A DNA stretch of 64,000 nt from a virus (taxonomy: Duplodnaviria > Heunggongvirae > Uroviricota > Caudoviricetes), in IMG/VR virus record IMGVR_UViG_2654587674_000003; one strand, given 5' to 3'. Made by a program: the position numbers and the translations under genes. Under the pieces are notes generated by a model. The model did not search any database and was not told the DNA's origin. It saw only the letters and a list, made by a program, of their open reading frames with translations. Positions 1 to 64,000 of the stretch are shown piece after piece (within the stretch, counting starts at the first letter, position 1; each line of letters begins with the position of its first letter).

Positions 1-27
1 TTTGAAAGCGACTGATCTCATGTCTCA

Positions 28-71
28 CCATTTGTGTTAGAAAATACATATTAATTATCTAACACAAATGG
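28..71. promoter_or_regulatory. palindromic pair of TTTTCTAACA-type boxes (candidate C1-type operator)
   Basis: ccatttgtgttaga-N16-tctaacacaaatgg perfect inverted repeat; the same 10-mer recurs at 12 or more intergenic sites in this window. Confidence 0.4.
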
Positions 72-80
72 GTGCATTTT

Positions 81-734
81 CTATCCTTTCTTGAAATCGA
101 AGTTGCCAGCAGTGGCCTGAAAGGTTCCTCCTGCCTTGAAAGCTATGTCTCCGTTAGCGGTGACAGCAATATTTTCCCCATTAACATTGATGTTGTTGGC
201 TGATTTGACGTTAACACTCCCTCCTGCATTCACGATTACATCAGCCGGACCAATGATATATATCTGCCCAGACTCATTTATGCCAATCCTTGAGCCTGCT
301 GCCGTATTGGCAATTTCATAGCCGCCACCAGCAGTTCGTACTTCAAGAATATTGTTGCGGTGAATAACGAAGTCTTTCGTTGCTGAGATTTGGGGGCGGG
401 GAGGTGCTCCATCTACTTCCGGCGGCGTCCAGCCGTTGCCTTTGCCAGATGCTTCTGGTGCAACGTTTGGAATTCCTCCCGGTGCATCCTGAGCGGCACC
501 AACTATCATTGGGCGTCTGGTGTCTATTCGACCGTTAACATCTAAATAAGGAAACTCCACCCAGACCAGGTCACCTTTGACTGTAGGTACAAAAGCGTTC
601 CCGATGGGTAACTGGTATTCCGCCCAGGGTAGATCGTCATCAGGAACGCCATTCCAGTCAGGTAAAACACGGACTTGAGCACGCATAAGCCCTGCCGGGT
701 GCACAGTTCCAACAATTTGCGCTCTACGCTTCAT
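81..734 (-). CDS. baseplate spike/hub-like structural protein (gpV/gp45-like)
   Basis: 217-aa ORF; N-terminal region followed by Gly/Asn-rich repeats (NINVNGENIAVTANGDIAF) typical of spike proteins; first of four minus-strand ORFs with overlapping stops and starts. Confidence 0.4.
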   Translation of the reverse strand: MKRRAQIVGTVHPAGLMRAQVRVLPDWNGVPDDDLPWAEYQLPIGNAFVPTVKGDLVWVEFPYLDVNGRIDTRRPMIVGAAQDAPGGIPNVAPEASGKGNGWTPPEVDGAPPRPQISATKDFVIHRNNILEVRTAGGGYEIANTAAGSRIGINESGQIYIIGPADVIVNAGGSVNVKSANNINVNGENIAVTANGDIAFKAGGTFQATAGNFDFKKG

Positions 735-1711
735 TTGTTCGGCACTCCCAATATCATTCGTGTTGTGTAGCCTACGCGGTCCTCAAAGTGCGCAACATTT
801 TTTACTATCAGCTTACGGGGCATTGATTCATCAATGCGGTTTTCCTGGTCATAGCGGTATACGATAATCTCTATCACCATTCCCGGTTTTATATCAGGAT
901 TGCCTGCGACTTCTATATCCATTTTGGGGACGAGAGACAGCTGCATATTGCGAAGAGTTTCCATATCAGAGTCGGATATATAACGCACTGGGAGTGAGCT
1001 ATCGCCATATTCGACGTAGCCATCGGTCATGGAATACCCAACAAAACGATATTGATTCTTTGCTGTTGTCGCATGTTCCTGTTGGAGTAGGCGCATTTTT
1101 GACAAAGTGTATTCTGCTTTAGGGTTATTCCCCTCGTAGGTAAATGATGGCGTTTGCTTCATCAGATCAGCCAGGGTGTAAAAGTTAAATTCCCCCCGAC
1201 ATACCCAACACAATGCACCTTTGTCTCGCGCTATCTCCGAAAGCATTTTTGACGGTTTGTCACCGGCATTCAGATGATATGTAACTGCGCGTTTTAGCAC
1301 GCTGCTGGTAATTTTAAGTTTGCCGGAATATGCCTTGAATATAGCGTCTGGTGTTTTGTTGGTATGTAAATTTGTGCGCGGGGAGGGGATCTTAAACCTG
1401 CGCACGTCTTCACTGACAGCAATAACGGTAACAACATCACCAGCCAGCATTGCAGACGTAACAAAGAAATCTGTTTTAAAAGTGCCTGCATTACCGTTTG
1501 GATCGCCCATTTCAGCCACCAGCGATGCACCGTATTTGGCTTTCCAGTCATCAATTACGGTGCCGGTAGCGTCATGAATTTCCAGTTTTAGCAAAGGGGC
1601 TTTGAGGCTGGTTTTTTCTACATATACTGCGGTAAAAATCCAGTCTCGTGGCACTTTGTTATCGTTAATGAGCACTGACTGTAGAAAATATTGTTGTAAC
1701 TCCTGGGCCAC
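731..1711 (-). CDS. phage tail/baseplate-module protein, function unknown
   Basis: 326-aa ORF, 4-nt overlap with the downstream spike-like gene; no recognisable catalytic motif. Confidence 0.35.
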   Translation of the reverse strand: MAQELQQYFLQSVLINDNKVPRDWIFTAVYVEKTSLKAPLLKLEIHDATGTVIDDWKAKYGASLVAEMGDPNGNAGTFKTDFFVTSAMLAGDVVTVIAVSEDVRRFKIPSPRTNLHTNKTPDAIFKAYSGKLKITSSVLKRAVTYHLNAGDKPSKMLSEIARDKGALCWVCRGEFNFYTLADLMKQTPSFTYEGNNPKAEYTLSKMRLLQQEHATTAKNQYRFVGYSMTDGYVEYGDSSLPVRYISDSDMETLRNMQLSLVPKMDIEVAGNPDIKPGMVIEIIVYRYDQENRIDESMPRKLIVKNVAHFEDRVGYTTRMILGVPNK

Positions 1712-1714
1712 TTA

Positions 1715-2482
1715 TCACCCCATAGATATCGAGGTTTCGGTAATAATACGTTTTGCGTCCAACTCCCATGCTGTGATCACGTCTGCAATCACACTTATCG
1801 GCGCTTGTGTGGCATAAATACGCTCTTCTCCAATTGGTGCTGAAACATCCGTAAAGCCGACTTCTTTGGCATCCTGTATCGAGCAAATCAGCGGGACCGG
1901 GACACGAACAAGGTGAGTGGTTGCTTCAAATTGTGTACCTGTCATCAGGCGAAGCCGTGCGCCCAGCGAATTACACATCAGACTCATGGTCGCTTTATCA
2001 GTTGCCATTAACGTAACGTCATACGTCAGAATGGCCTGGGTGTATTCCAGTTCTGCTAAAGGCATTCCGGTATCCGGTTCGCAAAAACTGGCTACTTTTT
2101 TGCGGTCAATCTGCTGATCATCGTTGATATAATTGATATCCATAGTGCGTGAGATATTGACCAGGGGGAGAGCATCCCGGTTAATGTTCTGGTTTTCAGG
2201 TTTTCTCCCTTGCCCGGCATTTGCGCGACGAACTGCTTTAAGAAACTCGATCGCATTGTCGAAACGGGCCACATAGACACGCTCTGCTGGTGGACGATTC
2301 AGGAATGACGCAAAGCGTTTTTCTTCCGGCGCGGGGGCCACCAGTAAGATATCAGAAAAAATGTTGCTGATTAGCGTCGCAAACGCGTTATCCACGTTTT
2401 CAAAGCCCGTGGTCTGGAATTTTCCTGTGCGTGAGGTTTGCCATTCACCTGTTCGCGCCAGGAGGGTTTTATTTGAAGTCAT
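1715..2482 (-). CDS. phage structural-module protein, function unknown
   Basis: 255-aa ORF in the same co-oriented block; position only. Confidence 0.3.
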   Translation of the reverse strand: MTSNKTLLARTGEWQTSRTGKFQTTGFENVDNAFATLISNIFSDILLVAPAPEEKRFASFLNRPPAERVYVARFDNAIEFLKAVRRANAGQGRKPENQNINRDALPLVNISRTMDINYINDDQQIDRKKVASFCEPDTGMPLAELEYTQAILTYDVTLMATDKATMSLMCNSLGARLRLMTGTQFEATTHLVRVPVPLICSIQDAKEVGFTDVSAPIGEERIYATQAPISVIADVITAWELDAKRIITETSISMG

Positions 2483-3282
2483 TCGATCACTCCGTTTTGA
2501 GTCGTATCAAAATTCCTGGCAGGTATGCAGTAGTAAAGCGAACCAACATGCTGTGTGCCGTAGCTAAAAATACGGTGCACGTACCACCAGCGGCGCGCTA
2601 CGCCGTTTACCATCTCTTCATTCCATTCAAGAATTGAGCCGACGGGGACGTTATTTGCTGCAATACGCAGAATCAGAACATCATCGGTTAAGCCATCCTG
2701 CTCACCGTCTGCGTCAATCGCATGGAAAGAGTCACGCCCGTCAGGGTTATCCAGCACATAAACGATTTCAGGTTCCTGGTAAGTCAGTTCGCGTTGGTTG
2801 TTATCCAGTTCAGTGAATGACTCTTCTCCTGTTTCGTCGCTGACTACCCCATATGTGCCAACATCTGGTCGATATAAGAGAGCCTGAAACGCGTCTGGGC
2901 TGGATTCAATAATCAGCATCCAGTCTGCGCGGATTTGGTCGTTAAAGGCTTTATGCCCGTTATAGCGTGCTTTTAACTGTGGAGTCGGTTCTCTGCCAGC
3001 CAGGGAAGATGGAAGTATGGCTATATCTGATTCGCCAGCATCCGGAGTAAGGCCACCGTTGCTATCAGCAAAATTATCATGGCTATCAGCTTTGGCGGCG
3101 GGTTGCTCTTCCAGAATGCTGAATGAATCCGAACCGGTATTGCCATGTTCCGGCGCGCCTCCTGCATTCGCTTCAATCGGCGCTGGCGTTTCTCTCTGCG
3201 TGCTGTCATGTTCTGACTCCTTACTTGCCAGGTTTGCATCGTCAGCAAACCATTCGTCAAAACGGCCCATAAGCATCCTCAA
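2479..3282 (-). CDS. acidic phage protein, function unknown
   Basis: 267-aa ORF with a very acidic N-terminal half; overlaps the downstream gene by 4 nt. Confidence 0.3.
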   Translation of the reverse strand: MRMLMGRFDEWFADDANLASKESEHDSTQRETPAPIEANAGGAPEHGNTGSDSFSILEEQPAAKADSHDNFADSNGGLTPDAGESDIAILPSSLAGREPTPQLKARYNGHKAFNDQIRADWMLIIESSPDAFQALLYRPDVGTYGVVSDETGEESFTELDNNQRELTYQEPEIVYVLDNPDGRDSFHAIDADGEQDGLTDDVLILRIAANNVPVGSILEWNEEMVNGVARRWWYVHRIFSYGTQHVGSLYYCIPARNFDTTQNGVIE

Positions 3283-3432
3283 AGGTCGATCTGTCAGGTA
3301 TCGAAAGGAAGATTTTCGGGAGATTGTGATTTTGGATGAAGGAGGGGGAATTCATAAAATGCACTTGCGCACAGTGCAACGGTGCGCTATAGTTATGGCA
3401 TTCGGTAATCATCACGGAGGATCAAATGACTA

Positions 3433-3735
3433 ATGACCAAAAAAATTAACATAAAGGATTTCAGGGATGCGTGGCTTGATGATTTTTTTGAATTTTCAAC
3501 ACCACATAGAAAGATACCTCCTGATATTCATATGACATTGTCACGGAAGTTGGACATTATCAATGCCGCAACTACCTGTAAGGATTTAAGATCACCACCA
3601 GGTAATCGGTATGAGGAACTGTCAGGGAAGCTAAATGGCTATTCATCAGTAAGGGTGAATAAGCAATATAGGTTAATTTTTAAGTGGGTTAACGGAAAGG
3701 CCGAGGACTTGTATCTCGACCCTCACAAATACTAA
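3433..3735 (+). CDS. higB: HigB-family toxin (RelE/ParE fold, plasmid maintenance killer)
   Basis: 100-aa ORF; C-terminal YSSVRVNKQYRLIFKW..GKAEDLYLDPHKY resembles the HigB motif as recalled; toxin-first order with an adjacent HTH antitoxin. Confidence 0.7.
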   Translation: MTKKINIKDFRDAWLDDFFEFSTPHRKIPPDIHMTLSRKLDIINAATTCKDLRSPPGNRYEELSGKLNGYSSVRVNKQYRLIFKWVNGKAEDLYLDPHKY

Positions 3736-3805
3736 AACAGATACCCGGTTACGGACCGGGTTCTGACCAGAGTCCACTTAATACGCACGCTAGTAAGGGC
3801 AAAAA

Positions 3806-4144
3806 ATGAAACAGGCAACCAGAAAACCGACGACCGTAGGTGATATCCTGCTGTACGAATACCTGGAGCCGTTAGAGCTGAAGATCAACGAGTTAGCAGA
3901 AATACTTCATGTTCATCGTAACACCGTAAGCGCTCTTGTTAATAACAATCGTAAGCTAACGATGGATATGGCATATCGCCTGGCAAAAGCATTCGATACT
4001 TCTGTAGATTTTTGGATTAATCTTCAGACCGCAGTAGATCTGTGGGAAGTCGAAAATGATATGCGCGTCCAGGAAGAGTTAAGTCGTATCAATACTGCTG
4101 AAAAATTTATTTCTCAGCGGAACCTGAATAAAAAAGCAGCCTGA
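3806..4144 (+). CDS. higA: HigA-family antitoxin (XRE-type HTH)
   Basis: 112-aa ORF with HTH LAEILHVHRNTVSALVNNNRKLTMDMAYRLAKAF; immediately downstream of higB. Confidence 0.7.
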   Translation: MKQATRKPTTVGDILLYEYLEPLELKINELAEILHVHRNTVSALVNNNRKLTMDMAYRLAKAFDTSVDFWINLQTAVDLWEVENDMRVQEELSRINTAEKFISQRNLNKKAA

Positions 4145-4170
4145 TATAGTAAAACACATACAAAAAGCCC

Positions 4171-4197
4171 ACTTAGCAAGTGGGCTTTCCTTTGTAA
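4171..4197 (+). terminator. intrinsic terminator-like hairpin after higA
   Basis: aaagcccactt-agc-aagtgggcttt: perfect 11-bp stem followed by cctttg. Confidence 0.45.
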
Positions 4198-4200
4198 TTA

Positions 4201-4401
4201 ATGAACATTAAACCTATCCGTACAGAACAAGATTATGAGGCCGCACTGCGTGCGGTCGAACCGATGTTCGATAACGAACCGGAAATGAATACTCCGGAAG
4301 GTGATTTCTTTGAGGTTATGAGTCTTCTCATTGAGGAGTACGAGAAGAAACATTACCCAATTCAACCACCATCACCTGTTGAATCTTTTAACTATCCATA
4401 A
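4201..4401 (+). CDS. small protein resembling the N-terminal half of a HigA2/VapI-type antitoxin; possibly a truncated remnant
   Basis: 66 aa; pattern EQDYEAAL..V..MFD..PE..TPEGD..E.LIEEYEKKHYPI matches the non-HTH N-domain of such antitoxins; ORF stops where the HTH would begin, at the edge of an AT-rich insert. Confidence 0.35.
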   Translation: MNIKPIRTEQDYEAALRAVEPMFDNEPEMNTPEGDFFEVMSLLIEEYEKKHYPIQPPSPVESFNYP

Positions 4402-4422
4402 TAAAAGTAATCAGGATAAGCT

Positions 4423-5151
4423 ATGATGTCAGAAAAAGTTAAAGATAATCCGTCTATAAATGAAACAGAACTAAAATCATTTTCTGAAATAATAAAAGAT
4501 AAAATATTTAACAAGGTTTTTGCATATGTTGTCATTTCTTTTCTAATTTTTAACTGGAAGGATATTTTAATTATATTAAAGTCAAAGGACGACATCCTAT
4601 ATACATTATCTATTGTTTCTGTTGGTGGTAATGTCCCGTTCATTGATAATTGGATTGTATCCCCGTGGGTTTATCACGTTGTAATCCCATTTATTTATGG
4701 AGTATTTGCATCTGTGTTAGCTCCTGTTCTCACACTGAAGATATCTAAGCTAACAAGTAAATTATACACTGAAATAAGATATTTAGATGAAGTTGCTGAT
4801 TATGATAAAAGAATAGAATTGCAAAGAAAGAAAACAAAGTTAAATCAAGCAACCAATGACGCTAAATATTCAAAACAAATCTTAGATGAAAATGAAAATA
4901 AACTTAATGACTTGGTTACGAAACAGCGAGAAATTTGTGGCGCGATAAAACTATTGCATACTGATGTTGGCAGTATTATTGAACTATATAAAAATAAGGG
5001 GGTTAGCATTGAATCTCCGCAAGATTTATGTGATTTTATAGTCGCTATAAAAAGCACATCATTCTATAATGATGACAAGCATTTTAATAAATTGGTGTCT
5101 GATATTTCCAGTTTGTTTGATAATACTGGAATTGATCTTTCAAAAAAATGA
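4423..5151 (+). CDS. membrane protein with C-terminal coiled coil, function unknown (candidate defence or exclusion factor)
   Basis: 242-aa ORF; two predicted TM helices (VFAYVVISFLIFNW; WVYHVVIPFIYGVFASVLAPVL); coding region is strikingly AT-rich compared with flanks; own terminator. Confidence 0.5.
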   Translation: MMSEKVKDNPSINETELKSFSEIIKDKIFNKVFAYVVISFLIFNWKDILIILKSKDDILYTLSIVSVGGNVPFIDNWIVSPWVYHVVIPFIYGVFASVLAPVLTLKISKLTSKLYTEIRYLDEVADYDKRIELQRKKTKLNQATNDAKYSKQILDENENKLNDLVTKQREICGAIKLLHTDVGSIIELYKNKGVSIESPQDLCDFIVAIKSTSFYNDDKHFNKLVSDISSLFDNTGIDLSKK

Positions 5152-5157
5152 AAGCCC

Positions 5158-5197
5158 AGCATAAACTACTAGGCTATGTGTGGTTTATGCTTTTTTT
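5158..5197 (+). terminator. intrinsic terminator
   Basis: agcataaac-N16-gtttatgct stem followed by T7 run. Confidence 0.55.
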
Positions 5198-6378
5198 ACA
5201 TACTCCATGAACATTTTTTCAGCTTGTGCTGGTGGTGTTCCAGCCATGACAAGCGCATCAATGAACGCCTGCTTCTTCAGTGCGAACTGATCGGCAAGGC
5301 GTTGCTGAAGCTCCTTGTTTTTCTGTTTCTCACGTTGCAAGGCCGCTTCTTTTGCTGCCGCCCGTTTTTTCTGTGCATCTGACAACTTTCTGGCCTTGGT
5401 CAATTGGTCACGTAGTTTGTCGATCTTGCCGTTGTCCTTTGCCAGTTTTGTACTTAAAGCTGCCTGGCGCTTCTGATAGAGCCTCCATTCGCGTTTGGCG
5501 GCTTCAACGTTCGTTTTACTGCTACGATTGCGATTAAACTCCTTCTCGTCTTCTTTTGAGAAGTGTTTGGTTGTACGGCGGCGATCGTCACCAAATGCAA
5601 TTTGCGTTGCAGCCTTTTGTAGCGCACGAGCAATACTCATTTGCCAACTGGCGGACTGTAACCGCGTCATTGAGTGGATCACGTGTTTACAGGCGACGCC
5701 TTGCAGCTTCGGGTTGCGAACTTTTGGATAGGCGTATTCTTTTGGCGGTGCCAGGGCAAAGTTACCCGCAGTGGCGATGTAACGATACCAGTATTGATGA
5801 CGACCACAGTCACAATCGAAAGACACTCGCCCGGCGCACAGTGATTTAGTGATTTTGAGAGCTGATTTATCGTCTTCTGCGATGTCATCAACCATCTGAT
5901 CCCATTCTTCAAAGCGTATCCGGACGATATGGTGCTGGTGGACGGATATATCCGATGCTTCTACGCGGATATTAATCACATTGTGGCGAAGAGATACGGG
6001 TGTAGCTCTTTTGATACCAGATCCGTCATCCACGGCGTTATTTGCACGCTTAATATCGATTGCCTGGCTGGATGCCACCAGCTGGGCGTATGTGATGCCA
6101 GCCGTCTTGCTGTCATATTTTTCGCGCGTTTTACTCCGTAGCTTTTCGAAACCTTTCAGGTCGTCTCGCGTGAAGAACGTGCCGCCTTTTTTCTTCCCTA
6201 ACTTGAGAATATCTTCGGCGGATTTGTTCCTCAGTCTACCTGGCGTCAGCGTCCGGTGAGCTTGTCGGCGCTTACGGGTTTGTTCTTTCCTGATAAGGTC
6301 GAATAAACGCGTGAAGTCCTTAGAGGACAGGCCGTCAGTGATATAGCGCCCGTCCTGGTTTTTCAGGAAATCAGGCAT
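5185..6378 (-). CDS. SWIM zinc-finger protein with basic coiled-coil C-terminus, function unknown
   Basis: 397 aa; CxC-x(n)-CxH motif (FDCDCGRHQYWYRY...QGVACKHVIHSM); Lys/Arg/Gln-rich C-terminal third. Confidence 0.5.
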   Translation of the reverse strand: MPDFLKNQDGRYITDGLSSKDFTRLFDLIRKEQTRKRRQAHRTLTPGRLRNKSAEDILKLGKKKGGTFFTRDDLKGFEKLRSKTREKYDSKTAGITYAQLVASSQAIDIKRANNAVDDGSGIKRATPVSLRHNVINIRVEASDISVHQHHIVRIRFEEWDQMVDDIAEDDKSALKITKSLCAGRVSFDCDCGRHQYWYRYIATAGNFALAPPKEYAYPKVRNPKLQGVACKHVIHSMTRLQSASWQMSIARALQKAATQIAFGDDRRRTTKHFSKEDEKEFNRNRSSKTNVEAAKREWRLYQKRQAALSTKLAKDNGKIDKLRDQLTKARKLSDAQKKRAAAKEAALQREKQKNKELQQRLADQFALKKQAFIDALVMAGTPPAQAEKMFMEYVKKA

Positions 6379-6700
6379 TTTCTATCTCCGGTTCCGCGCT
6401 TGCGTAATCACGGATCTTGTTCCTCAGCCATGCCACATCAGGAAGAGTTAACGTGGTCCCTGCGGGCATTTCTTCAATTTCTGACTCATGGCCCACCAGC
6501 ACCCGGAATACCCAGCGCAAATCTGCATTGCCATACGCCCTGTAGGCTGCAAGGTCTGAACGATATACTTCATCAATCTTTATCGTGTACTGGAAATTAT
6601 CAGAGTGATACTCCGATACCCGCTTAATCATTTCCTGGTGAAACAGCGCACGAAAAATATCGTCTTCAATGTACCTATCGTCGAGTCTGCTATAGCCCAT
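6371..6700 (-). CDS. hypothetical protein, translationally coupled to the SWIM protein
   Basis: 109-aa ORF overlapping the start of the downstream gene by 8 nt. Confidence 0.4.
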   Translation of the reverse strand: MGYSRLDDRYIEDDIFRALFHQEMIKRVSEYHSDNFQYTIKIDEVYRSDLAAYRAYGNADLRWVFRVLVGHESEIEEMPAGTTLTLPDVAWLRNKIRDYASAEPEIENA

Positions 6701-7028
6701 AACAAAGCCTCTCAGTCATAACCTGGGGGAAACTGTATGCAGGGTGTGAAATGCGAGAAACAGACAGGCCACCAGTTCAGGGGGATGTGGTTCATAAATC
6801 CCCTCACTGGTGACAAGTGACTTTCATTAATCTTTATGCGGGGGCCAGCTTCATTTGCTGGCATTAGATTAAAAATCAAACGGAGTAAATGACATGGATG
6901 TTATCTTCGAATTATTAATGCTAATTGATCTGTTTATGAACGCTTCATTGACCACTCAAATACTCGCGTCAATATTTTTGTTACTCTTCTACCTGGTATT
7001 GAGGGAGTTAACAAAGCTACTAATGTGA

Positions 7029-7682
7029 TCAAAGTATCACGGTATCTTCATCAACTTCTTTCCCAGTCAGCGACTTTGGCTGGGAGGTGCCTGCTTTAAC
7101 TTTTTCATGCCCAATAATGGACAGGAACGAAGCGAGTATGCCTGTTTTTTGCTCTTTCTCGACTGTACCGGTCATCTGCTCTACGTAATCCGCACTGGCA
7201 ACATTGTGGTATACGGTCGCGTAGCAACACAGGATCATCAAAATATGTTCCGGCCTGATATCCTGCCAGTTCACCCGGTAAACTTCTTCTCCGTTACCGT
7301 TGTATTCGGTGTCAACGATGGAGTCGGGAATTTCGAAAGCACCTTTATTGTTTTGCGGCAGGGATAATAGCTTCTGGAGTTTTAGCTCTCTGTATCTTTC
7401 CATCCCTACGATGATCGCAGCTCTGCCGTCGGCATGACGTGTCTTGAGTGTTACCTGGCTTGCTCCGGTGCCAGCGGAGATCGTTGGCGTAATTTCGTCT
7501 ACCAGCACCTTAAATTTGCTTTTCCGCAGGGCTGCTATAGCTGGAGGAATCTTTTGCTTTTGTTCCAATGCTGACGCGGGAAGGGGTTTTACTTCGTTAA
7601 TCACGAGAGCACCGTCTTTCAGTATTGCAGTGAGCATTTGCGGTTTGCTGGTGGTCAGGCTGAATATTGCTATCTTCTCCAT
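7029..7682 (-). CDS. hypothetical protein
   Basis: ATG at 7682 preceded by ggaggaagg RBS (track ORF extends to 7724 from an upstream alternative start); 218 aa. Confidence 0.45.
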   Translation of the reverse strand: MEKIAIFSLTTSKPQMLTAILKDGALVINEVKPLPASALEQKQKIPPAIAALRKSKFKVLVDEITPTISAGTGASQVTLKTRHADGRAAIIVGMERYRELKLQKLLSLPQNNKGAFEIPDSIVDTEYNGNGEEVYRVNWQDIRPEHILMILCCYATVYHNVASADYVEQMTGTVEKEQKTGILASFLSIIGHEKVKAGTSQPKSLTGKEVDEDTVIL

Positions 7683-7708
7683 TGTCCTTCCTCCACGGAT
7701 GACGGATA

Positions 7709-7734
7709 CAAAAAAAGGCCGCACATGGCGGCCT
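7709..7734 (-). terminator. terminator-like hairpin
   Basis: aggccgc-acatg-gcggcct stem with A7 run on plus strand (T-run on minus). Confidence 0.3.
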
Positions 7735-7950
7735 GCTTTGGCGTTATGACTCCCTACCGCGCTTCGGCTGAAAGTTAATCGTCAAAAGAACCTTCAACGG
7801 GAGCCGTTAGCGCGATGGATTATGTGCAGTTTGTGATTTCCAGAATAGTGTCAACCACTTTTTGAGGATTTTATTATTTGACCGAAACTTGGCCTAAATC
7901 ATGTTGATGTAGTTGATTGTTTTTATAACATAAAACTTCATTTTGTTTAC

Positions 7951-8574
7951 ATGAAGGATGGTGTAGTGAAGTTAAGGGTTTTAGGGGCCGCGCTCGCGGC
8001 TATGTTGGGATGCGTATCTGCTAATACTGCCAATGCAACTGCGTTACCTGCACAATTCAGGGCAGGGCAGCAGGTTATGAATAACGCTGTTGGGGATCAT
8101 TCACAAGCGGCCATTATGGACTTTTGCAAGAGGGAGGGCATTCCATTACGGCCTGTTGGAACTCAGTTTATTGGTAAAACTGACTTTTGCGTTTTTGCAT
8201 ATACAGCATATCTGACGGACAAAGCTATAACAAAAACAGGTTATTCAACCAAAGATACTCTTTCCAGATTAAGTCAGGGATGGCAGCAATTCGAAGTGTA
8301 TCGCCAGCAAGGATTAGGTGAGTTATTGCAACCACTTTTTATGCTTGCGTTGGTGCCAGAGGGGCAGCAATTTTTGGTTAAAAAGGGAATGCTTCGCCAA
8401 AGTGATATTGCCGGGTTCGATAGCATGATGGCTTATGAGCGCAAACTAACCGAGCAGCGAAATAAAAAACCATCTGCTTCATGTGTGCAAAGTAAAACAG
8501 CAGAATACAGTGCAGTAGCCGGGCCTTTAGCCAAACAAATGGCAGAGCAATGGTGTAAAAAATACGGGCAATAA
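7951..8574 (+). CDS. exported protein or lipoprotein, function unknown
   Basis: 207 aa; N-terminal signal peptide LGAALAAMLGCVSANTANA with possible lipobox. Confidence 0.45.
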   Translation: MKDGVVKLRVLGAALAAMLGCVSANTANATALPAQFRAGQQVMNNAVGDHSQAAIMDFCKREGIPLRPVGTQFIGKTDFCVFAYTAYLTDKAITKTGYSTKDTLSRLSQGWQQFEVYRQQGLGELLQPLFMLALVPEGQQFLVKKGMLRQSDIAGFDSMMAYERKLTEQRNKKPSASCVQSKTAEYSAVAGPLAKQMAEQWCKKYGQ

Positions 8575-8594
8575 GTTACGCAGCGGAGGCAGAA

Positions 8595-8987
8595 TTGAAC
8601 AGATTGGCTATTGCTTTACTGGCGTCTTTCCCTTTGATCGCGAGCGCCGGAAATTTACAAGTTAAGTGCGGTCGGTTTGATATAAAAATCTATCCAGATG
8701 CCATATTTCTGAATGGGAATAAGGTTGATAACGCACACCGAAAAACTGAATCTGACGTAATGAGCTATGTGTTCCAGGAGTATGCGGAGATGGGGGGAAC
8801 TTACACGCTGTACTCGCTGGATGTTCCTTCTCGCGGTGATATGACATTATCCCATCAATGGCAGAACGCCGATGGCGAAGCTCTGCGCGAGGTTAAAACA
8901 GAAAAATGTGGCACTTTCCATTCTTTTAAAGGGAAAGCGCCAAATGTTAAATCTGTGCTTGAAAAACAGCGCGCAGGTGAGCTTTAA
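8595..8987 (+). CDS. secreted protein, function unknown
   Basis: 130 aa; signal peptide MNRLAIALLASFPLIASAGN. Confidence 0.45.
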   Translation: MNRLAIALLASFPLIASAGNLQVKCGRFDIKIYPDAIFLNGNKVDNAHRKTESDVMSYVFQEYAEMGGTYTLYSLDVPSRGDMTLSHQWQNADGEALREVKTEKCGTFHSFKGKAPNVKSVLEKQRAGEL

Positions 8988-9295
8988 ACACCTTTAACCA
9001 CGGAGATGCCGTTCCCTGCACGATAGCTGCGGGGAACGGAATTCTCCATCAGGTCACGAATTACTCCCGCCTCATGTAGTTCCTCTGTTTCCCAGTATCT
9101 GTTTGTCACCAGATCCAGGCTGGCTATGACCTTGTGCCGGTCATTCGGCATAGCCAATTTTTCTGCTATAACCATCAGTGAAAACTCTTCATCCAGTAGG
9201 ATTTGATACCAGACTTTTGCCAGTTCCAACTCTCTAATGAGGGTGAAGCGCCGCTCAAGTGTGGCGGCAGAATAAGTGAAATCTATTTTTTTCAT
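8984..9295 (-). CDS. hypothetical protein
   Basis: 103-aa ORF convergent with the exported-protein genes. Confidence 0.35.
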   Translation of the reverse strand: MKKIDFTYSAATLERRFTLIRELELAKVWYQILLDEEFSLMVIAEKLAMPNDRHKVIASLDLVTNRYWETEELHEAGVIRDLMENSVPRSYRAGNGISVVKGV

Positions 9296-9354
9296 CGTGC
9301 GGATAATCCGATTATTTGGCAGTTAAATCCCCGGCGTCGCCGGGGATGCAGCAT

Positions 9355-10296
9355 TTAACTAACAATCCAGTCCATAGCAATAACATCCTCTGGAGCTAAA
9401 TCAATAGCATGGATTTTCCCGTCACGGATGGTGCGCCAGTGCTTTCGTGATCCACCTTCGGGCCACACCCATATACCTTCAGGCCAGGAAGAACGACGAC
9501 ACACTGTTGCGTATCCAGTCCTGATCTTCTCTCTGACGGTATGTAGTGACAGATTATCCTTTGGGCTTTCAGGCACAGGATGGTGGATTGCCTGAAACAT
9601 CCCCATCTTTGGATGATACCAGCGTTTATTGCGTGGTTCTGCCTCCGACATCACCTGCTTAAAGGCTTTCCGGAAGGGGGCCAGGGCCACAATGGAACGT
9701 CGCGCAAGCAAACCGTCGGGAGTTAAAAACTCATGCGTATCTGTGGGGATCCGGTAAGCGTTGACCAGGTTGCGGCATTTGGCTTCAGTCAGGCCGCATT
9801 TCGCCGCTAACTGGCGATAGCCAATGTAGCCTTCCGGAATATTGCCTTTCTTTATTTGCTCGACGGTTTCAGCGACTTTGGTCACTTGTGCCGATACTTC
9901 GGCTACCTGGGCATTAACGGCGTTGATCCGGCGTTCATGCTCAAGATGCATTTGCGCCATTTCAGCCAGAATTTCGGCTTTTGATTTTAACTGTACCCGG
10001 GCATTCTCCAGTTCGCGCCAGCGGTCCACCAGCCGGGCGGTGAATTCGGGAGAGAGCTGCGCGACGACGACAATACTATCGCGCTTGCCTTGCTCGCCTT
10101 CGAAGAAATAGGCTTTTGTGTATTTATTAGGGCTAAGTGATTGATTATTCTCAACTGTAGCCAATGGCGTATGTTGGATAACTCCTTTAGCAACAAGTCT
10201 TTCGATGCTGCGTTTAACATCAGAGTGACGACTTCCCACCAGTTCCGCGATCTCAATGCTGGTCATTGTCGCTTTTTGAGAGATGGACAGATTCAT
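9355..10296 (-). CDS. antirepressor-like protein (Rha/Ant-type N-domain), immI-like cassette 1
   Basis: 313 aa; N-terminal MTSIEIAELVGSRHSDVKRSIERL DNA-binding motif; ATG overlaps the stop of the upstream small ORF (TGATG); paralog at 49495..50202. Confidence 0.6.
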   Translation of the reverse strand: MNLSISQKATMTSIEIAELVGSRHSDVKRSIERLVAKGVIQHTPLATVENNQSLSPNKYTKAYFFEGEQGKRDSIVVVAQLSPEFTARLVDRWRELENARVQLKSKAEILAEMAQMHLEHERRINAVNAQVAEVSAQVTKVAETVEQIKKGNIPEGYIGYRQLAAKCGLTEAKCRNLVNAYRIPTDTHEFLTPDGLLARRSIVALAPFRKAFKQVMSEAEPRNKRWYHPKMGMFQAIHHPVPESPKDNLSLHTVREKIRTGYATVCRRSSWPEGIWVWPEGGSRKHWRTIRDGKIHAIDLAPEDVIAMDWIVS

Positions 10297-10511
10297 CAGT
10301 GCACCTCCACGCAGTTCATTGGCAGATTCCAGTAATTGAGGATCTCCATCGCATCAAGAGTGAAGCGAGCAGCAAAAATGCAGGGTTCTTCGGGAAGGTA
10401 TGAGCGCGCCTCTGCTTCGGTAGCAGCCATTACGCAGATATAAAGGTGTTTTTGGCAGGAATAGAAACGCCAGATAAATTCAGAATGAGTTGGGGTAGGG
10501 ATAGTAGCCAT
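10296..10511 (-). CDS. Icd-like small protein (candidate cell-division inhibitor), immI-like cassette 1
   Basis: 71 aa; shares EFIWRF.S.QKH...AATE.EARS motif with ORF 50202..50426; directly upstream of the ant-like gene. Confidence 0.45.
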   Translation of the reverse strand: MATIPTPTHSEFIWRFYSCQKHLYICVMAATEAEARSYLPEEPCIFAARFTLDAMEILNYWNLPMNCVEVH

Positions 10512-10696
10512 ATTGGCAGCCTCCTTTGACTAAGTTAAGGAGCTACCGCGTGAGGTTCCAATCTCAATGGCGGTAGCACTGACTGGGTTGGAACTACCGG
10601 CGTCAAAGGGAACCGGCCTGCCTTTCGGCAGCCCAGCCAGCACTACCATTGATCTCTGAGCTAAACGCTAAGTATGGCTGTGCGATGGCATGACAC

Positions 10697-10785
10697 AAAA
10701 AAAGACGCGTTCGGCGTCTGTGTCGCCTTTGACATTATCCGGGGTTCCAATCCCGGCACCCGTTTTTCTAAGGTGCCGTAGAAAT
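10697..10785 (-). ncRNA. candidate c4-like antisense regulatory RNA of cassette 1
   Basis: minus-strand promoter-like TTGCGC-N18-TATATT near 10793..10826, hairpin whose loop carries GGTTCCAATC, then hairpin plus U-run terminator (10697..10718); same 10-mer and a near-complement lie in the icd leader. Confidence 0.3.
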
Positions 10786-11313
10786 ATACCCCACGATAAT
10801 GCCATGGCGCAACAGTCAGTATTTTATGCTTTGGCGGATTTCTTCCGGGCTTGCTTGCAGGCGTAGGCCATTGCTTTAGCTTTCACTTCATCCAGCTTCC
10901 CGGTGATCACTTCTTTTCCGAGAGTGACAAACCAGTCATAGCAACCGCCAGTAATGTTCTTGATTTGAAAGTTGAGGTAGCGAACAGTCATTTTGACACC
11001 CCCAGCGCGAGTAAAGAATGCAGATTATCGCGTGAGTGGTGGACGACGAGTGATGGGAAAAGACTGTAGTTGTTCATAGTGTAGTGACTCCTTGCTTTCG
11101 GAGCCGCCATTGACTGTTCCACGGTCTGGTGGCGGCGCAATAAAGGCTGGAACACCGTGAGTCAACGGGGGCTTTTCAGCCACCTATATTGCACCGCCAT
11201 AGGTATAGCGGCGGCAATAATACGAAAAACTAAACAGTTTGTCTCAAAAAGTTGACCGGTGTGCCAATCGGTAGTGAATGTACATCGGGGAAATTTACAA
11301 TTCAACTTAAAAT

Positions 11314-11327
11314 GTTAGAAAACTAAT
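11314..11327. promoter_or_regulatory. TGTTAGAAAA box
   Basis: tgttagaaaactaa at the 3' end of ref. Confidence 0.3.
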
Positions 11328-11901
11328 TTATCAATTCAATCGCCATCTGATACAACGCCATTTCATCGGCATTGTGCCGTATGAAATCTGCTTTTCCGCC
11401 TATTTTTCCATCAGCATGAACAGGGACCAGCCAGGGATATTGTTCTCGGACCTCGGCTGGCGCTGCGTACTGGTGGTGCCATTTACACAAAGGGAGGACA
11501 TATTTATGCGCGTTCTCTGCCGTTCTCCCGAAGATATGGTGCAGGGATACTACTGGGCTATGTTGCCCGTGAATATGGCAGGCAATGCAGGGGAGAGTAC
11601 CGATAGCGGTCTGTATCCGGCGTTCATCGGCTGTGAGTGATCTGCCCTTCAGGCCGCGTGACGTGCGTGTTTTTTTGGGCGGAGCGGATACAGCTTTATC
11701 TTTTCTCCGCTGTTCATATTGCTTTGCTTTTTCAATTTTCTTTTGCCGATATTCAGGCGATGCGGCTTTTTCTCTCGCTCGCTGCTGCTGGCGTTGAGCT
11801 TGTTGAAGGCGCTTTGCCCTTTGTTCCTCTCGCCAGGCCGGGTCAGCCAATTTTTGCATGGCTTTTTGTCTCTGTTTCTCCCAATAACTCTGTTTCTGCA
11901 T
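11323..11901 (-). CDS. ref: Ref-like HNH endonuclease (recombination enhancement function)
   Basis: 192 aa; long basic Gln/Arg/Lys-rich N-terminus then HNH-type motif LPCIACHIHG..VSLHHIFGRTA..HKYVLPLCKWHHQYAAPAEVREQYPWLVPVHADG, the architecture I recall for P1 Ref. Confidence 0.7.
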   Translation of the reverse strand: MQKQSYWEKQRQKAMQKLADPAWREEQRAKRLQQAQRQQQRAREKAASPEYRQKKIEKAKQYEQRRKDKAVSAPPKKTRTSRGLKGRSLTADERRIQTAIGTLPCIACHIHGQHSPVVSLHHIFGRTAENAHKYVLPLCKWHHQYAAPAEVREQYPWLVPVHADGKIGGKADFIRHNADEMALYQMAIELIN

Positions 11902-11950
11902 GATGGCAGTCTCTTACTTTTCAACGATTTTTCTATGATTGATCAAAATG

Positions 11951-11982
11951 GTTAGATATTCAAAATTGATTTTCTAACATAA
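11951..11982. promoter_or_regulatory. TTTTCTAACA box pair upstream of ref
   Basis: gttaga-N16-tctaac inverted pair; about 60 nt upstream of the ref start codon. Confidence 0.4.
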
Positions 11983-12173
11983 AACATTAATATCATTCCT
12001 GATAACTGTTTGGAGGACATGATGCTTATAGCTTTAAGTGCGATCCACCAGCCATCTGTGAATGAGATTGGCCTGTTCTATGTGTTGGTTTTCGGGGCGT
12101 TGGCGCTACTTGAGCTTGGTATTGAGCTTTTCGCAGTGCTTATGTTTTGCGTCACGATTCTGGGGAAATTTTG

Positions 12174-12797
12174 ATGGTGAAACGTGTTTTGAAAATTTAC
12201 ATCGCGGGGCCGATGACTGGTTATCCAGATTACAACCGTGCGGCGTTTAATGCGAAAGCGAGCGAGCTGATGTCTGAAGGGCATATCGTTCTGAATCCAG
12301 CTGTGTTACCTGGTGGCCTTTGCCAGAGTGAATACATGGATATTTGCCTGGCAATGGTGCGTTCTGCTGATGCGATCTATCTGCTCAATCAATGGGAAGA
12401 ATCGGTTGGTGCTCGCGCAGAGCACGCGCTGGCTGAAAAGCTGGGGCTGACTGTAATTTATGAGTCACAAACCAACATTGAATGCCAGGTTGCTCCGCAT
12501 ATTTACCGTGAACTGGTAAATGCGTTACGTGATGTTGCTATTGAATGTCACGGCACGGATCAGCTTCGCGCCCGCTTAAGCAAAACCCTTTCCAGTTACC
12601 TGTCTTTGGCTGAAGGATACAACCTCCGGCAGCGGAGAATGGTCAAATTAATCACGCGTTTATCTCAATCCCTGGCAAATGCCGAACCAACTAATCCGCT
12701 ACCTAATGACGCAATGAATTACCTGAAGTCATGCGGCGTTGTTTCTGAAGATGCAGTTCGTTTTGTGGAGTTTATGTCTCAGAGGATGTCAGCGTGA
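12174..12797 (+). CDS. DUF4406-like (nucleoside 2-deoxyribosyltransferase-fold) protein
   Basis: ATG at 12174 with ggggaa RBS; N-domain KIYIAGPMTGYPDYNRAAF...IVLNP; C-terminal 35-aa motif shared with ORF 20740..22356. Confidence 0.45.
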   Translation: MVKRVLKIYIAGPMTGYPDYNRAAFNAKASELMSEGHIVLNPAVLPGGLCQSEYMDICLAMVRSADAIYLLNQWEESVGARAEHALAEKLGLTVIYESQTNIECQVAPHIYRELVNALRDVAIECHGTDQLRARLSKTLSSYLSLAEGYNLRQRRMVKLITRLSQSLANAEPTNPLPNDAMNYLKSCGVVSEDAVRFVEFMSQRMSA

Positions 12798-13111
12798 GCT
12801 GGCGGGGATGGGGAAGGGCGGAAATCATGATACTCCGCCAGTGCGCCGGGACTATGACAGTCGTGAGTATTGGGAGGCTGATCGGGCGTACCGGTAGTGC
12901 TGTCAGAACCAAAGCGCGGCAACTGCGGATCTGCATGATTCTGAAAGGAGACTTTCACCCGTCAGCCAAATACCGGCAGGGCGATATAGAACTGGCACGG
13001 CAGCTTCATCGGTGTGGTGTTCCCCGCCGTGAGATCGCAGAAAAACTCGAAATGCCCTTGAGCATGATTAATCAGTACGTTTATTTCGAAAGGAGAGTAC
13101 ATGAAGTCTGA
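12794..13111 (+). CDS. hypothetical protein
   Basis: 105-aa ORF, overlapping stop and start with both neighbours. Confidence 0.35.
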   Translation: MSWRGWGRAEIMILRQCAGTMTVVSIGRLIGRTGSAVRTKARQLRICMILKGDFHPSAKYRQGDIELARQLHRCGVPRREIAEKLEMPLSMINQYVYFERRVHEV

Positions 13112-13604
13112 AGGTTTAACGCCAGCACAACTGGCAGAGCGTAACGCTGAGTATGTAACGGAAATTTCCCGACTTGAGAAAGAACGCTCGGCGCTGGCGG
13201 CGGAGAATGAACTGGCTCGTAAGGCAGTTCAGGCATTCTGCGATGTTGTTGGCGACAACACCGAGGTTATCGCTGAGGAGGTTGGGCGAGATGGCGTTCT
13301 GGTTATTTTGGAGGCCATGAAGGCAACAGGAAATATGCCAGCCACCGATGCTTTCCTGGCTGAAATTCGTGCGGAGGCTCGCAACGAGGGGATTAACTAT
13401 ACCGCAAGCCGTCTTGCTGCTGCTTTCAACCACGGATTTATCAATAAGTCTTTACGTGAAGTTTTCGACGTTACACGCATGATTCTGTCAGCGAAAGAAG
13501 AGTTGGCTAATGAACCGCACCCGATTGATGGCCTGTCCGGTGAATATGCGGAGAAATCCCTTGAAGAATGGGCGGAACAGATTCGCAAAGGAGCTGACAA
13601 GTGA
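13101..13604 (+). CDS. coiled-coil protein, paralog family member 1 (Ead/Ea22-like)
   Basis: 167 aa; ALAAENELARK coiled coil and PATDAFLAEIRAEAR motif; C-terminal EQIRKGADK; four paralogs downstream. Confidence 0.5.
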   Translation: MKSEGLTPAQLAERNAEYVTEISRLEKERSALAAENELARKAVQAFCDVVGDNTEVIAEEVGRDGVLVILEAMKATGNMPATDAFLAEIRAEARNEGINYTASRLAAAFNHGFINKSLREVFDVTRMILSAKEELANEPHPIDGLSGEYAEKSLEEWAEQIRKGADK

Positions 13605-14011
13605 AGAAGATGATTTTTGTCGCGGCATTGTTGGTGAATATCCAACAAGTGCATGCTTCAGCAGCTATTGTAGCCTCTACCGCCGCGACTACGGCTGCTG
13701 TAGCTGCTGCGAACTCTGCGAATATCGCAAACCAACAGGCACAGCGTGCTGCTAATGCATCAGCCAGCGTTCACTCAATCACCATTAAGAGCAGTAAGCA
13801 AAATCTGGGATTCATAACGTGCGGCACGCGTTCTAATGAAGCTGTAGGTTCACTTGGATGTACGGTATATGGGGGTAGTGAGAATAGAGAAATTCCATGG
13901 AAAACGTGGCCCGGATACGTTCTTGGCTCGAAGCTCCCGGCCAGTTATGAAGTAAACGCCGTATCGTTTGATCACTATAACGGCGTGGCAACGGTCTATT
14001 TTGCATATTGA
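13601..14011 (+). CDS. exported Ala-rich protein, function unknown
   Basis: 136 aa with signal peptide MKKMIFVAALLVNIQQVHA. Confidence 0.4.
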   Translation: MKKMIFVAALLVNIQQVHASAAIVASTAATTAAVAAANSANIANQQAQRAANASASVHSITIKSSKQNLGFITCGTRSNEAVGSLGCTVYGGSENREIPWKTWPGYVLGSKLPASYEVNAVSFDHYNGVATVYFAY

Positions 14012-14805
14012 GGCTCCGCATGAAATTCTCCAAATTTTCTGAGTTGGTGAATCGTATTTTGTCCAACAACCACAGCCATCGTCGCGATATGGATGTAACG
14101 ATCGTTGTTCATTCGCCTGGCAGCATTGGTTCAACACCCTCAGTTGAGGTTCAGTCAATTCACGCTGGTTTTGATTGGGATTCCGGGAAAGTGCTGATTT
14201 TCCCAGCACAGCCACTGACCACGCTAACACCAGAACAGATTACTGATATTACTGATAGTGTGCGCAAAGGTCAGTCCTGGCACGCATATCAGGAATACAA
14301 GAAGCATAAAGAGCAGTTGGAAAAATTATCGATTGAACTTGATACCGCAAAACAGCGCATTGCAGAGCTGGAGGGTAATCGCGCGGCGCTGGCTGCGGAG
14401 AATGCGAGACTGAAGGCGATATGTGAGGATCGCCGCACGTTCATTATGAATGGCGTGCAGCTTGGTTTTATCAAGGTGCCAACAGTGGAAATAGATCCAG
14501 CTCTTGAAACAATTCGTATCGCCCTATCACCACAAAAAACCACTCCTGCGACCGACACTTTCCTAGATGAAGTGAAGACTGAAGCACGCAAGGAGGGCGC
14601 TTACTTTGTGGCGAATAGAATGCTGGCTGCCTGGGAAGCTGGTTTTATTGATGATACTGCGAAGAACGCCGCGGATATTGCCCGGATGATTCTTACCTCT
14701 ACTGAGTTTATGGCTAATGCGCGGGAAGGCGATTTTGACCGCTCATTCTCTGATGGTGTTCTCGAAGATATCGCTGAACAGCTTCGCAAAGGAGGCAGCC
14801 AGTGA
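14008..14805 (+). CDS. coiled-coil protein, paralog family member 2
   Basis: 265 aa; LEGNRAALAAENARLK, ATDTFLDEVKTEARKEG, C-terminal EQLRKGGSQ. Confidence 0.5.
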   Translation: MRLRMKFSKFSELVNRILSNNHSHRRDMDVTIVVHSPGSIGSTPSVEVQSIHAGFDWDSGKVLIFPAQPLTTLTPEQITDITDSVRKGQSWHAYQEYKKHKEQLEKLSIELDTAKQRIAELEGNRAALAAENARLKAICEDRRTFIMNGVQLGFIKVPTVEIDPALETIRIALSPQKTTPATDTFLDEVKTEARKEGAYFVANRMLAAWEAGFIDDTAKNAADIARMILTSTEFMANAREGDFDRSFSDGVLEDIAEQLRKGGSQ

Positions 14806-15443
14806 GCGAGCTTTACTATCAGACGTTACGTGAACGTTTTTCACCGAAACCAGCGCCTAAATGCTCTGTTTGTGGCGAGGAAATGTCAATGCAGCGCATA
14901 TCTGGATCACATGTTGTTTATGCCTGTTCCGGCATGGAGGACGACGGATGCTTCAAAACTGGACGAACTTATGCTGACGAGCATTACAAAAAATCGCGCA
15001 TAACAGTAGTTGATGATAGCGATCCTGATGTGATTGAACTGCTGGAAGAGAACATGGAGATGGCTCTAACGCTTGAGAAGCTGCGTGTTGAGCTGGAGGC
15101 TGCTAAACAGCGTATTGCCGAATATGAAAGCAATTGCGGGGCGATGGTGGCGGAATGCCAAAGCAAAAAAGCAGCTCTTGAGGCAATTCTTAGCCATTGC
15201 CCAATTAATCATCCAGATATAGACATCGCATGTATAGCGAACATCGCTCATAACGAATTAGGCGGGGCGAAAAGCACTACATCTAAGGCATACCTTGTAG
15301 AAATACAGGCACAAGGGGTGGAGGCATTCGCTTTGACGATGCGCGATACCGGAGATGATCCATTTTTTGATTCCGTTGCTTCTGCTTGCGCGGATGCAGC
15401 TGATAGGTTCGCTGCCCAGCTTCGAAAAGGAGGCAAACAGTGA
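14802..15443 (+). CDS. coiled-coil protein, paralog family member 3
   Basis: 213 aa; N-terminal CSVCGEE Cys pair; C-terminal AAQLRKGGKQ with embedded aaggagg SD for the next gene. Confidence 0.5.
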   Translation: MSELYYQTLRERFSPKPAPKCSVCGEEMSMQRISGSHVVYACSGMEDDGCFKTGRTYADEHYKKSRITVVDDSDPDVIELLEENMEMALTLEKLRVELEAAKQRIAEYESNCGAMVAECQSKKAALEAILSHCPINHPDIDIACIANIAHNELGGAKSTTSKAYLVEIQAQGVEAFALTMRDTGDDPFFDSVASACADAADRFAAQLRKGGKQ

Positions 15444-15688
15444 GTAATACCGCACGACTACAGCTTGGTTTTTTACCGCTATCAAAAACCATCGTGTTGG
15501 CAAAAATGCGTGACTTAGGGGATGGAACAAAACGTCGTGTCGGCAATGATCGCGGTCGTGATGTAACCAACGAGGCCGCACAACTCGTTTGGCATCTAGT
15601 CATGGCTGAAGGCGGTGAAATTAATTGGGAGCTGGATGATGGTTCTCGCATGGTATTAAAGGCAGAAAAGCAGGAGCCACCACAGTGA
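15440..15688 (+). CDS. hypothetical protein
   Basis: 82-aa ORF, overlapping stop/start. Confidence 0.3.
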   Translation: MSNTARLQLGFLPLSKTIVLAKMRDLGDGTKRRVGNDRGRDVTNEAAQLVWHLVMAEGGEINWELDDGSRMVLKAEKQEPPQ

Positions 15689-15978
15689 ATATCGACACCA
15701 CGATAACGATTGATACGGCCCTAAATACCGGTCTGGCACTTCTCGGTTGGCTTTACATCATGTCCAGTACATGGCGATGGCTGGGTTCCATTTTCCTGAA
15801 ACAGTGGAAAAAACGGCGCAAACAGGAATTACGCCAGAAGGCATTAGAAGCGTTCTATGACGCATTTGAACTTAGCCGCATTGAACCAGGCACAACAGCC
15901 AGGATAGCGACAAAAGGCGACCTGATGATAGTGATGTTCCGACAGGAGAAAGCAAATGGCAGCAAAGCGAATGACTAA
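15685..15978 (+). CDS. hypothetical membrane-associated protein
   Basis: 97-aa ORF with hydrophobic N-terminus. Confidence 0.3.
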   Translation: MNIDTTITIDTALNTGLALLGWLYIMSSTWRWLGSIFLKQWKKRRKQELRQKALEAFYDAFELSRIEPGTTARIATKGDLMIVMFRQEKANGSKAND

Positions 15979-16180
15979 TCGCGAACTTGTTGATGCCGCG
16001 ATTGAACTTGCTGGCGATTTTTATTCCATGATGGGGTACACGCATCGCCCCGGCTTCAAATATTGGGAGTCTCCGCACCCGCAAGAGCAACGGGTATTTC
16101 AAATGGCCTGTCGCGCTTTTGAAGTTATTCGCGGTTCTGATGTGATGGACGCGGTTGCTGATTTGGAGGATGAAGAGTGA
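15956..16180 (+). CDS. hypothetical protein
   Basis: 74-aa ORF. Confidence 0.3.
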   Translation: MAAKRMTNRELVDAAIELAGDFYSMMGYTHRPGFKYWESPHPQEQRVFQMACRAFEVIRGSDVMDAVADLEDEE

Positions 16181-16488
16181 ACACAATTAAAGAAATGCCG
16201 GTAGAACGTGATGAATATGGCTGCTGGACACATCCGGAGTATGAAAAGTTTTGCGCAGGTCGTGAATATATATCCACTGAGGAATTTGACGCCTGGATGA
16301 AGGAAAATAATCTTCAGTGGACTATTCGCAGTATGGATGAAGATGATTTTGGTCTGGACGCAGCTGGTCCCGATATTGCCGCCTGGGAACCGGAGCGACC
16401 AGAGGGTGAAGGCTGGTTTGTTGGCTCTATTCATGACACTGAAGATGGTCCGGTTTGTATCTGGCTGCGGGAGAAGGTTGCCGCATGA
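16177..16488 (+). CDS. hypothetical protein
   Basis: 103-aa ORF, ATGA overlap with ppp. Confidence 0.35.
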
Positions 16489-17177
16489 TCCAGGCTATGC
16501 ATGAAATGAATTTATATAGCCGTATTGATGGTTCTGGCTACAGAAACATATGGGTTGTTGGTGATCTGCATGGTTGCTACACCAGACTGATGTCCGAACT
16601 CCATCGTGTGGATTTTGACCCGACGCAGGATTTACTGATATCGGTTGGCGACCTTATCGATCGCGGTACTGAAAATGTCGAATGTCTGGAACTATTGCAG
16701 ATGCCCTGGTTCAGGGCAGTAATGGGGAACCATGAGCGGTTGATGCTTGATGCGTTAAGTCCTGATGGCAACGTGAATAACTGGCTAATGAATGGCGGAC
16801 AATGGTTCTTCATGCTGGACACTGATCAGGAAATATTAGCCAAGGCGCTGGTGGAGCTGGTAAAGCGTCTGCCATATATCATTGAGTTGAACACCGGGCA
16901 TGAAACTATCGTTATAGCCCATGCCGACTATCCAGGTGGAGAGTACCAGTTCGGTAAGGATGTGTCGTTTTTTGATGTTGTCTGGTCGCGCAGTCGCGTC
17001 GGTGATTCGATAGATGGCATTGGTGGAGAAATCACAGGCGCAGATCGCTTTATCTTTGGGCACACACCGGTACGAAGACCAAAAGCATACTGGAATCAGC
17101 ACTACATAGACACGGGCGCGGTTTTTTGCGGAAATCTGACGCTAATGCAGGTGAAGGGAGGGCAGCTTAAAGTCTGA
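16485..17177 (+). CDS. ppp: Ser/Thr protein phosphatase (lambda PPase-like metallophosphoesterase)
   Basis: motifs [20 protein letters not shown]; ATG at 16485 overlapping upstream stop. Confidence 0.75.
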
Positions 17178-17203
17178 TCAAATCATTTACGCACTCAAAA
17201 TGC

Positions 17204-17233
17204 GTTAGAACATTGATTTTAGTTTTCTAACAT
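17204..17233. promoter_or_regulatory. TTTTCTAACA box pair followed by TATTAT
   Basis: gttagaa-N13-ttttctaaca-tattat, about 45 nt upstream of ORF 17275. Confidence 0.4.
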
Positions 17234-17274
17234 ATTATTTTACCGCTCGGAACAAAACAGAGTCGGTATACATT

Positions 17275-18270
17275 ATGAGTGCAATAATCACACCTCATTT
17301 CGTGAACGGAGCTGGTGTGGCTGTCTTTCCGGTAGACAAGCCCACCAGTAACTACATTGGCGCAGGCCGCCGTTTCATTATCTCCCCACTTCCGCGTGAA
17401 CAGGCTGAAAACACGCCAGATGGCGTAGTGGATCTGAACTATTCGCTGGTTGCCAACCAGTCTCTGAAACCGTTTTTTCAAAGCGAGCGCGTATTTAACG
17501 CGTTGGGCGGTGAAGATTCGCTTGTTCATTGGGTAAGTTCCAATATCCACGATTGCCAGGCGCACGATAAGCGCGATTGCAGCCACCAGCTAACCACTCA
17601 TTTCTATAACGGCTCTGCCGTTCGCCTGTGCTGGAAGCATGATGCGGAATACATGATGAAGGGGTACAGCAAGCTGGACGACCAGTTATCCCTGAATCGT
17701 GCCAACTGGGTTATGAACTGGGCTGCGAGCGAGTTAAAACTACCGCCAGAACGCGATCTGAGCATGGTTGAACTCACTTTTTGGGCCATTCGCCGGAATC
17801 TGAAAGATGAGCTGCCAGATGAAGCCGGTCGCATTGCATTTTGTCAGCCAAAAACTGAAATCCCTACCGGTACGCTGAAAGAATCAGATATCACCTGGGA
17901 GCACAGTACCCGCGAGCTGGTGGACATAACCGCAGAGCAGATCGTCAACCTGTCTGTAGATGAGGATTCCGGCCTGCTTTATATGCGCCGACCAAAAGCG
18001 GTCCTCGGTAAAAGCCCGGCTTATCTCCGGTTTGTGGTTTCTCGTCCGTGCATCGGATGCGGTGGCAAAGTTAACCACCCGTTCATGTACCGCGCCCGCT
18101 CGTTAAACGAACACGACCGCTGGGCTGTTCCTCTTTGCGATGACTGCGCCAGAAGCGCAGAAAACGATGTCCGGGCATGGGAAAAAGCACATGGCATACG
18201 CCTTTACGTAGCCGCTAACCAGCTTTTTGACTTCGCCATCGAGCGCGGAGTGATCACTTTCAATAACTGA
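17275..18270 (+). CDS. hypothetical protein with C-terminal Cys cluster
   Basis: 331 aa; CIGCGG...CDDC motif. Confidence 0.45.
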   Translation: MSAIITPHFVNGAGVAVFPVDKPTSNYIGAGRRFIISPLPREQAENTPDGVVDLNYSLVANQSLKPFFQSERVFNALGGEDSLVHWVSSNIHDCQAHDKRDCSHQLTTHFYNGSAVRLCWKHDAEYMMKGYSKLDDQLSLNRANWVMNWAASELKLPPERDLSMVELTFWAIRRNLKDELPDEAGRIAFCQPKTEIPTGTLKESDITWEHSTRELVDITAEQIVNLSVDEDSGLLYMRRPKAVLGKSPAYLRFVVSRPCIGCGGKVNHPFMYRARSLNEHDRWAVPLCDDCARSAENDVRAWEKAHGIRLYVAANQLFDFAIERGVITFNN

Positions 18271-18274
18271 TGAG

Positions 18275-18976
18275 GTGGATCAAAAAATGAAAGAACGCGG
18301 GATGATTTTTAACGATGAGATGGTCAGGGCCATCCTCGAAGGAAGGAAGACGCAGACTCGCCGACCTGTAAAAAATGTCAGGGCCGATAACTGCCTGGTT
18401 ATCCGTAAACCGACAAAGAAACGCAATGGTATCTATACCCACGTTATGGATGCACCTGAACATGGTTTATGCCCGTTCGGTAACGTTGGTGATCGCATAT
18501 GGGTCCGTGAGGCGTGGGCGATATTAGGCAATGAGGATGGTTGCAGTGTGGACTGGAACGACAACCTTTGTCGTGGCGATGAGAAGAACGCAGCAAGGAT
18601 TTATCGGGCCAGTTGTGAGCAAAAGCCGGGTGATTACGGCTTGTGGTCGATACCCGATGATGCCGACTGGAAACCTCACACTGTGAATGAAAAATTTGAT
18701 GGCGGGTGGTGTCCATCAATTCACATGCCGCGCTGGGCATCGCGCATTCTTCTGGAAATTACCAACGTGCGCGTTGAGCGGTTGAACGATATCAGCGAAT
18801 GCGATGCAAGGGCTGAGGGCGCACCAACAGAATCGACCCTCATTGGCGATAAGCATTACCCAAGTTTCCGTAGCCTATGGAAATCAATTTATGGCGAAGA
18901 TAGTTGGAACGCTAATCCTTGGGTGTGGGTAATCGAGTTTAAGCGTATTCAGGGGGCAACCAGTGAGCAAAATTAA
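18275..18976 (+). CDS. hypothetical phage protein
   Basis: 233 aa; N-terminal MIFNDEMVRAILEGRKTQTRR. Confidence 0.4.
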   Translation: MDQKMKERGMIFNDEMVRAILEGRKTQTRRPVKNVRADNCLVIRKPTKKRNGIYTHVMDAPEHGLCPFGNVGDRIWVREAWAILGNEDGCSVDWNDNLCRGDEKNAARIYRASCEQKPGDYGLWSIPDDADWKPHTVNEKFDGGWCPSIHMPRWASRILLEITNVRVERLNDISECDARAEGAPTESTLIGDKHYPSFRSLWKSIYGEDSWNANPWVWVIEFKRIQGATSEQN

Positions 18977-19145
18977 CTATCAAGAACTGCGCGAGGCGGC
19001 GGAACAGGCAACGCAAGATGAATGGGTAGCATATATTTTGCCGGTCATAACGGCATTTATCCTGCGCGCACGTCTGAGGGTAGGCATTGCGGATACTTTA
19101 TTGACTGGCCTGGCGTCTGTCAGGGGCGGGAGAGCATCAGCATGA
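18963..19145 (+). CDS. small ORF with paralog-family N-terminus
   Basis: 60 aa, alternative start; MSKINYQELRE matches the N-terminus of ORF 19552; ATGA overlap with next gene. Confidence 0.3.
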   Translation: MSKINYQELREAAEQATQDEWVAYILPVITAFILRARLRVGIADTLLTGLASVRGGRASA

Positions 19146-19555
19146 GCATCAGAACCTACGCAGTGAATTGCAATGACGCATGGCTAAACACCGAAGGTGA
19201 TGACATCTCCGGCTCATACGTTAAGTACAAAGACCATCAGGAAGTGGTTGCCGCTCTTGAGGCCAGGTGCGCGGCGCTGGCAGCGGAGAATGCGGCGCTT
19301 AAACAGTCGGAGAAGGAATTTAATAACTTCTGTCGTCAGGAGTACTACGGTTGGGAGGACAACTTCACGGAAACCCCAGCTACCGACGCTCTCCTGGCTG
19401 AAGTACGTGCGCAGGGGGTGGATATGGCTCGTAACGCGATGATTGATTTTGTTGATGGTGAAGTTGGGCCAAACAAGAACGTTCCGGGGCTGATTAGAGG
19501 CGCAGAGATATGCGTAAGTATTGCTGAACAGCTTCGCGAAGGAGGCAACCAGTGA
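19142..19555 (+). CDS. coiled-coil protein, paralog family member 4
   Basis: ATG at 19142; ALAAENAALK, ATDALLAEVRAQG, C-terminal EQLREGGNQ. Confidence 0.5.
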   Translation: MSIRTYAVNCNDAWLNTEGDDISGSYVKYKDHQEVVAALEARCAALAAENAALKQSEKEFNNFCRQEYYGWEDNFTETPATDALLAEVRAQGVDMARNAMIDFVDGEVGPNKNVPGLIRGAEICVSIAEQLREGGNQ

Positions 19556-19998
19556 GCAAGATTGATTATCAAAAGCTTCGTGAAATCGCTGAAAAAACAA
19601 AAATTGCTGGTGAAGCACCTGTAATGCCTTTCGATCAGCGAATTAATGCGCTTAACGATTTTATGAAGCACTTTTCGCCAGATATCGCGCTGGCATTGTT
19701 GGATGAACGGGAAAGAAACCAGCAATACATCAAACGCCGCGACCAGGAGAACGAGGATATTGCGCTAACGGTAGGGAAGTTGCGCGTTGAGCTTGAGGCA
19801 GAAAAACAGCGGGCAAAGGATCTGTTTATGGAAAATACTCGGCTTAAGTCAGGTATAGCCGGTCTGATACACCTCGGTATTCGATATGCAGATGTTGATG
19901 TCATGAAAATTGCTGGAGATGCCCAGCTTTCTACCCCATGCACTGACAGCATCATAAACAGCATTGCAACAGGCATTCGCATCAACGGAGGTGAGTAG
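19552..19998 (+). CDS. coiled-coil protein, paralog family member 5
   Basis: 148 aa; LRVELEAEKQRAKDL coiled coil. Confidence 0.45.
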   Translation: MSKIDYQKLREIAEKTKIAGEAPVMPFDQRINALNDFMKHFSPDIALALLDERERNQQYIKRRDQENEDIALTVGKLRVELEAEKQRAKDLFMENTRLKSGIAGLIHLGIRYADVDVMKIAGDAQLSTPCTDSIINSIATGIRINGGE

Positions 19999-20171
19999 TG
20001 CGTGTGGCATGTATTGGCTTGTTACCGTACCCGACTCGTTTTTGGGCTTCTGCGCTAATTGCAAAGCCGTATGTCCTGATGGCTGACAACATCATCCCGG
20101 CACCAAAGCGCCGCCATACCGGTATTGCAGCGGCACGACGAGCAGCAAAGAGACGCAGGAGAGCAAAGCGA

Positions 20172-20348
20172 TGAAAAACCGTAAGGCAAAACGACTTTTT
20201 TTACAGCGACCTGTGCGTGTGGTGGAGCTGGTTATTAGCAACCATAAGATAGCGGTACTCCATCCATTTGGTCAGGTGGCTTTTGCCGCAAAGCGTAAGC
20301 CTACTGCGTCACAGAACAGGCGGAAGAAAGGGTACGCTGTAAGATGAA
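20172..20348 (+). CDS. small basic protein, tandem paralog a
   Basis: 58-aa ORF (not in track) starting MKNRKAK; same N-terminus as the next ORF. Confidence 0.25.
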
Positions 20349-20532
20349 AAACCGTAAAGCAAAGATTCTGTTAGTTCGTAGAAACGCTCCTGGCGTCTGG
20401 CAGTGGGTGAGACTCAGCAACCGACGGATGGGGTTGATGAAATATTACGGGATGATGGATTGTGGTTTTTGCAAAAAGCCCAGCGCGGCGCAAAACCGCT
20501 GGAAAAACCACTTGCGCACTAAAGGAGAGTGA
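20344..20532 (+). CDS. small basic protein, tandem paralog b
   Basis: 62 aa starting MKNRKAK. Confidence 0.3.
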   Translation: MKNRKAKILLVRRNAPGVWQWVRLSNRRMGLMKYYGMMDCGFCKKPSAAQNRWKNHLRTKGE

Positions 20533-20533
20533 T

Positions 20534-20743
20534 ATGGCTATTGCCGCAAGTTACACAATGCATCTCTATTGTGACTGCCGCCAGTGTACGGAAGGTGTAT
20601 ATCCAGTGCCAGACTTCGGTGAGTATATAGGTACGTCATGGGCTGGCTGTGCAAAAGAGGCGCGCAAGGATGGCTGGCGAATAAGCAAAGACAAAACGCG
20701 TGCTTTTGCGCCCGGGCATAAAGTTTTGAGGATTAACAAATGA
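20534..20743 (+). CDS. small Cys-rich protein
   Basis: ATG with aaggag RBS; CDCRQC motif. Confidence 0.35.
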   Translation: MAIAASYTMHLYCDCRQCTEGVYPVPDFGEYIGTSWAGCAKEARKDGWRISKDKTRAFAPGHKVLRINK

Positions 20744-22356
20744 CCACTATTACCAGAGAACAAGCTCTGAAAATTATTGAGGCAGCCGATGAGGTTATTA
20801 GTGCGCTTGCCGGAACTAACGAGGATGTTCACCCTGGTAGCGATAACATGCTACGCCTGTGGGATGACCTGAATGACCGTTACGCGCCGCCGGAAGTTGT
20901 GCGTGAGCTGGCACGAATTGCACTGGCATCGCTGGAAGCAGAACCAGTTAAACGAGTTAACTCAGATCAGATGCGCCGAGTCTGCTTAGAAGCTAATCGC
21001 CATTTAGATAAATATGACGCGATGGCGAAAGAGGTAAATAAGTTGCTTGGACGCATCGCCCCGCCAGCACCGGTAGTGCCTGAAGAAGCAACTCCGGAAA
21101 ACGTAGAAATGCTCTCTGGCTATGTTTCAACGTACAAATTAACCGATAGCGAGCGCGATATTGCTGCCGAAATATGGAACGCCTGCCGCGCCGCCATGCT
21201 TCAGTCCGGAAACTTTCGGGAAAACAAGAATTCGTCAACCAATAATTTTCGGGAAATCGCGGAAACGTCAACCAGCTATCCGGCAATTCCTAGTGAGGTG
21301 TTGTCCGCAATCCTGAAGGTTGCCAGGATTCGTGCCGATTTCGATGATTTTGACGGTGACAGGCGAGGTATCGGTGATTGTCTGGATGAGGCCGAGCAAG
21401 AGCTTATCGTTACCATTAACAAATATGCCAGTCAGTTGGCAGCAGAACCGATAGCGGCTAATGACGTTCGAGAGCAGCAGACAGCCGTTCCGCCAGTTCC
21501 AGAAATACAGGCTGATGTCGCGCAAGCAATTGAAAATCTCAAGCAGAAGTTAGTGGAATGCAATCGCTATAACTACTGCGCAGATGCAGTTAAAGGCGTA
21601 GAGGATGCCAGCCGCGTCTTGGCACTCCAAAATCAAAATATGTCAGCACCGGTAACGCCGGAGGCCATTGAAAACGCAATTGAATATATCCGCAGTATCG
21701 CTTTTCACATCGATGAAGACGATTACCACGGCAAGCATATTGCGTATTTCATGCGACAAGCATTGGCCTGGCTGGAAGGGCATTCATGCAGCGACGACAG
21801 GCTGGGTAAGGCCGACAATCAACCCGCATCTGGTAACCAGGCTGCCGAATCCAATCGCGGTAATGAGTGGACCGGCAATCCTGATATTGATAACGCCATC
21901 ATCATGCTCGACCGCATAGATACGGCGGAAAGTTGCGATGATGACCGTATTGAGGCCGTTAAGGCTGTGTTGCGTAGACTGGCAGGCAACTATCCGGATA
22001 TTCCGGATAGTTCGGTGCCAGCGCCAGGAAAGGGCGTCACCGGTGAACGTATCCGCATTAAGCCGCATGTTTATCGCGAACTGGTTAACCGTCTCCACGA
22101 TACAGCGATCAAGTGTGCTGGCACCCAGCAATTACGAGAAAGAATTAGCCGTGTTTTGGGCGACGTTATTACACCAGATCATCATAAACAAGCCGAGAAA
22201 AGTGGCCTGGAAAGGTGTCGCCTTGAGGCGGCATTAAACATTAAGCCGGGGCATACGCTTGGCATTATTGATGCACTATTGGTTCATAAGATGGCCAGGG
22301 CTTTATTGCCGCTGGTGGCTGAAAAGCATGAGGTGGACCATGCCAACGAAAGCTGA
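20740..22356 (+). CDS. hypothetical protein
   Basis: 538 aa; C-terminal PHVYRELVNRLHDTAIKCAGTQQLRERIS motif shared with ORF 12174..12797. Confidence 0.45.
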   Translation: MTTITREQALKIIEAADEVISALAGTNEDVHPGSDNMLRLWDDLNDRYAPPEVVRELARIALASLEAEPVKRVNSDQMRRVCLEANRHLDKYDAMAKEVNKLLGRIAPPAPVVPEEATPENVEMLSGYVSTYKLTDSERDIAAEIWNACRAAMLQSGNFRENKNSSTNNFREIAETSTSYPAIPSEVLSAILKVARIRADFDDFDGDRRGIGDCLDEAEQELIVTINKYASQLAAEPIAANDVREQQTAVPPVPEIQADVAQAIENLKQKLVECNRYNYCADAVKGVEDASRVLALQNQNMSAPVTPEAIENAIEYIRSIAFHIDEDDYHGKHIAYFMRQALAWLEGHSCSDDRLGKADNQPASGNQAAESNRGNEWTGNPDIDNAIIMLDRIDTAESCDDDRIEAVKAVLRRLAGNYPDIPDSSVPAPGKGVTGERIRIKPHVYRELVNRLHDTAIKCAGTQQLRERISRVLGDVITPDHHKQAEKSGLERCRLEAALNIKPGHTLGIIDALLVHKMARALLPLVAEKHEVDHANES

Positions 22357-22624
22357 ATTACAGGTGCGCGTAGATGAGCTTGAAAAAGAGAACGCGAGCC
22401 TCAAAAAAATGCTGTCGCGGGCGGAAAGGGAATTATCAGGCAAATTATTGCCAGAAGAACTGCCACCAGCAGATATACCTGATCGAGTGTCCTGGTGGAT
22501 GAAGTATTTCCGTGCACCGTGGGAGGCGTTTTGGTGCTACGACCATCGCAGATGGTGTGATGAACTTGATAGCAATTTTCCCTACTTTGCGGAAGGGAAC
22601 ACCTGCCCTCAATGCAGGGGATAG
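22340..22624 (+). CDS. coiled-coil protein with C-terminal CPQC
   Basis: ATG at 22340 overlapping the upstream gene. Confidence 0.35.
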   Translation: MPTKAELQVRVDELEKENASLKKMLSRAERELSGKLLPEELPPADIPDRVSWWMKYFRAPWEAFWCYDHRRWCDELDSNFPYFAEGNTCPQCRG

Positions 22625-22959
22625 CATTTGACGAAATCGATCACCCTATCCTGAACTTCAGAAAGAAGGTCTTTTTCACGCGCCAGGACGTCAGGATATT
22701 GACGTTCTGGCCTTACCAGATGCCGGAGCTTCCCATTAAGCAGAATGGCCTCAGAAAACACTTTTACGCTGTGCTTTATCCCCTCTGTTTCACTTTTCAG
22801 CGTCAAAATAAAGCGCAATTGCTTATTAGCCTGATTCGGATTCAATACACGAATTTGCAGTTCGTCTATGCTGTTTCGCAATGGGATTGATGCCACCACA
22901 CTGGTGCAGTCTCTGATTGTCTGAATTGAACGGCTAACATTGAGAACGTTATTGTGCAT
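22609..22959 (-). CDS. hypothetical protein
   Basis: 116-aa ORF, divergent from ORF 22992. Confidence 0.3.
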   Translation of the reverse strand: MHNNVLNVSRSIQTIRDCTSVVASIPLRNSIDELQIRVLNPNQANKQLRFILTLKSETEGIKHSVKVFSEAILLNGKLRHLVRPERQYPDVLAREKDLLSEVQDRVIDFVKCYPLH

Positions 22960-22991
22960 GTGCCTGATCCACTAACTCCTGGAGGTTTCTT

Positions 22992-23243
22992 GTGTCAGAT
23001 CGAAATATAGCAGCTAAAAGCCAGGAAGAGCGAGACAAGGTGAACGTAGACCTTGCCGCCAGCGGCGTTGCTTACAAAGAACGGCTGAATATACCTGTGA
23101 TTGCAGAGCAGGTGGCCCGTGAGCAACCGGAAAACCTGCGCGCCTATTTCATGGAACGGCTACGGCACTACCGGCAGTTAAGCCTCCAGTTGCCAAAAGG
23201 GAGCGATCCGGTGTATCAGAACGAGGATGCACCAAAAAAATAA
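22992..23243 (+). CDS. hypothetical protein
   Basis: 83-aa ORF. Confidence 0.3.
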
Positions 23244-23328
23244 CGGCAAGATGGGGGAGAAATGTGATTAGCCCCCAGCGTGGCGCGCCTACAAACCCCG
23301 CTTTCACAAACTATGCCTTTTCAATGTA

Positions 23329-23348
23329 TACTGTATGAATAAACAGTA
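23329..23348. promoter_or_regulatory. LexA (SOS) box upstream of humD
   Basis: tactgtatgaataaacagta fits CTGT-N8-ACAG; about 20 nt upstream of the humD start. Confidence 0.65.
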
Positions 23349-23366
23349 TCATTGAGGTAAAACGCT

Positions 23367-23756
23367 ATGGGCTTCCCTTCTCCTGCGGCGGATTATGTTG
23401 AAAGCCGAATTTCTCTTGATCAGCAGATAATTAGACATCCTTCAGCGACCTACTTCATGCGGGCAGCTGATAGCCATCACCGTGAGGGAATATTGCAGGG
23501 TGCTTTGCTGGTGGTTGATTCCTCGCTTACTCCGGTTGATGGTTCTCTGCTTGTGTGCGCTATGGAGGGTGAATATCGCATAAAGAGATACAGGAAGTAT
23601 CCGCGCCAGCACCTGGAGGACTTAAGCACCGGGAAGAAAGAGGCGTTACCAGTAGATGACGATGGATACACGGGCAGTAATGCTGTTTTTGGTGTGATCA
23701 CTCATGTCATCAATGATGCCCGAAGTGGGGAATTTGATGATTGTCCGGTTATTTAA
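23367..23756 (+). CDS. humD: UmuD-like protein (HumD)
   Basis: 129 aa; GFPSPAADYVE motif and S24-peptidase-like core; LexA box upstream. Confidence 0.7.
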   Translation: MGFPSPAADYVESRISLDQQIIRHPSATYFMRAADSHHREGILQGALLVVDSSLTPVDGSLLVCAMEGEYRIKRYRKYPRQHLEDLSTGKKEALPVDDDGYTGSNAVFGVITHVINDARSGEFDDCPVI

Positions 23757-23828
23757 GCTGCAAAGTGCTGGTGCTTTATGCCTGTGAAGTTTATAATTGT
23801 GTACACATAACGAGTACACGAGGTGTTT

Positions 23829-24050
23829 ATGCAATCCATTAACTTCCGTACCGCGCGTGGCAACCTTTCTGAAGTGCTCAACAATGTTGAAGCCGGGGAA
23901 GAGGTTGAAATCACCCGCAGAGGCCGTGAGCCAGCAGTAATTGTCAGCAAGGCTACTTTTGAAGCCTACAAAAAAGCGGCGCTGGATGCCGAATTTGCAT
24001 CCCTGTTTGACACCCTGGACTCCACCAACAAGGAACTGGTTAACCGATAA
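23829..24050 (+). CDS. phd: Phd antitoxin
   Basis: [49 protein letters not shown] matches P1 Phd as I recall it. Confidence 0.85.
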
Positions 24051-24430
24051 TGAGGCATATATCACCGGAAGAACTTATTGCGCTTCATGATGCGAATATA
24101 AGCCGCTACGGCGGCCTGCCGGGAATGTCAGATCCGGGTAGGGCAGAGGCCATTATCGGGAGAGTTCAGGCCAGAGTTGCCTACGAAGAGATCACCGACC
24201 TTTTCGAAGTCTCCGCCACCTACCTGGTGGCTACGGCGAGAGGGCATATATTCAATGATGCCAATAAGCGTACCGCGCTAAACAGTGCGCTGCTATTTCT
24301 ACGCCGTAACGGTATACAGGTATATGATTCTCCCGTGCTGGTGGAACTTGCGGTGGGGGCCGCAACTGGTGAAATCCCCGTATCTTCAGTAGCGGAAAAA
24401 CTACGTGAATTATTTGGTTCCAATATTTGA
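24050..24430 (+). CDS. doc: Doc toxin (Fic-fold kinase)
   Basis: [40 protein letters not shown]...[15 protein letters not shown] matches P1 Doc as I recall it. Confidence 0.9.
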
Positions 24431-24433
24431 AAA

Positions 24434-24459
24434 GAAGCCCGCTCAACCAGGCGGGCTTC
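24434..24459. terminator. bidirectional terminator hairpin
   Basis: gaagcccgc-tcaaccag-gcgggcttc, 9-bp stem between convergent genes. Confidence 0.5.
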
Positions 24460-24465
24460 CTACTA

Positions 24466-25560
24466 TCACTCAATGATTTTTTCTGCTGTCAGCCAGCTAA
24501 TTTCTTGCCTGTCTTTCGGCGGTTTTAGCATGTGGGCGTATTCAGCGACATTCTCCCACGAAATTGTTTTTGCCCACTCAACGATAGCATTGTGATCTGC
24601 AGTGAAGAGTGGAATGGTGTGCGATTTCAACCATTCTAATGTCGTGACGCCATGTTTTTTGGCGTGGTGCTGCGCATGATGCCGGGCTATCACTCGTAAT
24701 GGTATTGTCCATTCACTACCATCAGGCATCGAAAAGCGCATTGTCTTCGGCATATCTGATTCAAGAACAGCCTCCCTAATACCAGGGAACTCACCAAGAA
24801 TCATACGACGATAGTCATCACTATTTCGCCCGCCATACCTTTCGGCAAAATGATCAAGATATTCTTGGGTAATAAATGGTGAATCCTCCGCACTCAGCTT
24901 AATGGCTTTATATACACCACTCGGATTATCTTCAGCTAAAGCACGTCCATGATGTGAATCATAAAAAAAGCCTATTTCCTCTGGTGACGGAATTGAAGTG
25001 AGCAATATGCGTGAATCACCACTAGTCATGCTTGCCCACACAATGCTGTATGCCTGATCGCTGATATGTGCGGAATCCACAATAATGAATAAAAGATGGT
25101 CGGCGTAGTGACCTGCAATGCTATCTTCATAGTTAAGGCGGAAGTTACAAAAGCACATTCCCCAAAATTCATTGAACATCAGACCGCTATCACCGACCTT
25201 AAAATACTCAATGATAAAAGGTTGTTTTTTCAGCAATGCCTCCCAACATTGCCACACATATGCAACAATTCCTCTTTTGCAAACATTTGATTTTGGATAA
25301 ACAATTACTGTCCGGGAATCAGGATACATAATCGTATAAAGGGTACTAATAACAGCAAGCACTTGCGGTCGTCCGATCCCATACGGAGTGGTGACAGTAG
25401 CTTTTGCATTATTGGGCTGTATAGCTTCAACAATTTGTTGTTGCTGGTGGCTTAAATCAATATCAAACAATTCTTTTGCTGCCAGTACCCAATTGTCTTT
25501 ATATTTCTCCACCAGCGACAGCCAGCGCGGATCTTTATAAATATTGCTCTTAGTCGCCAT
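24466..25560 (-). CDS. terminase large-subunit ATPase-domain paralog with degenerate Walker motifs
   Basis: start MATKSNIYKDPRWL parallels the PacB N-terminus; FFYDSHHGRA..DNPSGVYKAIKLSAEDSPF aligns with PacB FYDSHHSRA..DNPKGIWTAIVLNSEESPF; Walker A replaced by PYGIGRPQ; no nuclease-domain length. Confidence 0.5.
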   Translation of the reverse strand: MATKSNIYKDPRWLSLVEKYKDNWVLAAKELFDIDLSHQQQQIVEAIQPNNAKATVTTPYGIGRPQVLAVISTLYTIMYPDSRTVIVYPKSNVCKRGIVAYVWQCWEALLKKQPFIIEYFKVGDSGLMFNEFWGMCFCNFRLNYEDSIAGHYADHLLFIIVDSAHISDQAYSIVWASMTSGDSRILLTSIPSPEEIGFFYDSHHGRALAEDNPSGVYKAIKLSAEDSPFITQEYLDHFAERYGGRNSDDYRRMILGEFPGIREAVLESDMPKTMRFSMPDGSEWTIPLRVIARHHAQHHAKKHGVTTLEWLKSHTIPLFTADHNAIVEWAKTISWENVAEYAHMLKPPKDRQEISWLTAEKIIE

Positions 25561-26317
25561 CTGCCACTTCCTTAACTTCTTCTTTGGCCTGTTCTGCAAT
25601 CGCCGCACGGCATTTCGCCCTGGCTGTAGCGATTGCTTCAGCTCGCACATCGTCTGGAATCGTTGACGTGATATACATATCCAGTTCTTCGGCACGGAAT
25701 ACTGTTTGGTCCAGATATTCGCGTAGCATCCAGGTAAATTCGAAATCACACGCGATAATCTCTGCGCTACCTTCTGCACCATTTGGGAAATGAATAAATG
25801 CCTGTTTAGCCAAACCGATAACACGACATGCGGTTGCCAAAACAGCGACAACCAGGTTTACATTTTCACACGCTACGGGCTGGTTAACGCCGGAGATTAC
25901 TCCATTTAACTGTCGGTTATATGGAAGGTAGTTTGAGATGCGTTCTACGCGCCATGTGCCAGTCAGGCTGCCATTTTTAAATATAATTGGTGTAACGGAT
26001 AGCCCAAGCTCGCGTATAAGTCGTTGCGCTATAGCAGGATCATTAAACAGGTCTAATGCTACACATTCGAAAGACTGCGCAAGGGCAAACAGTTCTTCCA
26101 GAGAGTAGTCTTTGCCCCTGGCGGTGATGTAACGACGAACGCCGCTGTCTGCATCACTCCATATAGCTACGCCATGCTCTTCATTCAGCTCTTCATTAAA
26201 GCCGAGATACGTCATGATAGTGCGTTCAATCGTGTCAAACGGCAGTGACATGTCGGCGTTAACAGCCACCAGCAGGCCATTACGCAAGCGGTATTGAATT
26301 GTTTTAGTGCTTTCCAT
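25550..26317 (-). CDS. hypothetical protein
   Basis: 255-aa ORF, overlapping stop/start with the terminase paralog. Confidence 0.4.
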   Translation of the reverse strand: MESTKTIQYRLRNGLLVAVNADMSLPFDTIERTIMTYLGFNEELNEEHGVAIWSDADSGVRRYITARGKDYSLEELFALAQSFECVALDLFNDPAIAQRLIRELGLSVTPIIFKNGSLTGTWRVERISNYLPYNRQLNGVISGVNQPVACENVNLVVAVLATACRVIGLAKQAFIHFPNGAEGSAEIIACDFEFTWMLREYLDQTVFRAEELDMYITSTIPDDVRAEAIATARAKCRAAIAEQAKEEVKEVADGD

Positions 26318-26323
26318 GTCAAA

Positions 26324-26764
26324 TCACTCCACAACAAACCAGTCACAGGCCAGCAGGTCGCCAACTGAAGGCACCCACGGAACAACTACACCTTGTGCAT
26401 TTTTTAAGGCGAAATAAGCACCATACGGAACGAGGTCGCCGGGGAAATATCCCTTAATGGCTTCCATTCGTGCCGGGTACTGTCCTTCAGGAACCAGCCA
26501 GCAGAATTGGTTTTCGCCGTTCCACCCGCGTCGAGCAACTTTCTTGCCTTCCTTCAGCCACATCAGCGCGTCTGAAAAGTCGGCTGCTTCAAGGTCGATT
26601 TCTTCTTGCTGGGTGGTGATGCCACCAGCAGAAATAGTTACGCTCCCGGTAAGATTAATCATCACGCCGTTGTCATCCGTAATGATGACCGTGGTTCCAT
26701 TTTTTTTGTGAGCTTTGTATTTGGGACGGAACTTAAAAAGCTCTTTCGTTGCCATGTTATTCAT
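26324..26764 (-). CDS. DUF2829-like protein (candidate anti-defence sponge family)
   Basis: 146 aa; FSDALMWLKEGKKVARRGWNGENQF motif characteristic of DUF2829 as I recall. Confidence 0.4.
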   Translation of the reverse strand: MNNMATKELFKFRPKYKAHKKNGTTVIITDDNGVMINLTGSVTISAGGITTQQEEIDLEAADFSDALMWLKEGKKVARRGWNGENQFCWLVPEGQYPARMEAIKGYFPGDLVPYGAYFALKNAQGVVVPWVPSVGDLLACDWFVVE

Positions 26765-26778
26765 AGTCTTTTCTCTGC

Positions 26779-27273
26779 TTATAACTTTTCGTACTGAAGC
26801 GGTGAACGCTTAATTTCAAAGTGGCCTTCCGATGTGCTACCAAAGCCACCAGCACCACGCTCCGTTTCGTTGAGTTCCTCAACCTCGACTAGTGAGACTT
26901 GTTCAACACGCTCAAAAATTCCTTGCATGACAGCCATTCCAGGCTTGAGACAAACGCCTTCCCCGCCTGGATCAGTAATCAGTTTTGCCATGATTTCGCC
27001 GCGATAATCGGAGTCGATAATTCCTACGCAGTTAGCCAGGCGAGTATGTTTTTTGCAGCCCAATCCTGATCGCGGATAGAGTTTCAGACACCAGCCGGGC
27101 GGGATCTCCATAGCCAGTCCGGTATACACCCACCAGCTTGAGGAAATTGCACCATTGCTATCGACGCATGGTTTTATTTCAACAGCCTCAAAATCCATCG
27201 CCGCCGATCCGGAGGTGGCATAAGCTGGAAGTTTTGCTGCCGGATGTAGGCGTTTCACTTTTACGTAAATCAT
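26779..27273 (-). CDS. dut: dUTP diphosphatase
   Basis: YATSGSAAMD, PRSGLGCK, GIIDSDYRGEI, GGFGSTS motifs. Confidence 0.7.
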   Translation of the reverse strand: MIYVKVKRLHPAAKLPAYATSGSAAMDFEAVEIKPCVDSNGAISSSWWVYTGLAMEIPPGWCLKLYPRSGLGCKKHTRLANCVGIIDSDYRGEIMAKLITDPGGEGVCLKPGMAVMQGIFERVEQVSLVEVEELNETERGAGGFGSTSEGHFEIKRSPLQYEKL

Positions 27274-27746
27274 TGTTTTTTAGCTCTCTGCGTGAAGGTG
27301 TAAACCCGACGTTTGATATGTGGAACGGTAGGAACAGGAAGACAGGAACTTTCAATAACTCCTTGCTCCTCCAGCGATCGCACCGCCCGCAAGAACTGCG
27401 ACGTGTCGCCGCCAAACTGGCGGGCATAGGTGCTGCCGTTATGAAGTATTTGAGCTATTACCCGAGCTTTTGTCTGGCTGTCACGATATGCGAATAGCCG
27501 CACGGCCTCTTCTGGCGCAATCGCTAACTGATAGCCTTTCCCGGCACGGTGTCGAATGAATCCATGCGCCAGTAGGTTTTTGAGTTCGTTACGAGTGCGA
27601 ACAGATCCGTAACCCAGGAAGTGTGGATTGATAACGACTGGCTTAAACCATTCCGTAGGTGCTTTAGCTAATAGAGCTAACAGCTTCCCGGATAATTCTG
27701 GATAGGAAGACGGGTAACAATTCAGAGATGGGTAATAAGTTTTCAC
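27270..27746 (-). CDS. hypothetical protein
   Basis: 158-aa ORF, co-oriented with recombinase operon. Confidence 0.4.
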   Translation of the reverse strand: MKTYYPSLNCYPSSYPELSGKLLALLAKAPTEWFKPVVINPHFLGYGSVRTRNELKNLLAHGFIRHRAGKGYQLAIAPEEAVRLFAYRDSQTKARVIAQILHNGSTYARQFGGDTSQFLRAVRSLEEQGVIESSCLPVPTVPHIKRRVYTFTQRAKKQ

Positions 27747-28087
27747 CGACGCCCCCTTGCAGGATATCGACCGGCATTAGTATCCGGTGCAATAAAGCCG
27801 GTAGTGGGGCGAGTGAAAGCGAGATTAATCTTCTCGACCATAGTGCGATAATTTTCCTGATAGTGGGCCAGGAGTTTTTCGGCGGCAATGATGGTTACTT
27901 TCCGGACGTAGCTTTCTGCTTCCTCCAGATTTCGCCAGTTTTTTTCGAGGGTAAACACAGGGACGGCCTCAAGCCCGGTCATGATGCCGAACACAACGAC
28001 AGCATGACTGTTCTTAACACCAGCGGCGAAGGTTACGGTGTAACCATCCACCTTGAAGCGTCTTGATTCCGTGATTTGACTCTGCAA
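27743..28087 (-). CDS. hypothetical protein
   Basis: 114-aa ORF directly downstream of the recombinase gene. Confidence 0.4.
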   Translation of the reverse strand: MQSQITESRRFKVDGYTVTFAAGVKNSHAVVVFGIMTGLEAVPVFTLEKNWRNLEEAESYVRKVTIIAAEKLLAHYQENYRTMVEKINLAFTRPTTGFIAPDTNAGRYPARGRR

Positions 28088-28132
28088 AGCACCCTCCTAA
28101 ATAGGCGAGGGTACTTTACAGCAAAGGCGTTA

Positions 28133-28158
28133 ATCTAAAAAGATGTGTTAGAATTTTA
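28133..28158. promoter_or_regulatory. TGTTAGAA box pair
   Basis: tctaa-N8-ttaga between recombinase stop and next gene. Confidence 0.3.
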
Positions 28159-28160
28159 AT

Positions 28161-29189
28161 TTACGAATCCATCAGGCGGCTATTAGCCCCCACAGACACG
28201 CCGCCACGGCGAAGATACCGCATAAGTGTTTCCGGTTTCTTCCAGGTTCCTTCCTGCATGATCTCCACCATAGACACCTGCTTTTCAGCCATATCAATAG
28301 CGGCCCCGACGCGTGCACTATGCCCAGTCCACGTCCGGTATCTTCCTTTGTTTGGCGTAGCATCTCTTTTATTCAGCAACACCCAGGCGTCGCTGAATAT
28401 TTTCTCCATTGCAGGTGCAGTAAGGGGCGTTGTCGTAATCCTGGCCTTATTGCTACGGTGTATCGGCGGGAACAGCACCGCGTCAGGATGTTCACGAAGC
28501 CCGGAAACATCCAGCCAGTCATTCAGCACAGCAGTAGTGCGACGGGAAAGCACCTTATCAAGCCCGGCGGCGGTCGTTATTGTCTTCGTGTGTGAAATAT
28601 GTAGCGTGACAGTGTCACCTGTTTGGTCCAGATCTCCTACACGAATACGCGAGATTTCCGACATACGCATCAGCGTATTGTATGCAACAAAGAGAAAAGC
28701 CCGGTTGCGCTGGTCCACCAGCCGTTCTGACCTGGACAGCAGGACGTCGAGCAGTTTCAGGTCGTCCCACCGCAACGGTATAGCCTGGCCTGTTCGCTCG
28801 CCTTTTTCCGTTGCCGCTTCACGCCGGATGCGCCGCATGGCCAGAGACACACTTTTATCGTCCGACAGCGGCGGGAGGCCACATTGCGAAAGCAGCATGT
28901 TAAGCATGGCATAGTGCTTATCAATGGTGGTCGAAGCCAGATCAGCATCATGCAGCTGAAGAAAATACTCGCGGGCCATCTCTGGTGAGATCGGGAACCA
29001 GGCGAGCTGGCGAGCGTGACACCATCTCGCCCAGGAGTGAAACACTAACCGGAGATCGCGCAAAGTATTCGGCGCGTAAGCCCCCTGGTCATTCATGAAC
29101 CGCATAAAGTTTTCTGCGGCCTCCTGGTACTCTTTGCCAATGTTGCGCAGAAAACCACCGGAGCTGCCAGAGATAATTAATTTACTCAT
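28161..29189 (-). CDS. dre: Cre-family tyrosine recombinase (Dre-like)
   Basis: 342 aa; VSLAMRRIRRE, NRAFLFVAYNTLMRMSEISRIRV, WTGHSARVGAAIDMA...EIMQEGTWK align with Cre catalytic core; rox-like site 150 bp upstream. Confidence 0.85.
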   Translation of the reverse strand: MSKLIISGSSGGFLRNIGKEYQEAAENFMRFMNDQGAYAPNTLRDLRLVFHSWARWCHARQLAWFPISPEMAREYFLQLHDADLASTTIDKHYAMLNMLLSQCGLPPLSDDKSVSLAMRRIRREAATEKGERTGQAIPLRWDDLKLLDVLLSRSERLVDQRNRAFLFVAYNTLMRMSEISRIRVGDLDQTGDTVTLHISHTKTITTAAGLDKVLSRRTTAVLNDWLDVSGLREHPDAVLFPPIHRSNKARITTTPLTAPAMEKIFSDAWVLLNKRDATPNKGRYRTWTGHSARVGAAIDMAEKQVSMVEIMQEGTWKKPETLMRYLRRGGVSVGANSRLMDS

Positions 29190-29341
29190 GAAACTATTTA
29201 ACCTCTATATACAGATGACGCTACGCGAAAAATATAAAAATGACAGGGTAGCTATAAGTTAATTTTCAAGATTCAAGCCTTTGATCCGAGGCACGTATTT
29301 TCAGTGATGTCAACACTGATCATCTACCCATGATTATAGCC

Positions 29342-29373
29342 TAACTTTAAATAATGCCAATTATTTAAAGTTA
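29342..29373. other. rox-like lox-type recombination site
   Basis: taactttaaataat-gcca-attatttaaagtta: perfect 14-bp inverted repeats with 4-bp spacer; arms share ATAACTT...ATA with loxP. Confidence 0.85.
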
Positions 29374-29556
29374 TAAAATGCCGATTTTTTTTAATCCATC
29401 ATAGATTGATGATGACCAGTAACACGTTGCCTTCATGGTCTTTAATTTGCGAAGTGTGGTTTCTACGGTTGGTTTTCTAAAATTGATGACAAAAAATCAC
29501 AGTTCGATCCTTTACTCACTCTGTTATTCGACATAAATTTGTCATAGTAATTTTAT

Positions 29557-29570
29557 GTTAGAAAACTAAA
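29557..29570 (+). promoter_or_regulatory. TGTTAGAAAA box
   Basis: tgttagaaaactaa 14 nt upstream of the RBS of ORF 29584. Confidence 0.4.
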
Positions 29571-29583
29571 TCGAGTAGGAATA

Positions 29584-30621
29584 ATGAGTAAGAAGTCGAT
29601 CGAGAAAGAGTACAAACGGTTCCTGCAAACCGCTGAACGGTGGAAAGAGCTGGTGGTCGCAAACTCTGTTTTCCATGATACCAGTTATGCTGGCGAGGAA
29701 TTCCGCCATGTTGCATTAACGCATGACCAAAACATATTAGAAGAAGCTGAAAAATGTCTTGCTGAATGGAAAGCCTTCGTTGACATGTGCCGCGATGCCG
29801 ACGGCAAAGCGTCGAACATTGTTGAGTCTGTATATTCTCCGATCCCATTCATCATTGAGGACACCAATCAAAGCACGCATGTCGTTGTGCAAAGCGCTAC
29901 AACAACACGTACATTTACACGTGAACAATTGCTAAAAAAATACGACAAAATCATAAAGAAAAGCCTTAAAAATAGGGTTTTTTCTCAAATCGTAGGTGAT
30001 CTTGAAGAAGAACAGCGCTTCTTTGAAGCTGAGCCTGAAGGCGAGATCTACCGGGCGCGTAAAGAGGCATATACAGATGTTGTGCTGACAACAAACATCG
30101 AAGGCAGCAATGCCCTTTCTCGCTTTAGAGTTGGCGCACATGGTGCATTGGTTTTCGCAAGACTACCGAAGACAACGATCCCCGTTGTCAATAATGTTGG
30201 TGAACGCCGGAGCATTACAATTTATTCTGGCGTCGAATCGGTACCTTGCAGCCTTCTCGGCGATTTTAACTTATATCGTGTTCGTGACCTGGAAAAACAC
30301 CAGCCAAGCTATGTTGCGAAGTCGTACATCTTAAGGAACATCGATATTCGCAATGAAAGCCTTAAGCAGAAATCCGCTAAGATGCTGGAGGATGCCGATC
30401 CGGCTATTCGCCATATCATTGAGCGTAAGATACGTACATCACGTGAAGCAATGGCAAGGCTGGATAAAATGGATCTGGAATTGTTAGACGTAATGATGGC
30501 CTCTGGAGACGACCTGACCGGCATTAAACTGAATGAAGCTCGTAAAAAATACGGCAAAGCAATCGAAGAACGTTACGGATACACATTCCCCCAAACGCAG
30601 TACGCCGCGAAGCTCTGGTAA
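29584..30621 (+). CDS. hypothetical protein at the immC-equivalent position (possible immunity repressor)
   Basis: 345 aa; between the rox site and the 3' end of pacB, convergent with pacB, where P1 carries c1; no sequence motif recognised. Confidence 0.3.
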   Translation: MSKKSIEKEYKRFLQTAERWKELVVANSVFHDTSYAGEEFRHVALTHDQNILEEAEKCLAEWKAFVDMCRDADGKASNIVESVYSPIPFIIEDTNQSTHVVVQSATTTRTFTREQLLKKYDKIIKKSLKNRVFSQIVGDLEEEQRFFEAEPEGEIYRARKEAYTDVVLTTNIEGSNALSRFRVGAHGALVFARLPKTTIPVVNNVGERRSITIYSGVESVPCSLLGDFNLYRVRDLEKHQPSYVAKSYILRNIDIRNESLKQKSAKMLEDADPAIRHIIERKIRTSREAMARLDKMDLELLDVMMASGDDLTGIKLNEARKKYGKAIEERYGYTFPQTQYAAKLW

Positions 30622-30630
30622 TCACAACCG

Positions 30631-30654
30631 GCCCCGCATCGCGGGGCTTTATAT
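30631..30654 (+). terminator. intrinsic terminator
   Basis: gccccgc-atc-gcggggc followed by tttatatat. Confidence 0.5.
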
Positions 30655-32157
30655 ATCCAGATCCGGCATTTCGATATCCGCCAGAACCTGATCTCGGAAA
30701 GTTGCCATTTCGGCACCAATATCTTCATTAGCAGGCACATAGTCCACCAGCATAGTGAAGCAGTAGGTATCCCATCGGTCAGGCGATTTGATGTTTAGCT
30801 TTTGCCGCATGTGCTCTTTGCGCATCATCGCCATTTTCCCTTCTTCATTCAGTAAAAAGGGGATTTTTGACGCTTGCTCTGCCGTTTTAGGGTCACTGTC
30901 TATCCGCATACGCCCTGACTTTATGGCATCACGCGCCATAATGTTTGCGTAGGCACGCTGATTAACAAATCGCTCCCTGTCTTTGTTCGCAAACATGGGT
31001 TTTCCCCACCGAATACGTACCGGGTTCGCACCACGACGCACCAACTGCGCACACGTATCAGAACCAAAACCATCAGCATCAACCGCGATTGTTATATTCG
31101 GGTATTTTTCCGGCGTACATTCGTTATATATGAAGTCAGCAAAGGCCAATGGGTCCATAGTGCCAGGCATCTCCATTACCTTAAAGTTAACAACGCGCCG
31201 CTTATCCCTGTGACCTGATACCTTGCAGATGTTGAGGACCGACTTATCTCGCCCATTACCAACGTCAGCCGTTGCCACCCATCCCCAGTTTTTCTCCAAC
31301 AACACCTTGCGGCGAGCAGAGCGATCGCATTCATCACGACCAAGCAAATAGCCGTTAATTTCTCGTGGGAACTGACCAAGCACCTTGACCATGTACTCAA
31401 TAGAATCGCGCCCACCATATTCCAGAAGCTTCTCCTTGATGAATTGTGGTGTGACGAACGGTGATTCTTCCGAGTTAAGAACAATTGCTGTCCAGATCCC
31501 TTTCGGGTTGTCTGGGGTTTTTGCTCGAGAATGGTGCGAATCGTAGAAATAACCACTTGGCCTTGTTGGCTGGGATAGCATCAACATCCGGTTATCTTCT
31601 TCAGTAAGAGCACCGGTCATTACGCCGATCGCCTTATCAGATATACCAGATGCTTCATCCAGAATTAGAAGCAAATGTGCCGCGTGTTCCCCCGCCAGCG
31701 CTTCTTCGTTGCCGAGTCGATAACCTTTGCAGAGAACTTCCCAAATCCCCTTACGGGAGCGCTCATAAAACATGGTGTCAGAGAGGACAAAATAGGTCTG
31801 CAACCACCCATGACGCTTAACTGCATTCGCCCAATACTGTTTAACGTATTTGAATACGCCTGTTTTTACCTGGCCTATCTTGTTAGCAACAATGATGACA
31901 CGGGCATCGGGGAACAGGATCATAAAAATCAACAGCAACATCGCGGTAAGGGACGACTTCCCCGTTCCGTGTCCGGACGTGACGGTCGTCCTACTCCCCG
32001 TTTCCTGCACTGACTGAATGATCTGCTGCTGCTGGTGGGAGGGGAACATCCCAAAAATATCGACTACAGCCTGGGTAAAGTTGTAGCGGTATTTGATTAC
32101 CATATCGCGCCAGCGTGGATCGCTGGTGACGCATTTAATCTTGCGCCCGCCAGCCAT
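30649..32157 (-). CDS. pacB: terminase large subunit (PacB-like)
   Basis: 502 aa; Walker A TSGHGTGKSS, Walker B LLLILDEASG, C-terminal nuclease-length domain. Confidence 0.75.
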   Translation of the reverse strand: MAGGRKIKCVTSDPRWRDMVIKYRYNFTQAVVDIFGMFPSHQQQQIIQSVQETGSRTTVTSGHGTGKSSLTAMLLLIFMILFPDARVIIVANKIGQVKTGVFKYVKQYWANAVKRHGWLQTYFVLSDTMFYERSRKGIWEVLCKGYRLGNEEALAGEHAAHLLLILDEASGISDKAIGVMTGALTEEDNRMLMLSQPTRPSGYFYDSHHSRAKTPDNPKGIWTAIVLNSEESPFVTPQFIKEKLLEYGGRDSIEYMVKVLGQFPREINGYLLGRDECDRSARRKVLLEKNWGWVATADVGNGRDKSVLNICKVSGHRDKRRVVNFKVMEMPGTMDPLAFADFIYNECTPEKYPNITIAVDADGFGSDTCAQLVRRGANPVRIRWGKPMFANKDRERFVNQRAYANIMARDAIKSGRMRIDSDPKTAEQASKIPFLLNEEGKMAMMRKEHMRQKLNIKSPDRWDTYCFTMLVDYVPANEDIGAEMATFRDQVLADIEMPDLDI

Positions 32158-33521
32158 TAATCATCCTCCGGCGGTTCTATCGCGATATCATCATCTCCGG
32201 CGTCATACCCTGCATCAGATGCATCATAATCACCGTAAATTTCAGCCGTTGCCGAAGGGTCAATATCCAGCTCTTCGTCGTTGGCCTCGAATTCTCCAGC
32301 TTTACGCTCGCCATTGCGGTCGTAATCTCCGCACCCCAATTCTTCAACAATGGTTGCCACATCCGCCCGGCGCTCTGCCAGCCATTGCGGATGGTTAGCC
32401 TGAAGCGTTGCAAACTCCCTTGCCTCTTTGTCCAGCTGTTCATCATCAACATCATTGACGTCAGAAACAGGTGGTTCGAGAAGAGTGATAGCTTTCGCCG
32501 CGCGCGCCGCGAGGATAGCCGGGACGCTGACACCCTGGCGCTCGATGTATTCAGCAACACCGATATCATCCAGTTCCTCGCGCTCACGCATACGTATAGC
32601 GGCGGCGATAACTCTGGCTGCGCGTGCGTCAGCGCCAATGCGATATTCAATCTCTTTGCCACGCTGTTCGGCCTGTAGGCGTGCTAATTCGAGTTTTTCT
32701 CTGGCCTCAGCCTCTTTGAATGCTTGCTGGCGAGCGCTCTGACGAAGCTTTTCATCCCCCTGTCGCAGCTTTTGTTCGGACTGATATATAGCTGCCAACC
32801 TACTGATAAAATCATTCATGTAGTAGGCCGCGTCACTGATTAGACCGAGAAGGCGCTGCCCAGGGTGCATTCCTTCTGGCTCTTTATCGCCCAAGGCGTC
32901 TATTTCCGCCTGTAGACGTTCGGCCTCCTGATCAACAATGCTTTGATACTGAAGTGCGCGCTCTTGCGCCATTTGAATTGCTAACCGCAGGTGTTCTTCT
33001 GCGCCGTTCTTCATCATATCGCGAGCCACATTCGTAGTTGGCAATGTGGCACGCTGCACAGCACCGTCAGGGATCATTGCAGAAGATCCCTCAATTTTTG
33101 GGGCGTTTTTATCTTCTTCGGGGATCATTTTCGCCATTTTTTCGCGCAATGATCTCCTGACAGATTCTTTTATCTCATTGTTATTATTTGAATTATTTTC
33201 ATGATCCGAAGTTTTCTTTCTCGGCATACTTCGGAAAGAACCTGCGCCCTGCGAATTGTCAATTTCTGTAAATTTTGTTTTTTCTGCACCCTCTTCCAGC
33301 TTTTTTGTTGCTCTTCCCGCCCGTTTTTTTTCAGGTGATTTGGTGCTTTTTTTTGTTGTCTTTACCTGCGACCGCACCTCATTTTTTTTCATATTGAGAT
33401 GCTTTCTGGCTGTATTGAAGCTAAGGCCATGCTCCTCACAGTATTCCTTTACAGTGATCCCTTTTTCTTCACGCAACGCTATAAAGCGGGCGCGGTGCTC
33501 CTCCCAATTAACCAGACTCAT
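32157..33521 (-). CDS. pacA: terminase small subunit (PacA-like)
   Basis: 454 aa; N-terminal HTH (ITVKEYCEEHGLSFNTARKH), acidic C-terminus; stop overlaps pacB start. Confidence 0.55.
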   Translation of the reverse strand: MSLVNWEEHRARFIALREEKGITVKEYCEEHGLSFNTARKHLNMKKNEVRSQVKTTKKSTKSPEKKRAGRATKKLEEGAEKTKFTEIDNSQGAGSFRSMPRKKTSDHENNSNNNNEIKESVRRSLREKMAKMIPEEDKNAPKIEGSSAMIPDGAVQRATLPTTNVARDMMKNGAEEHLRLAIQMAQERALQYQSIVDQEAERLQAEIDALGDKEPEGMHPGQRLLGLISDAAYYMNDFISRLAAIYQSEQKLRQGDEKLRQSARQQAFKEAEAREKLELARLQAEQRGKEIEYRIGADARAARVIAAAIRMREREELDDIGVAEYIERQGVSVPAILAARAAKAITLLEPPVSDVNDVDDEQLDKEAREFATLQANHPQWLAERRADVATIVEELGCGDYDRNGERKAGEFEANDEELDIDPSATAEIYGDYDASDAGYDAGDDDIAIEPPEDD

Positions 33522-33910
33522 AAAGCAACACCACGCTTTTTAACGGCGGCATTCCACAGCTTATTCGCCATGTCCACCAGCTCTCGTTGCTCTTTTCGCG
33601 CCTGTTCGACTGATTTCCTGCTACAGTTTTTAACCAGTAAACTGCCATATTCAGGGGTTCGCCCACGCACCTTGAACTGATATCCGTTCAGGCCATGCAA
33701 CCAGTATTTTCGTGGGTAAACACGATCATCAAGCTCACAGATTGCCCTGCTTGAACGAACAAAATGACGAATGATGTTAGTTACACTTACTCGTGAAACA
33801 TGGAGATGAGGGTATTTTTCTTTGGCGAGAGTGGTAATTTCAGTGACTGTCAGATAGCAGTCAGCCCTGATCATGATATCCGCAATTTCTGCGCTGCTGA
33901 TTTGTTCCAT
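33518..33910 (-). CDS. candidate late-gene activator (Lpa position)
   Basis: 130 aa immediately upstream of pacA, as lpa is in P1; positional inference only. Confidence 0.3.
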   Translation of the reverse strand: MEQISSAEIADIMIRADCYLTVTEITTLAKEKYPHLHVSRVSVTNIIRHFVRSSRAICELDDRVYPRKYWLHGLNGYQFKVRGRTPEYGSLLVKNCSRKSVEQARKEQRELVDMANKLWNAAVKKRGVAL

Positions 33911-33988
33911 TAATCCCCCGGGCAGGAAATGACCGAGGGGATGATAATGAGAATGTTAAAACTGTATAGACTGGTAAAAAGATGATTG

Positions 33989-34017
33989 TATTAGAAAATT
34001 AATACTAAATATCTAAT
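33989..34017. promoter_or_regulatory. TTAGAAAA box pair upstream of lpa-like gene
   Basis: attaga-N16-tctaat about 80 nt upstream of ORF 33518..33910. Confidence 0.4.
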
Positions 34018-34018
34018 G

Positions 34019-34411
34019 CTACCAGCGAGACAAACGAACAACATGTTTCACTTTTGCGATCCACTGTCCGCGATAACTATTGATTACGGCCTGTGCCAGC
34101 TTCAAATTGGCTTCAAAATCAGCCTTACTACCATCAGACTCCACCAGCATTCCTCCATCTATTTCTGGTAAACATAGATAATCCTGCTCAACCTGCAGCG
34201 GCATTGATGGCTCTCTGAATGGGGTTACTTGCTCTGCTTTCCAGCGAAATCTAACCCTTATCCCCCTGGTGGTCATTACTAGATAGCCTGTTATAGTGCT
34301 TTTATGGCCCACATCAGTACGCGTGGCATTGCATGACACGATCTTACAGTTAGCGATAGACCACTCCATATTGGTGGCCTGTTGAGTGCTTAATTTGGTA
34401 GTCCCGTACAT
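34019..34411 (-). CDS. hypothetical protein
   Basis: 130-aa ORF. Confidence 0.4.
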   Translation of the reverse strand: MYGTTKLSTQQATNMEWSIANCKIVSCNATRTDVGHKSTITGYLVMTTRGIRVRFRWKAEQVTPFREPSMPLQVEQDYLCLPEIDGGMLVESDGSKADFEANLKLAQAVINSYRGQWIAKVKHVVRLSRW

Positions 34412-34986
34412 CAGAAAGCCTCCCAGTCAGTCGCGATAATATCCACACCAGTTGCAAACCAGTCTGTCTGCGCCTGTAAATCCCCATTCATCATTACCAG
34501 GCGAGGCATCACCATCACATCGCACCCTTCCACAATATCGAATGCCTCTTCCGGCAAGAATTCGAAGAGCTTTTCTTTGCTGCCAATACTGCCACGGAAC
34601 ATCGATATATAGCTCCCTTTGGGCCATGATGTCCGCCGGGCATCAAGCCCTTTCATCATCCAGTAAAAAGCCGAGGAAAAAGGGATATTCTTTTTGCCAA
34701 TGATTACATTATTCGCTTCTGTGTACTTCAGGAACTTAACTAACCTTACCATTGACTCGGATAACGCAACGTATGGCTCATGATTGATTGCTGACACGCT
34801 TACACCGTGCAATCCAACGCTTACCACTGTCATATCGCCGCTCTGTGCGGTTTCGATATTGACGCCTTTGCGAACTAATGAGGCGTAAAGTTCCTCTCGC
34901 TTTTGGGTCCAGCGTTCCCGCTTCCCTATGAAGTCACTCAAAATGAGATCTTCTTCTGCATATGCGTTATCGTTCGCCATTAACAT
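34411..34986 (-). CDS. hypothetical protein
   Basis: 191-aa ORF. Confidence 0.4.
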   Translation of the reverse strand: MLMANDNAYAEEDLILSDFIGKRERWTQKREELYASLVRKGVNIETAQSGDMTVVSVGLHGVSVSAINHEPYVALSESMVRLVKFLKYTEANNVIIGKKNIPFSSAFYWMMKGLDARRTSWPKGSYISMFRGSIGSKEKLFEFLPEEAFDIVEGCDVMVMPRLVMMNGDLQAQTDWFATGVDIIATDWEAF

Positions 34987-35190
34987 AACGTCTCCTTTTT
35001 ACACGCGCGACCATCTCTCGGTTAAACCGATAGAGATGTCGAAACTTCGTATTAATTAAGGGTTACAGCCTGAGCGGCTATATGATGAATTGAAAGGAGT
35101 TGTGGCGGTGGTGCCTCCACCTGCCAGGTCAGCCACGCCCGGCGACGACACTTATCAGAACCTCAATGAATGAAAATGGCTTCGTCACGA

Positions 35191-35260
35191 GCGCATAGCC
35201 GCAATTACCACAACGGAAACGGCGCTCGCGTTAATTAAACGCCTTTTCCTGTTGTGCGCC
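35191..35260. repeat. hairpin repeat family, copy A
   Basis: gcgcatagccgcaattaccacaacggaaacggcg...cgccttttcctgttgtg; stem covaries with other copies. Confidence 0.45.
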
Positions 35261-35440
35261 GTACTCTTCCGGCTGTCACACCGAATCGCCAGGATGGTGA
35301 GTCCTCGGTCCGACGATATGAACGGGGCTTGCACATTCCGGCTACCTGGTTTGTTGCCTGAGCTAGGGGAAAAGGTAACCCCTTTAACGTCACCAGACCG
35401 CTAACGACGCATGTGCCAGACGCCGTGTTACAACCAAATA

Positions 35441-35516
35441 TGGTGGCCCCTACCGGACTTGAACCGGTGACCGTGCGATTATGAGTCGCCAGCTCTAACC
35501 ACTGAGCTAAGGGGCC
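35441..35516 (-). tRNA. tRNA-Ile (anticodon CAU; Ile2/lysidine type)
   Basis: GGCCCCTTAGCTCAGTGGTTAGAGC...CTCATAA...GGTTCAAGTCC...GGGGCCACCA; near-identical to E. coli ileX as I recall it. Confidence 0.85.
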
Positions 35517-35525
35517 AATTAGTTT

Positions 35526-35639
35526 TTATTTTCGACGCCTGAGATTCTTCGCTACTTGTTCTACTCCGTATACGATCACAAGCAGAAATAGCAAAGACCA
35601 TCCAGGGTTCTTATCAATATACGTCCAAAAATCCATCAT
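35526..35639 (-). CDS. small hydrophobic peptide
   Basis: 37-aa ORF MMDFWTYIDKNPGWSLLFLLVIVYGV..., ATGA-coupled to upstream small ORF. Confidence 0.2.
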   Translation of the reverse strand: MMDFWTYIDKNPGWSLLFLLVIVYGVEQVAKNLRRRK

Positions 35640-35800
35640 GAGTTCCTGAACGCAGCTTTAATAATCGGCAATAGCAATACCACAGCTACTGAAACCAGTG
35701 CCCCATCAGCCAACACCGACATCACTTTGCTGGTGAAATCCACCAGCACGGACAAAACGAGAAAACCAATGGCGCACGCAATACGCGCCTTGCCAATCAT
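35636..35800 (-). CDS. small membrane peptide
   Basis: 54-aa ORF MIGKARIACAIGFLVLSVLVDF..., start overlaps the TerB-like stop (TAATG). Confidence 0.25.
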   Translation of the reverse strand: MIGKARIACAIGFLVLSVLVDFTSKVMSVLADGALVSVAVVLLLPIIKAAFRNS

Positions 35801-36234
35801 TACAGATAATCTTCCACACGAAGGCCCAAACGACGGCCTACTTCTTCCAGTACTTTGTGTTCTGCTGGCTCGATTTCACCGTCCGCTTCTGCAATCGTCA
35901 GCATGTTAACGAATACTTCTTCCGCTTCTTTTGGATCATTTTTGATATCTTCAATTTCGCGAAGGATATTCATGCGACCAACACGGAAACCAGCTTCCAG
36001 TTGCTCAGTAAAACGGGTGATTGTTGCGGTAATTTCGTTGCCAAAATGACTTAAGCGAGGATTAGAGCGGACAAGCTGATCAAGTTTCGCTGTTTCTTCC
36101 TTTTCGATTTCACCATCTGCGGCAGACACCAACAAACAGCCACCGATAATGGCCTCCATCAGATCGCGATTCTCAACCCTTTTCAGCTCTACTTTTGCTG
36201 AAGCGACTTTCTTACCGAAAAATTTACCGAACAT
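35800..36234 (-). CDS. TerB-family protein (TciA-like)
   Basis: 144 aa; duplicated AADGEIEKEE / AEADGEIEPAEH motifs typical of TerB. Confidence 0.6.
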   Translation of the reverse strand: MFGKFFGKKVASAKVELKRVENRDLMEAIIGGCLLVSAADGEIEKEETAKLDQLVRSNPRLSHFGNEITATITRFTEQLEAGFRVGRMNILREIEDIKNDPKEAEEVFVNMLTIAEADGEIEPAEHKVLEEVGRRLGLRVEDYL

Positions 36235-36370
36235 TGGTTATCCCTCAATAAACATGACGTATTTATTAGGTTGCGGTGCCTGGTGCCTCCAGGTGACGTT
36301 AACCAGTTAACAATTAACGCCGGGATGTTTGACTTAACCACTAAGGAGGATTGTTTTAACTGTTCCGCGT

Positions 36371-36405
36371 GCGCATAGCCGCATTCACCGCAATGGTAAG
36401 AGCAC
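36371..36405. repeat. hairpin repeat family, copy B (5' motif only)
   Basis: gcgcatagccgcattcaccgcaatggtaagagcac. Confidence 0.35.
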
Positions 36406-36501
36406 TTGGCTGGCTGGGCGGCGATGACGCCTGTACGCATTTGGTGATCCGGTTCTGCTTCCGGCATTCGCTTAATTAGCCAAATACTCTTAACGTTGCA
36501 C

Positions 36502-36588
36502 TGGCGGAGAGTAATGGAATCGAACCATCATCGCTTGCGCAATGGGACGGTTTTCAAGACCGTTTGAGCACCATGCTCCCTACTCTCC
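36502..36588 (-). tRNA. tRNA-Ser (anticodon UGA)
   Basis: minus-strand GGAGAGT...anticodon loop CTTGAAA, long variable arm, GGTTCGATTCC T-loop, ACTCTCC-G-CCA. Confidence 0.75.
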
Positions 36589-36666
36589 AGTGATTGTGAT
36601 GGTCGGTGCTGAACTCCGACACAGGGTTGTAGCAAGCCCCGCAAAGCGCGCACTACTGTAGTTGCG

Positions 36667-36786
36667 GCACATCAGCCTGTGCATTCACCACAATGTTGAG
36701 AACACTGGTTGTCACGCTGCAACGCAACATTTATTCGTAGATTGGGATATGACCCCGTTACGCCAGTGTTCTCAACGTTGTAGTGC
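36667..36786. repeat. hairpin repeat family, copy C
   Basis: gcacatcagcctgtgcattcaccacaatgttgagaacactgg ... ccagtgttctcaacgttg (17/18 complementary). Confidence 0.45.
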
Positions 36787-36910
36787 CGGTTACGGTTCCG
36801 GCCAGGCCTCTTCCTCAACGGGGTGTTCTCCATACGGACTACCGTTTATTGGTCGTTCCTGCGGTTTATGTTGTGAAGCCAGATGCTTATCTTCTGGTTG
36901 CTTCAAAGAG

Positions 36911-36989
36911 CTGCACTTCATCACAACGGTAAGAGCACTCGATGCATTTAAGCCAAGCCCCATAAGGGAGAATGCCCTTACCTGTTGTG
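36911..36989. repeat. hairpin repeat family, copy D
   Basis: ctgcacttcatcacaacggtaagagc ... gcccttacctgttgtg. Confidence 0.45.
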
Positions 36990-37094
36990 TTGTGATGACC
37001 GGTGCTGATCTCCGGCTTGCGGTTATTTCAGACTCTCACGGGCGTTTAATTGCCCCGCCGAACAGCTCTTTTCCGCAATAGCTGCAATGTCTTT

Positions 37095-37202
37095 CGCGCA
37101 TCAGCCTGCGCATTCATCACAACGGTAAGGGTACTTCGTAGGGATTCGAACCCTCTGCCAAGCTCGGCGATCTCCGACGTCGCAAAATACCCTTACCTGT
37201 TG
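37095..37202. repeat. hairpin repeat family, copy E, with embedded tRNA-like T-arm
   Basis: gcgcatcagcctgcgcattcatcacaacggtaagggta ... tacccttacctgttgtg; interior carries GAGGGTTCGAATCCCT on minus strand but no D or anticodon arm. Confidence 0.45.
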
Positions 37203-37205
37203 TGC

Positions 37206-37281
37206 TGGTGCCGATTAACGGACTCGAACCGCTGACATCCTGCTTACAAGGCAGGCGCTCTACCAACTGAGCTAAACCGGC
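37206..37281 (-). tRNA. tRNA-Thr (anticodon UGU)
   Basis: GCCGGTTTAGCTCAGTTGGTAGAGC...CTTGTAA...GGTTCGAGTCC...ATCGGCACCA. Confidence 0.8.
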
Positions 37282-37283
37282 AT

Positions 37284-37359
37284 TGGCGATGGTGGATGGA
37301 TTTGAACCATCGACCCGTTGATTAACAGTCAACCGCTCTAACCGCTGAGCTACACCATC
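37284..37359 (-). tRNA. tRNA-Asn (anticodon GUU)
   Basis: GATGGTGTAGCTCAGCGGTTAGAGC...CTGTTAA...GGTTCAAATCC...CACCATCGCCA; 2 nt upstream of tRNA-Thr. Confidence 0.8.
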
Positions 37360-37559
37360 ACTTGCCGGGTACGTCTCCGGCGAGGGCTTCCACCTCCGTA
37401 TGCTTTTCGGCGCACCGCGCCCTGGGTGCAATTCGGTAACAGGGGATGCACAACCCTGGCTTCCAGCGTGATTAGCGCCTTCAGCATGACGGGATATACC
37501 CGTAGTAGGATGTTATCCCAGAAAGCCATTAACCAATGGCTGTTACGCGGGAGGGACGT

Positions 37560-37636
37560 AACAGGTAAGGGCGCTGACCAGAAAGACCTGACCCTTCTCA
37601 TTCATCTGGTTAATCACACCAGCGCCCTTGCCTGTT
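37560..37636. repeat. hairpin repeat family, copy F
   Basis: aacaggtaagggcgctg-N43-cagcgcccttgcctgtt. Confidence 0.4.
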
Positions 37637-38575
37637 ATGCCTCCCCGTTCCCTAATACACAGACGGGGACACTCTGCGGTCGATTTTTTGACGGGGGACG
37701 ACTCATACCCCGTGGCGTCAGGCTTCTTAGGCCGCTACCATCATCAGATCATCGTTTGCATTTACTTTAATGGTCGGGTTCTAAACCGCCGCAAAGTCGC
37801 TAACCATGACGAAAACCCTAAAAAAGCCCACCCGAAGATGGGCAAATACGCTACATCTCACACAAGAAAGAAGCCGACTGCCTGAGCTGGATTCACTTTC
37901 AAATGCCCGCTGAAAGGGATCACAAGTCGGCTTCTTTCTTGATGCGGCACTCTCTCCGCCCGTCACCGCTCTGTCTCGGTTGTCGCGTTTGCCACGCCAG
38001 CCGTAACGAGGTTTAAAGTCTTTGCACGTTTCCATCACTCGACTGCCGTCTGTGGCTGTTCGTTGCAGCGGGGGTGCCTCCCCCTGGGGATATCCCCGGC
38101 CTTACCCCATTCTTTCAAGACACAATGCAAGGCCACATCCGCATAGGTGCATTACCGCAACATTAAGGAGACTCAGGGCAAAAGGTAACCGCCACAAAAA
38201 TCCCTATGCCTCCTTAATGTTGAAGATGTGCATTGATGATTAGATGCAGCATGTACCGTTACTCTCTGCCGGACCATCATCAATGAACACCTTAAAAAGA
38301 CCTTCCGTGGCTCAACATGTATTGTCGTTTACTCCGCAAAGTGCTCTCTCTGAAACCACTTTCCGCACTAAACCTGTTGAACTTTGGTCTGCTCGGTGCC
38401 AAAGCGTGCTCTTGGTTTACTATACTTTTCTAACACTTTAATTTGTTAATTGCTGGTGGGCATACAATAACCAATAAGTGACTATCAAGCCCAGCAAGCG
38501 AAACGTGGGTACCGCCCACCAGCAAGGAAAATTCTATGTTAAGTCATCTTCACAATCAATACATTCAAATTGTGA

Positions 38576-38597
38576 TTTTAGATTTCTAACACATTAT
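38576..38597 (-). promoter_or_regulatory. TTTCTAACA box facing the 1.2-kb noncoding region and tRNA genes
   Basis: ttttagatttctaacacatta; on the minus strand reads TGTGTTAGAAATCTAAAA toward lower coordinates. Confidence 0.35.
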
Positions 38598-39802
38598 TTC
38601 CCGTAAAGATCTTCTACACCCCCATTCTTCTTATCCCATTCGTTCGCCCATACCCGGCAAGCGTCAATGATTTCCTGACGACGATCTCCTTGCATGAACG
38701 GAATGCTTTCATGGAAACAGCTTGGAATGCAGGCCACACTGAATACAGTATCAAACTCCGTCTGCTTGATTGCCTCCAGCGTCTCCGGACGCATTTTTAA
38801 TTCATCGATTGGCGCATCCTTAGAGTCCATAATCCGGCGATATAAGCGCGGAAAATCCGTCTCCAGGTACGCCATAATTTTATCTGCGAGACATTCGTCT
38901 ATGTCGGTATTCCAGTCCTTTTCGAAGCCCGGCAGGCGATAGTAAAGCGGCGTTCCCCATACCGATGGGATCACATCCATCGTTAACAGGCGATTAGTTC
39001 TGATTTGTTGATGGTAATTAGCCGTCAGCAGTGCTTCGCCACGCTGCCCAGTTTCCGCAACCAGGCCGTGCGGATACTCATGGATGTAGGCAATGGCATC
39101 CCTTCCATCATACATAAGTGGAAATGTCTCTGGTCTTTGTCCCATGCCACAAGCACGGTTCAGATCGTGACCAAGCTGTGAACACTCTCGCTTTAATGTT
39201 TCGATAATGCTCTGCGCTGTAGCCAACTTTTTACGCAGTGTGACGCCTTCGCCTTGATAATCAATGCATTGCTGATTGAGCTTGGTTAAACGCTCTTTTA
39301 GTTCCCGGCGCTCTCTTTTCAGCGTGCGGTTATCCTTCTCCGCAACATCCAGCCGCTTTGTCAGGCTTGGCGGATAGTCTTTTTTGTAACGGTTCAAATC
39401 GGCTTCGGCAGATTTACGCAGTGTATTTGCCTGTTCAAGACGCGCTTCCAGATTGCCGATCTCATTACGCATATTCGCGGCAAATTGATTAACTGCATCG
39501 CCCAGGCTTTCAACTGTCGCTGATACGCCTGTGACTTGTGAAAAACGGATCAAGCCATCATTAACGGCTTGTTGGTATTCCTCAAACTGATCCACCAGCT
39601 TATTGTAATCAACTGCCCCATCATCAAGCAGCTTGTTGATTTCCGCCACTAGGTTATCTGTAGTGGCAATGACACTCTCGTGCAGTCGCTTTGACAGGTC
39701 ATCACCCGGATTCCGTTTCTGTATAAGAGCGATTTGTGTGCGCAGCGTTTCAATTGCTGTCGAGATAATTTCCAGATTAGAAGTATCAGTGTGTTGACTC
39801 AT
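38594..39802 (-). CDS. coiled-coil protein, function unknown
   Basis: 402-aa ORF; box 30 nt upstream of start. Confidence 0.45.
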   Translation of the reverse strand: MSQHTDTSNLEIISTAIETLRTQIALIQKRNPGDDLSKRLHESVIATTDNLVAEINKLLDDGAVDYNKLVDQFEEYQQAVNDGLIRFSQVTGVSATVESLGDAVNQFAANMRNEIGNLEARLEQANTLRKSAEADLNRYKKDYPPSLTKRLDVAEKDNRTLKRERRELKERLTKLNQQCIDYQGEGVTLRKKLATAQSIIETLKRECSQLGHDLNRACGMGQRPETFPLMYDGRDAIAYIHEYPHGLVAETGQRGEALLTANYHQQIRTNRLLTMDVIPSVWGTPLYYRLPGFEKDWNTDIDECLADKIMAYLETDFPRLYRRIMDSKDAPIDELKMRPETLEAIKQTEFDTVFSVACIPSCFHESIPFMQGDRRQEIIDACRVWANEWDKKNGGVEDLYGK

Positions 39803-39830
39803 TGCTATTCCCGTTACTTTGTTAAATTAT

Positions 39831-39846
39831 TTTTCTAACATATATT
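39831..39846 (-). promoter_or_regulatory. TTTTCTAACA box
   Basis: ttttctaacatatatt about 30 nt upstream of the start of ORF 38594..39802. Confidence 0.4.
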
Positions 39847-39882
39847 ATTAGTTTGATGACAGTATCGAAAGATGCAATAAAC

Positions 39883-39910
39883 AAAAAACCCGCTAATTGG
39901 CGGGTTTTTA
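39883..39910 (-). terminator. intrinsic terminator
   Basis: aacccgc-taattg-gcgggtt with A6 on plus (T-run on minus), just after the stop of ORF 39916..40230. Confidence 0.55.
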
Positions 39911-39915
39911 TGCAA

Positions 39916-40230
39916 TTACTGTGTTGCAGCCTGATAAATAAGATACGCGATAAATACAGGTACGATGGCCAATTGCAGCAATGAAAGTAGCCTCATTACT
40001 GTTATTGGGGTAACTCCATCCACGTATTGTTTCTCTGACATTTTCCCGAACCAACTAACCGACAACAGTGCCGAGTTTTCCCCCAATTCCAGCTCTCTGA
40101 GAGCTTCACGGATTAACGGCGCTGTCACAGCCTTAACCGGTGTGCTCAACGTGATACTCCGCGTCCTCCCCGCATCGTCAGCGAACGCCAGACTCACATA
40201 ATATTTTTTGCTCAATGTACAAACTCCCAA
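39916..40230 (-). CDS. small membrane protein
   Basis: 104 aa with C-terminal TM segment LLSLLQLAIVPVFIAYLIY. Confidence 0.4.
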   Translation of the reverse strand: MGVCTLSKKYYVSLAFADDAGRTRSITLSTPVKAVTAPLIREALRELELGENSALLSVSWFGKMSEKQYVDGVTPITVMRLLSLLQLAIVPVFIAYLIYQAATQ

Positions 40231-40412
40231 TCATCAGCGCTTGCACTTTCCGGGGTTATGTGAACCTTATCGCCAGTAACAATATTGCGAGCTTCAAAAC
40301 TTCCATTGATACGTTTCGAGATCTCAATACATAGAGCCTGCTGCCATGAGCGACGACGAGCGATAGCATTAGTTCCTGCAGGGATAAGTTCTGCCACGTT
40401 AAGTAACCGCAA
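40212..40412 (-). CDS. hypothetical small protein
   Basis: 66-aa ORF. Confidence 0.3.
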   Translation of the reverse strand: MRLLNVAELIPAGTNAIARRRSWQQALCIEISKRINGSFEARNIVTGDKVHITPESASADDWEFVH

Positions 40413-40426
40413 AACGATTTCTCCGT

Positions 40427-40735
40427 TTAATCAAGACAAACATACTCCGTGATAGCTTTTATGGCTTCAGCGGCACTGCGCGCCTCAAAGCAGTAGTAAC
40501 CGGCTTCTGTGAGGCGAGTCATCCAGACGAGTTGTTCGGGAGTCAGGCGATTTCTCCCATGTTTCATCTCAATGCGCATTCCGTGGTATCCCCCACAAGC
40601 AAGGTCTATAGAAAGATCGGGATATCCCTTCTTTTGGCCCTCTGCCACCATTTTTATTGCCGTCCTTATGCCTCGCAGGCCACCGTTTGGAGTGGCGTGA
40701 GTATGCTCATACACATAACGCATATTGCGATACAT
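40427..40735 (-). CDS. VRR-NUC-like nuclease domain protein (start uncertain)
   Basis: GYPDLSIDLACGGYHGMRIEMKHGRNRLTPEQ matches VRR-NUC pattern as recalled; track ORF extends to 40921 through a box, so an internal ATG was chosen. Confidence 0.4.
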   Translation of the reverse strand: MYRNMRYVYEHTHATPNGGLRGIRTAIKMVAEGQKKGYPDLSIDLACGGYHGMRIEMKHGRNRLTPEQLVWMTRLTEAGYYCFEARSAAEAIKAITEYVCLD

Positions 40736-40873
40736 CCAGTCCAGGACGCGAACCTGCTCGTAATGCTCATGGTTCCTTTTGATTAGATCTGGGTTTTTCT
40801 CCAGTTCTCTAAGAGCTGCGGCATGTGGGGATGTTTCAGAATATTCACTGCGACGCCTTCTCTTTCGCGCTAT

Positions 40874-40887
40874 TTTTCTAACACACC
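40874..40887 (-). promoter_or_regulatory. TTTTCTAACA box
   Basis: tttttctaacacac upstream of the VRR-NUC-like gene. Confidence 0.35.
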
Positions 40888-41057
40888 CATTGATAGTAAA
40901 TATGCGAAATAATAACAACAACGTTAGATTTGTAAAACAAGAGAGATACTACTCAAGGATGGTCTATATGCAACAGGTCGGATTTGCTTTTAGAGTAAAG
41001 AGTGACCTTAATCAACAAGGAGGGTAAATCGCATGGCATTTACCCAACCTGTTATTT

Positions 41058-41318
41058 TTAAAGGGTTATTTTATCCTGTTCGGATAATTCTTTGATTGTC
41101 TTGTCGATTGCGATCAACCAACCTTCATAGGTTAAATCATCAACAAGTTCTACCAACTTATCATCGGTGTGAGGAAAGTATATCCAGCTCCAGTTCGCAG
41201 GGTTTTCTGCTTTTCGCAGCGTAAAAACCTTCTTGTATCGGTGGAACTCAAGGATATACCCCTTCGATATGGAATATTCCTTTAGGTCTTCGACCGTAAA
41301 CCTACGATTCTTTCGCAT
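41058..41318 (-). CDS. hypothetical protein
   Basis: 86-aa ORF. Confidence 0.35.
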   Translation of the reverse strand: MRKNRRFTVEDLKEYSISKGYILEFHRYKKVFTLRKAENPANWSWIYFPHTDDKLVELVDDLTYEGWLIAIDKTIKELSEQDKITL

Positions 41319-41320
41319 GG

Positions 41321-41755
41321 CTACCCCATAATTCGATATTTCTCTATAGACTCGTCGTAACTTGTGTACACGTATGGCTCTGTATCATCGGCATAAGGTG
41401 CGACTTCCAGAGCATGAACAGGATTGTTTACCGCGTCATTTTCCAGGCGATCGCTCGAATACAGATGCCCAGCCAAAACCGTAAGCGCCGGGCGACTCAT
41501 TTTGTAGATCTCTGCCACATCACTATCTACAACTTGTCCAAATGATATGTCGCCGCGCTCCAGCAATAACGTTTTAAGCGCAGGCCACCACGGCCCATAA
41601 AGGTGATAAAGCTGTGGATCTCGTTTCAGCCTTTCCACCATGCCATTCAGATATGCATCCAGAAACGCCTCTTCACTCCTGCCATTGAGCGCCTGCGGCA
41701 AAATGTCCTCAAGGTAGGATTCCGTCGGTTTTACAGTGTCAATTAATGTCGTCAT
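41321..41755 (-). CDS. hypothetical protein downstream of darB
   Basis: 144-aa ORF. Confidence 0.4.
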   Translation of the reverse strand: MTTLIDTVKPTESYLEDILPQALNGRSEEAFLDAYLNGMVERLKRDPQLYHLYGPWWPALKTLLLERGDISFGQVVDSDVAEIYKMSRPALTVLAGHLYSSDRLENDAVNNPVHALEVAPYADDTEPYVYTSYDESIEKYRIMG

Positions 41756-41791
41756 TCAAATTCGGCCCCAGTTGGGGCCGCTCCTTATCTG

Positions 41792-44700
41792 TTAGGCCGC
41801 ATCGGCGATTATTTTACGCAGTTCATCTACCGAGTAACGCGTAGATACCATCCATGCAGGACGGTCAAAGTTCACATCAGCAACCGGGTTTGCTTCAAAA
41901 TTCCAGAAACGTCCGCCAATCTTCTTAATCGCGTCTTTGGCGTTCCGTATTGTCGAGGAACCTGGTTGGTCGGCAATGAGATAAACCGCGCCAACGTCCT
42001 CGCTGACGCTCCACCAGCGCCCGCGAACACGCGCCTTAGCGCGAATCGGCTTATCATTAACCACAATGATATAGTCATCATTCGCCGCTTCATCAGCTCT
42101 GGCTTCAGCCACTGCCGCCTGCTCTTCTCTTTTGCTTTCAGCCTGCTCAAGCCTTTCCGCGATCTCTGATTCAGTGGCCCCGCCGTTTTTCAGCGATACA
42201 TAGTCCTGCCACGTTGCCGATTTGAGCGTATCCGGCAACTCATTCACATAGTCGCCGTCTTTCAACTCACGGGCGCGGCGGGTAGCCATTTCTACCAGGC
42301 GATTAACAGAAACAGCATCAGCAAAATCGTCCTTACTAATGTGTTTTTCATCAAATGCATTGATGACAGCCCCCACCTTAATCCACTGTGCTGCCGGTGA
42401 TTCCAGGGGGTTATCAGCCTGAACAATGGCGAGTTTCGCTCCATCTACCCCATTATTCGCCAGCTGTTCCAATGCCGCCCATCCATCTGCATCACTGAGT
42501 GATTTATATTGCTCAAACAATGCATCGCGCCAGGCCACCAGCGCAGAACGTGTTTTTTCGATCTTCGCCTTAATTTTCGCGATCTTGACCTGATTAAACA
42601 TCCGTTCAATATCATCGATATTGCTAAAGGCTTTCATCCTGCCCTGGAATAAACGGTATGCCAGCACGGTCCTCCAGAATGATTCCAGACCTTCTCCGGA
42701 CGGTTTGCGGAACAAGCTAAGAATATCTTCAGAAGTGACTTTATTAAGCGAACGACCTGACAGACCACGCCCAGCCATCCAGTTTTCGAACTCATGGGCA
42801 ACATCATCCATCGTTGCCTGTGCGCCCCATGCCTGCATTCCCTGGGTGTAATCATACCCATACAATGCCTGGAGGAATCCCTCGCCGTCCACGATATTCA
42901 GCGGGTTATCACTGGCTTGTATTTTTGCCACTTCACGCTTCAGCGCCTCGTCGTTGCCATCAGGATATATCCATCGCTCAGGTGCTATATCCGATGCTCG
43001 CCCGATTTTTTGGCCTATCACGCCATCATAGGCCGATGACAGCGCGATCTGACCATCATCTGTGCGATATGCCCAGTATTTAATAGCTGACCCACCGCCC
43101 CATGCATTACCAGGTTTACCAGCAATAACATTCATTACCCCATTGCGAATAGCATCATAGAACTGATCGCGAGTAAGTATTGTTGATAGCTGGTGGCACT
43201 GAACACCACGCGCAGCCGTTGCGCGCGATTCAGCTACCCCCTCTTCAAAAGTTACCGCTTCAATCACAGAGTCAAACGGCAATGTAACGATTGACCCCGG
43301 TGCTCGAGCGTAACGACTTGCTCTATCCAGCCAGGCGATACGGCAGAGGTATTGTGCTTTTTCACCGTCAATTTTTTCCACCCGGACAATCGCTGTTGTT
43401 TCGCGATCATCAATGACTGCACGGTAATAACTACCTTTATGCAACAGGATATTCTTGTCAGTGCGCATATATTCCTGTGGGTTCTGAATAACATCGATAC
43501 TGATATCCAGCACACCAGACTTAATAGCGCGCTCCACATCACCACGAGAGCGTTTCATTATGGTATCCGCGTCTTTTGCCCTGGTGATCGCAAACCGCAG
43601 CACCCGCGCACGTTTTCTGTAGCTACTCAACTGCTCAAGCGCGTATTTTTGCCCATTCCTGTTCGTACCCGCTTTTATCAGGTCGTCAAGATTGCGCTGG
43701 TAATACTCTATCTGTTCCATCGCGCTTTTCAGTTCTGTCTCCATCATGCCGATATCTTTTCCGGCGGCGTTTGCCGCTTTCAGGTAGATATCGAGAGCAT
43801 TGTTGGCCTCGCGCTGTGCTTTCAGTTTCAGACGTTCTTCACGCTCTTGCGCCTGGCGAGCCATGATTGCGCGGCGTTCTTCCGGGTTTGCCGCCAGCAT
43901 AATGGCGCGTTCATCAGCATCATCCGCATCACCATTGGCGATCTCTGACATGTCGGATGTCATCACCATCTTGATCCAGTCTTTCTTACGTTTCAGCGTA
44001 TCCAGACGGAAGTCGTCGAATGTGCCTTTGCCACAATAGTAGTGAACATTGACCTTTTCTTGCGGTGAACCTACGCGCGCACCGCGCCCATTTCGTTGGT
44101 CGATACTGGCTGGTGTCCAGGGTAGTGTCAGGTGGTGGATATCGGTTGTCCCGATGTGCAGGTTAATACCTACTTCAGCCTTCTTGTTACAGATTATGAT
44201 GCGCGTGCGACCTTCGTTATAGTCGGCGGCAATACCTTCCATGCCCTCAAGGCCAGCATCATTTTTAGCGGAGAGATAATCCTCATATTGGGCAAGTTTG
44301 CTGTAGTAGGTTTCCCATGTCCCTTCTTTGTATTCACCGTTTTTGTTTGGAGTAGGTTCGGTCGGCTTATTCACCTTCTTCAGCTTGATGCCACCAGCCT
44401 GGCTAACTGTCGTCGCATTGATAATGCCAATCTCCTGCTCCGGCATTTGCAGTGCACTGGCGATAATACGGCGCAGCTTCTGGTGCTGGGCTTTTTCATC
44501 AATAAAGACGATCTGCTTACCGTTCTTCAGACCTTCACGAAGATTTTCGATCAGCGCGGCATACTTCGGCGGGATGGGGTGCGACACCTGCTGCATATCA
44601 ATGCCGGCAGCCGCAATGGCCTTCAGTATTTCAGCTTCCAGTTCAATGCTGGCACGTATTTCAACATGCGTCGGATGTTCACTAAAAGCGGTCTTCACTA

Positions 44701-47700
44701 CCTTGCTGGTACGCGTACTGACCAGCCCGCCAGCGCCGTCTTCCTCGGCCTCATCAACATCATCTGCCACTTTACCGCCAGCTACTTTTGGCAAGGCATC
44801 AGCAATAGCTTTTACCTGGTCTGCAAGCTCAACGGGGAACTGGAATGTAATCGCACTGGCATACAGATCCGGGTCTATAGCAACCTTATCCATGTCACGG
44901 ATGATGGAGAAGATGAAATCATCCGGTTTGTCGTTAGTGATATGCCCGTTTTCATCGACTGTCAGCTCATCATTGCGACTTAACTCCTGAGCACGCTTAC
45001 GAAGCTCTTCATAAGCAGTCTCCTGCTCCCCTGTCATCGGGATCTGCAAGGTGTTCTCGATGATGTCGGGAATTTTAACCGTCGCTCCGACATCTGCAGC
45101 AGTCTTCAGAGTGGTCCAACGATGGAAAATACCACGCAGGCCGTCAAGGTTCTGGAAGCCCACCAGCCCCTGCTTCTCTTCCACTTCCCCGGAAATTTTC
45201 TGGACCTGAACTGTGGCTGTTTTGCCAAACACACGAACGAAATCATCAGGCGTAATGATGCCCATACGCATCCACTCTTCCTGCGGAATGACAGTAGACA
45301 GCATGTTGAAGGCATCAATCGGACTGTTCACCAGCGGTGTTGCCGTCAGCATGACTACACCACGCCCGTTGTTGCGTTTCATCATGTACGCAGCTTTTAC
45401 AGCCATGTCGCGGGCCATCTTGGATACTGCCGGGTTAGGCAAATATGCCAGTTGTCCCGCTTCACGCCCGGCATTAAAGGAGTTGCGGTAGTTATGCCCC
45501 TCGTCGGCAATCACGCTATCGAAGTTCATATCCTCAAAGTAAGGGATATTCTGCTTCTTCGTTGTACCGGTATTCGCGGCCTGATCCTTAATCTTGTTCT
45601 TCTTCTGCGCATCACGGTGTTTACCGGACGCCAGGTCAAGACGCCCCATTTCCACAGCATTAAAGACAGCTTGCTGTGAGTTCTCCTCGATGGTTTTTTC
45701 TCGTAGCGGGATAGACGCGAATTGTTCTTTTGTCATGATGACCGTTCGCCAATTTGACGACGGGATCATGTTCATACGCTGAACGATAACGGCGCTGGAG
45801 GACTCTTTCACAACATTTCTGGTAAGAGGCTGCCCGTTACTGTCGAGGCGTGGTTCGCCATTTTCATCAAGCACCGGCGCGGTCAGAATATTTCCGCTGT
45901 CATCACGAACTTCATCCAAACCGATAAACATCATATTGGCGAAGGCATCAGCACTGTAGAAACTCTGTGCCTCGTGATACCAGTTCTGATAAACCGCCTT
46001 CGGAACAACAATACACGTGCGTTTAGTGCGACCTGTTTCGAAGTTATACGCCTCAAGCGCAAGCGCGGTCGTGGTTTTACCCAGCCCGGTACCAAATCCC
46101 ATGATGCCACGCCCATCTTCTGACAAGCGCCGAACTTCTTCATTCTGATAAGTCAGAGGAATGCGCTTTCCACTAATCCCTTCCAGGCCAAGCGGTGCGT
46201 CAGAATGTGTGAACGGAATGAAACCATTGAATGCGTCGTTATAGTCACGGGCTATCTGATCCGCCTGCGGGTGGGTGCGTAACCAGTCGTTAAAGCTAAC
46301 TTCCAGTTGAGCAATTTTATCCAGGTACTCGTTAGCGTTCTGCCCACGCGGTTTAACACCGTTCAGGTAGTTTTCTAACTGGTTCAGGAAGCCGTCTTTA
46401 TTGTTGGCCTTCTTGAACTCATTCCCGTTTTTGCCGTTTACGGTTCGTAGCTGATAGCCGGTAAATACCCCGTCCTTACCTTCGTAATCGTCCGGAGATA
46501 CCAGAATGCCATCGACGACCTTCAGATCAGGTTCAGTGTACTTAAACTCGTCATAGCCCTGCTCTGCCAGGAACTCTTTTATCAAGCGGCGATCCAGCCA
46601 GCGGGCATTCAGATTAACGGTGACTTTATTTAGTGGCGTGAAAATGCGTTTCTCTTCGATTTTCGCCAACTGACGCTCAAAGTTCGCTTTCTGCTCACCT
46701 GTTGACGCATCACTCCAGCCCACCAGCAGTGCTGTTTTGGTTGCAACATCGCCGCTGGTGGCGCGGTCCATCGGCAGCAGACAGCCATACCCATCAATAG
46801 CGATATCATCAAATTTCGCCAGGTATTCAAGGACCGCGTCGTCGTCCTCTGGCAGTTCACCAGCAAACGCCTCACGAAAGTCGCCCAGCGTTATAGGATT
46901 AAGGGCTACATCACTAAAAAGATGTGCTATCACTTGTTCAGGACGCGTAAAGTCAATACCGGCAGCACCATCCGTTACATCAAGTCGCCCTGCCAGAAGG
47001 TCAGAAGTGGAACCATCCTGTTTCACATTGCCAGTGAACGTCATCCAGTTTTTAGCGCCAGCTTCAGCAAGCCCATTCAGCTTAATCGCGTGCGGTGGTC
47101 CATACTTCGCAACTTCTGCTGCCGCCAAGCGGGATGCATCTGCCAGTTTGTCATCAACGTTCACCCCCAGGTTACGCAAATCAAGTGCCTTGTTGATCAA
47201 CTGACCTATCAGTGCACCGCGCATAACGCGCTCCCTGTCTTTTTCTCGCTGCTTGCCAGCAAAGCGAATCATTGCTGCCACTTCATCACTGACAACCGAT
47301 GGATAGTCAGACGCGATCGCCGATATCTGGTCCCATGACAAAGCCAGAATGCCATTTGTTGACTGAAACGCGATCTGCAGATCGCCAAACGTCGAAACAC
47401 CATATCGACTTACATCAAGCGCGGAGGATTTGGTTGTCGTGTCCTTAACCCATTTCAGACCATCAAACTCATGCCAGATACCGCCTACAAGGCGTTTATC
47501 GCCCACTTTCGCGCCCTGCCATGCCTGAGTAGTTACGCCGAGTAAATCCCAATTGATGCGACTATCAAAGCGACGAGATAGCGCGGTTTTCATCGACTCA
47601 TTGGATACACGACCGTCTTTTTTCACCACCAGGGTATTGCGGAAGCTGGTACGTTCCATGTCGCCGTAAACAAATCGCTTCCCTTCGGTTGTAAACCATT

Positions 47701-48628
47701 TTCCTTTGAGGAAGGTATCCCAAAGGACGTTTGCCGATTTGAGTGTTGAATCATCCGTGTCGGGGATCATCTCCAGGAAGGTTTCCGGGTGTTTACGCAA
47801 TACCCATACGTCCACCACGGTATCTGTACCGGATTCGCTGAACGTACCGGAAGGCATACGATGTGCGCCCAAAAATTCCGCTTTACGGCTGACTTTATCG
47901 CGCAATTTTTTATATTTCGTACCATCGGTCATGCCATTTGGCACCACCAATACGATAAGCCCACCAGGCTTAACCTTGTCGATCGTGCGCAGCACAAAGT
48001 AATTGCCAACGTTCTTCTCGTTTGCATATGCCGGATCAAGCCCGGCGACACCGGAACGCCCTTCACCAAACGGTACGTTACCAACAGCGTGATCATACAT
48101 TGCGTCTTTCGCCGCCAGCGCCTCAAACGCCCCGATATTCACATCGTCTTCCGGGTGCAAAAGCTGGTTTATTCGACCGGAAATCGGAGACAGTTCGGCG
48201 CTGGTCATTATCATGCCCTGCCGTTTTGTCTCCTGGAAAATACCTGTGCCCGCTGATGGTTCCAGTACGTGCCCGCCATCAATACCGTAGTCAGCAAACA
48301 GATCCCATATACCTTCAGCCATAAACTGTGGCGTGTAGTATTCGTATTGGCTGCCCTCACCATCTGTCAGGCCGCCTTCACCGGTATACCCAGCAAGAAT
48401 CTGACGTTGTTTGTCAGTTAATTTCGCCCCATCGAAGCCGGGCGGAAGGGAATTAAGAAGATTTACTGCGGCATTGTTTGCTGCCCGGCGTGTTTTCTGA
48501 ATACTGACGCCATCGGCTTTCCTGACGCCAAAGGTCGCAACAGCACGTAATTTATGCAACCGACTAACAATTTCAATCAGTTCGCCTAAGCTGGAGGCTT
48601 CACTGATTGAATGAAGTAGTTTGTCCAA
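41792..48628 (-). CDS. darB: DarB-like antirestriction methyltransferase-helicase
   Basis: 2278 aa; N-terminal N6-adenine MTase motifs (VLEPSAGTGIF; NVPFG), central SNF2/DEAD helicase (GFGTGLGKTTTA; VIADEGHNYRN), helicase C-domain; size matches P1 DarB. Confidence 0.75.
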   Translation of the reverse strand: MDKLLHSISEASSLGELIEIVSRLHKLRAVATFGVRKADGVSIQKTRRAANNAAVNLLNSLPPGFDGAKLTDKQRQILAGYTGEGGLTDGEGSQYEYYTPQFMAEGIWDLFADYGIDGGHVLEPSAGTGIFQETKRQGMIMTSAELSPISGRINQLLHPEDDVNIGAFEALAAKDAMYDHAVGNVPFGEGRSGVAGLDPAYANEKNVGNYFVLRTIDKVKPGGLIVLVVPNGMTDGTKYKKLRDKVSRKAEFLGAHRMPSGTFSESGTDTVVDVWVLRKHPETFLEMIPDTDDSTLKSANVLWDTFLKGKWFTTEGKRFVYGDMERTSFRNTLVVKKDGRVSNESMKTALSRRFDSRINWDLLGVTTQAWQGAKVGDKRLVGGIWHEFDGLKWVKDTTTKSSALDVSRYGVSTFGDLQIAFQSTNGILALSWDQISAIASDYPSVVSDEVAAMIRFAGKQREKDRERVMRGALIGQLINKALDLRNLGVNVDDKLADASRLAAAEVAKYGPPHAIKLNGLAEAGAKNWMTFTGNVKQDGSTSDLLAGRLDVTDGAAGIDFTRPEQVIAHLFSDVALNPITLGDFREAFAGELPEDDDAVLEYLAKFDDIAIDGYGCLLPMDRATSGDVATKTALLVGWSDASTGEQKANFERQLAKIEEKRIFTPLNKVTVNLNARWLDRRLIKEFLAEQGYDEFKYTEPDLKVVDGILVSPDDYEGKDGVFTGYQLRTVNGKNGNEFKKANNKDGFLNQLENYLNGVKPRGQNANEYLDKIAQLEVSFNDWLRTHPQADQIARDYNDAFNGFIPFTHSDAPLGLEGISGKRIPLTYQNEEVRRLSEDGRGIMGFGTGLGKTTTALALEAYNFETGRTKRTCIVVPKAVYQNWYHEAQSFYSADAFANMMFIGLDEVRDDSGNILTAPVLDENGEPRLDSNGQPLTRNVVKESSSAVIVQRMNMIPSSNWRTVIMTKEQFASIPLREKTIEENSQQAVFNAVEMGRLDLASGKHRDAQKKNKIKDQAANTGTTKKQNIPYFEDMNFDSVIADEGHNYRNSFNAGREAGQLAYLPNPAVSKMARDMAVKAAYMMKRNNGRGVVMLTATPLVNSPIDAFNMLSTVIPQEEWMRMGIITPDDFVRVFGKTATVQVQKISGEVEEKQGLVGFQNLDGLRGIFHRWTTLKTAADVGATVKIPDIIENTLQIPMTGEQETAYEELRKRAQELSRNDELTVDENGHITNDKPDDFIFSIIRDMDKVAIDPDLYASAITFQFPVELADQVKAIADALPKVAGGKVADDVDEAEEDGAGGLVSTRTSKVVKTAFSEHPTHVEIRASIELEAEILKAIAAAGIDMQQVSHPIPPKYAALIENLREGLKNGKQIVFIDEKAQHQKLRRIIASALQMPEQEIGIINATTVSQAGGIKLKKVNKPTEPTPNKNGEYKEGTWETYYSKLAQYEDYLSAKNDAGLEGMEGIAADYNEGRTRIIICNKKAEVGINLHIGTTDIHHLTLPWTPASIDQRNGRGARVGSPQEKVNVHYYCGKGTFDDFRLDTLKRKKDWIKMVMTSDMSEIANGDADDADERAIMLAANPEERRAIMARQAQEREERLKLKAQREANNALDIYLKAANAAGKDIGMMETELKSAMEQIEYYQRNLDDLIKAGTNRNGQKYALEQLSSYRKRARVLRFAITRAKDADTIMKRSRGDVERAIKSGVLDISIDVIQNPQEYMRTDKNILLHKGSYYRAVIDDRETTAIVRVEKIDGEKAQYLCRIAWLDRASRYARAPGSIVTLPFDSVIEAVTFEEGVAESRATAARGVQCHQLSTILTRDQFYDAIRNGVMNVIAGKPGNAWGGGSAIKYWAYRTDDGQIALSSAYDGVIGQKIGRASDIAPERWIYPDGNDEALKREVAKIQASDNPLNIVDGEGFLQALYGYDYTQGMQAWGAQATMDDVAHEFENWMAGRGLSGRSLNKVTSEDILSLFRKPSGEGLESFWRTVLAYRLFQGRMKAFSNIDDIERMFNQVKIAKIKAKIEKTRSALVAWRDALFEQYKSLSDADGWAALEQLANNGVDGAKLAIVQADNPLESPAAQWIKVGAVINAFDEKHISKDDFADAVSVNRLVEMATRRARELKDGDYVNELPDTLKSATWQDYVSLKNGGATESEIAERLEQAESKREEQAAVAEARADEAANDDYIIVVNDKPIRAKARVRGRWWSVSEDVGAVYLIADQPGSSTIRNAKDAIKKIGGRFWNFEANPVADVNFDRPAWMVSTRYSVDELRKIIADAA

Positions 48629-48779
48629 AGGATTTCCCCCTCTAAACCGTAAAAAATTCCGCTATGCGGTACGGTTGAGAGGGTATGGAGAATGTTATTT
48701 TCAGGGGGACGATACTACCGTCAAAATCACATACTCCCCATAGTTTGCCTACTTATTAACCCATGACCGGGAGAAAAAT

Positions 48780-49265
48780 ATGGCAAACATTGAACCTCGC
48801 TGGCTAATTGAAGCCCGTAAGCACATTGGCTTGACTGAAATAAAAGGCGCTAAACACAACCCTGAAATCGTTCAGTTCTGGCGCGACATCAAGCGCGGCG
48901 GAATTAAAGACGATGAAACGCCGTGGTGCGCAGCATTTGTCGGTGCAATGCTGGAACGTGTAGGCATCCGCTCAACAAGATTTGAGTCGGCAAAATCCTA
49001 TCTGGATTGGGGCGAGAAATTAGATACACCGGCATACGGATGTATCGTTGTATTTACCCGCGTAGGCGGTGGGCACGTAGGCTTCGTTGTCGGACGCCGC
49101 GCCAATGGCGATCTGCTTGTCCTGGGTGGGAACCAGGGGGATGCGGTTAATATTCGCGCATTCCCAACATCAAGAGTGTCTGGCTATCGCTGGCCTGCTG
49201 GCGAACCACGCAATACCGCTCTGTTACCAGTCGGAGACGCAGCAACCTCAACTAATGAGGCATGA
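48780..49265 (+). CDS. candidate cell-wall hydrolase (Cys/His peptidase-like)
   Basis: 161 aa; TPWCAAFV...GGGHVGFVVG arrangement. Confidence 0.35.
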   Translation: MANIEPRWLIEARKHIGLTEIKGAKHNPEIVQFWRDIKRGGIKDDETPWCAAFVGAMLERVGIRSTRFESAKSYLDWGEKLDTPAYGCIVVFTRVGGGHVGFVVGRRANGDLLVLGGNQGDAVNIRAFPTSRVSGYRWPAGEPRNTALLPVGDAATSTNEA

Positions 49266-49289
49266 AAAAAGCCCCGGCCATGCCGGGGC
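49265..49289 (-). terminator. intrinsic terminator
   Basis: gccccggc-cat-gccggggc preceded by A6 on plus strand. Confidence 0.45.
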
Positions 49290-49297
49290 ATCACGCT

Positions 49298-49498
49298 TCA
49301 AGTCACGATCCAATCATTACCGACTATATCAGCCGTCGATAAATAAACTTCCCGGATCTTGAGTCCATTAATACAAAACCATCCGGTAGTAGAGTAATTA
49401 TCAGGCCAGGCCCATACATCAATACTCCATGCTTTACGGCGGCACACTTCAGCCTGTCCTTCCCTGATTTTTTTTACCGCCTGCATGATGTCCATCAC
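49298..49498 (-). CDS. small protein homologous to the C-terminal tail of the cassette-1 antirepressor
   Basis: 66 aa; EVCRRKAWSIDVWAWPDNYS / DWIVT aligns with residues about 250-313 of ORF 9355..10296. Confidence 0.35.
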   Translation of the reverse strand: MMDIMQAVKKIREGQAEVCRRKAWSIDVWAWPDNYSTTGWFCINGLKIREVYLSTADIVGNDWIVT

Positions 49499-50202
49499 TC
49501 ACCTCCCCAACCGATCACCTGGAATTGCCCCATTTTGGGGTGATACCAGCGTTTTCCTCGGTGTTCAGCCTCCGACATCATCCGGTTAAAAGCATTCATG
49601 AAGGGAGATAAGGCCACGATGGAACGACGCGACAATACCCCCTCTGGAGTTAAAAACTCATGCGTATCGGTGGGAATCCGGAAAGCGTTGACCAGGTTGC
49701 GGCATTTGGCTTCAGTCAGGCCACATTTCGCCGCCAGCTGGCGGTAGCCAATGTAGCCATCTGGCATGTTGCCCTTCTTGATTTGCTCGACGGTTTCAGC
49801 GACCTGGCTAACCTTTGACTCAACAGCATGAAGCCGCTTTTGCTGCTGAACTGCATTTGCAGCCATTGCGGCGATCATCTCTATTTCGGTCAACGGCTGG
49901 CGTACTTGTTCTTCCAGTTCGCGCCAGCGGTCCACCAGCCGGGCGGTGAATTCCGGAGAGAGCTGCGCAACGACAATAATGCTGTCTCGTTTGCCTTGCT
50001 CGCCTTCGAAGACGTAAGCCTCGACACTACGGCGTAGTCCTAAGTTATTGATTTTTTCGAAAACCTGCAATGCAGGAAGTTGAATAACTCCAGATTTAGC
50101 CAGGCGCTCTATTGATATTTTTACGTTATCTGGACGACTTCCCACCAGCTCCGCGATCTCAATGCTGGTCATTGATGGCTTTTCAAGAATGCAGATATCC
50201 AT
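49495..50202 (-). CDS. antirepressor-like protein, immI-like cassette 2
   Basis: ATG at 50202 overlapping the icd-like stop (TGATG); MTSIEIAELVGSRPDNVK N-domain; long stretches identical to cassette 1. Confidence 0.55.
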   Translation of the reverse strand: MDICILEKPSMTSIEIAELVGSRPDNVKISIERLAKSGVIQLPALQVFEKINNLGLRRSVEAYVFEGEQGKRDSIIVVAQLSPEFTARLVDRWRELEEQVRQPLTEIEMIAAMAANAVQQQKRLHAVESKVSQVAETVEQIKKGNMPDGYIGYRQLAAKCGLTEAKCRNLVNAFRIPTDTHEFLTPEGVLSRRSIVALSPFMNAFNRMMSEAEHRGKRWYHPKMGQFQVIGWGGE

Positions 50203-50426
50203 CAGTGTGCCTCCGCAATTCCGGGATGGGTAATATTGCGATACCAAGGATTAGTGTTTGGTTGTGATGAAGTAGAGAAACGGCCAGTCAGGACGCCATG
50301 TTGATCAGGGATCAGAGAACGGGCTTCTTTTTCAGTTGCGGCAATTGCGAAGTGATCGCAGTGTTTTTGCAGGGAGTGGAAACGCCAGATAAATTCCGGG
50401 CGCGAGCAAGGATTGGCATTAACCAT
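50202..50426 (-). CDS. Icd-like small protein, immI-like cassette 2
   Basis: internal ATG chosen (track ORF extends to 50624); EFIWRFHSLQKH...AATEKEARS motif. Confidence 0.4.
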   Translation of the reverse strand: MVNANPCSRPEFIWRFHSLQKHCDHFAIAATEKEARSLIPDQHGVLTGRFSTSSQPNTNPWYRNITHPGIAEAH

Positions 50427-50583
50427 AGTTACGGCCTCATTCGTAGGTTTAACAACCTGCGCCCCGCTGCTAAACGGGTGGCAGGACGTGACGGGGTTAG
50501 CAGACTGGCACGAATGAAACCAGCAGGCCGAAGCCTCCCCATCACGCCCCACCATAATTCGGGCGTAACGTGGTTTTACGGAC

Positions 50584-50700
50584 ACAAAAATACCGCAATA
50601 TCGGATATCTGCGGTTGTCCGCATTCGTATTCAGGCTGCTAAACCCGGTCGCAGAATTTGCTACGACGACATGAATATAAGCCTGAAAACATGGAAGATC
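50584..50700 (-). ncRNA. candidate c4-like antisense RNA of cassette 2
   Basis: conserved gacacaaaaa plus hairpin terminator (50584..50615) as in cassette 1; loop-candidate GCTGCTAAAC repeated in icd leader (50467..50476) with partner gttagcag. Confidence 0.25.
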
Positions 50701-50757
50701 AACTAAAAATTTCAGCAATGGATGATTTCAGTCGATGATGCAGATCATACATTCCGA

Positions 50758-50790
50758 TTTAGAAACAGCAAATTAATTTTCTAACACAAA
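50758..50790 (-). promoter_or_regulatory. TTTTCTAACA box pair at the head of cassette 2
   Basis: tttagaaac-N10-ttttctaacacaaa. Confidence 0.4.
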
Positions 50791-50840
50791 TTATTGAGAG
50801 AGCATTTTCCGATCATTGGGATGTTTTGTAGACGCACAGG

Positions 50841-51803
50841 TCATCCCCTAAAGCCAGCCGGGATTGACCAATCCTCACGGTCAAATTCAGACCGATAGCC
50901 ACGCTGTTTCATCAGGTCAAAGGCTTCACCAATGGTTGCACACCCCTGGGAGCCAGAATAATCCATTGAGAAATCCAAGGCACTGGATTGTTTAGGCTTA
51001 TTCACTGCGGTAGCGGCACTACGTATCCATGCAAATTTTTTTGCCAGCTTTTCAGCGGTACGATACAGAGCCTGCCGTTTTGCGTGCCCCTCGTCTGAAC
51101 GACGCTTTGCAGCTCTCGCTTTTGCCGCCGCCAGGCAGTGGTTGGTATGTTCTTCCCTGGTTACTGGTTTTTTATCCAGTACCACGTTATCCGTTTGAGA
51201 ACTATCTGCTGGTGAAGCCTTTGGCTGAACCGCGCATGATCTTTCTCTTCTTTTGGCTATAGAGTGACTCTTATTTTCTATTGGCTGTTCATTTTGAACA
51301 TGGGGGGACTTGTTCAATTTGAACAGGGGGGTCCCAGTTTCAAAAAAATAACGAACCTTTGAAATCAACTGCTTAACCAGTTTTGTGGCGTTGGCAAATT
51401 TGATGCCCTGCTTACCCCCTATCTCCATTGCTACATGAATGAAGTGGAGAAATTGTGTCGTAAACCGATATACGTTACACACCTGGGCATTGTTATTCGC
51501 TACCTGATGTTGCTTAACAAGCATTCCGCACTTCGTCGCTTCAGCAAATGCCCGGCGCACAGTAGAAATACTGCGTCCTGTAATCTCGGACATATCAGCA
51601 TATGAGCGACGGATCATGTATTCATCGGTAGACCCTGCCAGGTTGGCGAACTCGGCAATAATGGCGCTATGTGAAGGGGAAAGAAGACCGCTATGACGAG
51701 CAAAAAAACTCAACTGATGACCTTTGATTTTTTTGTGGTATTCAGTGTTGTTTTTATACTCAGAAGTGTTGAAAGTTACTGAAACTGAATTTAAAATACT
51801 CAC
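50841..51803 (-). CDS. HTH-domain DNA-binding protein, function unknown
   Basis: 320 aa; winged-helix-like MIRRSYADMSEITGRSISTVRRAFAEATKCGML; basic C-terminal half. Confidence 0.4.
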   Translation of the reverse strand: MSILNSVSVTFNTSEYKNNTEYHKKIKGHQLSFFARHSGLLSPSHSAIIAEFANLAGSTDEYMIRRSYADMSEITGRSISTVRRAFAEATKCGMLVKQHQVANNNAQVCNVYRFTTQFLHFIHVAMEIGGKQGIKFANATKLVKQLISKVRYFFETGTPLFKLNKSPHVQNEQPIENKSHSIAKRRERSCAVQPKASPADSSQTDNVVLDKKPVTREEHTNHCLAAAKARAAKRRSDEGHAKRQALYRTAEKLAKKFAWIRSAATAVNKPKQSSALDFSMDYSGSQGCATIGEAFDLMKQRGYRSEFDREDWSIPAGFRG

Positions 51804-51977
51804 CAGATAGTTCCGTGAAAAAATCTATCTACCGTATAAATCTATGGCAGTGGATTTATACACCCAAAAAGCCGCTTCTCAGCGGCTTTTGCTTTTTTGG
51901 CAGTCGCTACCGGAGCAGTGACCGCGATCCTACTCGATCCCATCCACCAGGATCAACAGTGTATATAAATACACTAT

Positions 51978-51991
51978 GTTAGAAATTTAAC
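51978..51991 (-). promoter_or_regulatory. TGTTAGAAA box
   Basis: tgttagaaatttaa about 175 nt upstream of ORF 50841..51803. Confidence 0.3.
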
Positions 51992-52003
51992 TTAACAAGG
52001 CGA

Positions 52004-53002
52004 TTACCCCCTTCTGGAAACGAAGAGTAACGGGGTAGTGTTTTTGTTCTCCTTCGGTGATAACTCTGGTTCTTTCTTGCCTGATACCGGTAAGCCATAA
52101 GTAGCATTTGCCCCAAGAGATTCAAGCATCGCAGCCACTATGCGGGCATCATCTTCAGACTGCATACGGCAGAGCGCCCGGCGCTGTTCTGCGCTGATAA
52201 AAACAGGCATTTCCTGGATAGCTTCACGCAAAATCCGGCGGCATTGCTTTGCATTTTCCCCCTGGCTTTCCATCATCGCTGTTTGAGCGCGCAGCTTATC
52301 TCGAAGCTGTATGTTTTCCACTTCAAGGAGCATCAATTCTGATTCCAGGGCTTCACGATGTGCAGATTCGAGCATGGCTTGCTGATTTTTCATTGCTGAA
52401 AAGTGGTGAACCAGATCCGTAGCAGCGTTATCGGTAAAACCTTGTTCGATAAGTGCTGCATGAATAGCCGCATCGCGCTCTTCTGCTGATTCAAGCATCA
52501 GGCTTTTCTTGTCGAGGCTGATATAGTTAGGCACAGTTACGTAATCAAAGCCGTGGAAAGACTTTACCAGGGATACCGATGAATCTGGACCAGATGTAGC
52601 CCACGACCAACCACCAGCACCAGAATTAATCATGCCCTGAACAATACGCCCGGTGTCTGTATCCAGTATTTCCTGCGTATGAGTAACAATGCCGTTGTCG
52701 TCAATCGAAATGTCGATAGTCCTGTTTGACGGCACGTTCTCCAATACAACAGGCTTCCCATCTACCATCACAACAGAGACTTCCGGCAAGTTCAGGCTTT
52801 TCGTTTTGTTATAGTGCATCGCCCGGCGACCATGACCGTAATAACCATACATCTCACCCAGCGCGATACGCTCTTTTGTTTCTGGCGAGTTGAATGTGTC
52901 TCGTACCGACTGAATGACGTAATTTCGGTTGTTCTGCGGTGTGTGTTTGCGGATTTTCTCTACCAGGGAGAAGCGATCCGTAACAGTATTCAGTGATTGC
53001 AT
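52004..53002 (-). CDS. head morphogenesis protein (possible prohead protease/scaffold)
   Basis: 332 aa with C-terminal coiled coil; position only. Confidence 0.3.
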   Translation of the reverse strand: MQSLNTVTDRFSLVEKIRKHTPQNNRNYVIQSVRDTFNSPETKERIALGEMYGYYGHGRRAMHYNKTKSLNLPEVSVVMVDGKPVVLENVPSNRTIDISIDDNGIVTHTQEILDTDTGRIVQGMINSGAGGWSWATSGPDSSVSLVKSFHGFDYVTVPNYISLDKKSLMLESAEERDAAIHAALIEQGFTDNAATDLVHHFSAMKNQQAMLESAHREALESELMLLEVENIQLRDKLRAQTAMMESQGENAKQCRRILREAIQEMPVFISAEQRRALCRMQSEDDARIVAAMLESLGANATYGLPVSGKKEPELSPKENKNTTPLLFVSRRG

Positions 53003-53015
53003 TATTTCCCTCCGG

Positions 53016-54698
53016 TTAATTGCTCATCACAAATTTTGCAAAGTTTATTAACTGTTCTGGCGTCCAGTTTTCCGGATCGTCACCGGACGACAACGGCGCG
53101 GATTCGTACATACCATGCTCGTTGTTTTGCTCTGATTCATTCGCCTTAAACTCTTTGATCATGGTGTTGAGAGTGTCATCGTCGATGTGCAACTGCTCAG
53201 TGAACAGATAACGCATAAACGCGTCGCTACCAGCCAGTTTCGGGTTGTTCTGGATCTGGTCCATAATTTGGGAGATGACAGCAACAAAGTTGGCGCGAGC
53301 ATCCAGTTCTCGGTTTTCCTCTTCCTGGATAGCAGTGTTCATTGAGTTGAATTGCACGTCATAAGGGCGGTTTGTTTCGGTGTAAACCTTGCCGTATTTA
53401 TAAGCGAGGTGAATGTCCAGAAGCCGATAAATAGTTCGCTGGGCGGCCTGTCTGATCCAGTTCGCACGCAATGCAGCCTGGATAGCAGTTTGCTGCCAGC
53501 CGCCTTCTCCAAGCCCTCCGCTCATCTGATCAGCCCAGCCAAGCATTGTTGCGTCAATGCCGAGGCTTGCAGCAAGCTGCCGGAGGTGAAACATAACGTC
53601 TTCAATACCACTGATATCTGCGGGTATGGATTGCGTATCAATGGTGATGCCGTTCTTCCCGTCTCCCATAACAGGTATCAGATGGTTAAGCACAGTCGGA
53701 ATAGCGTTGGCATTAATCGACCTTTGCGCCACCAGGTCACTATGACGCTTCAATGCCTGGCTGACGCCACGCGTATAGTTCGCCGCATTAACCGGGTCCA
53801 GTGTGTTCGTCGTAAGAGCAATCAGGCGGTCAATTTTGGCTGCATTATTTCGCGTTGATTTCAGCGCGGCGAGCGAAGCACATAAATTAAGGTAAGGTTC
53901 ATAGCTGTATTCCAGGAATGAAGTTCCGTAATTCTGCGTCTCCATTAACGGCTTATCAGCCTGATCACTTAACAGTGAGTACCCTTTTGTGCCGTAGCTA
54001 ACCGGAATAACTTTATGCTGTGGCGTCCAATAGGGATTTTTCATGGAAACCAGATTCCACGGTTCGGTTATTACTCTGCGCAAACTATGCGTATCCAGAA
54101 TGTAATCACCACTGAAACCTACCAGCTGGCTACCACGATAAAACTCCTGGACGAAGTGTGGCAGAGTGTAATAACTGGACTCAATGCCTGTTATCCCCCT
54201 GCCCTGTTCAGCATAAGGTCGGACATAAGACACCCCAAAGATCGCCATAATCATGGCCCATGAAGGAAGTCCGTCATTAATCATCGCCCCCAAATCAGCG
54301 GTTAACTCTTCACATCTACTTACCGCCTCGGCATCGGAACCATCCTTTGGCGAAAGGATGAATGCTTGTCCGGTTTTTTTTGAAGGCGCAAGCGCATGTG
54401 CAATGTGAATATTTAAAGCCGTCGAGATAGTCGGGCTTTTAGCCATCGTTTCCAGGATGTTGTACTTTTGCAGGCGCTCGCCGGGCAGTTCAGCGGATAA
54501 AGAAATTGAATCTGCTTCACTCGTCATGCCATCGCTATTGCTCCCCAGGATGCCTGGACGTAAAGCAGACAGGCCGGAACGAGCAACGACACTATGTCCG
54601 CTCGTAAAAACGACCGGATCGGCGGGCGTAACATCACCACCGTTGAAGGCTTTCTTCAATGCTGACAGAAAGCCTTTGTTTTTGTCTTTCGTTGCCAT
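53016..54698 (-). CDS. head morphogenesis protein (possible portal)
   Basis: 560 aa, size and position only. Confidence 0.3.
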   Translation of the reverse strand: MATKDKNKGFLSALKKAFNGGDVTPADPVVFTSGHSVVARSGLSALRPGILGSNSDGMTSEADSISLSAELPGERLQKYNILETMAKSPTISTALNIHIAHALAPSKKTGQAFILSPKDGSDAEAVSRCEELTADLGAMINDGLPSWAMIMAIFGVSYVRPYAEQGRGITGIESSYYTLPHFVQEFYRGSQLVGFSGDYILDTHSLRRVITEPWNLVSMKNPYWTPQHKVIPVSYGTKGYSLLSDQADKPLMETQNYGTSFLEYSYEPYLNLCASLAALKSTRNNAAKIDRLIALTTNTLDPVNAANYTRGVSQALKRHSDLVAQRSINANAIPTVLNHLIPVMGDGKNGITIDTQSIPADISGIEDVMFHLRQLAASLGIDATMLGWADQMSGGLGEGGWQQTAIQAALRANWIRQAAQRTIYRLLDIHLAYKYGKVYTETNRPYDVQFNSMNTAIQEEENRELDARANFVAVISQIMDQIQNNPKLAGSDAFMRYLFTEQLHIDDDTLNTMIKEFKANESEQNNEHGMYESAPLSSGDDPENWTPEQLINFAKFVMSN

Positions 54699-54762
54699 GA
54701 ATCACCGCAAATTGTTTCCAGTTTTGCGGCAGCATAATCAGTATGTGATTTCAGCGGTTGGT

Positions 54763-56160
54763 TTAGTTTTCCGTACGGCAATTATTTAGATCTGTAGAAT
54801 TTTCAAACATAGCAAAGTTCAGACCTTTCCCTTCGCCAAATTCACCCTCAATTTCATCAGATACAGCAGACAAAATACGACGCAGATCAACATCGCCACC
54901 GCCGAACATATCGCCCAATGCCTGTTGTTTATGAGTCAGCTCGTCGTTGATTTTTTGCGCCATTTTTTTGAATGCTGCCCCCATACGCTTCGCACTGCGA
55001 TTATTTGCTACGATGAATAACGCCAATGCCTCAGCTTCCGGTGTACTGTCGCCGAATAACCCCCTTTGGGCGATCACTTCTTCAACGGCCTGACCGTTGT
55101 CTTTGGCTTCACGTACAAGATTAATTGCTTCCTGGAGTGCTGCTATCGCCTGTGTATCCAGGCCATTAACCTGCTCTATACCGTCCACTAAGCCTGTTAC
55201 TGCGTCATGGTGAGCGTCGCCAGACAGCGACTGCATTTGCGCAAAATCGCTGGCTGCCGTATTTAATGCGGTCAGGATATTACGCATTTCCGGATCTGGC
55301 TCTTCCGACACCAGCCGAACAAGCCTTTCATCCTTGTACGCTTTGGCAAAAATTGCATTCTGGATGCGATCGATAAGCTGTTTCGTGGGACGCCCATCGG
55401 CAGTAAGCAAGCCTGCTGTCGCTGTATCGCCAATTTCGCGCAAAAACGCACGAATAAACGCATCATTGGACCGCGCCAGCAGATTTCCATCATCTGAAGG
55501 ATTAAATAGCGCCATGACGCTCTCAGTGAGAAATTGCGCATCCGCATACGCTTTTTCACTTGCTGCCATCTCTTGCAGATCGCTAATGTTTGAATCGCGG
55601 GCAAATTGAGCGCGGTCTACATCTGTGAGTCTTTCTCGCACCAGTACGGGCATAGACATTTGCGAAATTTCGTCAGGATTCAGACCAAACTCTTTCGCAT
55701 GGTCGATCAGGTACTGGCGATACTCATCCGCCTGTCCTTGCTCATAGGCACGCCAGATACCCATACTCCTTCCGTTGCCGGATTCAACAACGTTGTCCGG
55801 ACCAACTATCGGCGCTCCGTGGCTGCTCATACCGGAATCCGTTAATTGTGCCGGGCGTAAATTGGAGGCAATACGGTTAACCTGGAGTTTGCTGGATAAC
55901 CGGGTACGATCTCGTGGTTGGAGTTCTTCCGGGAAGGCCGGGTTAATCGTACCGTCAAGGTTGTTCGAAATGATCAGACTGCTGGCATCAACGACCTTAA
56001 AAGCCGTCTTTACCTCTGCACCTTTGCTGGTGACTACGTAGCTACTTCGCCCCAGGCGTGTTTCTTTCCTCTCTAATGAAGAAACCAGAGCAATGACGCT
56101 GTTAATATCTGTGGCCCCGGAAAGCGCAGAAGTAACTGATTTGTTCAAAATACACTCCAA
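54763..56160 (-). CDS. head-associated protein (possible DdrB-like)
   Basis: 465 aa in DarA-operon-like block; positional. Confidence 0.3.
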   Translation of the reverse strand: MECILNKSVTSALSGATDINSVIALVSSLERKETRLGRSSYVVTSKGAEVKTAFKVVDASSLIISNNLDGTINPAFPEELQPRDRTRLSSKLQVNRIASNLRPAQLTDSGMSSHGAPIVGPDNVVESGNGRSMGIWRAYEQGQADEYRQYLIDHAKEFGLNPDEISQMSMPVLVRERLTDVDRAQFARDSNISDLQEMAASEKAYADAQFLTESVMALFNPSDDGNLLARSNDAFIRAFLREIGDTATAGLLTADGRPTKQLIDRIQNAIFAKAYKDERLVRLVSEEPDPEMRNILTALNTAASDFAQMQSLSGDAHHDAVTGLVDGIEQVNGLDTQAIAALQEAINLVREAKDNGQAVEEVIAQRGLFGDSTPEAEALALFIVANNRSAKRMGAAFKKMAQKINDELTHKQQALGDMFGGGDVDLRRILSAVSDEIEGEFGEGKGLNFAMFENSTDLNNCRTEN

Positions 56161-56242
56161 CTATAGAGAAAGCTGTGAGTGTAAAAAGTGTGTGATTTAT
56201 GTGAGAACAGATAAGTGAAAGGGGCATTTCAGCCCCTTTTGA

Positions 56243-56611
56243 TTACCCGGCATAACCGTTAGCTTTCACCCAGCTTATGGTCTGCTCTTTAGCCTGCTCC
56301 AACGTAAGGAACTCGCCAACATAGTTTGAGATCCCACGCAGCGCATCAATAAATTCCATTTGTGTGGACTTTGTGAAGACACCGCCCAGGAAGTCAGTCA
56401 CTATCTTAGGGACTTCATCTACAACAGGATCAGTCTGTTGTTGCGGTTCCGCTGCCGGTTGCGCGGCAGTCCCCAGGCCCAATTTCAGCATCACATCAAC
56501 AATCTGCTTACCAATGGTGACGCGTTGCAATACTGGCGCAGTTTTCTGCGCCTGCATTAGATCTGATAGCTCTTTACCTAATTTCAGGCGGTCTAAAACA
56601 GAGATGGTCAT
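56243..56611 (-). CDS. small head-associated protein (possible DdrA-like)
   Basis: 122 aa; stop/start overlap with upstream gene. Confidence 0.3.
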   Translation of the reverse strand: MTISVLDRLKLGKELSDLMQAQKTAPVLQRVTIGKQIVDVMLKLGLGTAAQPAAEPQQQTDPVVDEVPKIVTDFLGGVFTKSTQMEFIDALRGISNYVGEFLTLEQAKEQTISWVKANGYAG

Positions 56612-58542
56612 TAAGCACCTCCCTGCTGAATTTCAGCCAGAATGTTGATCAGGTAGTCAACTGCTGCACCAACAGTGGCTTCGTTCTCGTCGTATCGACC
56701 TGCGCTGATTAGAGCGTTTGCTGCTTCCTGCACATGATCAAGTTCAGCACTGATGACCGTCAGATCGCGGGATGTAAACTGCTCCGGCACGGATTTCAGG
56801 TACTCCAGTGCTTTATCTGCCTCCTGATCAGCTTCACTTGCTGATTCACCAGCTTCTTCTGGCTCCGGCTCCTGTTCTGGTGCTGGTTGTGGTTGTGATT
56901 CCGGCTCAACCACATGCTCTGTTTTTACTTCGCTTGAATGATTTTGAAGGGCGTTATACACGTCCATAATGAAAAGGTTCTCCCCATCACCAAGTGGATA
57001 CGCCACGTTTGGAAACGCTTTGCGGAAAAGAATTTTCACTTGCGCCTTGAATGTTTTCAGGTCACTGCCAAACAGGTCTACATAGCCATCAATATGTTTC
57101 GACATGCTGGACACAACCAATTGGCCTGCAAAATCTTTCAGCTCATCTTCATCAGGAAGATAGAGCAACTCGTACTGGCTGACTTCTTCATCTGTCAGTT
57201 TACGGTCATACGTAATGATACCGTGACGAGCATATTCGTAATACTGATCAGCCTGGTCAGGACGATCAAGCACGGCTTTATTTCCATCCGGCACAGCACC
57301 AACACCAGCCGGGCGAGATTGAAGTGCATAGTGGTATTTACCTACATCCTGGCTCTCTGGTTGTGATACTGGGTTCGTCTCGGGGTCTGTCTGTGGTGGT
57401 TCGGGGTCTTCCTGCTGGCCTGGTAACACATCAACTTTATATTTATCTGCGTTATGCTCTCGGTAGGCTTTAAGTAATTTGGTTGCAGCATCTGCCAAAC
57501 TGCCTCCTTTGACAGCACTGGCATCAATACTGAATTTACCTTCAGGTGCTACTATCGTAACGAAATTGTCACTGCCGGACGTGATATAATTAACTTCAGC
57601 GCCATTATCCAGCACTGTTTTTCCGTCAATGGCAAGATTATGTTTTACATGTCGCAGCTGGTCACTAAACGCTCGTTCCTTCGTTTTTTCACCTTTAGCA
57701 GACAACAATTTATCGCGTTTTTCTTGTAATTCCTCGTTGATGGCTTTCTGGGCATCAAGTTTTTTTTGCATCTCCGTAAGAGCAGCACGCTTTTCAGTCA
57801 GCCCACGTTGCGCAACGTCCACCTGATCAATCATTATTGACCGTTCTTCTGCCAGTTTATCTGCTTCATTGAGATAACTCTCAATATCTGCCTTCATTTT
57901 GTCCTGGCGCTCTTTTGCTTTCTTAAATTTTTCGCTGTTACGCTCAATCAAATTAGATAGCGCCTGGCATACCTGGCTTAAAGAAACATCTCTCCCACCA
58001 ATCGGGGCGACAACGTGAGTTACGTTACGCTTATTAAGTAAAAACTGAAATGCAACAAGCTCGTCGTTACTCTTTATTTTTGCACCGTCAGCTGTTGGAG
58101 AGTGGAAAATTATGCTTGTACTCTGCCCGTCAGTAAGCGGTATCTGCGCGGTCAAAACAGGGATATTAGCTACCCGACGTACACGACCGATAATCGCACC
58201 TCCAATACAATTACGTCCATTTTCATCGGTCCCAGCTTCATCAGTCCCTGCCATAATATTCGTACCATTCAGGCCACGATTCAGCGCACGGACGAAAGCT
58301 CGCATTGTTTGAGCTAACCGAATTCTGGTTGTAGTTATGGACTCAAACATAGCTTCGTCAGACACAACCAGAATTTTATTGCCCATATAGGCAAGCTCAA
58401 TATCTTCTAAGGTCGCCGCCTCAAAAATCAGGTCATCTTCGCTTAATTCTTCTGAAGACCAGCGACTTGGCATATAGCCGGGGATCGTATCAGCAAAAGT
58501 AGACTGAATATTAATTCGTAAAGGATTGTTAATCATGCTCAT
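56611..58542 (-). CDS. DarA-like capsid-internal antirestriction protein
   Basis: about 640 aa (track ORF starts 58575); acidic Pro/Glu-rich region; preceded by a smaller ORF sharing a segment with it, as Hdf does with DarA in P1. Confidence 0.4.
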   Translation of the reverse strand: MSMINNPLRINIQSTFADTIPGYMPSRWSSEELSEDDLIFEAATLEDIELAYMGNKILVVSDEAMFESITTTRIRLAQTMRAFVRALNRGLNGTNIMAGTDEAGTDENGRNCIGGAIIGRVRRVANIPVLTAQIPLTDGQSTSIIFHSPTADGAKIKSNDELVAFQFLLNKRNVTHVVAPIGGRDVSLSQVCQALSNLIERNSEKFKKAKERQDKMKADIESYLNEADKLAEERSIMIDQVDVAQRGLTEKRAALTEMQKKLDAQKAINEELQEKRDKLLSAKGEKTKERAFSDQLRHVKHNLAIDGKTVLDNGAEVNYITSGSDNFVTIVAPEGKFSIDASAVKGGSLADAATKLLKAYREHNADKYKVDVLPGQQEDPEPPQTDPETNPVSQPESQDVGKYHYALQSRPAGVGAVPDGNKAVLDRPDQADQYYEYARHGIITYDRKLTDEEVSQYELLYLPDEDELKDFAGQLVVSSMSKHIDGYVDLFGSDLKTFKAQVKILFRKAFPNVAYPLGDGENLFIMDVYNALQNHSSEVKTEHVVEPESQPQPAPEQEPEPEEAGESASEADQEADKALEYLKSVPEQFTSRDLTVISAELDHVQEAANALISAGRYDENEATVGAAVDYLINILAEIQQGGA

Positions 58543-59149
58543 CCTCCAGGCGCGCGATTTCTTCTTTAAGAGCACGTGTCTTAGCTACTTCCTGAGACAA
58601 GGCAGCTTTAACGTTACCCGTATCTTGTATTACTTTGTCTGACTTGCTCTGGAGTTTAGACAGTTTGTCGTTAGCATTAGCGATATCTTCACGGAGTGCA
58701 TCACGTGATTCTTTCGCTTCAGCTAATTTCTGAGCGTTAGATTTAACTCCCTGCCGCTTCTTATTTCCGTCATCAATATTTTTTGCTGCACGAGCAAGTT
58801 TTCGAGCTAATGACTTCTGGAAAGAAGTTGCTCCGCGATTAAATAAAGCCGCAAGAGATTGCCCCAAAGCCGACATTGTTTTTACTGGCTTGAACGGTAC
58901 TGTTTTACCATTCAGTTTGATCCCAGATATATCACCGGTATCGTTAACCTGAACTTCCATTGTCTGTTCATCAATACCAATAAGGGTAAACGTGCGCGTC
59001 ATGATCCCATCTTTCTTCCTGCCATTACTTGCAGGGATCACCCTCGCTATCTTGTAACCACCTTTGCTGATTTCTTTGACGAGTTTTGCCAGCCCCTTTT
59101 CGTTTAACTCATCATAATTAAGAAGAACATAATTATTCTTATTTGACAT
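58529..59149 (-). CDS. Hdf-like protein (homolog of DarA fragment)
   Basis: 206 aa; TMSALGQSLAAL and following coiled coil resemble SLSQVCQALSNL region of the DarA-like ORF. Confidence 0.4.
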   Translation of the reverse strand: MSNKNNYVLLNYDELNEKGLAKLVKEISKGGYKIARVIPASNGRKKDGIMTRTFTLIGIDEQTMEVQVNDTGDISGIKLNGKTVPFKPVKTMSALGQSLAALFNRGATSFQKSLARKLARAAKNIDDGNKKRQGVKSNAQKLAEAKESRDALREDIANANDKLSKLQSKSDKVIQDTGNVKAALSQEVAKTRALKEEIARLEDEHD

Positions 59150-59585
59150 CCCAGTCTCCTTTACGCTTTTCGATCGTAAACTGGCGCTCTATGCAGTCAT
59201 TGATAGGGAAAATGCGATAAAGCGGATTCAGTCGGCAGTTACCGTTAGTCAATGTGACTTTCAGATCCCACTTCGTTGGCTCAAGATATTTCGTATCGAT
59301 GAGCAAATACTCTTCTCTCTCACCGCGTTTTGAGGCGTCAACTGGTCGCGTTTTCCCTGAAATAACCACAGATGGATTTTTCAGGTCTTGCAACCAATAT
59401 TCGATTTGAGCATTGCTGACCCAGCTTCGCTTAACACGTAGCGAAACAGGAAATGCTATAGCGGATTCTTTCACTACAGCGTCACCAATACTCAAAATCT
59501 CAACACTCTTGCGACGAAAAATGAAACGGTCAATGATGGCAACAAATGCCATGATAAAAATGAAATAATTTCCAAAGTTACCCAT
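59139..59585 (-). CDS. membrane-anchored protein
   Basis: 148 aa, N-terminal TM YFIFIMAFVAIIDRFIF. Confidence 0.35.
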   Translation of the reverse strand: MGNFGNYFIFIMAFVAIIDRFIFRRKSVEILSIGDAVVKESAIAFPVSLRVKRSWVSNAQIEYWLQDLKNPSVVISGKTRPVDASKRGEREEYLLIDTKYLEPTKWDLKVTLTNGNCRLNPLYRIFPINDCIERQFTIEKRKGDWDVK

Positions 59586-59911
59586 TATTTCTCTCCACCT
59601 TTTCCCCCATTCGCTATTACGCTTAAGAGATTCAAGACGTTACTAGCTCTGGACTTCAAGCCCTGTAAAATTTCACTACCGTTGTTACTGGCAATCAGAA
59701 CAACGCAGAAAATGATACCTTCAGGCCATTCTCGGCTAACCGCCACCCCATACCCCGCAAGCCCGGCTGTTACCGCAGTAAACAATTCACTCGCAAGATT
59801 GAGCAGGGACGCAGAAATGCGCCCGTCTCTAACTCCGAGAAGGAATACGCCGGTTCCACTTAGTAGGGATGTTATGACTACTACAGCCAGATTTTCATAA
59901 TCTGCAAACAT
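59585..59911 (-). CDS. holin-like small membrane protein
   Basis: 108 aa with three hydrophobic segments. Confidence 0.35.
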   Translation of the reverse strand: MFADYENLAVVVITSLLSGTGVFLLGVRDGRISASLLNLASELFTAVTAGLAGYGVAVSREWPEGIIFCVVLIASNNGSEILQGLKSRASNVLNLLSVIANGGKGGEK

Positions 59912-60004
59912 ACCCCTCCAGAAATAACATCTAATGCGCCACTAACTTAGTCAGTTTGTTATTTCCTTACAGGACATCTTCTAGGATCGTATCCTTAGCA
60001 TACA

Positions 60005-60157
60005 AGGGAGACATATGCTTATTGGATACATTCGCATATCAACAAATGATGATGCGCCGCGCGATAAATGCACTCTATCTTGTGCGATAAATGGCATCCA
60101 CGCGGCGTTTCATTATTTGAAAAAGAATTACATTTCAGGTTGCGTTATGACAGTCCC
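60005..60157 (+). pseudogene. 5' fragment of a second Din-family invertase gene, fused to unrelated sequence
   Basis: aagggag RBS then ATG; MLIGYIRISTND matches the start of the intact invertase (MLIGYIRVSTNDQ), then homology ends. Confidence 0.3.
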
Positions 60158-60700
60158 AACAGGGTGATAGCGGTAGATCGTTGACAGTCCAATATCATAG
60201 ATAATTGCCAGCCGCTTTCTGTCATACCCTTTCTGGAGCAATCTTGCGATCTGCTCATGCTGCTCCTTCGTCAGTTTCGGGCGACGTCCTCCAACTCTTC
60301 CTTGTGCTCGCGCAGCAGCCAGTCCTGCCAGCGTGCGCTCAACTATCAGTTCACGCTCCATTTCTGCCAGTGCACCCATCATATGAAAAAAGAACCTTCC
60401 CATCGGAGTGCTGGTATCGATTGAATCCGTCAGACTGCGAAAATTGACACCTTTTGCGCGTAACTCTTCTGTGAGAGCAATGAGGTGTTTCATTCTTCTA
60501 CCCAACCGATCCAGCTTCCAGACCACCAATGTATCCCCTCTTTTAAGGCACTTTAAAGCGCGTTTCAGGCCTGGTCGTTCCGACTTGGTTCCGCTCATTT
60601 TGTCCTCAAAAATCTGTTCACATCCTGCGCACATTAATGCATTGCGTTGCAAATCTGTGTTTTGGTCATTTGTTGACACACGTATGTAGCCAATCAGCAT
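60128..60700 (-). CDS. Din-family serine DNA invertase (Gin/Cin/Pin/Hin-like)
   Basis: 190 aa from ATG at 60700 (track ORF has a spurious 43-aa extension); MLIGYIRVSTNDQNTDLQRNAL...GDTLVVWKLDRLGR...GRFFFHMMGALAEMERELIVERT near-identical in pattern to Gin as recalled. Confidence 0.85.
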   Translation of the reverse strand: MLIGYIRVSTNDQNTDLQRNALMCAGCEQIFEDKMSGTKSERPGLKRALKCLKRGDTLVVWKLDRLGRRMKHLIALTEELRAKGVNFRSLTDSIDTSTPMGRFFFHMMGALAEMERELIVERTLAGLAAARAQGRVGGRRPKLTKEQHEQIARLLQKGYDRKRLAIIYDIGLSTIYRYHPVGTVITQPEM

Positions 60701-60754
60701 TAAAAATACTCCCTTTTGAGTGGTTAAAGTACTGAGATAATGTGGGGAGGATTT

Positions 60755-60780
60755 GAGAGATAAACGTTGGTTTGGGGGAA
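60755..60780 (+). other. invertase crossover site A (gix/cix-like)
   Basis: gagagataaacg-tt-ggtttgggggaa; right half-site matches gix GGTTTTGGATAA at 9/12. Confidence 0.45.
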
Positions 60781-61233
60781 GGCTCGGCGCTGCCCGTTGG
60801 TGTACCTGTTCCGTGGCCCACTGCCACACCGCCAGCAGGCTGGTTAAAGTGCGACGGGCGCACCTTTACAAAAGAACAATATCCTGTTCTGGCCAGAGTC
60901 TACCCGACCCTCCGTCTTCCCGATTTACGCGGTGAATTTATTCGTGGCTGGGATGACGGACGTGGTGTGGATGCCGGGCGACAATTATTATCTTCACAGG
61001 GGGATGCAATAAGAAATATTGAGGGATTCGCAGATGGCGGGATCGGTATGTCTTTTGATGCAATCAGAGGGGCTTTTTACGATGCAGGAACACGATCAGC
61101 GAGAATGCCGAATAACACAACTACTATAGACAAAACCGATGACCTTGGATTCGACGCCTCTCGTGTCGTGCCAACAGCTAATGAAAACCGTCCTCGTAAT
61201 ATTGCCTTTAATTATATCGTAAGGGCGGCATAA
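60772..61233 (+). CDS. tail-fibre C-terminal cassette A (startless, inverted)
   Basis: reading frame opens right after a stop; encodes LGEGSALPVGVPVPWPTATPPAGWLKCDGR...RPRNIAFNYIVRAA, same ends as the expressed fibre tip. Confidence 0.55.
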   Translation: MGEGSALPVGVPVPWPTATPPAGWLKCDGRTFTKEQYPVLARVYPTLRLPDLRGEFIRGWDDGRGVDAGRQLLSSQGDAIRNIEGFADGGIGMSFDAIRGAFYDAGTRSARMPNNTTTIDKTDDLGFDASRVVPTANENRPRNIAFNYIVRAA

Positions 61234-61255
61234 AAACGTTGGTTTGGGGGAAGGC
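61232..61255 (+). other. invertase crossover site B
   Basis: taaaaacg-tt-ggtttgggggaa. Confidence 0.4.
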
Positions 61256-61717
61256 TCTGCATTGCCTGTTGGTGTACCGGTTCCATGGCCCACCGCCACA
61301 CCGCCAGCAGGCTGGTTACAGTGCAACGGAGCTACGTTCACCAAAGAACAATATCCTGTTCTGGCCAGAGTCTACCCGACCCTCCGTCTTCCCGATTTAC
61401 GCGGTGAGTTTATCCGTGGATGGGACGACGGGCGCAAGATTGACGAGGGGCGTAAGTTGCTTTCATGGCAGAAAGGTACACTGGTCGGCGGTCATGACGA
61501 TAACGATTCTGCGCTTGATATCTCGTACATGAGTAACGGAAATAATATTGACTATGGCGGCGATAAGGTGTTTGCGGGGAATTACCGTAGCGATTATTTG
61601 TGGTACGCAATACTGGGTGGAACAAACAGTCGCGCAAAAGCCGAATTAAACGGAGCATTCTTTAACATAACCCGCCCCCGCAATATCGCGTTTAACTATA
61701 TCGTGAGGGCGGCGTGA
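61244..61717 (+). CDS. tail-fibre C-terminal cassette B (startless, inverted)
   Basis: same conserved N-terminal 70 aa and C-terminal NYIVRAA with different central 70 aa. Confidence 0.55.
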   Translation: MGEGSALPVGVPVPWPTATPPAGWLQCNGATFTKEQYPVLARVYPTLRLPDLRGEFIRGWDDGRKIDEGRKLLSWQKGTLVGGHDDNDSALDISYMSNGNNIDYGGDKVFAGNYRSDYLWYAILGGTNSRAKAELNGAFFNITRPRNIAFNYIVRAA

Positions 61718-61723
61718 TACCGT

Positions 61724-62338
61724 TCAACTGGCAAGTGCCAGTGGCGCTTCCGGCCAGCTGATTTCAGGTGCCGTGCTGATATCCAGTGCGTTCAGCTCGT
61801 CGATATAATCCAGCACGGCGTTCAGTTTTGCCGTTTCTTCTGGTGTCAGACTGCGACCAGCACGCAGTTTGAGGTTGATAAGATCGACGGACGCCATCGC
61901 CTGTTTCACCCGTTGCTGGCGTTGCTGTCTGGCAACCTCCAGTTCTGCGGCTCGCTGCCGTTCAGTATCGGTTACCCACGCCTCACCGTTCCAGGTATCC
62001 CATGGCGTGGCTGGCTGTTTTGTGGTGGTGTCCGCCGGGTAATCACCCGGTTGGGTAATCAGAACAGGGTTACCGTTCTCCGTGCTGTATACCGTCTCGC
62101 CGCGGTGATCAGGCACATGCTCCCACCCGTTCAGCGTGGCAGTCCGGCAAACCACGTAACCCGAAATTGCCTCCGGCGGTGCATCGGCGCACGAATGTGC
62201 CGGAGTACCCACCCCAAGGGCGAGATACTCCACAGAGGATGAGGTGTATTCCCGGGTTTCCTCGTCATAGTGATATACAGTGATATCGCCCGCTACAGTG
62301 GCGATACCGTTTTCATCCAGAACTGCAGTGTTACTCAT
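61724..62338 (-). CDS. tail fibre assembly protein (U/Tfa-like)
   Basis: 204 aa; C-terminal ISTAPEISWPEAPLA resembles the conserved Tfa C-terminus. Confidence 0.6.
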   Translation of the reverse strand: MSNTAVLDENGIATVAGDITVYHYDEETREYTSSSVEYLALGVGTPAHSCADAPPEAISGYVVCRTATLNGWEHVPDHRGETVYSTENGNPVLITQPGDYPADTTTKQPATPWDTWNGEAWVTDTERQRAAELEVARQQRQQRVKQAMASVDLINLKLRAGRSLTPEETAKLNAVLDYIDELNALDISTAPEISWPEAPLALAS

Positions 62339-62856
62339 TAAACTGCCCTCACAATGTAATTAAGTGCAATGCTACGGGGTCTGACAGTGATACCCTTCGC
62401 ATACCCGCTTCTGATAGAGGTCAGAATAGTAGCCTGCATACCATTGTCTGACATTGCTATGACAGGATCGCTGAATGTTGTCCCGTCCGGCATTTTAAAG
62501 CTGCCCTCACGAAGGTCTGTAATGGAATCTTCATTGTTGAATCCCATGCCGACTATCCCCGAGGTTCCCGTAGTGTCCTGGTTATAATAATCCAGCATTG
62601 CTGTTCTTAACAGCGTTGCCCCTTGTGCGGACAGCAACTTACGTCCTGTATCAACTTTGCGCCCGTCGTCCCATCCACGGATAAACTCACCGCGTAAATC
62701 GGGAAGACGGAGGGTCGGGTAGACTCTGGCCAGAACAGGATATTGTTCTTTTGTAAAGGCGCGCCCGTCGCACTTTAACCAGCCTGCTGGCGGTGTGGCG
62801 GTGGGCCACGGAACAGGCACACCAACGGGTAGCGCCGAGCCTTCTCCTAAACCAAC
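62338..62856 (-). CDS. tail-fibre C-terminal cassette C (startless, same orientation as fibre)
   Basis: frame opens immediately after the fibre stop; NVGLGEGSALPVGVPVPWPT...NYIVRAV. Confidence 0.55.
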   Translation of the reverse strand, partial: VGLGEGSALPVGVPVPWPTATPPAGWLKCDGRAFTKEQYPVLARVYPTLRLPDLRGEFIRGWDDGRKVDTGRKLLSAQGATLLRTAMLDYYNQDTTGTSGIVGMGFNNEDSITDLREGSFKMPDGTTFSDPVIAMSDNGMQATILTSIRSGYAKGITVRPRSIALNYIVRAV

Positions 62857-62862
62857 GTTTCT
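62838..62862 (-). other. invertase crossover site C
   Basis: minus-strand aaacg-tt-ggtttaggagaa. Confidence 0.4.
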
Positions 62863-64000
62863 ATGCCGCCCTTACGATGTAATTAAACGCAATGTTACGG
62901 GGACGAATGGTCACATAATTAACCCCATCGCCTCGCGAAGGACCTGCAAATGAAAAACGGGAAAAGCCTGGTTGGTTAGAAACAATTTGGTCATAGTTAT
63001 TGATTGAATGACCAGACCCAATGTCGAAATTACCTCCGTAATGAGAAAAACTTGTACCATCCTGCCCTGAAAGCAGATCGCGCCCTGTATCCACTTTTCG
63101 CCCGTCGTCCCATCCACGGATAAACTCACCGCGTAAATCGGGAAGACGGAGGGTCGGGTAGACTCTGGCCAGAACAGGATATTGTTCTTTTGTAAAGGCG
63201 CGCCCGTCGCACTTTAACCAGCCTGCTGGCGGTGTGGCAGTGGGCCACGGAACAGGTACACCAACGGGCAGCGCCGAGCCTTCCCCCAAACCAAGGTAAT
63301 TGAGGACATCTTTTATACTGCCCTTAGCGATAATAGCGCGACCAATAGCTGTAAGGGTTGTCAGCGCTGCGCGGTCTGCTCCGGTAAAATAAGGCAACCG
63401 ATCTGCTGCAGTGGCAAGTCCTGCCAGAGCAGTGAGCGTGGCATCTTCCGGTTGTTTTCCGTTTGCCAGATCGTATGCAGCCTTGACAGCTTTCGGTGTA
63501 GCGGCCAGCACTTCAGACGTGCTGTTAGTGGCACTACTGAGCTGAGTGATGCCTTTCGCTGTCAATGAAGCTGTTGGCACACCAGTGATCTGATTCCAGG
63601 GATGTATATGATTGGATGGTGCCTTTCCGGCTGCTAGATCGTATGCAGCTTTAACCGCTTTTGGAGTTGCAGCTAATGTTTCAGAAGTGCTGTTGGTGTC
63701 GCTACTGAGCTGAACTATCCCTTTTTGTGTCGTGGTTGCATCCTGGGCTGTGTACTTCCCGTTAGCCAGGTCATATGCAGCCTTGACAGCTTTCGGTGTA
63801 GCGGCCAGCACTTCAGACGTGCTGTTAGTGGCACTACTGAGCTGAGTGATGCCTTTCGCTGTCAATGAAGCTGTTGGCACACCAGTGATCTGATTCCAGG
63901 GATGTATATGATTGGATGGTGCCTTTCCGGCTGCTAGATCGTATGCAGCTTTAACCGCTTTTGGAGTTGCAGCTAATGTTTCAGAAGTGCTGTTGGTGTC
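62861..64000 (-). CDS. tail fibre protein, 3' portion with expressed cassette D (5' end beyond window)
   Basis: repeated LTAKGITQLSSATNSTSEVLAATPKAVKAAYDLANGK units then cassette D; ORF continues past the window edge. Confidence 0.7.
   Translation of the reverse strand, partial: DTNSTSETLAATPKAVKAAYDLAAGKAPSNHIHPWNQITGVPTASLTAKGITQLSSATNSTSEVLAATPKAVKAAYDLANGKYTAQDATTTQKGIVQLSSDTNSTSETLAATPKAVKAAYDLAAGKAPSNHIHPWNQITGVPTASLTAKGITQLSSATNSTSEVLAATPKAVKAAYDLANGKQPEDATLTALAGLATAADRLPYFTGADRAALTTLTAIGRAIIAKGSIKDVLNYLGLGEGSALPVGVPVPWPTATPPAGWLKCDGRAFTKEQYPVLARVYPTLRLPDLRGEFIRGWDDGRKVDTGRDLLSGQDGTSFSHYGGNFDIGSGHSINNYDQIVSNQPGFSRFSFAGPSRGDGVNYVTIRPRNIAFNYIVRAA
63279..63302 (-). other. invertase crossover site D (junction of constant fibre and cassette D)
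   Basis: minus-strand attacc-tt-ggtttgggggaa. Confidence 0.4.
63481..64000. repeat. tandem 300-bp duplication inside the tail fibre gene
   Basis: 63481..63700 is identical to 63781..64000. Confidence 0.8.

Follow-up and report, generated by a model that had tools for sequence, protein, structure and literature searches.

A candidate tag-template RNA resembling the message half of tmRNA in the probable non-coding leader of a D6-type phage-plasmid tRNA operon

The DNA analyzed here, a 64-kb stretch that we call the window, covers 64 of roughly 92 kb of a D6-type, P1-like phage-plasmid in which all tRNAs lie on the minus strand. The region under study, positions 37360-38593, shares 97.8% identity with phage D6 and 100% with an E. 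coli plasmid. A tblastn search with the pmgS-like protein encoded by its upstream neighbor did not reach P1 pmgS. In the direction of the minus strand, the locus is arranged as follows.

38594-39802, minus strand: pmgS-like CDS, upstream neighbor of the region
38575-38592, minus strand: box 1, a probable D6-type C1 operator overlapping a -10 element and facing the tRNAs
38531-38559, minus strand: candidate sigma-70-like promoter TTGATT-17-TAGAAT, from a consensus scan
38450-38525, minus strand: hairpin whose 12-bp arms, GCCCACCAGCAA / TTGCTGGTGGGC, pair perfectly, located where the putative transcript starts (z = -3.3)
38419-38436, minus strand: box 2, a second operator/promoter-like box, a direct repeat that is invariant in relatives
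38220-38240/38276-38296 and 38158-38178/38202-38222, minus strand: two adjacent long hairpins (fold z = -6.3)
37951-38075, minus strand: 'Module X', a portable RNA module with ~81% identical copies elsewhere
37863-37879/37925-37941, minus strand: inverted repeat, a 17-bp perfect stem with 45 nt between its arms and an inner hairpin CUUUCA/UGAAAG
37820-37843 (hairpin 37826-37843), minus strand: intrinsic terminator GCCCAUC-UUCG-GGUGGGC + U6, directly upstream of the tmRNA-like element
37639-37820, minus strand: tmRNA-like messenger element, 182 nt, the sole copy in the window
37550-37646, minus strand: hairpin-family copy (ACAGGYAAGRGC.../...GCYCUUACCUGU), directly 3' of the tmRNA-like element in most lineages
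37360-37549, minus strand: P1-lineage-specific 3' part of the leader, ~91% identical to P1 and ending at the tRNA-Asn 5' end
37284-37359, minus strand: tRNA-Asn, downstream neighbor of the region, with tRNA-Thr next

A preliminary description of this DNA had called the region ORF-poor, and it indeed carries only mechanical ORFs of 30-114 aa, none of them conserved. The single ORF with a family match, 114 aa on the plus strand (37426-37770), matches phrog_27020 with E = 1e-45, and the remaining ORFs of the region gave zero family matches. This one match is all that was found in the way of a coding gene by homology, which the preliminary description had held would speak against its reading, and we rejected the ORF as a gene: its frame is broken by stops or frameshifts in P1, CP091837, CP042620 and L021, and its substitutions fall evenly across codon positions (8/7/7 and 12/12/12), with no codon periodicity. 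The PHROG match and the 'hypothetical protein' calls made at the region in a few records favor the view that one or more small proteins, such as this one, are encoded here; given the interrupted frame, the flat substitution pattern, the unmatched remaining ORFs and the lack of any annotated gene at the region in both the curated P1 record and the D6 record, we consider that view extremely improbable.

The tRNA-proximal 487 nt (37360-37846), immediately 5' of tRNA-Asn, share ~91% identity with the leader of the C1-controlled ban/tRNA operon of P1, that is, with the DNA between P1ban/Op72 (Op72 being taken from the P1 record) and tRNA-Asn. The shared stretch includes the terminator, the tag element and the hairpin-family copy, and is placed and oriented alike with respect to tRNA-Asn/Thr and tciA/tciB. 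Because of this homology, a leader co-transcribed with the tRNAs is the natural reading. The order in P1 is P1ban/Op72, a 'dicF-like region', tRNA-Asn and tRNA-Thr, with ban further downstream, and the present locus differs from it in several respects. The ~750 nt at the promoter-proximal end, which hold the probable C1-operator/promoter boxes, covarying hairpins and the intrinsic terminator, are specific to the D6 lineage and unrelated to P1, with TGTTAGAAA boxes replacing the P1 operator consensus; the 'dicF-like' module is missing here but present in two D6-like plasmids; the upstream neighbor is the pmgS-like gene rather than dmt; and no ban (DnaB-like helicase) is annotated downstream in D6, which lists tciA, tciB, two ORFs and then lpa. 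No match to the DicF sRNA itself (Rfam RF00039) was obtained at E <= 10, whether in the window or in P1. The likeness to DicF consists of the P1 label and of a hairpin-rich, terminator-ended stretch, whereas the P1 segment so labeled is absent from the window. The P1vir RNA-seq paper holds nothing on this locus. At the downstream end, the leader stops at the 5' end of tRNA-Asn, which is presumably an RNase P site. The fold of 37360-37549 on the minus strand is not significant (z = -1.3); a by-eye reading of this stretch yields a possible third pseudoknot, CAGGG/CCCUG + GUGCA/UGCAC.

At the upstream end, the sequence TTTCTAACA occurs exactly 11 times in the window, where 0.43 copies would be expected, a 25-fold over-representation. 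The preliminary description had reported one such box facing into the region; it is present and faces the tRNAs, but the region holds two (38583-38591 and 38427-38435). Both read TGTTAGAAA-NN-(TAAAAT / TATAGT) on the minus strand, with box 1 composed of TGTTAGAAA (38591-38583), TC and TAAAAT (38580-38575), and box 2 of TGTTAGAAA (38435-38427), AG and TATAGT (38424-38419). Box 1 is invariant in four diverged relatives in which its flanks diverge. The extended motif, 17-21 bp long, has 15 PWM matches. It lies upstream of icd-ant, of the tRNA operon and, at a distance of 12 nt, of the c1 ATG, and is also found before repL, inside a promoter spacer, one such spacer copy being reversed in orientation. 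Our first reading of the TGTTAGAAA-NN-(-10) arrangement as an Lpa late promoter was dropped in favor of a C1 operator because the motif is found at c1, icd-ant and repL, and once reversed within a promoter spacer, gene context being the sole basis for choosing between the two. The -22 box of P1-type late promoters is at chance level in the window (1 vs 0.84 expected), and no window site lies within 3 mismatches of the P1 operator consensus ATTGCTCTAATAAATTT; a different motif of 17-21 bp occupies the genome places equivalent to P1 operators, including the tRNA-operon leader. In P1, C1 operators are carried at c1, icd-ant and repL, and the C1 regulon includes Op99, Op51 and Op53 besides Op72. 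The box locations thus match the P1 C1 regulon, and the boxes are probably C1 operators of the D6 type. In the candidate sigma-70-like promoter, the -35 element TTGATT is invariant and the -10 element is TAGAAT or TAAAAT in all four relatives.

Between these boxes and the tRNAs the region is rich in structure. The inverted repeat noted in the preliminary description is real and perfect, but its stem is 17 rather than 16 bp, the first arm having been placed off by one base. Its chance expectation is ~1e-5 by our own arithmetic (about 1e5 arm placements x 4^-17), the minus-strand RNA fold of 37820-37945 that contains it has z = -4.2, and its stem shows compensatory changes, in both tiers, in the diverged plasmids CP042620 and CP091837. 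The hairpin-family copy reported earlier is also present (arms 37550-37576/37620-37646, z = -5.8), and its position 3' of pseudoknot B, described below, is conserved. We do not equate this family with hairpins of the phage lambda late leader; a blastn search with a 101-nt copy did not list lambda. The preliminary description had missed three more hairpins (38450-38525, 38220-38296 and 38158-38222), the intrinsic terminator and the tmRNA-like element. Hairpin z-scores across the region range from -3.3 to -6.3. The hairpin at 38450-38525 keeps its arms and has a diverged loop in CP091837, and the two adjacent long hairpins fall within a block (about 38075-38250) that is nearly invariant in all four relatives. 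Module X, whose ~81% identical copies lie in a Pantoea plasmid and in Klebsiella phage Kp4865-1, is cleanly absent from CP091837, and its fold on its own is not significant (z = -0.85). The intrinsic terminator is conserved in P1. An Erwinia copy of the element and one in a lambdoid contig likewise have an equivalent terminator in front of them. Rfam matches to STnc240, MicA, miRNA precursors, Vault and others were set aside as far below gathering, their scores being driven by hairpin-plus-terminator shapes.

Among relatives, covarying stems and the box and hairpin blocks are kept, but modules are gained and lost. The earlier proposal of a leader or long structured RNA is partly supported. The region is non-coding and structure-rich, on the same strand as the tRNAs and directly 5' of them; it is not simply one long structured RNA, because modules come and go among close relatives, because a strong intrinsic terminator lies mid-region, and because its core belongs to a distinct family of RNA genes, which in other phages is provided with a promoter of its own and which carries a tmRNA-type tag frame.

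A covariance-model search, proposed in the preliminary description and run here with the family model R1, finds this core as a single match of 134 bits (E = 4e-35). From 5' to 3' the element consists of a PK1-like fold, U(-5)/A(-4), a GCA resume codon, a ten-codon frame and two H-type pseudoknots.

37818-37814/37780-37776, minus strand: 5' domain H1, GGGUU/AACCC
37796-37792/37769-37765, minus strand: 5' domain second stem, CUUUG/UAAAG
37764-37763, minus strand: U(-5)A(-4)
37727-37759, minus strand: start-less tag frame GCA AAC GAU GAU CUG AUG AUG GUA GCG GCC UAA, ANDDLMMVAA*
37712-37708/37696-37692, minus strand: pseudoknot A stem 1, CGGGG/CCCCG
37702-37699/37682-37679, minus strand: pseudoknot A stem 2, GUCG/CGAC
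37677-37673/37663-37659, minus strand: pseudoknot B stem 1, GCAGA/UCUGU
37669-37664/37647-37642, minus strand: pseudoknot B stem 2, UCCCCG/CGGGGA

The ten codons and the stop are kept in 155/155 copies from fetched loci, in 28 nucleotide versions that exchange GCA AAC with GCU AAU, choose freely among Ala codons and interchange UAA, UAG and UGA; the encoded tags end in Ala-Ala or, in relatives, Val-Ala. The P1/D6 tag is ANDDLMMVAA; ANEEMYLAVA and ANDNVFLAVA are other versions, the ...LAVA ending belonging to Felixounavirus and Kuttervirus. The substitution pattern suggests that the tag frame is read by ribosomes. In the first collection scan a 19-mer spanning the first four codons was used, so that conservation of these codons in the 19-mer set is partly by construction; the second scan used a pattern outside the frame, and the blastn matches are independent of both scans. 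Across 67 representatives there is no variation at U(-5)/A(-4), the T74 and A75 positions in alignment A1, which correspond to U85/A86 of E. coli tmRNA, required for frame choice (PMC2481249).

The helices of the element covary. In the covariation test 86% were paired against 75% in shuffled data (0/500), percentages that are depressed by the P1-type rows, and double-change cells numbered 206 vs 54 in shuffles; slid-helix controls reached at most 42% paired. Helix 2, which encloses the stop codon, is 94% paired with G-C to A-U swaps in either direction, and covariation is seen in both stems of pseudoknot A and of pseudoknot B. The MAFFT alignment did not keep the pseudoknots of every lineage in register (loop lengths in the P1/D6 type differ by 1-2 nt), and pseudoknot B stem 2 was for this reason judged by per-sequence extraction only. 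In the 5' domain, where the alignment is imperfect, H1 (AGUUU/AAACU in the family) shows some compensatory change with 74% of cells paired, and the second stem (UUUG/CAAA) is uninformative on covariation because it is invariant across the family.

The element is widespread. By blastn it is present in 773 phage records that include P1-like phages, SSU5, Felixounavirus, Kuttervirus and Klebsiella siphoviruses, almost never annotated, sometimes covered by spurious 'hypothetical protein' calls, and usually at the head of tRNA clusters: of the 138 copies whose flank is long enough, 101 are followed within 1.5 kb by a tRNA on their own strand and none by one on the opposite strand. In other phages the element is a discrete RNA family with its own promoter, and in Felixounavirus TP1 it occupies a slot inside a tRNA array, between tRNA-Ile and tRNA-Arg, behind a consensus promoter. 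One copy is truncated by an IS element. The T4 species 1 and 2 RNAs are likewise small stable non-tRNA RNAs within a phage tRNA cluster; compared by description only, they resemble the element as non-tRNA RNAs that lie in, and are presumably processed from, a phage tRNA transcript, and they are not known to have a tag frame.

The likeness to tmRNA is extensive in the message half. The element shares with tmRNA a start-less frame with an Ala codon (GCA/GCU) first, reading AN(D/E)... and ending in hydrophobic-Ala-Ala or Ala-Val-Ala; U/A at 5 and 4 nt before the resume codon; a putative pseudoknot just 5' of the tag; a stop codon within a helix (helix 5); and H-type pseudoknots after it. With the permuted phage tmRNAs called by ARAGORN it has in common an identical 19-mer, AAGUAAAUGCAAACGAUGA, around the resume codon. 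A tmRNA by definition unites a tRNA half with an mRNA half in a single particle, and the element departs from this in having no acceptor stem, T-arm or CCA end, and so offers nothing to charge with alanine. It differs further in that covariation supports only two downstream pseudoknots; in that its putative upstream pseudoknot stops 5-6 nt short of the resume codon, as against about 11 nt in E. coli tmRNA; in that it heads tRNA operons, whereas tmRNA is a stand-alone gene next to smpB; and in that it scores below the Rfam and ARAGORN thresholds. In the window, Rfam tmRNA_permuted reaches 22.8 bits against a gathering score of 47 and alpha_tmRNA 11.4, and in P1 beta_tmRNA reaches 13.1, both of the latter far below gathering. 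ARAGORN at default settings calls no tmRNA in the window and at an 80% threshold gives only noise-level 'pseudo' calls, the resume consensus being recognized only at the lowered threshold; its 'tmRNAp' call was rejected for an unconvincing tRNA-like domain and an equally good call on the wrong strand. A search of the 64-kb window for a T-arm, acceptor and CCA found none apart from four tRNAs and one hairpin. In a 19-mer scan of a 596-Gb contig collection, most matches (Duganella, Emticicia, Clostridia and others) were dismissed as chance, lying in unrelated sequence without a tmRNA call. Because the family model gives a bona fide permuted tmRNA only 25 bits, the idea that the element and tmRNA share an ancestor is suggestive rather than proven. 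In literature searches for phage tmRNA-like RNAs, the sole cases returned were from mycobacteriophages, Bacillus phage G and marine phages, alongside ARAGORN citations. Among these, the 'TLD-only' tmRNA remnant of mycobacteriophage DS6A (PMC4131195) is similar in that the phage carries one tmRNA half only, but it is the tRNA-like domain without a message, whereas the present element is a message with pseudoknots and without a tRNA-like domain. From its sequence, the core of the region looks like the message half of a tmRNA, a tag template held between pseudoknots with no tRNA-like half.

How such a half could work admits several explanations. The element might be the coding piece of a two-piece tmRNA that pairs with an alanine-accepting piece encoded elsewhere in the phage or host, an arrangement parallel to the permuted tmRNAs of alpha-proteobacteria and some phages. 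The resume-region 19-mer common to ARAGORN-called permuted phage tmRNAs fits this, as do the 5' motif GUUUUCG(A/U)C, which resembles GGUUUCGAC of the 5' tRNA-like half of permuted tmRNAs, and a small TLD-like RNA about 190 nt upstream of the element copy in Kuttervirus GG32. That GG32 candidate, however, has U3.G70 rather than G3.U70 and no CCA; no acceptor piece was found in the 64 of roughly 92 kb covered here; and the predicted 5' ends leave out a 5' acceptor strand, promoters in other phages lying directly at AGUUUUCG with no space for one. No free acceptor piece is known from E. coli, and we regard a two-piece molecule as rather unlikely. An untranslated mimic that titrates SmpB, ribosomal protein S1, RNase R or the ribosome, and thereby damps or redirects host trans-translation, would account for the missing tRNA-like domain. 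It would mirror DS6A, where a molecule similar to the TLD-only RNA strongly inhibits tmRNA (PMC4131195), and cross-links between tmRNA and S1 have been found at U85 and in pseudoknots 2 and 3 (PMC2481249). Yet a decoy needs no intact frame, while all 155 copies hold exactly ten codons that vary by synonymous GCA AAC/GCU AAU swaps, free Ala codons and exchanged stops, and we hold this explanation to be quite improbable.

That the element is a decayed, functionless tmRNA fragment, passive in a leader whose only job is tRNA expression, would agree with the missing tRNA-like half, with the gain and loss of leader modules among relatives and with the IS-truncated copy; with the frame intact in every copy, helices that covary and a spread over 773 records from unrelated virulent and temperate groups, it is not pseudogene-like, and we give decay very little credence. 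Similarly remote is the view that the repeats act as DNA only, as protein-binding palindromes or as an origin, recombination or packaging site. The boxes are almost certainly DNA sites and perfect palindromes may also be protein sites, but the strand-specific pseudoknot pairings, with their crossing helices and G-U pairs, and the strand-specific reading frame would be meaningless at any level other than RNA, and the hairpins are always co-oriented with the tRNAs.

The reading we prefer, with moderate confidence, is that the region is a repressor-controlled, modular non-coding leader of an early tRNA/tci operon, which delivers a tag-template RNA together with the tRNAs. Transcription of the leader would run along the minus strand, from near 38570 to tRNA-Asn. 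The leader would be a set of portable RNA modules and, we infer, be co-transcribed with the tRNAs. Release of the two TGTTAGAAA boxes by the D6-type C1 repressor would let RNA polymerase start at the box-linked -10 elements and/or the TTGATT-17-TAGAAT promoter. The transcript is predicted to fold into several long hairpins, whose structures are described above and whose role is conjectural, and part of it may end at the terminator at 37826-37843. Read-through RNA would carry the 182-nt element (37820 to 37639), the hairpin-family copy, tRNA-Asn and tRNA-Thr onward, and RNase P cutting at tRNA-Asn, with probable cuts at the long hairpins, would release the pieces. By family-level sequence evidence the element would be a tag-template RNA of the tmRNA kind; since its frame appears to be read, yet has neither a start codon nor a tRNA-like domain, it may serve a form of trans-translation that borrows the acceptor function from another RNA, phage- or host-encoded. 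Against this leader model stand the strong terminator between the promoters and the element and the finding that in the P1/D6 type no promoter fits between terminator and element.

A broader and more tentative proposal is that enterobacterial phages (P1/D6, SSU5, Felix O1-like and Vi01-like phages, Klebsiella siphoviruses and some lambdoid phages) make a free-standing 'tag cassette' RNA that is loaded onto stalled ribosomes by a new route, possibly by pairing with a separate acceptor RNA, by hijacking host tmRNA-SmpB or by pseudoknot-driven entry, so that phage-specified tags replace the host tag. If this were true, the host ...ALAA tag would give way to ...MVAA, ...LAVA or ...LMAA, and the phage would reprogram the fate of unfinished proteins while supplying its own tRNAs.

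For the locus itself, the analysis yields a candidate C1 operator sequence for phage D6, discards a number of doubtful ORF calls and indicates that the leaders of phage tRNA operons are put together from RNA modules that can be exchanged. The element occurs in model phages and in phages used in therapy or biocontrol, among them P1, SSU5, Felix O1 relatives and Kuttervirus. A decoded message half that travels alone would represent either a new mode of trans-translation or a new viral interference with ribosome rescue.

On sequence comparison, the gene-poor interval 37360-38593 ahead of the phage tRNA genes, read on the minus strand, divides into two parts of different relationship. The interval as a whole matches Escherichia phage D6 at 97.8% identity and one E. 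coli plasmid at 100%, and the full 1.2 kb is present in ~106 D6-like plasmids at 92-100% identity; the homologous interval is bare of annotation in both the D6 record and the curated P1 record, save for the P1 'dicF-like region'. The tRNA-proximal part (37360-37846) shares ~91% identity with P1 and its relatives, where its counterpart is flanked by tRNA-Asn on one side and on the other by P1ban, a C1-controlled promoter with the bivalent operator Op72. We therefore assign it, by homology, as the leader of the ban/tRNA operon. The other 750 nt (37847-38593) are confined to D6-type elements, except for one ~110-nt module. The features of this neighbourhood are as follows.

Features in and around the gene-poor region
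38594-39802, minus: pmgS-like gene
37826-37843: intrinsic terminator of the textbook type, then six U
37284-37359, minus: tRNA-Asn
37206-37281, minus: tRNA-Thr
37110-37200, minus: copy of the recurrent hairpin family, between tRNA-Thr and tRNA-Ser
36917-36990, minus: second such copy between the same two genes
36502-36588, minus: tRNA-Ser
35441-35516, minus: tRNA with CAU anticodon

The region is a non-coding, module-built, structured interval. The preliminary description had reported only short ORFs without sequence support, and a PHROGs scan combined with frame comparison bears this out. The scan covered seven candidate ORFs, six in the region and, for positive control, the c1-like ORF at 29584, and the sole family match among the six was a 114-aa ORF at 37426-37770 (plus) to phrog_27020, of unknown function. 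Its frame is interrupted by stops or frameshifts in P1, CP091837, CP042620 and locus L021, and differences fall evenly over codon positions (8/7/7 and 12/12/12). Protein coding was rejected on this broken frame and lack of codon periodicity, which also imply that the PHROG family arose from automatic ORF calling, repeated on DNA that is nearly identical.

The core of the leader (37639-37820, minus) is a conserved RNA family in which a constrained ten-codon frame and covarying pseudoknots are laid out like the messenger half of tmRNA. A permissive Rfam scan returned weak matches to the permuted-tmRNA model (22.8 bits in the window and 24.1 bits in P1, gathering score 47), with the aligned stretch in the window reading GCA AAC GAU GAU CUG AUG AUG GUA GCG GCC UAA, or ANDDLMMVAA-stop, compared with ANDENYALAA in E. 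coli tmRNA. No start codon is available for this frame, which meets an in-frame UAG eight codons upstream. Klebsiella SSU5-like plasmids, matched in just the tag stretch, encode ANDDVVLMAA. Exact-pattern scanning, twice in IMG/VR and once in reference genomes, gathered ~190 loci, from which 155 copies could be extracted; all 155 have exactly ten codons plus a stop, in 28 nucleotide versions that exchange GCA AAC for GCU AAU and GAU for GAC, end on any of the four Ala codons and use UAA, UAG and UGA. In our own reading of these copies, the alternative AUG-initiated frame is unstable in length (5 to 9 codons). A 19-mer at the resume codon is common to the element and to environmental viral contigs with permuted (two-piece) tmRNAs called by ARAGORN (IMG/VR loci L015, L055, L094, L024, L012, L025, L030, L052, L057, L058 and L067), whose tags include ANDERFALAA, ANDEKFALAA and ANDDVYNLALAA. 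The bases at -5 and -4 to the resume codon are invariantly U and A, corresponding to U85/A86 of E. coli tmRNA, which set the reading frame (PMC2481249).

Helix variants extracted sequence by sequence define two pseudoknots. In pseudoknot A, 3' of the tag, stem 1 occurs as CGGGG/CCCCG, CAAGG/CCUUG, UGAGG/CCUCA, CGCGG/CCGUG and CUGGG/CCCAG, and stem 2 as GUCG/CGAC in the P1/D6 type and CCGA/UCGG, CCAA/UUGG or CCAG/CUGG elsewhere. Pseudoknot B varies as GCAG/CUGU, GCAC/GUGU, GCAU/AUGU and GGAU/AUCU in stem 1, and its stem 2 variants include UCCCCGU/ACGGGGA, GCCC/GGGC, GCCCUGA/UCAGGGC, AUCC/GGAU and GGCGGGAG/CUCCCGCC. The helix enclosing the final tag codons and stop is 94% paired, with G-C to A-U swaps in both directions. 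Upstream of the tag, AGUUU/AAACU (GGGUU/AACCC in the window) and UUUG/CAAA together would make a PK1-like fold whose end lies 5-6 nt short of the resume codon, with weaker support than the other helices. A covariance model built from 67 representatives finds a single copy in the window (37639-37814, 134 bits, E = 4e-35) and recovers copies outside its training set in Felixounavirus TP1 (110 bits) and Kuttervirus GG32 (164 bits); a true permuted tmRNA scores just 25 bits. In the model-guided alignment 86.2% of cells are paired versus 74.6% after shuffling, a level reached by 0 of 500 shuffles, both-side changes number 206 cells versus 54, and sliding the partners by 1-3 columns lowers pairing to at most 42%. 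In one copy (L021, ~2100-2360; 66 bits only) the 5' domain is gone, replaced by an insertion ending in a coding sequence identified by eye as TnpB-like (IS200/IS605-type).

With one core copy as the blastn query, the element was found in 773 phage records, almost always unannotated, including P1-like phages, SSU5, Felixounavirus, Kuttervirus and other Ackermannviridae, Klebsiella siphoviruses, and Erwinia and Serratia phages. Flanking sequence was long enough in 138 copies; 101 of them are followed within 1.5 kb by a tRNA on the same strand (median distance 405 nt), and none has an opposite-strand tRNA nearby. In Felixounavirus TP1 the element occupies the 246-nt gap between tRNA-Ile and tRNA-Arg, directly preceded by TTGACA-17-TATAGT, and the RNA is therefore predicted to start at AGUUUUCG. 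Klebsiella siphovirus-type copies likewise have a promoter directly upstream; in the P1/D6 type, an Erwinia copy and a lambdoid contig, a terminator rather than a promoter lies ahead of the element. A tRNA 3' fragment (T-loop, 3' T-stem, acceptor 3' strand and ACCA) lies ~330 nt downstream of the element in the Klebsiella siphovirus-type contig L186, where related contigs carry complete tRNA-Arg and tRNA-Met genes, which indicates deletions between modules.

The element is tmRNA-like and stands outside the tmRNA family proper: a search for the tRNA-like domain that defines the family found none. ARAGORN called no such domain in any lineage, its pseudo call at the 80% threshold being no better than a wrong-strand call, and a whole-window scan for T-arm-like hairpins returned nothing beyond the four tRNAs and one hairpin at ~37110-37200, which has no CCA end. 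A 2014 census of RefSeq phages and plasmids reported no tmRNA (ssrA) genes beyond those of mycobacteriophages and Bacillus phage G, and a TLD-only remnant in DS6A (PMC4131195). No report of the element turned up in the literature searched. We propose that transcription from the two upstream boxes would be C1-controlled and would terminate partially at 37826-37843, that RNase P and other processing would free the element, and that its tag frame would be decoded on ribosomes. For how an acceptor-less RNA would enter a stalled ribosome, two-piece, hijack and decoy models are rival explanations. Salmonella phage GG32 has a mini tRNA-like RNA (L214, ~1283-1355) on the same strand as its Kuttervirus copy and ~190 nt upstream of it, with acceptor stem GGUGAGG/CCUCGCC (U3.G70) and T-arm GUGUGG-UUCGAUU-CCGCAC, lacking an anticodon arm and an encoded CCA; several more uncalled T-arm-bearing RNAs follow the element.

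The structural features of the preliminary description are all present, with few details to amend. Its 16-bp perfect inverted repeat is real and perfect, but spans 17 nt (37863-37879 / 37925-37941), the first arm having been placed one base off; the minus-strand RNA of 37820-37945 folds with z = -4.2. The hairpin-family copy is confirmed at 37550-37646 (z = -5.8), and there are three further long hairpins (z = -3.3 and -6.3). In an alignment of four diverged relatives, both tiers of the inverted-repeat hairpin carry compensatory changes (A-U to U-A, G-C to A-U, GAAAGAAGCC/GGCUUCUUUC to AUACAAGCC/GGCUUGUAU), its inner stem CUUUCA/UGAAAG being swapped for CUUCU/AGAAG, and a ~175-nt block with two long hairpins (38075-38250) is nearly invariant. 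'Module X' (37951-38075) is cleanly absent from one plasmid and has copies in a Pantoea plasmid and a Klebsiella phage; the P1 'dicF-like' module is in two D6-like plasmids and absent from the window, and Rfam matched DicF in neither the window nor P1. The Pantoea plasmid (L006, ~3760-3850, minus) carries, after a hairpin-family copy and module X, a tRNA-like gene uncalled by ARAGORN, with normal D- and T-arms, a paired acceptor and a long anticodon-region insertion.

The stretch from tRNA-Thr to tRNA-Ser (36590-37205, minus) contains further RNA modules. The hairpin-family copy at 37110-37200 encloses a T-arm-like GAGGG-UUCGAAU-CCCUA, and a module GAAUGCGCAGGCUGAUGCGC...GCCGGAGAUCAGCACCGG has two complementary hairpin loops (GCUGAU / AUCAGC). 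P1-type records annotate plp/upl proteins here on the opposite strand, which looks doubtful. Near-threshold Rfam matches (gathering score 47 for each) are the STnc100 sRNA at 36272-36392 (minus, 40.1 bits) and tRNA-Sec at the tRNA-Ser(UGA) gene (36502-36589, minus, 45.1 bits).

The TTTCTAACA box noted at the upstream end of the region is present and faces the tRNAs, but occurs there twice (38583-38591 and 38427-38435), each reading on the minus strand TGTTAGAAA, two bases and a -10-like hexamer. The window holds 11 occurrences of TTTCTAACA against 0.43 expected, and the TGTTAGAAA motif extends over a conserved stretch of 17-21 bases, with overlapping inverted pairs at some sites.

Sites of the TGTTAGAAA/TTTCTAACA motif
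ahead of the c1 repressor homologue, 12 nt from its ATG
upstream of icd-ant
in the spacer of the TTGTTA-16-TAGTGT promoter in front of repL
two in front of the tRNA operon
positions in the window outside the region, which mark c1, icd-ant, repL and the pmgS-like gene: 29556-29572, 50778-50786, 51977-51985, 39832-39840, 40875-40883, 11313-11321, 11971-11979, 17224-17232, 35-43
weaker PWM matches in the window: 28144-28164, 33987-34007

P1 has C1 operators at the same loci (c1, icd-ant, repL and the tRNA operon); Op72 appears in the P1 record, and the P1 operators at the other loci are Op99, Op51 and Op53. The P1 operator consensus has no match anywhere in the window. Across the four relatives no variation is seen in the boxes, the TTGATT -35 or the TAGAAT/TAAAAT -10, and the flanks have diverged. 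The boxes could instead, less probably, be late-promoter elements, since a box also stands before the pmgS-like gene; the P1 late-promoter -22 box (AAGTGACTT type) is no more frequent in the window than chance. The region boxes are most likely D6-type C1 operators overlapping promoters directed at the tRNAs, and the motif as a whole probably serves as operator for the D6-type C1 repressor, in which case it would define D6 immunity specificity.

Follow-up and report, generated by a model that had tools for sequence, protein, structure and literature searches.

The window, a 64,000-nt stretch of DNA from an E. coli phage carried on a plasmid, holds a four-tip tail-fibre switch at positions 60050-63306, which is very probably a programmed multiple-inversion device for exchanging the fibre tip. 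Inversions exactly at the cores of its crossover sites have occurred among natural plasmids. Read from 60128 to 64000, the locus comprises an invertase gene (-), tip cassettes A and B (+), the assembly gene tfa (-), cassettes C and D (-) and the constant part of the fibre gene (-). A preliminary description had proposed a layout of four cassettes with an invertase and one assembly gene, and every element was found where that description placed it. The features are:

60015..60049, + strand: cin remnant (MLIGYIRISTND...), the opening 35 nt of a D6/P1-type invertase gene truncated by the module that came in
60050..60127, + strand: right end of a Mu-like transposable prophage, beginning TGATGCGCCGCGCGATAAATGC (Mu right end, TGAAGCGGCGCACGAAAAACGC)
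60128..60700, - strand: serine DNA invertase, Gin/Pin-like, 190 aa, assigned by domain, structure and identity matches
60611..60682, - strand: putative enhancer, by homology only, matching P1 cin nt 19-90, with a Fis-like motif GCGCAGGATGTGAAC
60755..60780, + strand: crossover site s1, GAGAGATAAACG TT GGTTTGGGGGAA, start of cassette A
60772..61233, + strand: cassette A, 153 aa, orphan tip without its own assembly gene; collar domain, E 4e-16
61227..61252, + strand: crossover site s2, GGCATAAAAACG TT GGTTTGGGGGAA; its outer half holds the cassette A stop codon
61244..61717, + strand: cassette B, 157 aa, tail-to-tail with tfa
61724..62338, - strand: tail-fibre assembly gene tfa, 204 aa, sole copy; Caudo_TAP, E 4e-28
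62338..62850, - strand: cassette C, 170 aa, its stop codon overlapping the start of tfa
62842..62867, - strand: crossover site s3, GGCATAGAAACG TT GGTTTAGGAGAA; its outer half holds the cassette D stop codon
62861..63289, - strand: cassette D, 142 aa, the tip now expressed, in which the fibre gene ends
63281..63306, - strand: crossover site s4, TCCTCAATTACC TT GGTTTGGGGGAA, within the fibre gene
63295..64000, - strand: constant part of the fibre gene with Phage_fiber_2 repeats (E 3e-60), running past the end of the window

The invertase is a small serine recombinase with a resolvase domain bearing the active-site serine and a C-terminal HTH. A profile search detects Resolvase (PF00239, E 8e-51) and HTH_7 (PF02796, E 1e-12), the solved Gin structures PDB 4M6F and 3UJ3 are matched at E 1e-93, and the protein shares 73% identity with Mu Gin and 70% with Cin, its YIRVS(9)TNDQ motif aligning with Gin. 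Its earlier designation as Gin-like is thus upheld, within the Gin/Cin/Pin/Hin group. The gene is taken to start at the ATG at 60700, its product opening with MLIGYIRVS; a GTG-started long ORF reaching 60829 was rejected. The exact sequence occurs on at least 1000 public contigs, and the source records call the protein Pin-like. The window's own invertase presumably catalyses the inversions. The P1 record annotates a recombinational enhancer at cin nt 19-90, and the homologous stretch of the window is 75-76% identical to cin and gin, versus 63-73% for nt 91-300; one Fis-like motif is kept in all four invertase genes compared. Enhancer function of this stretch and dependence on Fis are accordingly predictions from sequence. 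Coding constraint is a possible cause of the conservation of the stretch.

A scan of the 64 kb for the motif AACGTTGGTTTGGGGGAAGG, allowing up to 3 mismatches, gives 4 hits, two on each strand, where 0 are expected (100 shuffles); two sites per orientation, one at each cassette start, had been proposed before. All four sites are 26 bp long in a 12-2-12 arrangement, with imperfect inverted 12-bp halves around an identical TT core. The inner half-sites, GGTTTGGGGGAA or GGTTTAGGAGAA, are identical to P1 cix (GGTTTAAGAGAA) at 10-11 of 12 positions, and the degenerate outer halves retain AAAC or TTACC; that of s4 resembles the outer half of P1 cixR, TTATCCAATACC. Site s4 lies 429 nt ahead of the fibre stop codon, and the other three lie at the starts of startless 3′ cassettes. 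A base-by-base alignment of the four junctions shows conservation of the TT core and of the inner half-site, as anticipated. The core given earlier as AAACG-TT needs correction in part: TT is present throughout, AAACG precedes it in three sites only and is replaced by TTACC in the fibre-gene site, and s3 has GGTTTAGGAGAA. Nor is Mu gix their best match: with a TT core the sites are nearer to P1 cix and the e14 sites, the gix core being GA or TC depending on the strand read. The s1 core stands 67 bp from the invertase ATG, and the boundary of the Mu G segment is spaced equally from gin.

In an alignment of the four cassette proteins, the first ~66-70 residues are invariant or almost so, the C-terminus reads RPR(N/S)IA(F/L)NYIVRA(A/V) and the centres are unrelated, in agreement with the shared start of about 70 residues, NYIVRA(A/V) end and differing centres first noticed. 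At the DNA level, the cassette starts are repeats of 217-276 nt with 84-94% identity, forming 2 direct and 4 inverted pairs, the latter 87-94% complementary; the constant part contains a 245-nt unit recurring at 300-nt spacing. The tip architecture fits that of T4 gp37 (PDB 2XGF), with the collar first and the NIAFNYIVR strand last, and the variable centre sits where gp37 has its receptor-binding tip. All four cassettes are intact ORFs, conserved at 96-100% identity across plasmids and chromosomes. At least seven cassette types (A, B, C, D, X1, X2, X3) make up an interchangeable set. Tip cassettes shift as orphan units among Mu-like prophages, P2-like prophages and P1/D6-like phage-plasmids.

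The sites bound three segments, D, C-tfa-B′ and A′, and enumeration yields 12 arrangements reachable by inversion alone, among which all four tips appear, as predicted. Every one of the 12 places a forward cassette beside the constant part, and the cassettes share a frame from the site onward, so that each legal inversion gives an in-frame join. The preliminary description regarded C and D as the cassettes co-oriented with the assembly gene, which holds for the present isomer and not as a rule, A and D being free segments; B is the only cassette always opposed to tfa. Its question of how the remaining tips are chaperoned can be refined correspondingly: tfa travels with C, and it shares the orientation of the fibre gene in 6 of the 12 arrangements and is opposed to it in the other 6, among them every state that expresses B.

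Isomers do occur among deposited records, these being separate assemblies that each give a majority state only, rather than one clonal population. After two in-silico inversions at TT cores, the window differs from pKY1497_2, whose fibre gene is fused to cassette A, by 1 mismatch in 4101 bases (1597 without inversion); p13ZX28-90, after a single inversion, matches p13ZX36-90 without any mismatch in 4000 (885 otherwise). What distinguishes these near-identical plasmids is precisely inversion at the predicted cores, and the locus is on record in more than one orientation. Among the loci compared, the cassette set {D, C, X1} is found in three arrangements and {X3, C, B} in two, and C is the fibre-fused tip in 7 of the 17 loci showing both the fibre-gene junction and the window's tfa. 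In no locus examined is B parted from tfa and C. Where junctions can be resolved, the change of partner lies in the interval from the outer half-site to base +6 of the inner one; flanking differences in L001 narrow the junction of constant part and C to the 7 bases TTGGTTT. Invertases of the Din family characteristically invert DNA between inverted sites and do not delete it between direct ones. The number of cassettes ranges from 2 to 4 among relatives, a variation that could stem from rare deletion or homologous exchange.

In the proposed mechanism, a Gin/Pin-type invertase would swap strands at the 2-bp TT core of the four 26-bp sites, probably assisted by host Fis bound to an enhancer in the 5′ end of the invertase gene. 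Recombination between inverted pairs of sites would flip the intervening DNA and always leave the constant 5′ fibre part in frame with one cassette start. Four fibres are predicted, each joining a common collar domain and C-terminal return strand to a different receptor-binding centre; a lysogen population would therefore release four host specificities, and the four tips are expected to give different host ranges.

By its sequence, the module, which starts at the fibre-gene site and extends 78 bp past the invertase, appears to be a capture from a Mu-like transposable prophage. Homology to D6 (92%) spans 59912 to 60049, including the start of D6 cin, and backbone relatives with 99.0-99.7% identity cease matching at 60049. 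Homology to chromosomal prophages begins at the TG of 60050, beside at least 5 different flanks (flgA, a cut ssuB, aroA, a cut yadA-like gene and DUF3999). The first 193 aa of the pKY1497_2 fibre are D6 S-like. A Mu-like prophage appears to have inserted into cin on a D6-like phage-plasmid, and the ancestral two-state Cin switch would then have been replaced, most simply via later deletion between two co-oriented fibre genes. This history of transposition plus deletion is what we infer.

The locus joins the known group of p15B Min, e14 Pin and Mu Gin, a kind of device that is common and already understood. With Mu Gin/G and with the Cin/C systems of P1 and D6 it has in common the invertase family, the site layout and the position of the enhancer in the invertase gene, the window's enhancer being putative. 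The gene order is fibre, invertible DNA and then invertase, in the same direction as in Mu. The two-state architecture of Mu G and P1 C, in which two sites bound one segment and each of two tips has its own assembly gene (S-U, S′-U′), is nevertheless not that of the window, where an invertase of the same family accompanies four sites and three segments carrying four short gp37-like tips and a single tfa; the TT core is that of cix, not the GA of gix. The precedent, for a type that the preliminary description already called not new, is the Min system of p15B, reportedly described by Sandmeier, Iida and Arber in 1990 and 1992. Like the window, Min is said to combine a Din-family serine invertase with more than two sites in both orientations and to join a constant 5′ fibre part to alternative 3′ cassettes on a P1-type plasmid prophage. 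It likewise reportedly replaced an ancestral Cin-type switch, with its invertase opposite to the orientation of cin, and is said to have six sites and tips on a P1/IncY backbone, versus four on a D6-like backbone in the window. The window differs from Min in having one assembly gene inside the invertible DNA and an identifiable donor, a Mu-like transposable prophage whose terminal sequence is kept.

A homologue verified by PCR is a three-site locus in a P2-like prophage of EPEC E2348/69, for which four coexisting variants were found by sequencing and PCR (Goldberg 2014, PMC4272514). Its architecture is that of the window: constant part, orphan cassette, an invertible unit of cassette, tfa and inverted cassette, and a co-oriented invertase. 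The two loci share the same TT GGTTTGGGGGAA sites, with 86% identity of the invertase, 60% of Tfa and 96% similarity between the variable part of cassette D and the tip expressed in the prophage. The window has one orphan cassette more (12 states and four tips versus 4 states and three tips) and its setting is a phage-plasmid, that of the EPEC locus a chromosomal prophage. The e14 Pin/P segment of E. coli K-12 carries a near-identical site, AAACCTTGGTTTGGGAGAAGG (Table S1 of PMC4272514); unlike the window, it is a defective element with two sites and two stf-tfa pairs. The R64 shufflon (Rci, pilV) follows the same logic, several invertible segments exchanging the C-terminal part of one adhesin gene. 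It is analogous rather than homologous, Rci being a tyrosine recombinase that acts on 19-bp sfx sites in a conjugative pilus adhesin, and the window, with its serine resolvase/invertase, does not belong to the shufflons.

It is highly improbable that RecA-dependent recombination between the 217-276-nt inverted repeats, not the invertase, rearranged these plasmids. The repeats are long and highly complementary, and the 5′ regions of the cassettes bear traces of exchange or conversion: some homogenisation is seen there, A showing a single synonymous difference and L015 having 5′ parts that are mosaic, which indicates that homologous exchange is also at work in the locus. The resolvable junctions, including that of L001, are nonetheless confined to the site, inversions placed at the cores recreate other records with 0-1 mismatch, and the distance from an intact invertase to a site is 67 bp. 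In addition, all four EPEC variants coexist in single-colony cultures, the large inversion at ~90:10 (PMC4272514), which is faster than expected of RecA on diverged repeats of ~200 bp. That the arrangement of the window is an assembly chimaera of mixed isomer reads is hardly credible. Invertible regions with 200-bp repeats are often mis-assembled, and the exact window arrangement is absent among the records fetched for comparison; yet it is one of the 12 legal states, and two inversions lead from it to pKY1497_2, with which it then agrees at 4100 of 4101 bases, whereas a random mis-join would more likely be illegal, for example with a cassette 3′ end on the fibre gene. A mixture of isomers would itself show an active switch.

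The single assembly gene invites a further reading, on balance unlikely, in which the switch is only partly functional: C would be properly served by the co-transcribed tfa, and A, B and D would be relics of lost S-U pairs whose expression gives poorly assembled or fibreless, non-infectious particles, an ON/partial-OFF device rather than four host ranges. No promoter able to express the inverted tfa was found among sigma-70 and P1-late-type promoters; this also counts against the favoured four-tip reading, under which B fibres, as well as half the states with tip A or D, may be left without a chaperone and be non-functional. The A-type tips of SKA5 and of the plasmids L013 and L014 have their own Tfa directly after them, and a passage in PMC9608196, citing North 2019, reports that the variable N-terminal domain of Tfa binds the fibre. 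Relics, however, would hardly accord with four intact and conserved cassettes, nor with a core unit (C, tfa and inverted B or X1) that recurs with its single tfa in every locus sampled, or with an exact match of the window's Tfa protein on at least 1000 public contigs. The majority EPEC state (~90%) has an inverted tfa, a Min-like array of 6-7 cassettes with the same site and cassette type in a P1-like plasmid has no tfa inside it, and the window Tfa shares 52% identity, along its whole length, with its SKA5 counterpart, which serves an A-type tip. It is conceivable, if somewhat doubtful, that most tips need tfa not in cis or not at all, or that the tfa-antisense states are a deliberate fibreless "off" phase. 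Short tips may fold without Tfa, or with one generic Tfa made from either orientation. Such a dispensable tfa or off phase would change the rule, derived from Mu and P1, of one co-inverted chaperone per tip.

Under the programmed four-tip switch favoured here, a single assembly gene, inverted in half of the arrangements, would have to serve four tips. In annotation, the tail-fibre region of D6/P1-like phage-plasmids is best treated as a single gene that has several alternative 3′ ends, and assemblies that disagree there differ in switch state; such discrepancies are neither strain differences nor errors. D6/P1-like phage-plasmids often carry resistance genes. The locus is also a clean example of a whole host-range module moving across phage types, one that spans the fibre-gene crossover site to the transposable phage end and leaves as its footprint a truncated cin beside a Mu-type end. 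For elements of this kind, a single assembly may understate the breadth of host range about fourfold.

The window belongs to an E. coli phage-plasmid of D6/P1-like type. Its bases 52000-60700 match plasmid pKY1497_2 (NZ_AP019805.1) at 100% identity and about 100 other non-mobilizable plasmids of about 90 kb at 96-99%, and the adjoining genes are D6 homologues of P1 darA, hdf, lydB and lydA. The holin gene is preceded, at 59947 on the minus strand, by a P1-late-promoter-like box, AAGTTAGTG followed by TTAGAT, which corresponds to P1 LPdar. Several sister plasmids carry in their head-gene region a TnpB (IS200/IS605-type) insertion that is missing from the window (e.g. L001, a locus of NZ_CP022228.3, at 1-209); these plasmids match bases 52000-60700 in two pieces, over a span about 1.35 kb longer. 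The four-cassette inversion locus proposed in the preliminary description is present, and its interpretation as a fibre switch is supported. Its components are as follows.

Features of the inversion locus (window coordinates, strand)
60128-60700, minus: serine recombinase (invertase) gene, 190 aa
60772-61233, plus: cassette A
61244-61717, plus: cassette B
61724-62338, minus: assembly gene tfa, 204 aa, Caudo_TAP, with its start overlapping the cassette C stop
62338-62850, minus: cassette C
62861-63289, minus: cassette D, the present end of the fibre gene
From beyond 64000 to 62861, minus: tail-fibre gene

Every cassette start carries one 26-bp crossover site of 12-2-12 form.

Crossover sites (outer half, core, inner half)
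s1, at the start of cassette A: GAGAGATAAACG TT GGTTTGGGGGAA
s2, outer half containing the cassette A stop codon: GGCATAAAAACG TT GGTTTGGGGGAA
s3, outer half containing the cassette D stop codon: GGCATAGAAACG TT GGTTTAGGAGAA
s4, inside the fibre gene: TCCTCAATTACC TT GGTTTGGGGGAA

The site motif occurs four times in the 64 kb, with none expected by chance, and two sites lie on each strand, as had been described. Their earlier designation as gix-like is loosely right; cix/pix-like is more exact, because the inner half is identical to that of P1 cix (GGTTTAAGAGAA) at 10-11 of 12 positions and the TT core is shared with cix and the e14 site, whereas the core of Mu gix is GA. Two otherwise identical plasmids, L001 and L002 (NZ_CP028585.2), differ by 1-2 nt in the G-runs of two sites (L002 positions 5058 and 6656-6660), one change turning GGTTTAGGAGAA into GGTTTGGGGGAA. 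The seeming absence of one site from L002 comes down to a G-run shorter by 1 nt and does not reflect a different architecture. These differences probably reflect either homopolymer sequencing error or localized conversion at crossover sites, a process described for P1 Cin.

The recombinase combines Resolvase and HTH_7 domains, retains the active-site serine, matches solved Gin structures with an E value of 1e-93, and shares 73% identity with Gin and 70% with Cin of P1 and D6. The invertase gene reads in the same direction as the fibre gene and follows the invertible DNA, as in Mu; 67 bp separate its ATG from the closest site core, a spacing equal to that between the Mu G-segment boundary and gin. 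The counterpart of the P1 cin enhancer (annotated at nt 19-90) shares 75-76% identity with cin and gin, compared with 63-73% deeper in the gene, and contains one Fis-like motif common to all four genes compared. This agrees with, without proving, a putative Fis-dependent enhancer within the invertase gene. The exact invertase is found on at least 1000 public contigs. In L016, an IncY P1-like plasmid (NZ_CP124473.1, 2213-3340), the same C-tfa-B module is probably locked in a single state, since IS26 occupies the expected position of the invertase. The chromosomal copy L022 (NZ_CP158426.1, 2529-3100) has a frameshifted invertase and cassettes C and B only, and is possibly a decayed, frozen switch.

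From public records, the switch can be judged to have inverted in nature. Sites, cassettes, tfa and invertase were mapped in 20 related loci sampled for isomers; locus mapping was used rather than junction-specific BLAST because joined nearby pieces would mimic fusions of co-oriented neighbour cassettes. In the window, the constant 5′ part of the fibre gene is joined to D, followed by C and tfa in the same orientation, then by B and A reversed, and then by the invertase. In pKY1497_2 all four cassettes recur, each at 100% identity, but their order is constant part, A, D, C and tfa, all forward, then B reversed and the invertase. Two in-silico inversions at the TT cores convert one order into the other, reducing the mismatches from 1597 to 1 over 4101 bases, and this sole mismatch is a synonymous T/C difference in cassette A. 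Likewise, a single inversion at the cores accounts for the difference between p13ZX28-90 and p13ZX36-90, both reported in one study, and brings the mismatches over 4000 bases from 885 to 0. Among the sampled loci, the cassette set D, C and X1 occurs in three arrangements and the set X3, C and B in two (X1 and X3 being cassette types of relatives). Where flanking differences permit, the exchange point is narrowed to the seven bases TTGGTTT, which argues for site-specific over homologous recombination; minor traces of homologous exchange are also present in the repeats.

The module has a sharp boundary with the phage-plasmid backbone. D6 homology, traced from the holin gene, takes in the initial 35 nt of D6 cin (plus strand) and ends at 60049, where plasmids with a backbone 99.0-99.7% identical to the window also lose their match. 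The sequence from 60050, TGATGCGCCGCGCGATAAATGC..., resembles the Mu right end, TGAAGCGGCGCACGAAAAACGC..., placing a truncated D6-type cin directly against a Mu-type right end (60015-60127). In chromosomal prophages, homology to the window begins exactly at the TG of 60050 and is preceded by at least five different flanks (flgA, a truncated ssuB, aroA, a truncated yadA-like gene and a DUF3999 gene); such a fixed end with differing flanks is characteristic of a transposable phage of the Mu type. These prophages encode an invertase and a Tfa identical to those of the window. Between s4 and the Mu-like end, identity of the plasmid to these prophages is 96-100%, but it is just 70-83% in the fibre shaft, and residues 1-193 of the pKY1497_2 fibre are D6 S-like. 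These sequence comparisons suggest that the entire fibre switch was captured from a transposable, Mu-like prophage inserted in cin. In the simplest history that we infer, a Mu-like phage would have transposed into cin, after which the old C segment and the remainder of the prophage would have been lost by deletion between the two fibre genes, which pointed the same way. This parallels p15B, where Min reportedly replaced a Cin-type system.

The products of the four cassettes vary hardly or not at all over their first 66-70 residues, which constitute a phage tail collar domain; the middle parts are unrelated, and all four products end in RPR(N/S)IA(F/L)NYIVRA(A/V). The T4 gp37 tip (PDB 2XGF) has the same layout, its chain running from the collar to the receptor-binding tip and back to end in NIAFNYIVR, and the conserved cassette ends are therefore structural and not solely recombinational. 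In the fibre shaft (63456-64000 and beyond), a repeat search found a 245-nt unit at 300-nt spacing with copies 98% identical, despite the lack of any report there from Tandem Repeats Finder. Its copy number varies among sister plasmids (L001-L006, L017 and L018), with fibre genes of 1836 to 2787 bp, so that fibre length is variable in addition to the tip.

Switches of this kind include Gin/G of Mu, Cin/C of P1, Pin/P of e14 and the six-site Min of p15B. L024, a P1-like plasmid (NZ_CP142951.1, 3100-7350), carries 6-7 cassettes of the same collar-tip-NYIVRAA type in a Min-like array; the array has no tail-fibre assembly gene inside, and several of its reading frames are interrupted, which may reflect sequencing errors or decay. 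The closest documented case is the three-site P2-like prophage of EPEC E2348/69, for which four coexisting variants were found by sequencing and PCR (PMC4272514). Its architecture is the same, with the constant part joined to a D-like and then an X2-like cassette, followed by tfa and Z in reverse and the invertase. The site is also the same; the invertases are 86% and the Tfa proteins 60% identical, and the D tips 96% similar. The window differs in having one more orphan cassette and in its host element.

Three site-bounded segments, D, C-tfa-B′ and A′ (primes marking reversal), can be rearranged by inversions between oppositely oriented sites into 12 arrangements, all within three steps of the window. 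A cassette start adjoins the constant part in every one; the expressed tip is A or D in four states each and B or C in two each, and C and B always stay linked to tfa. The preliminary description had asked how A- and B-tipped fibres are chaperoned. This question is sharper than posed, as tfa points the same way as the fibre gene in only 6 of the 12 states, namely whenever C is expressed, in half of the states with tip A or D, and never with tip B. A sigma-70 scan near tfa and in C found no promoter, and the sole copy of the P1/D6 late-promoter box AAGTTA(C/G)T is the one in front of the holin gene at 59947; no promoter of either type that could drive tfa by itself was found. A candidate extended -10 element, TGaGATAAT (60733-60741), seen by eye and reading into the cassettes, was discounted for want of conservation in the related EPEC module.

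Some evidence points to Tfa as a generic or dispensable chaperone: the single-tfa core unit is unchanged in every sampled locus, tfa is inverted in the majority state of EPEC E2348/69, the Min-like array of L024 has no tfa inside, and the Tfa encoded behind an A-type tip in phage SKA5 and two sister plasmids (L013 and L014) shares 52% full-length identity with that of the window. Other evidence points to a chaperone specific for its tip: a passage in PMC9608196, citing North 2019, reports that the variable N-terminal domain of Mu Tfa binds its fibre. A search for a cognate chaperone beside B-type tips in simple phages gave as its sole close match another copy of the present module, and Tfa has no relative in the PDB detectable by sequence.

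Among 5426 complete E. coli genomes, 1648 carry some portion of the module, a count that takes in partial matches to the fibre repeats. The switch type is already well known and the window is a further example, unsurprising in itself to specialists. More study is invited only by the precise footprint that capture from a transposable phage left behind and by the presence of just one tfa, which is often inverted.
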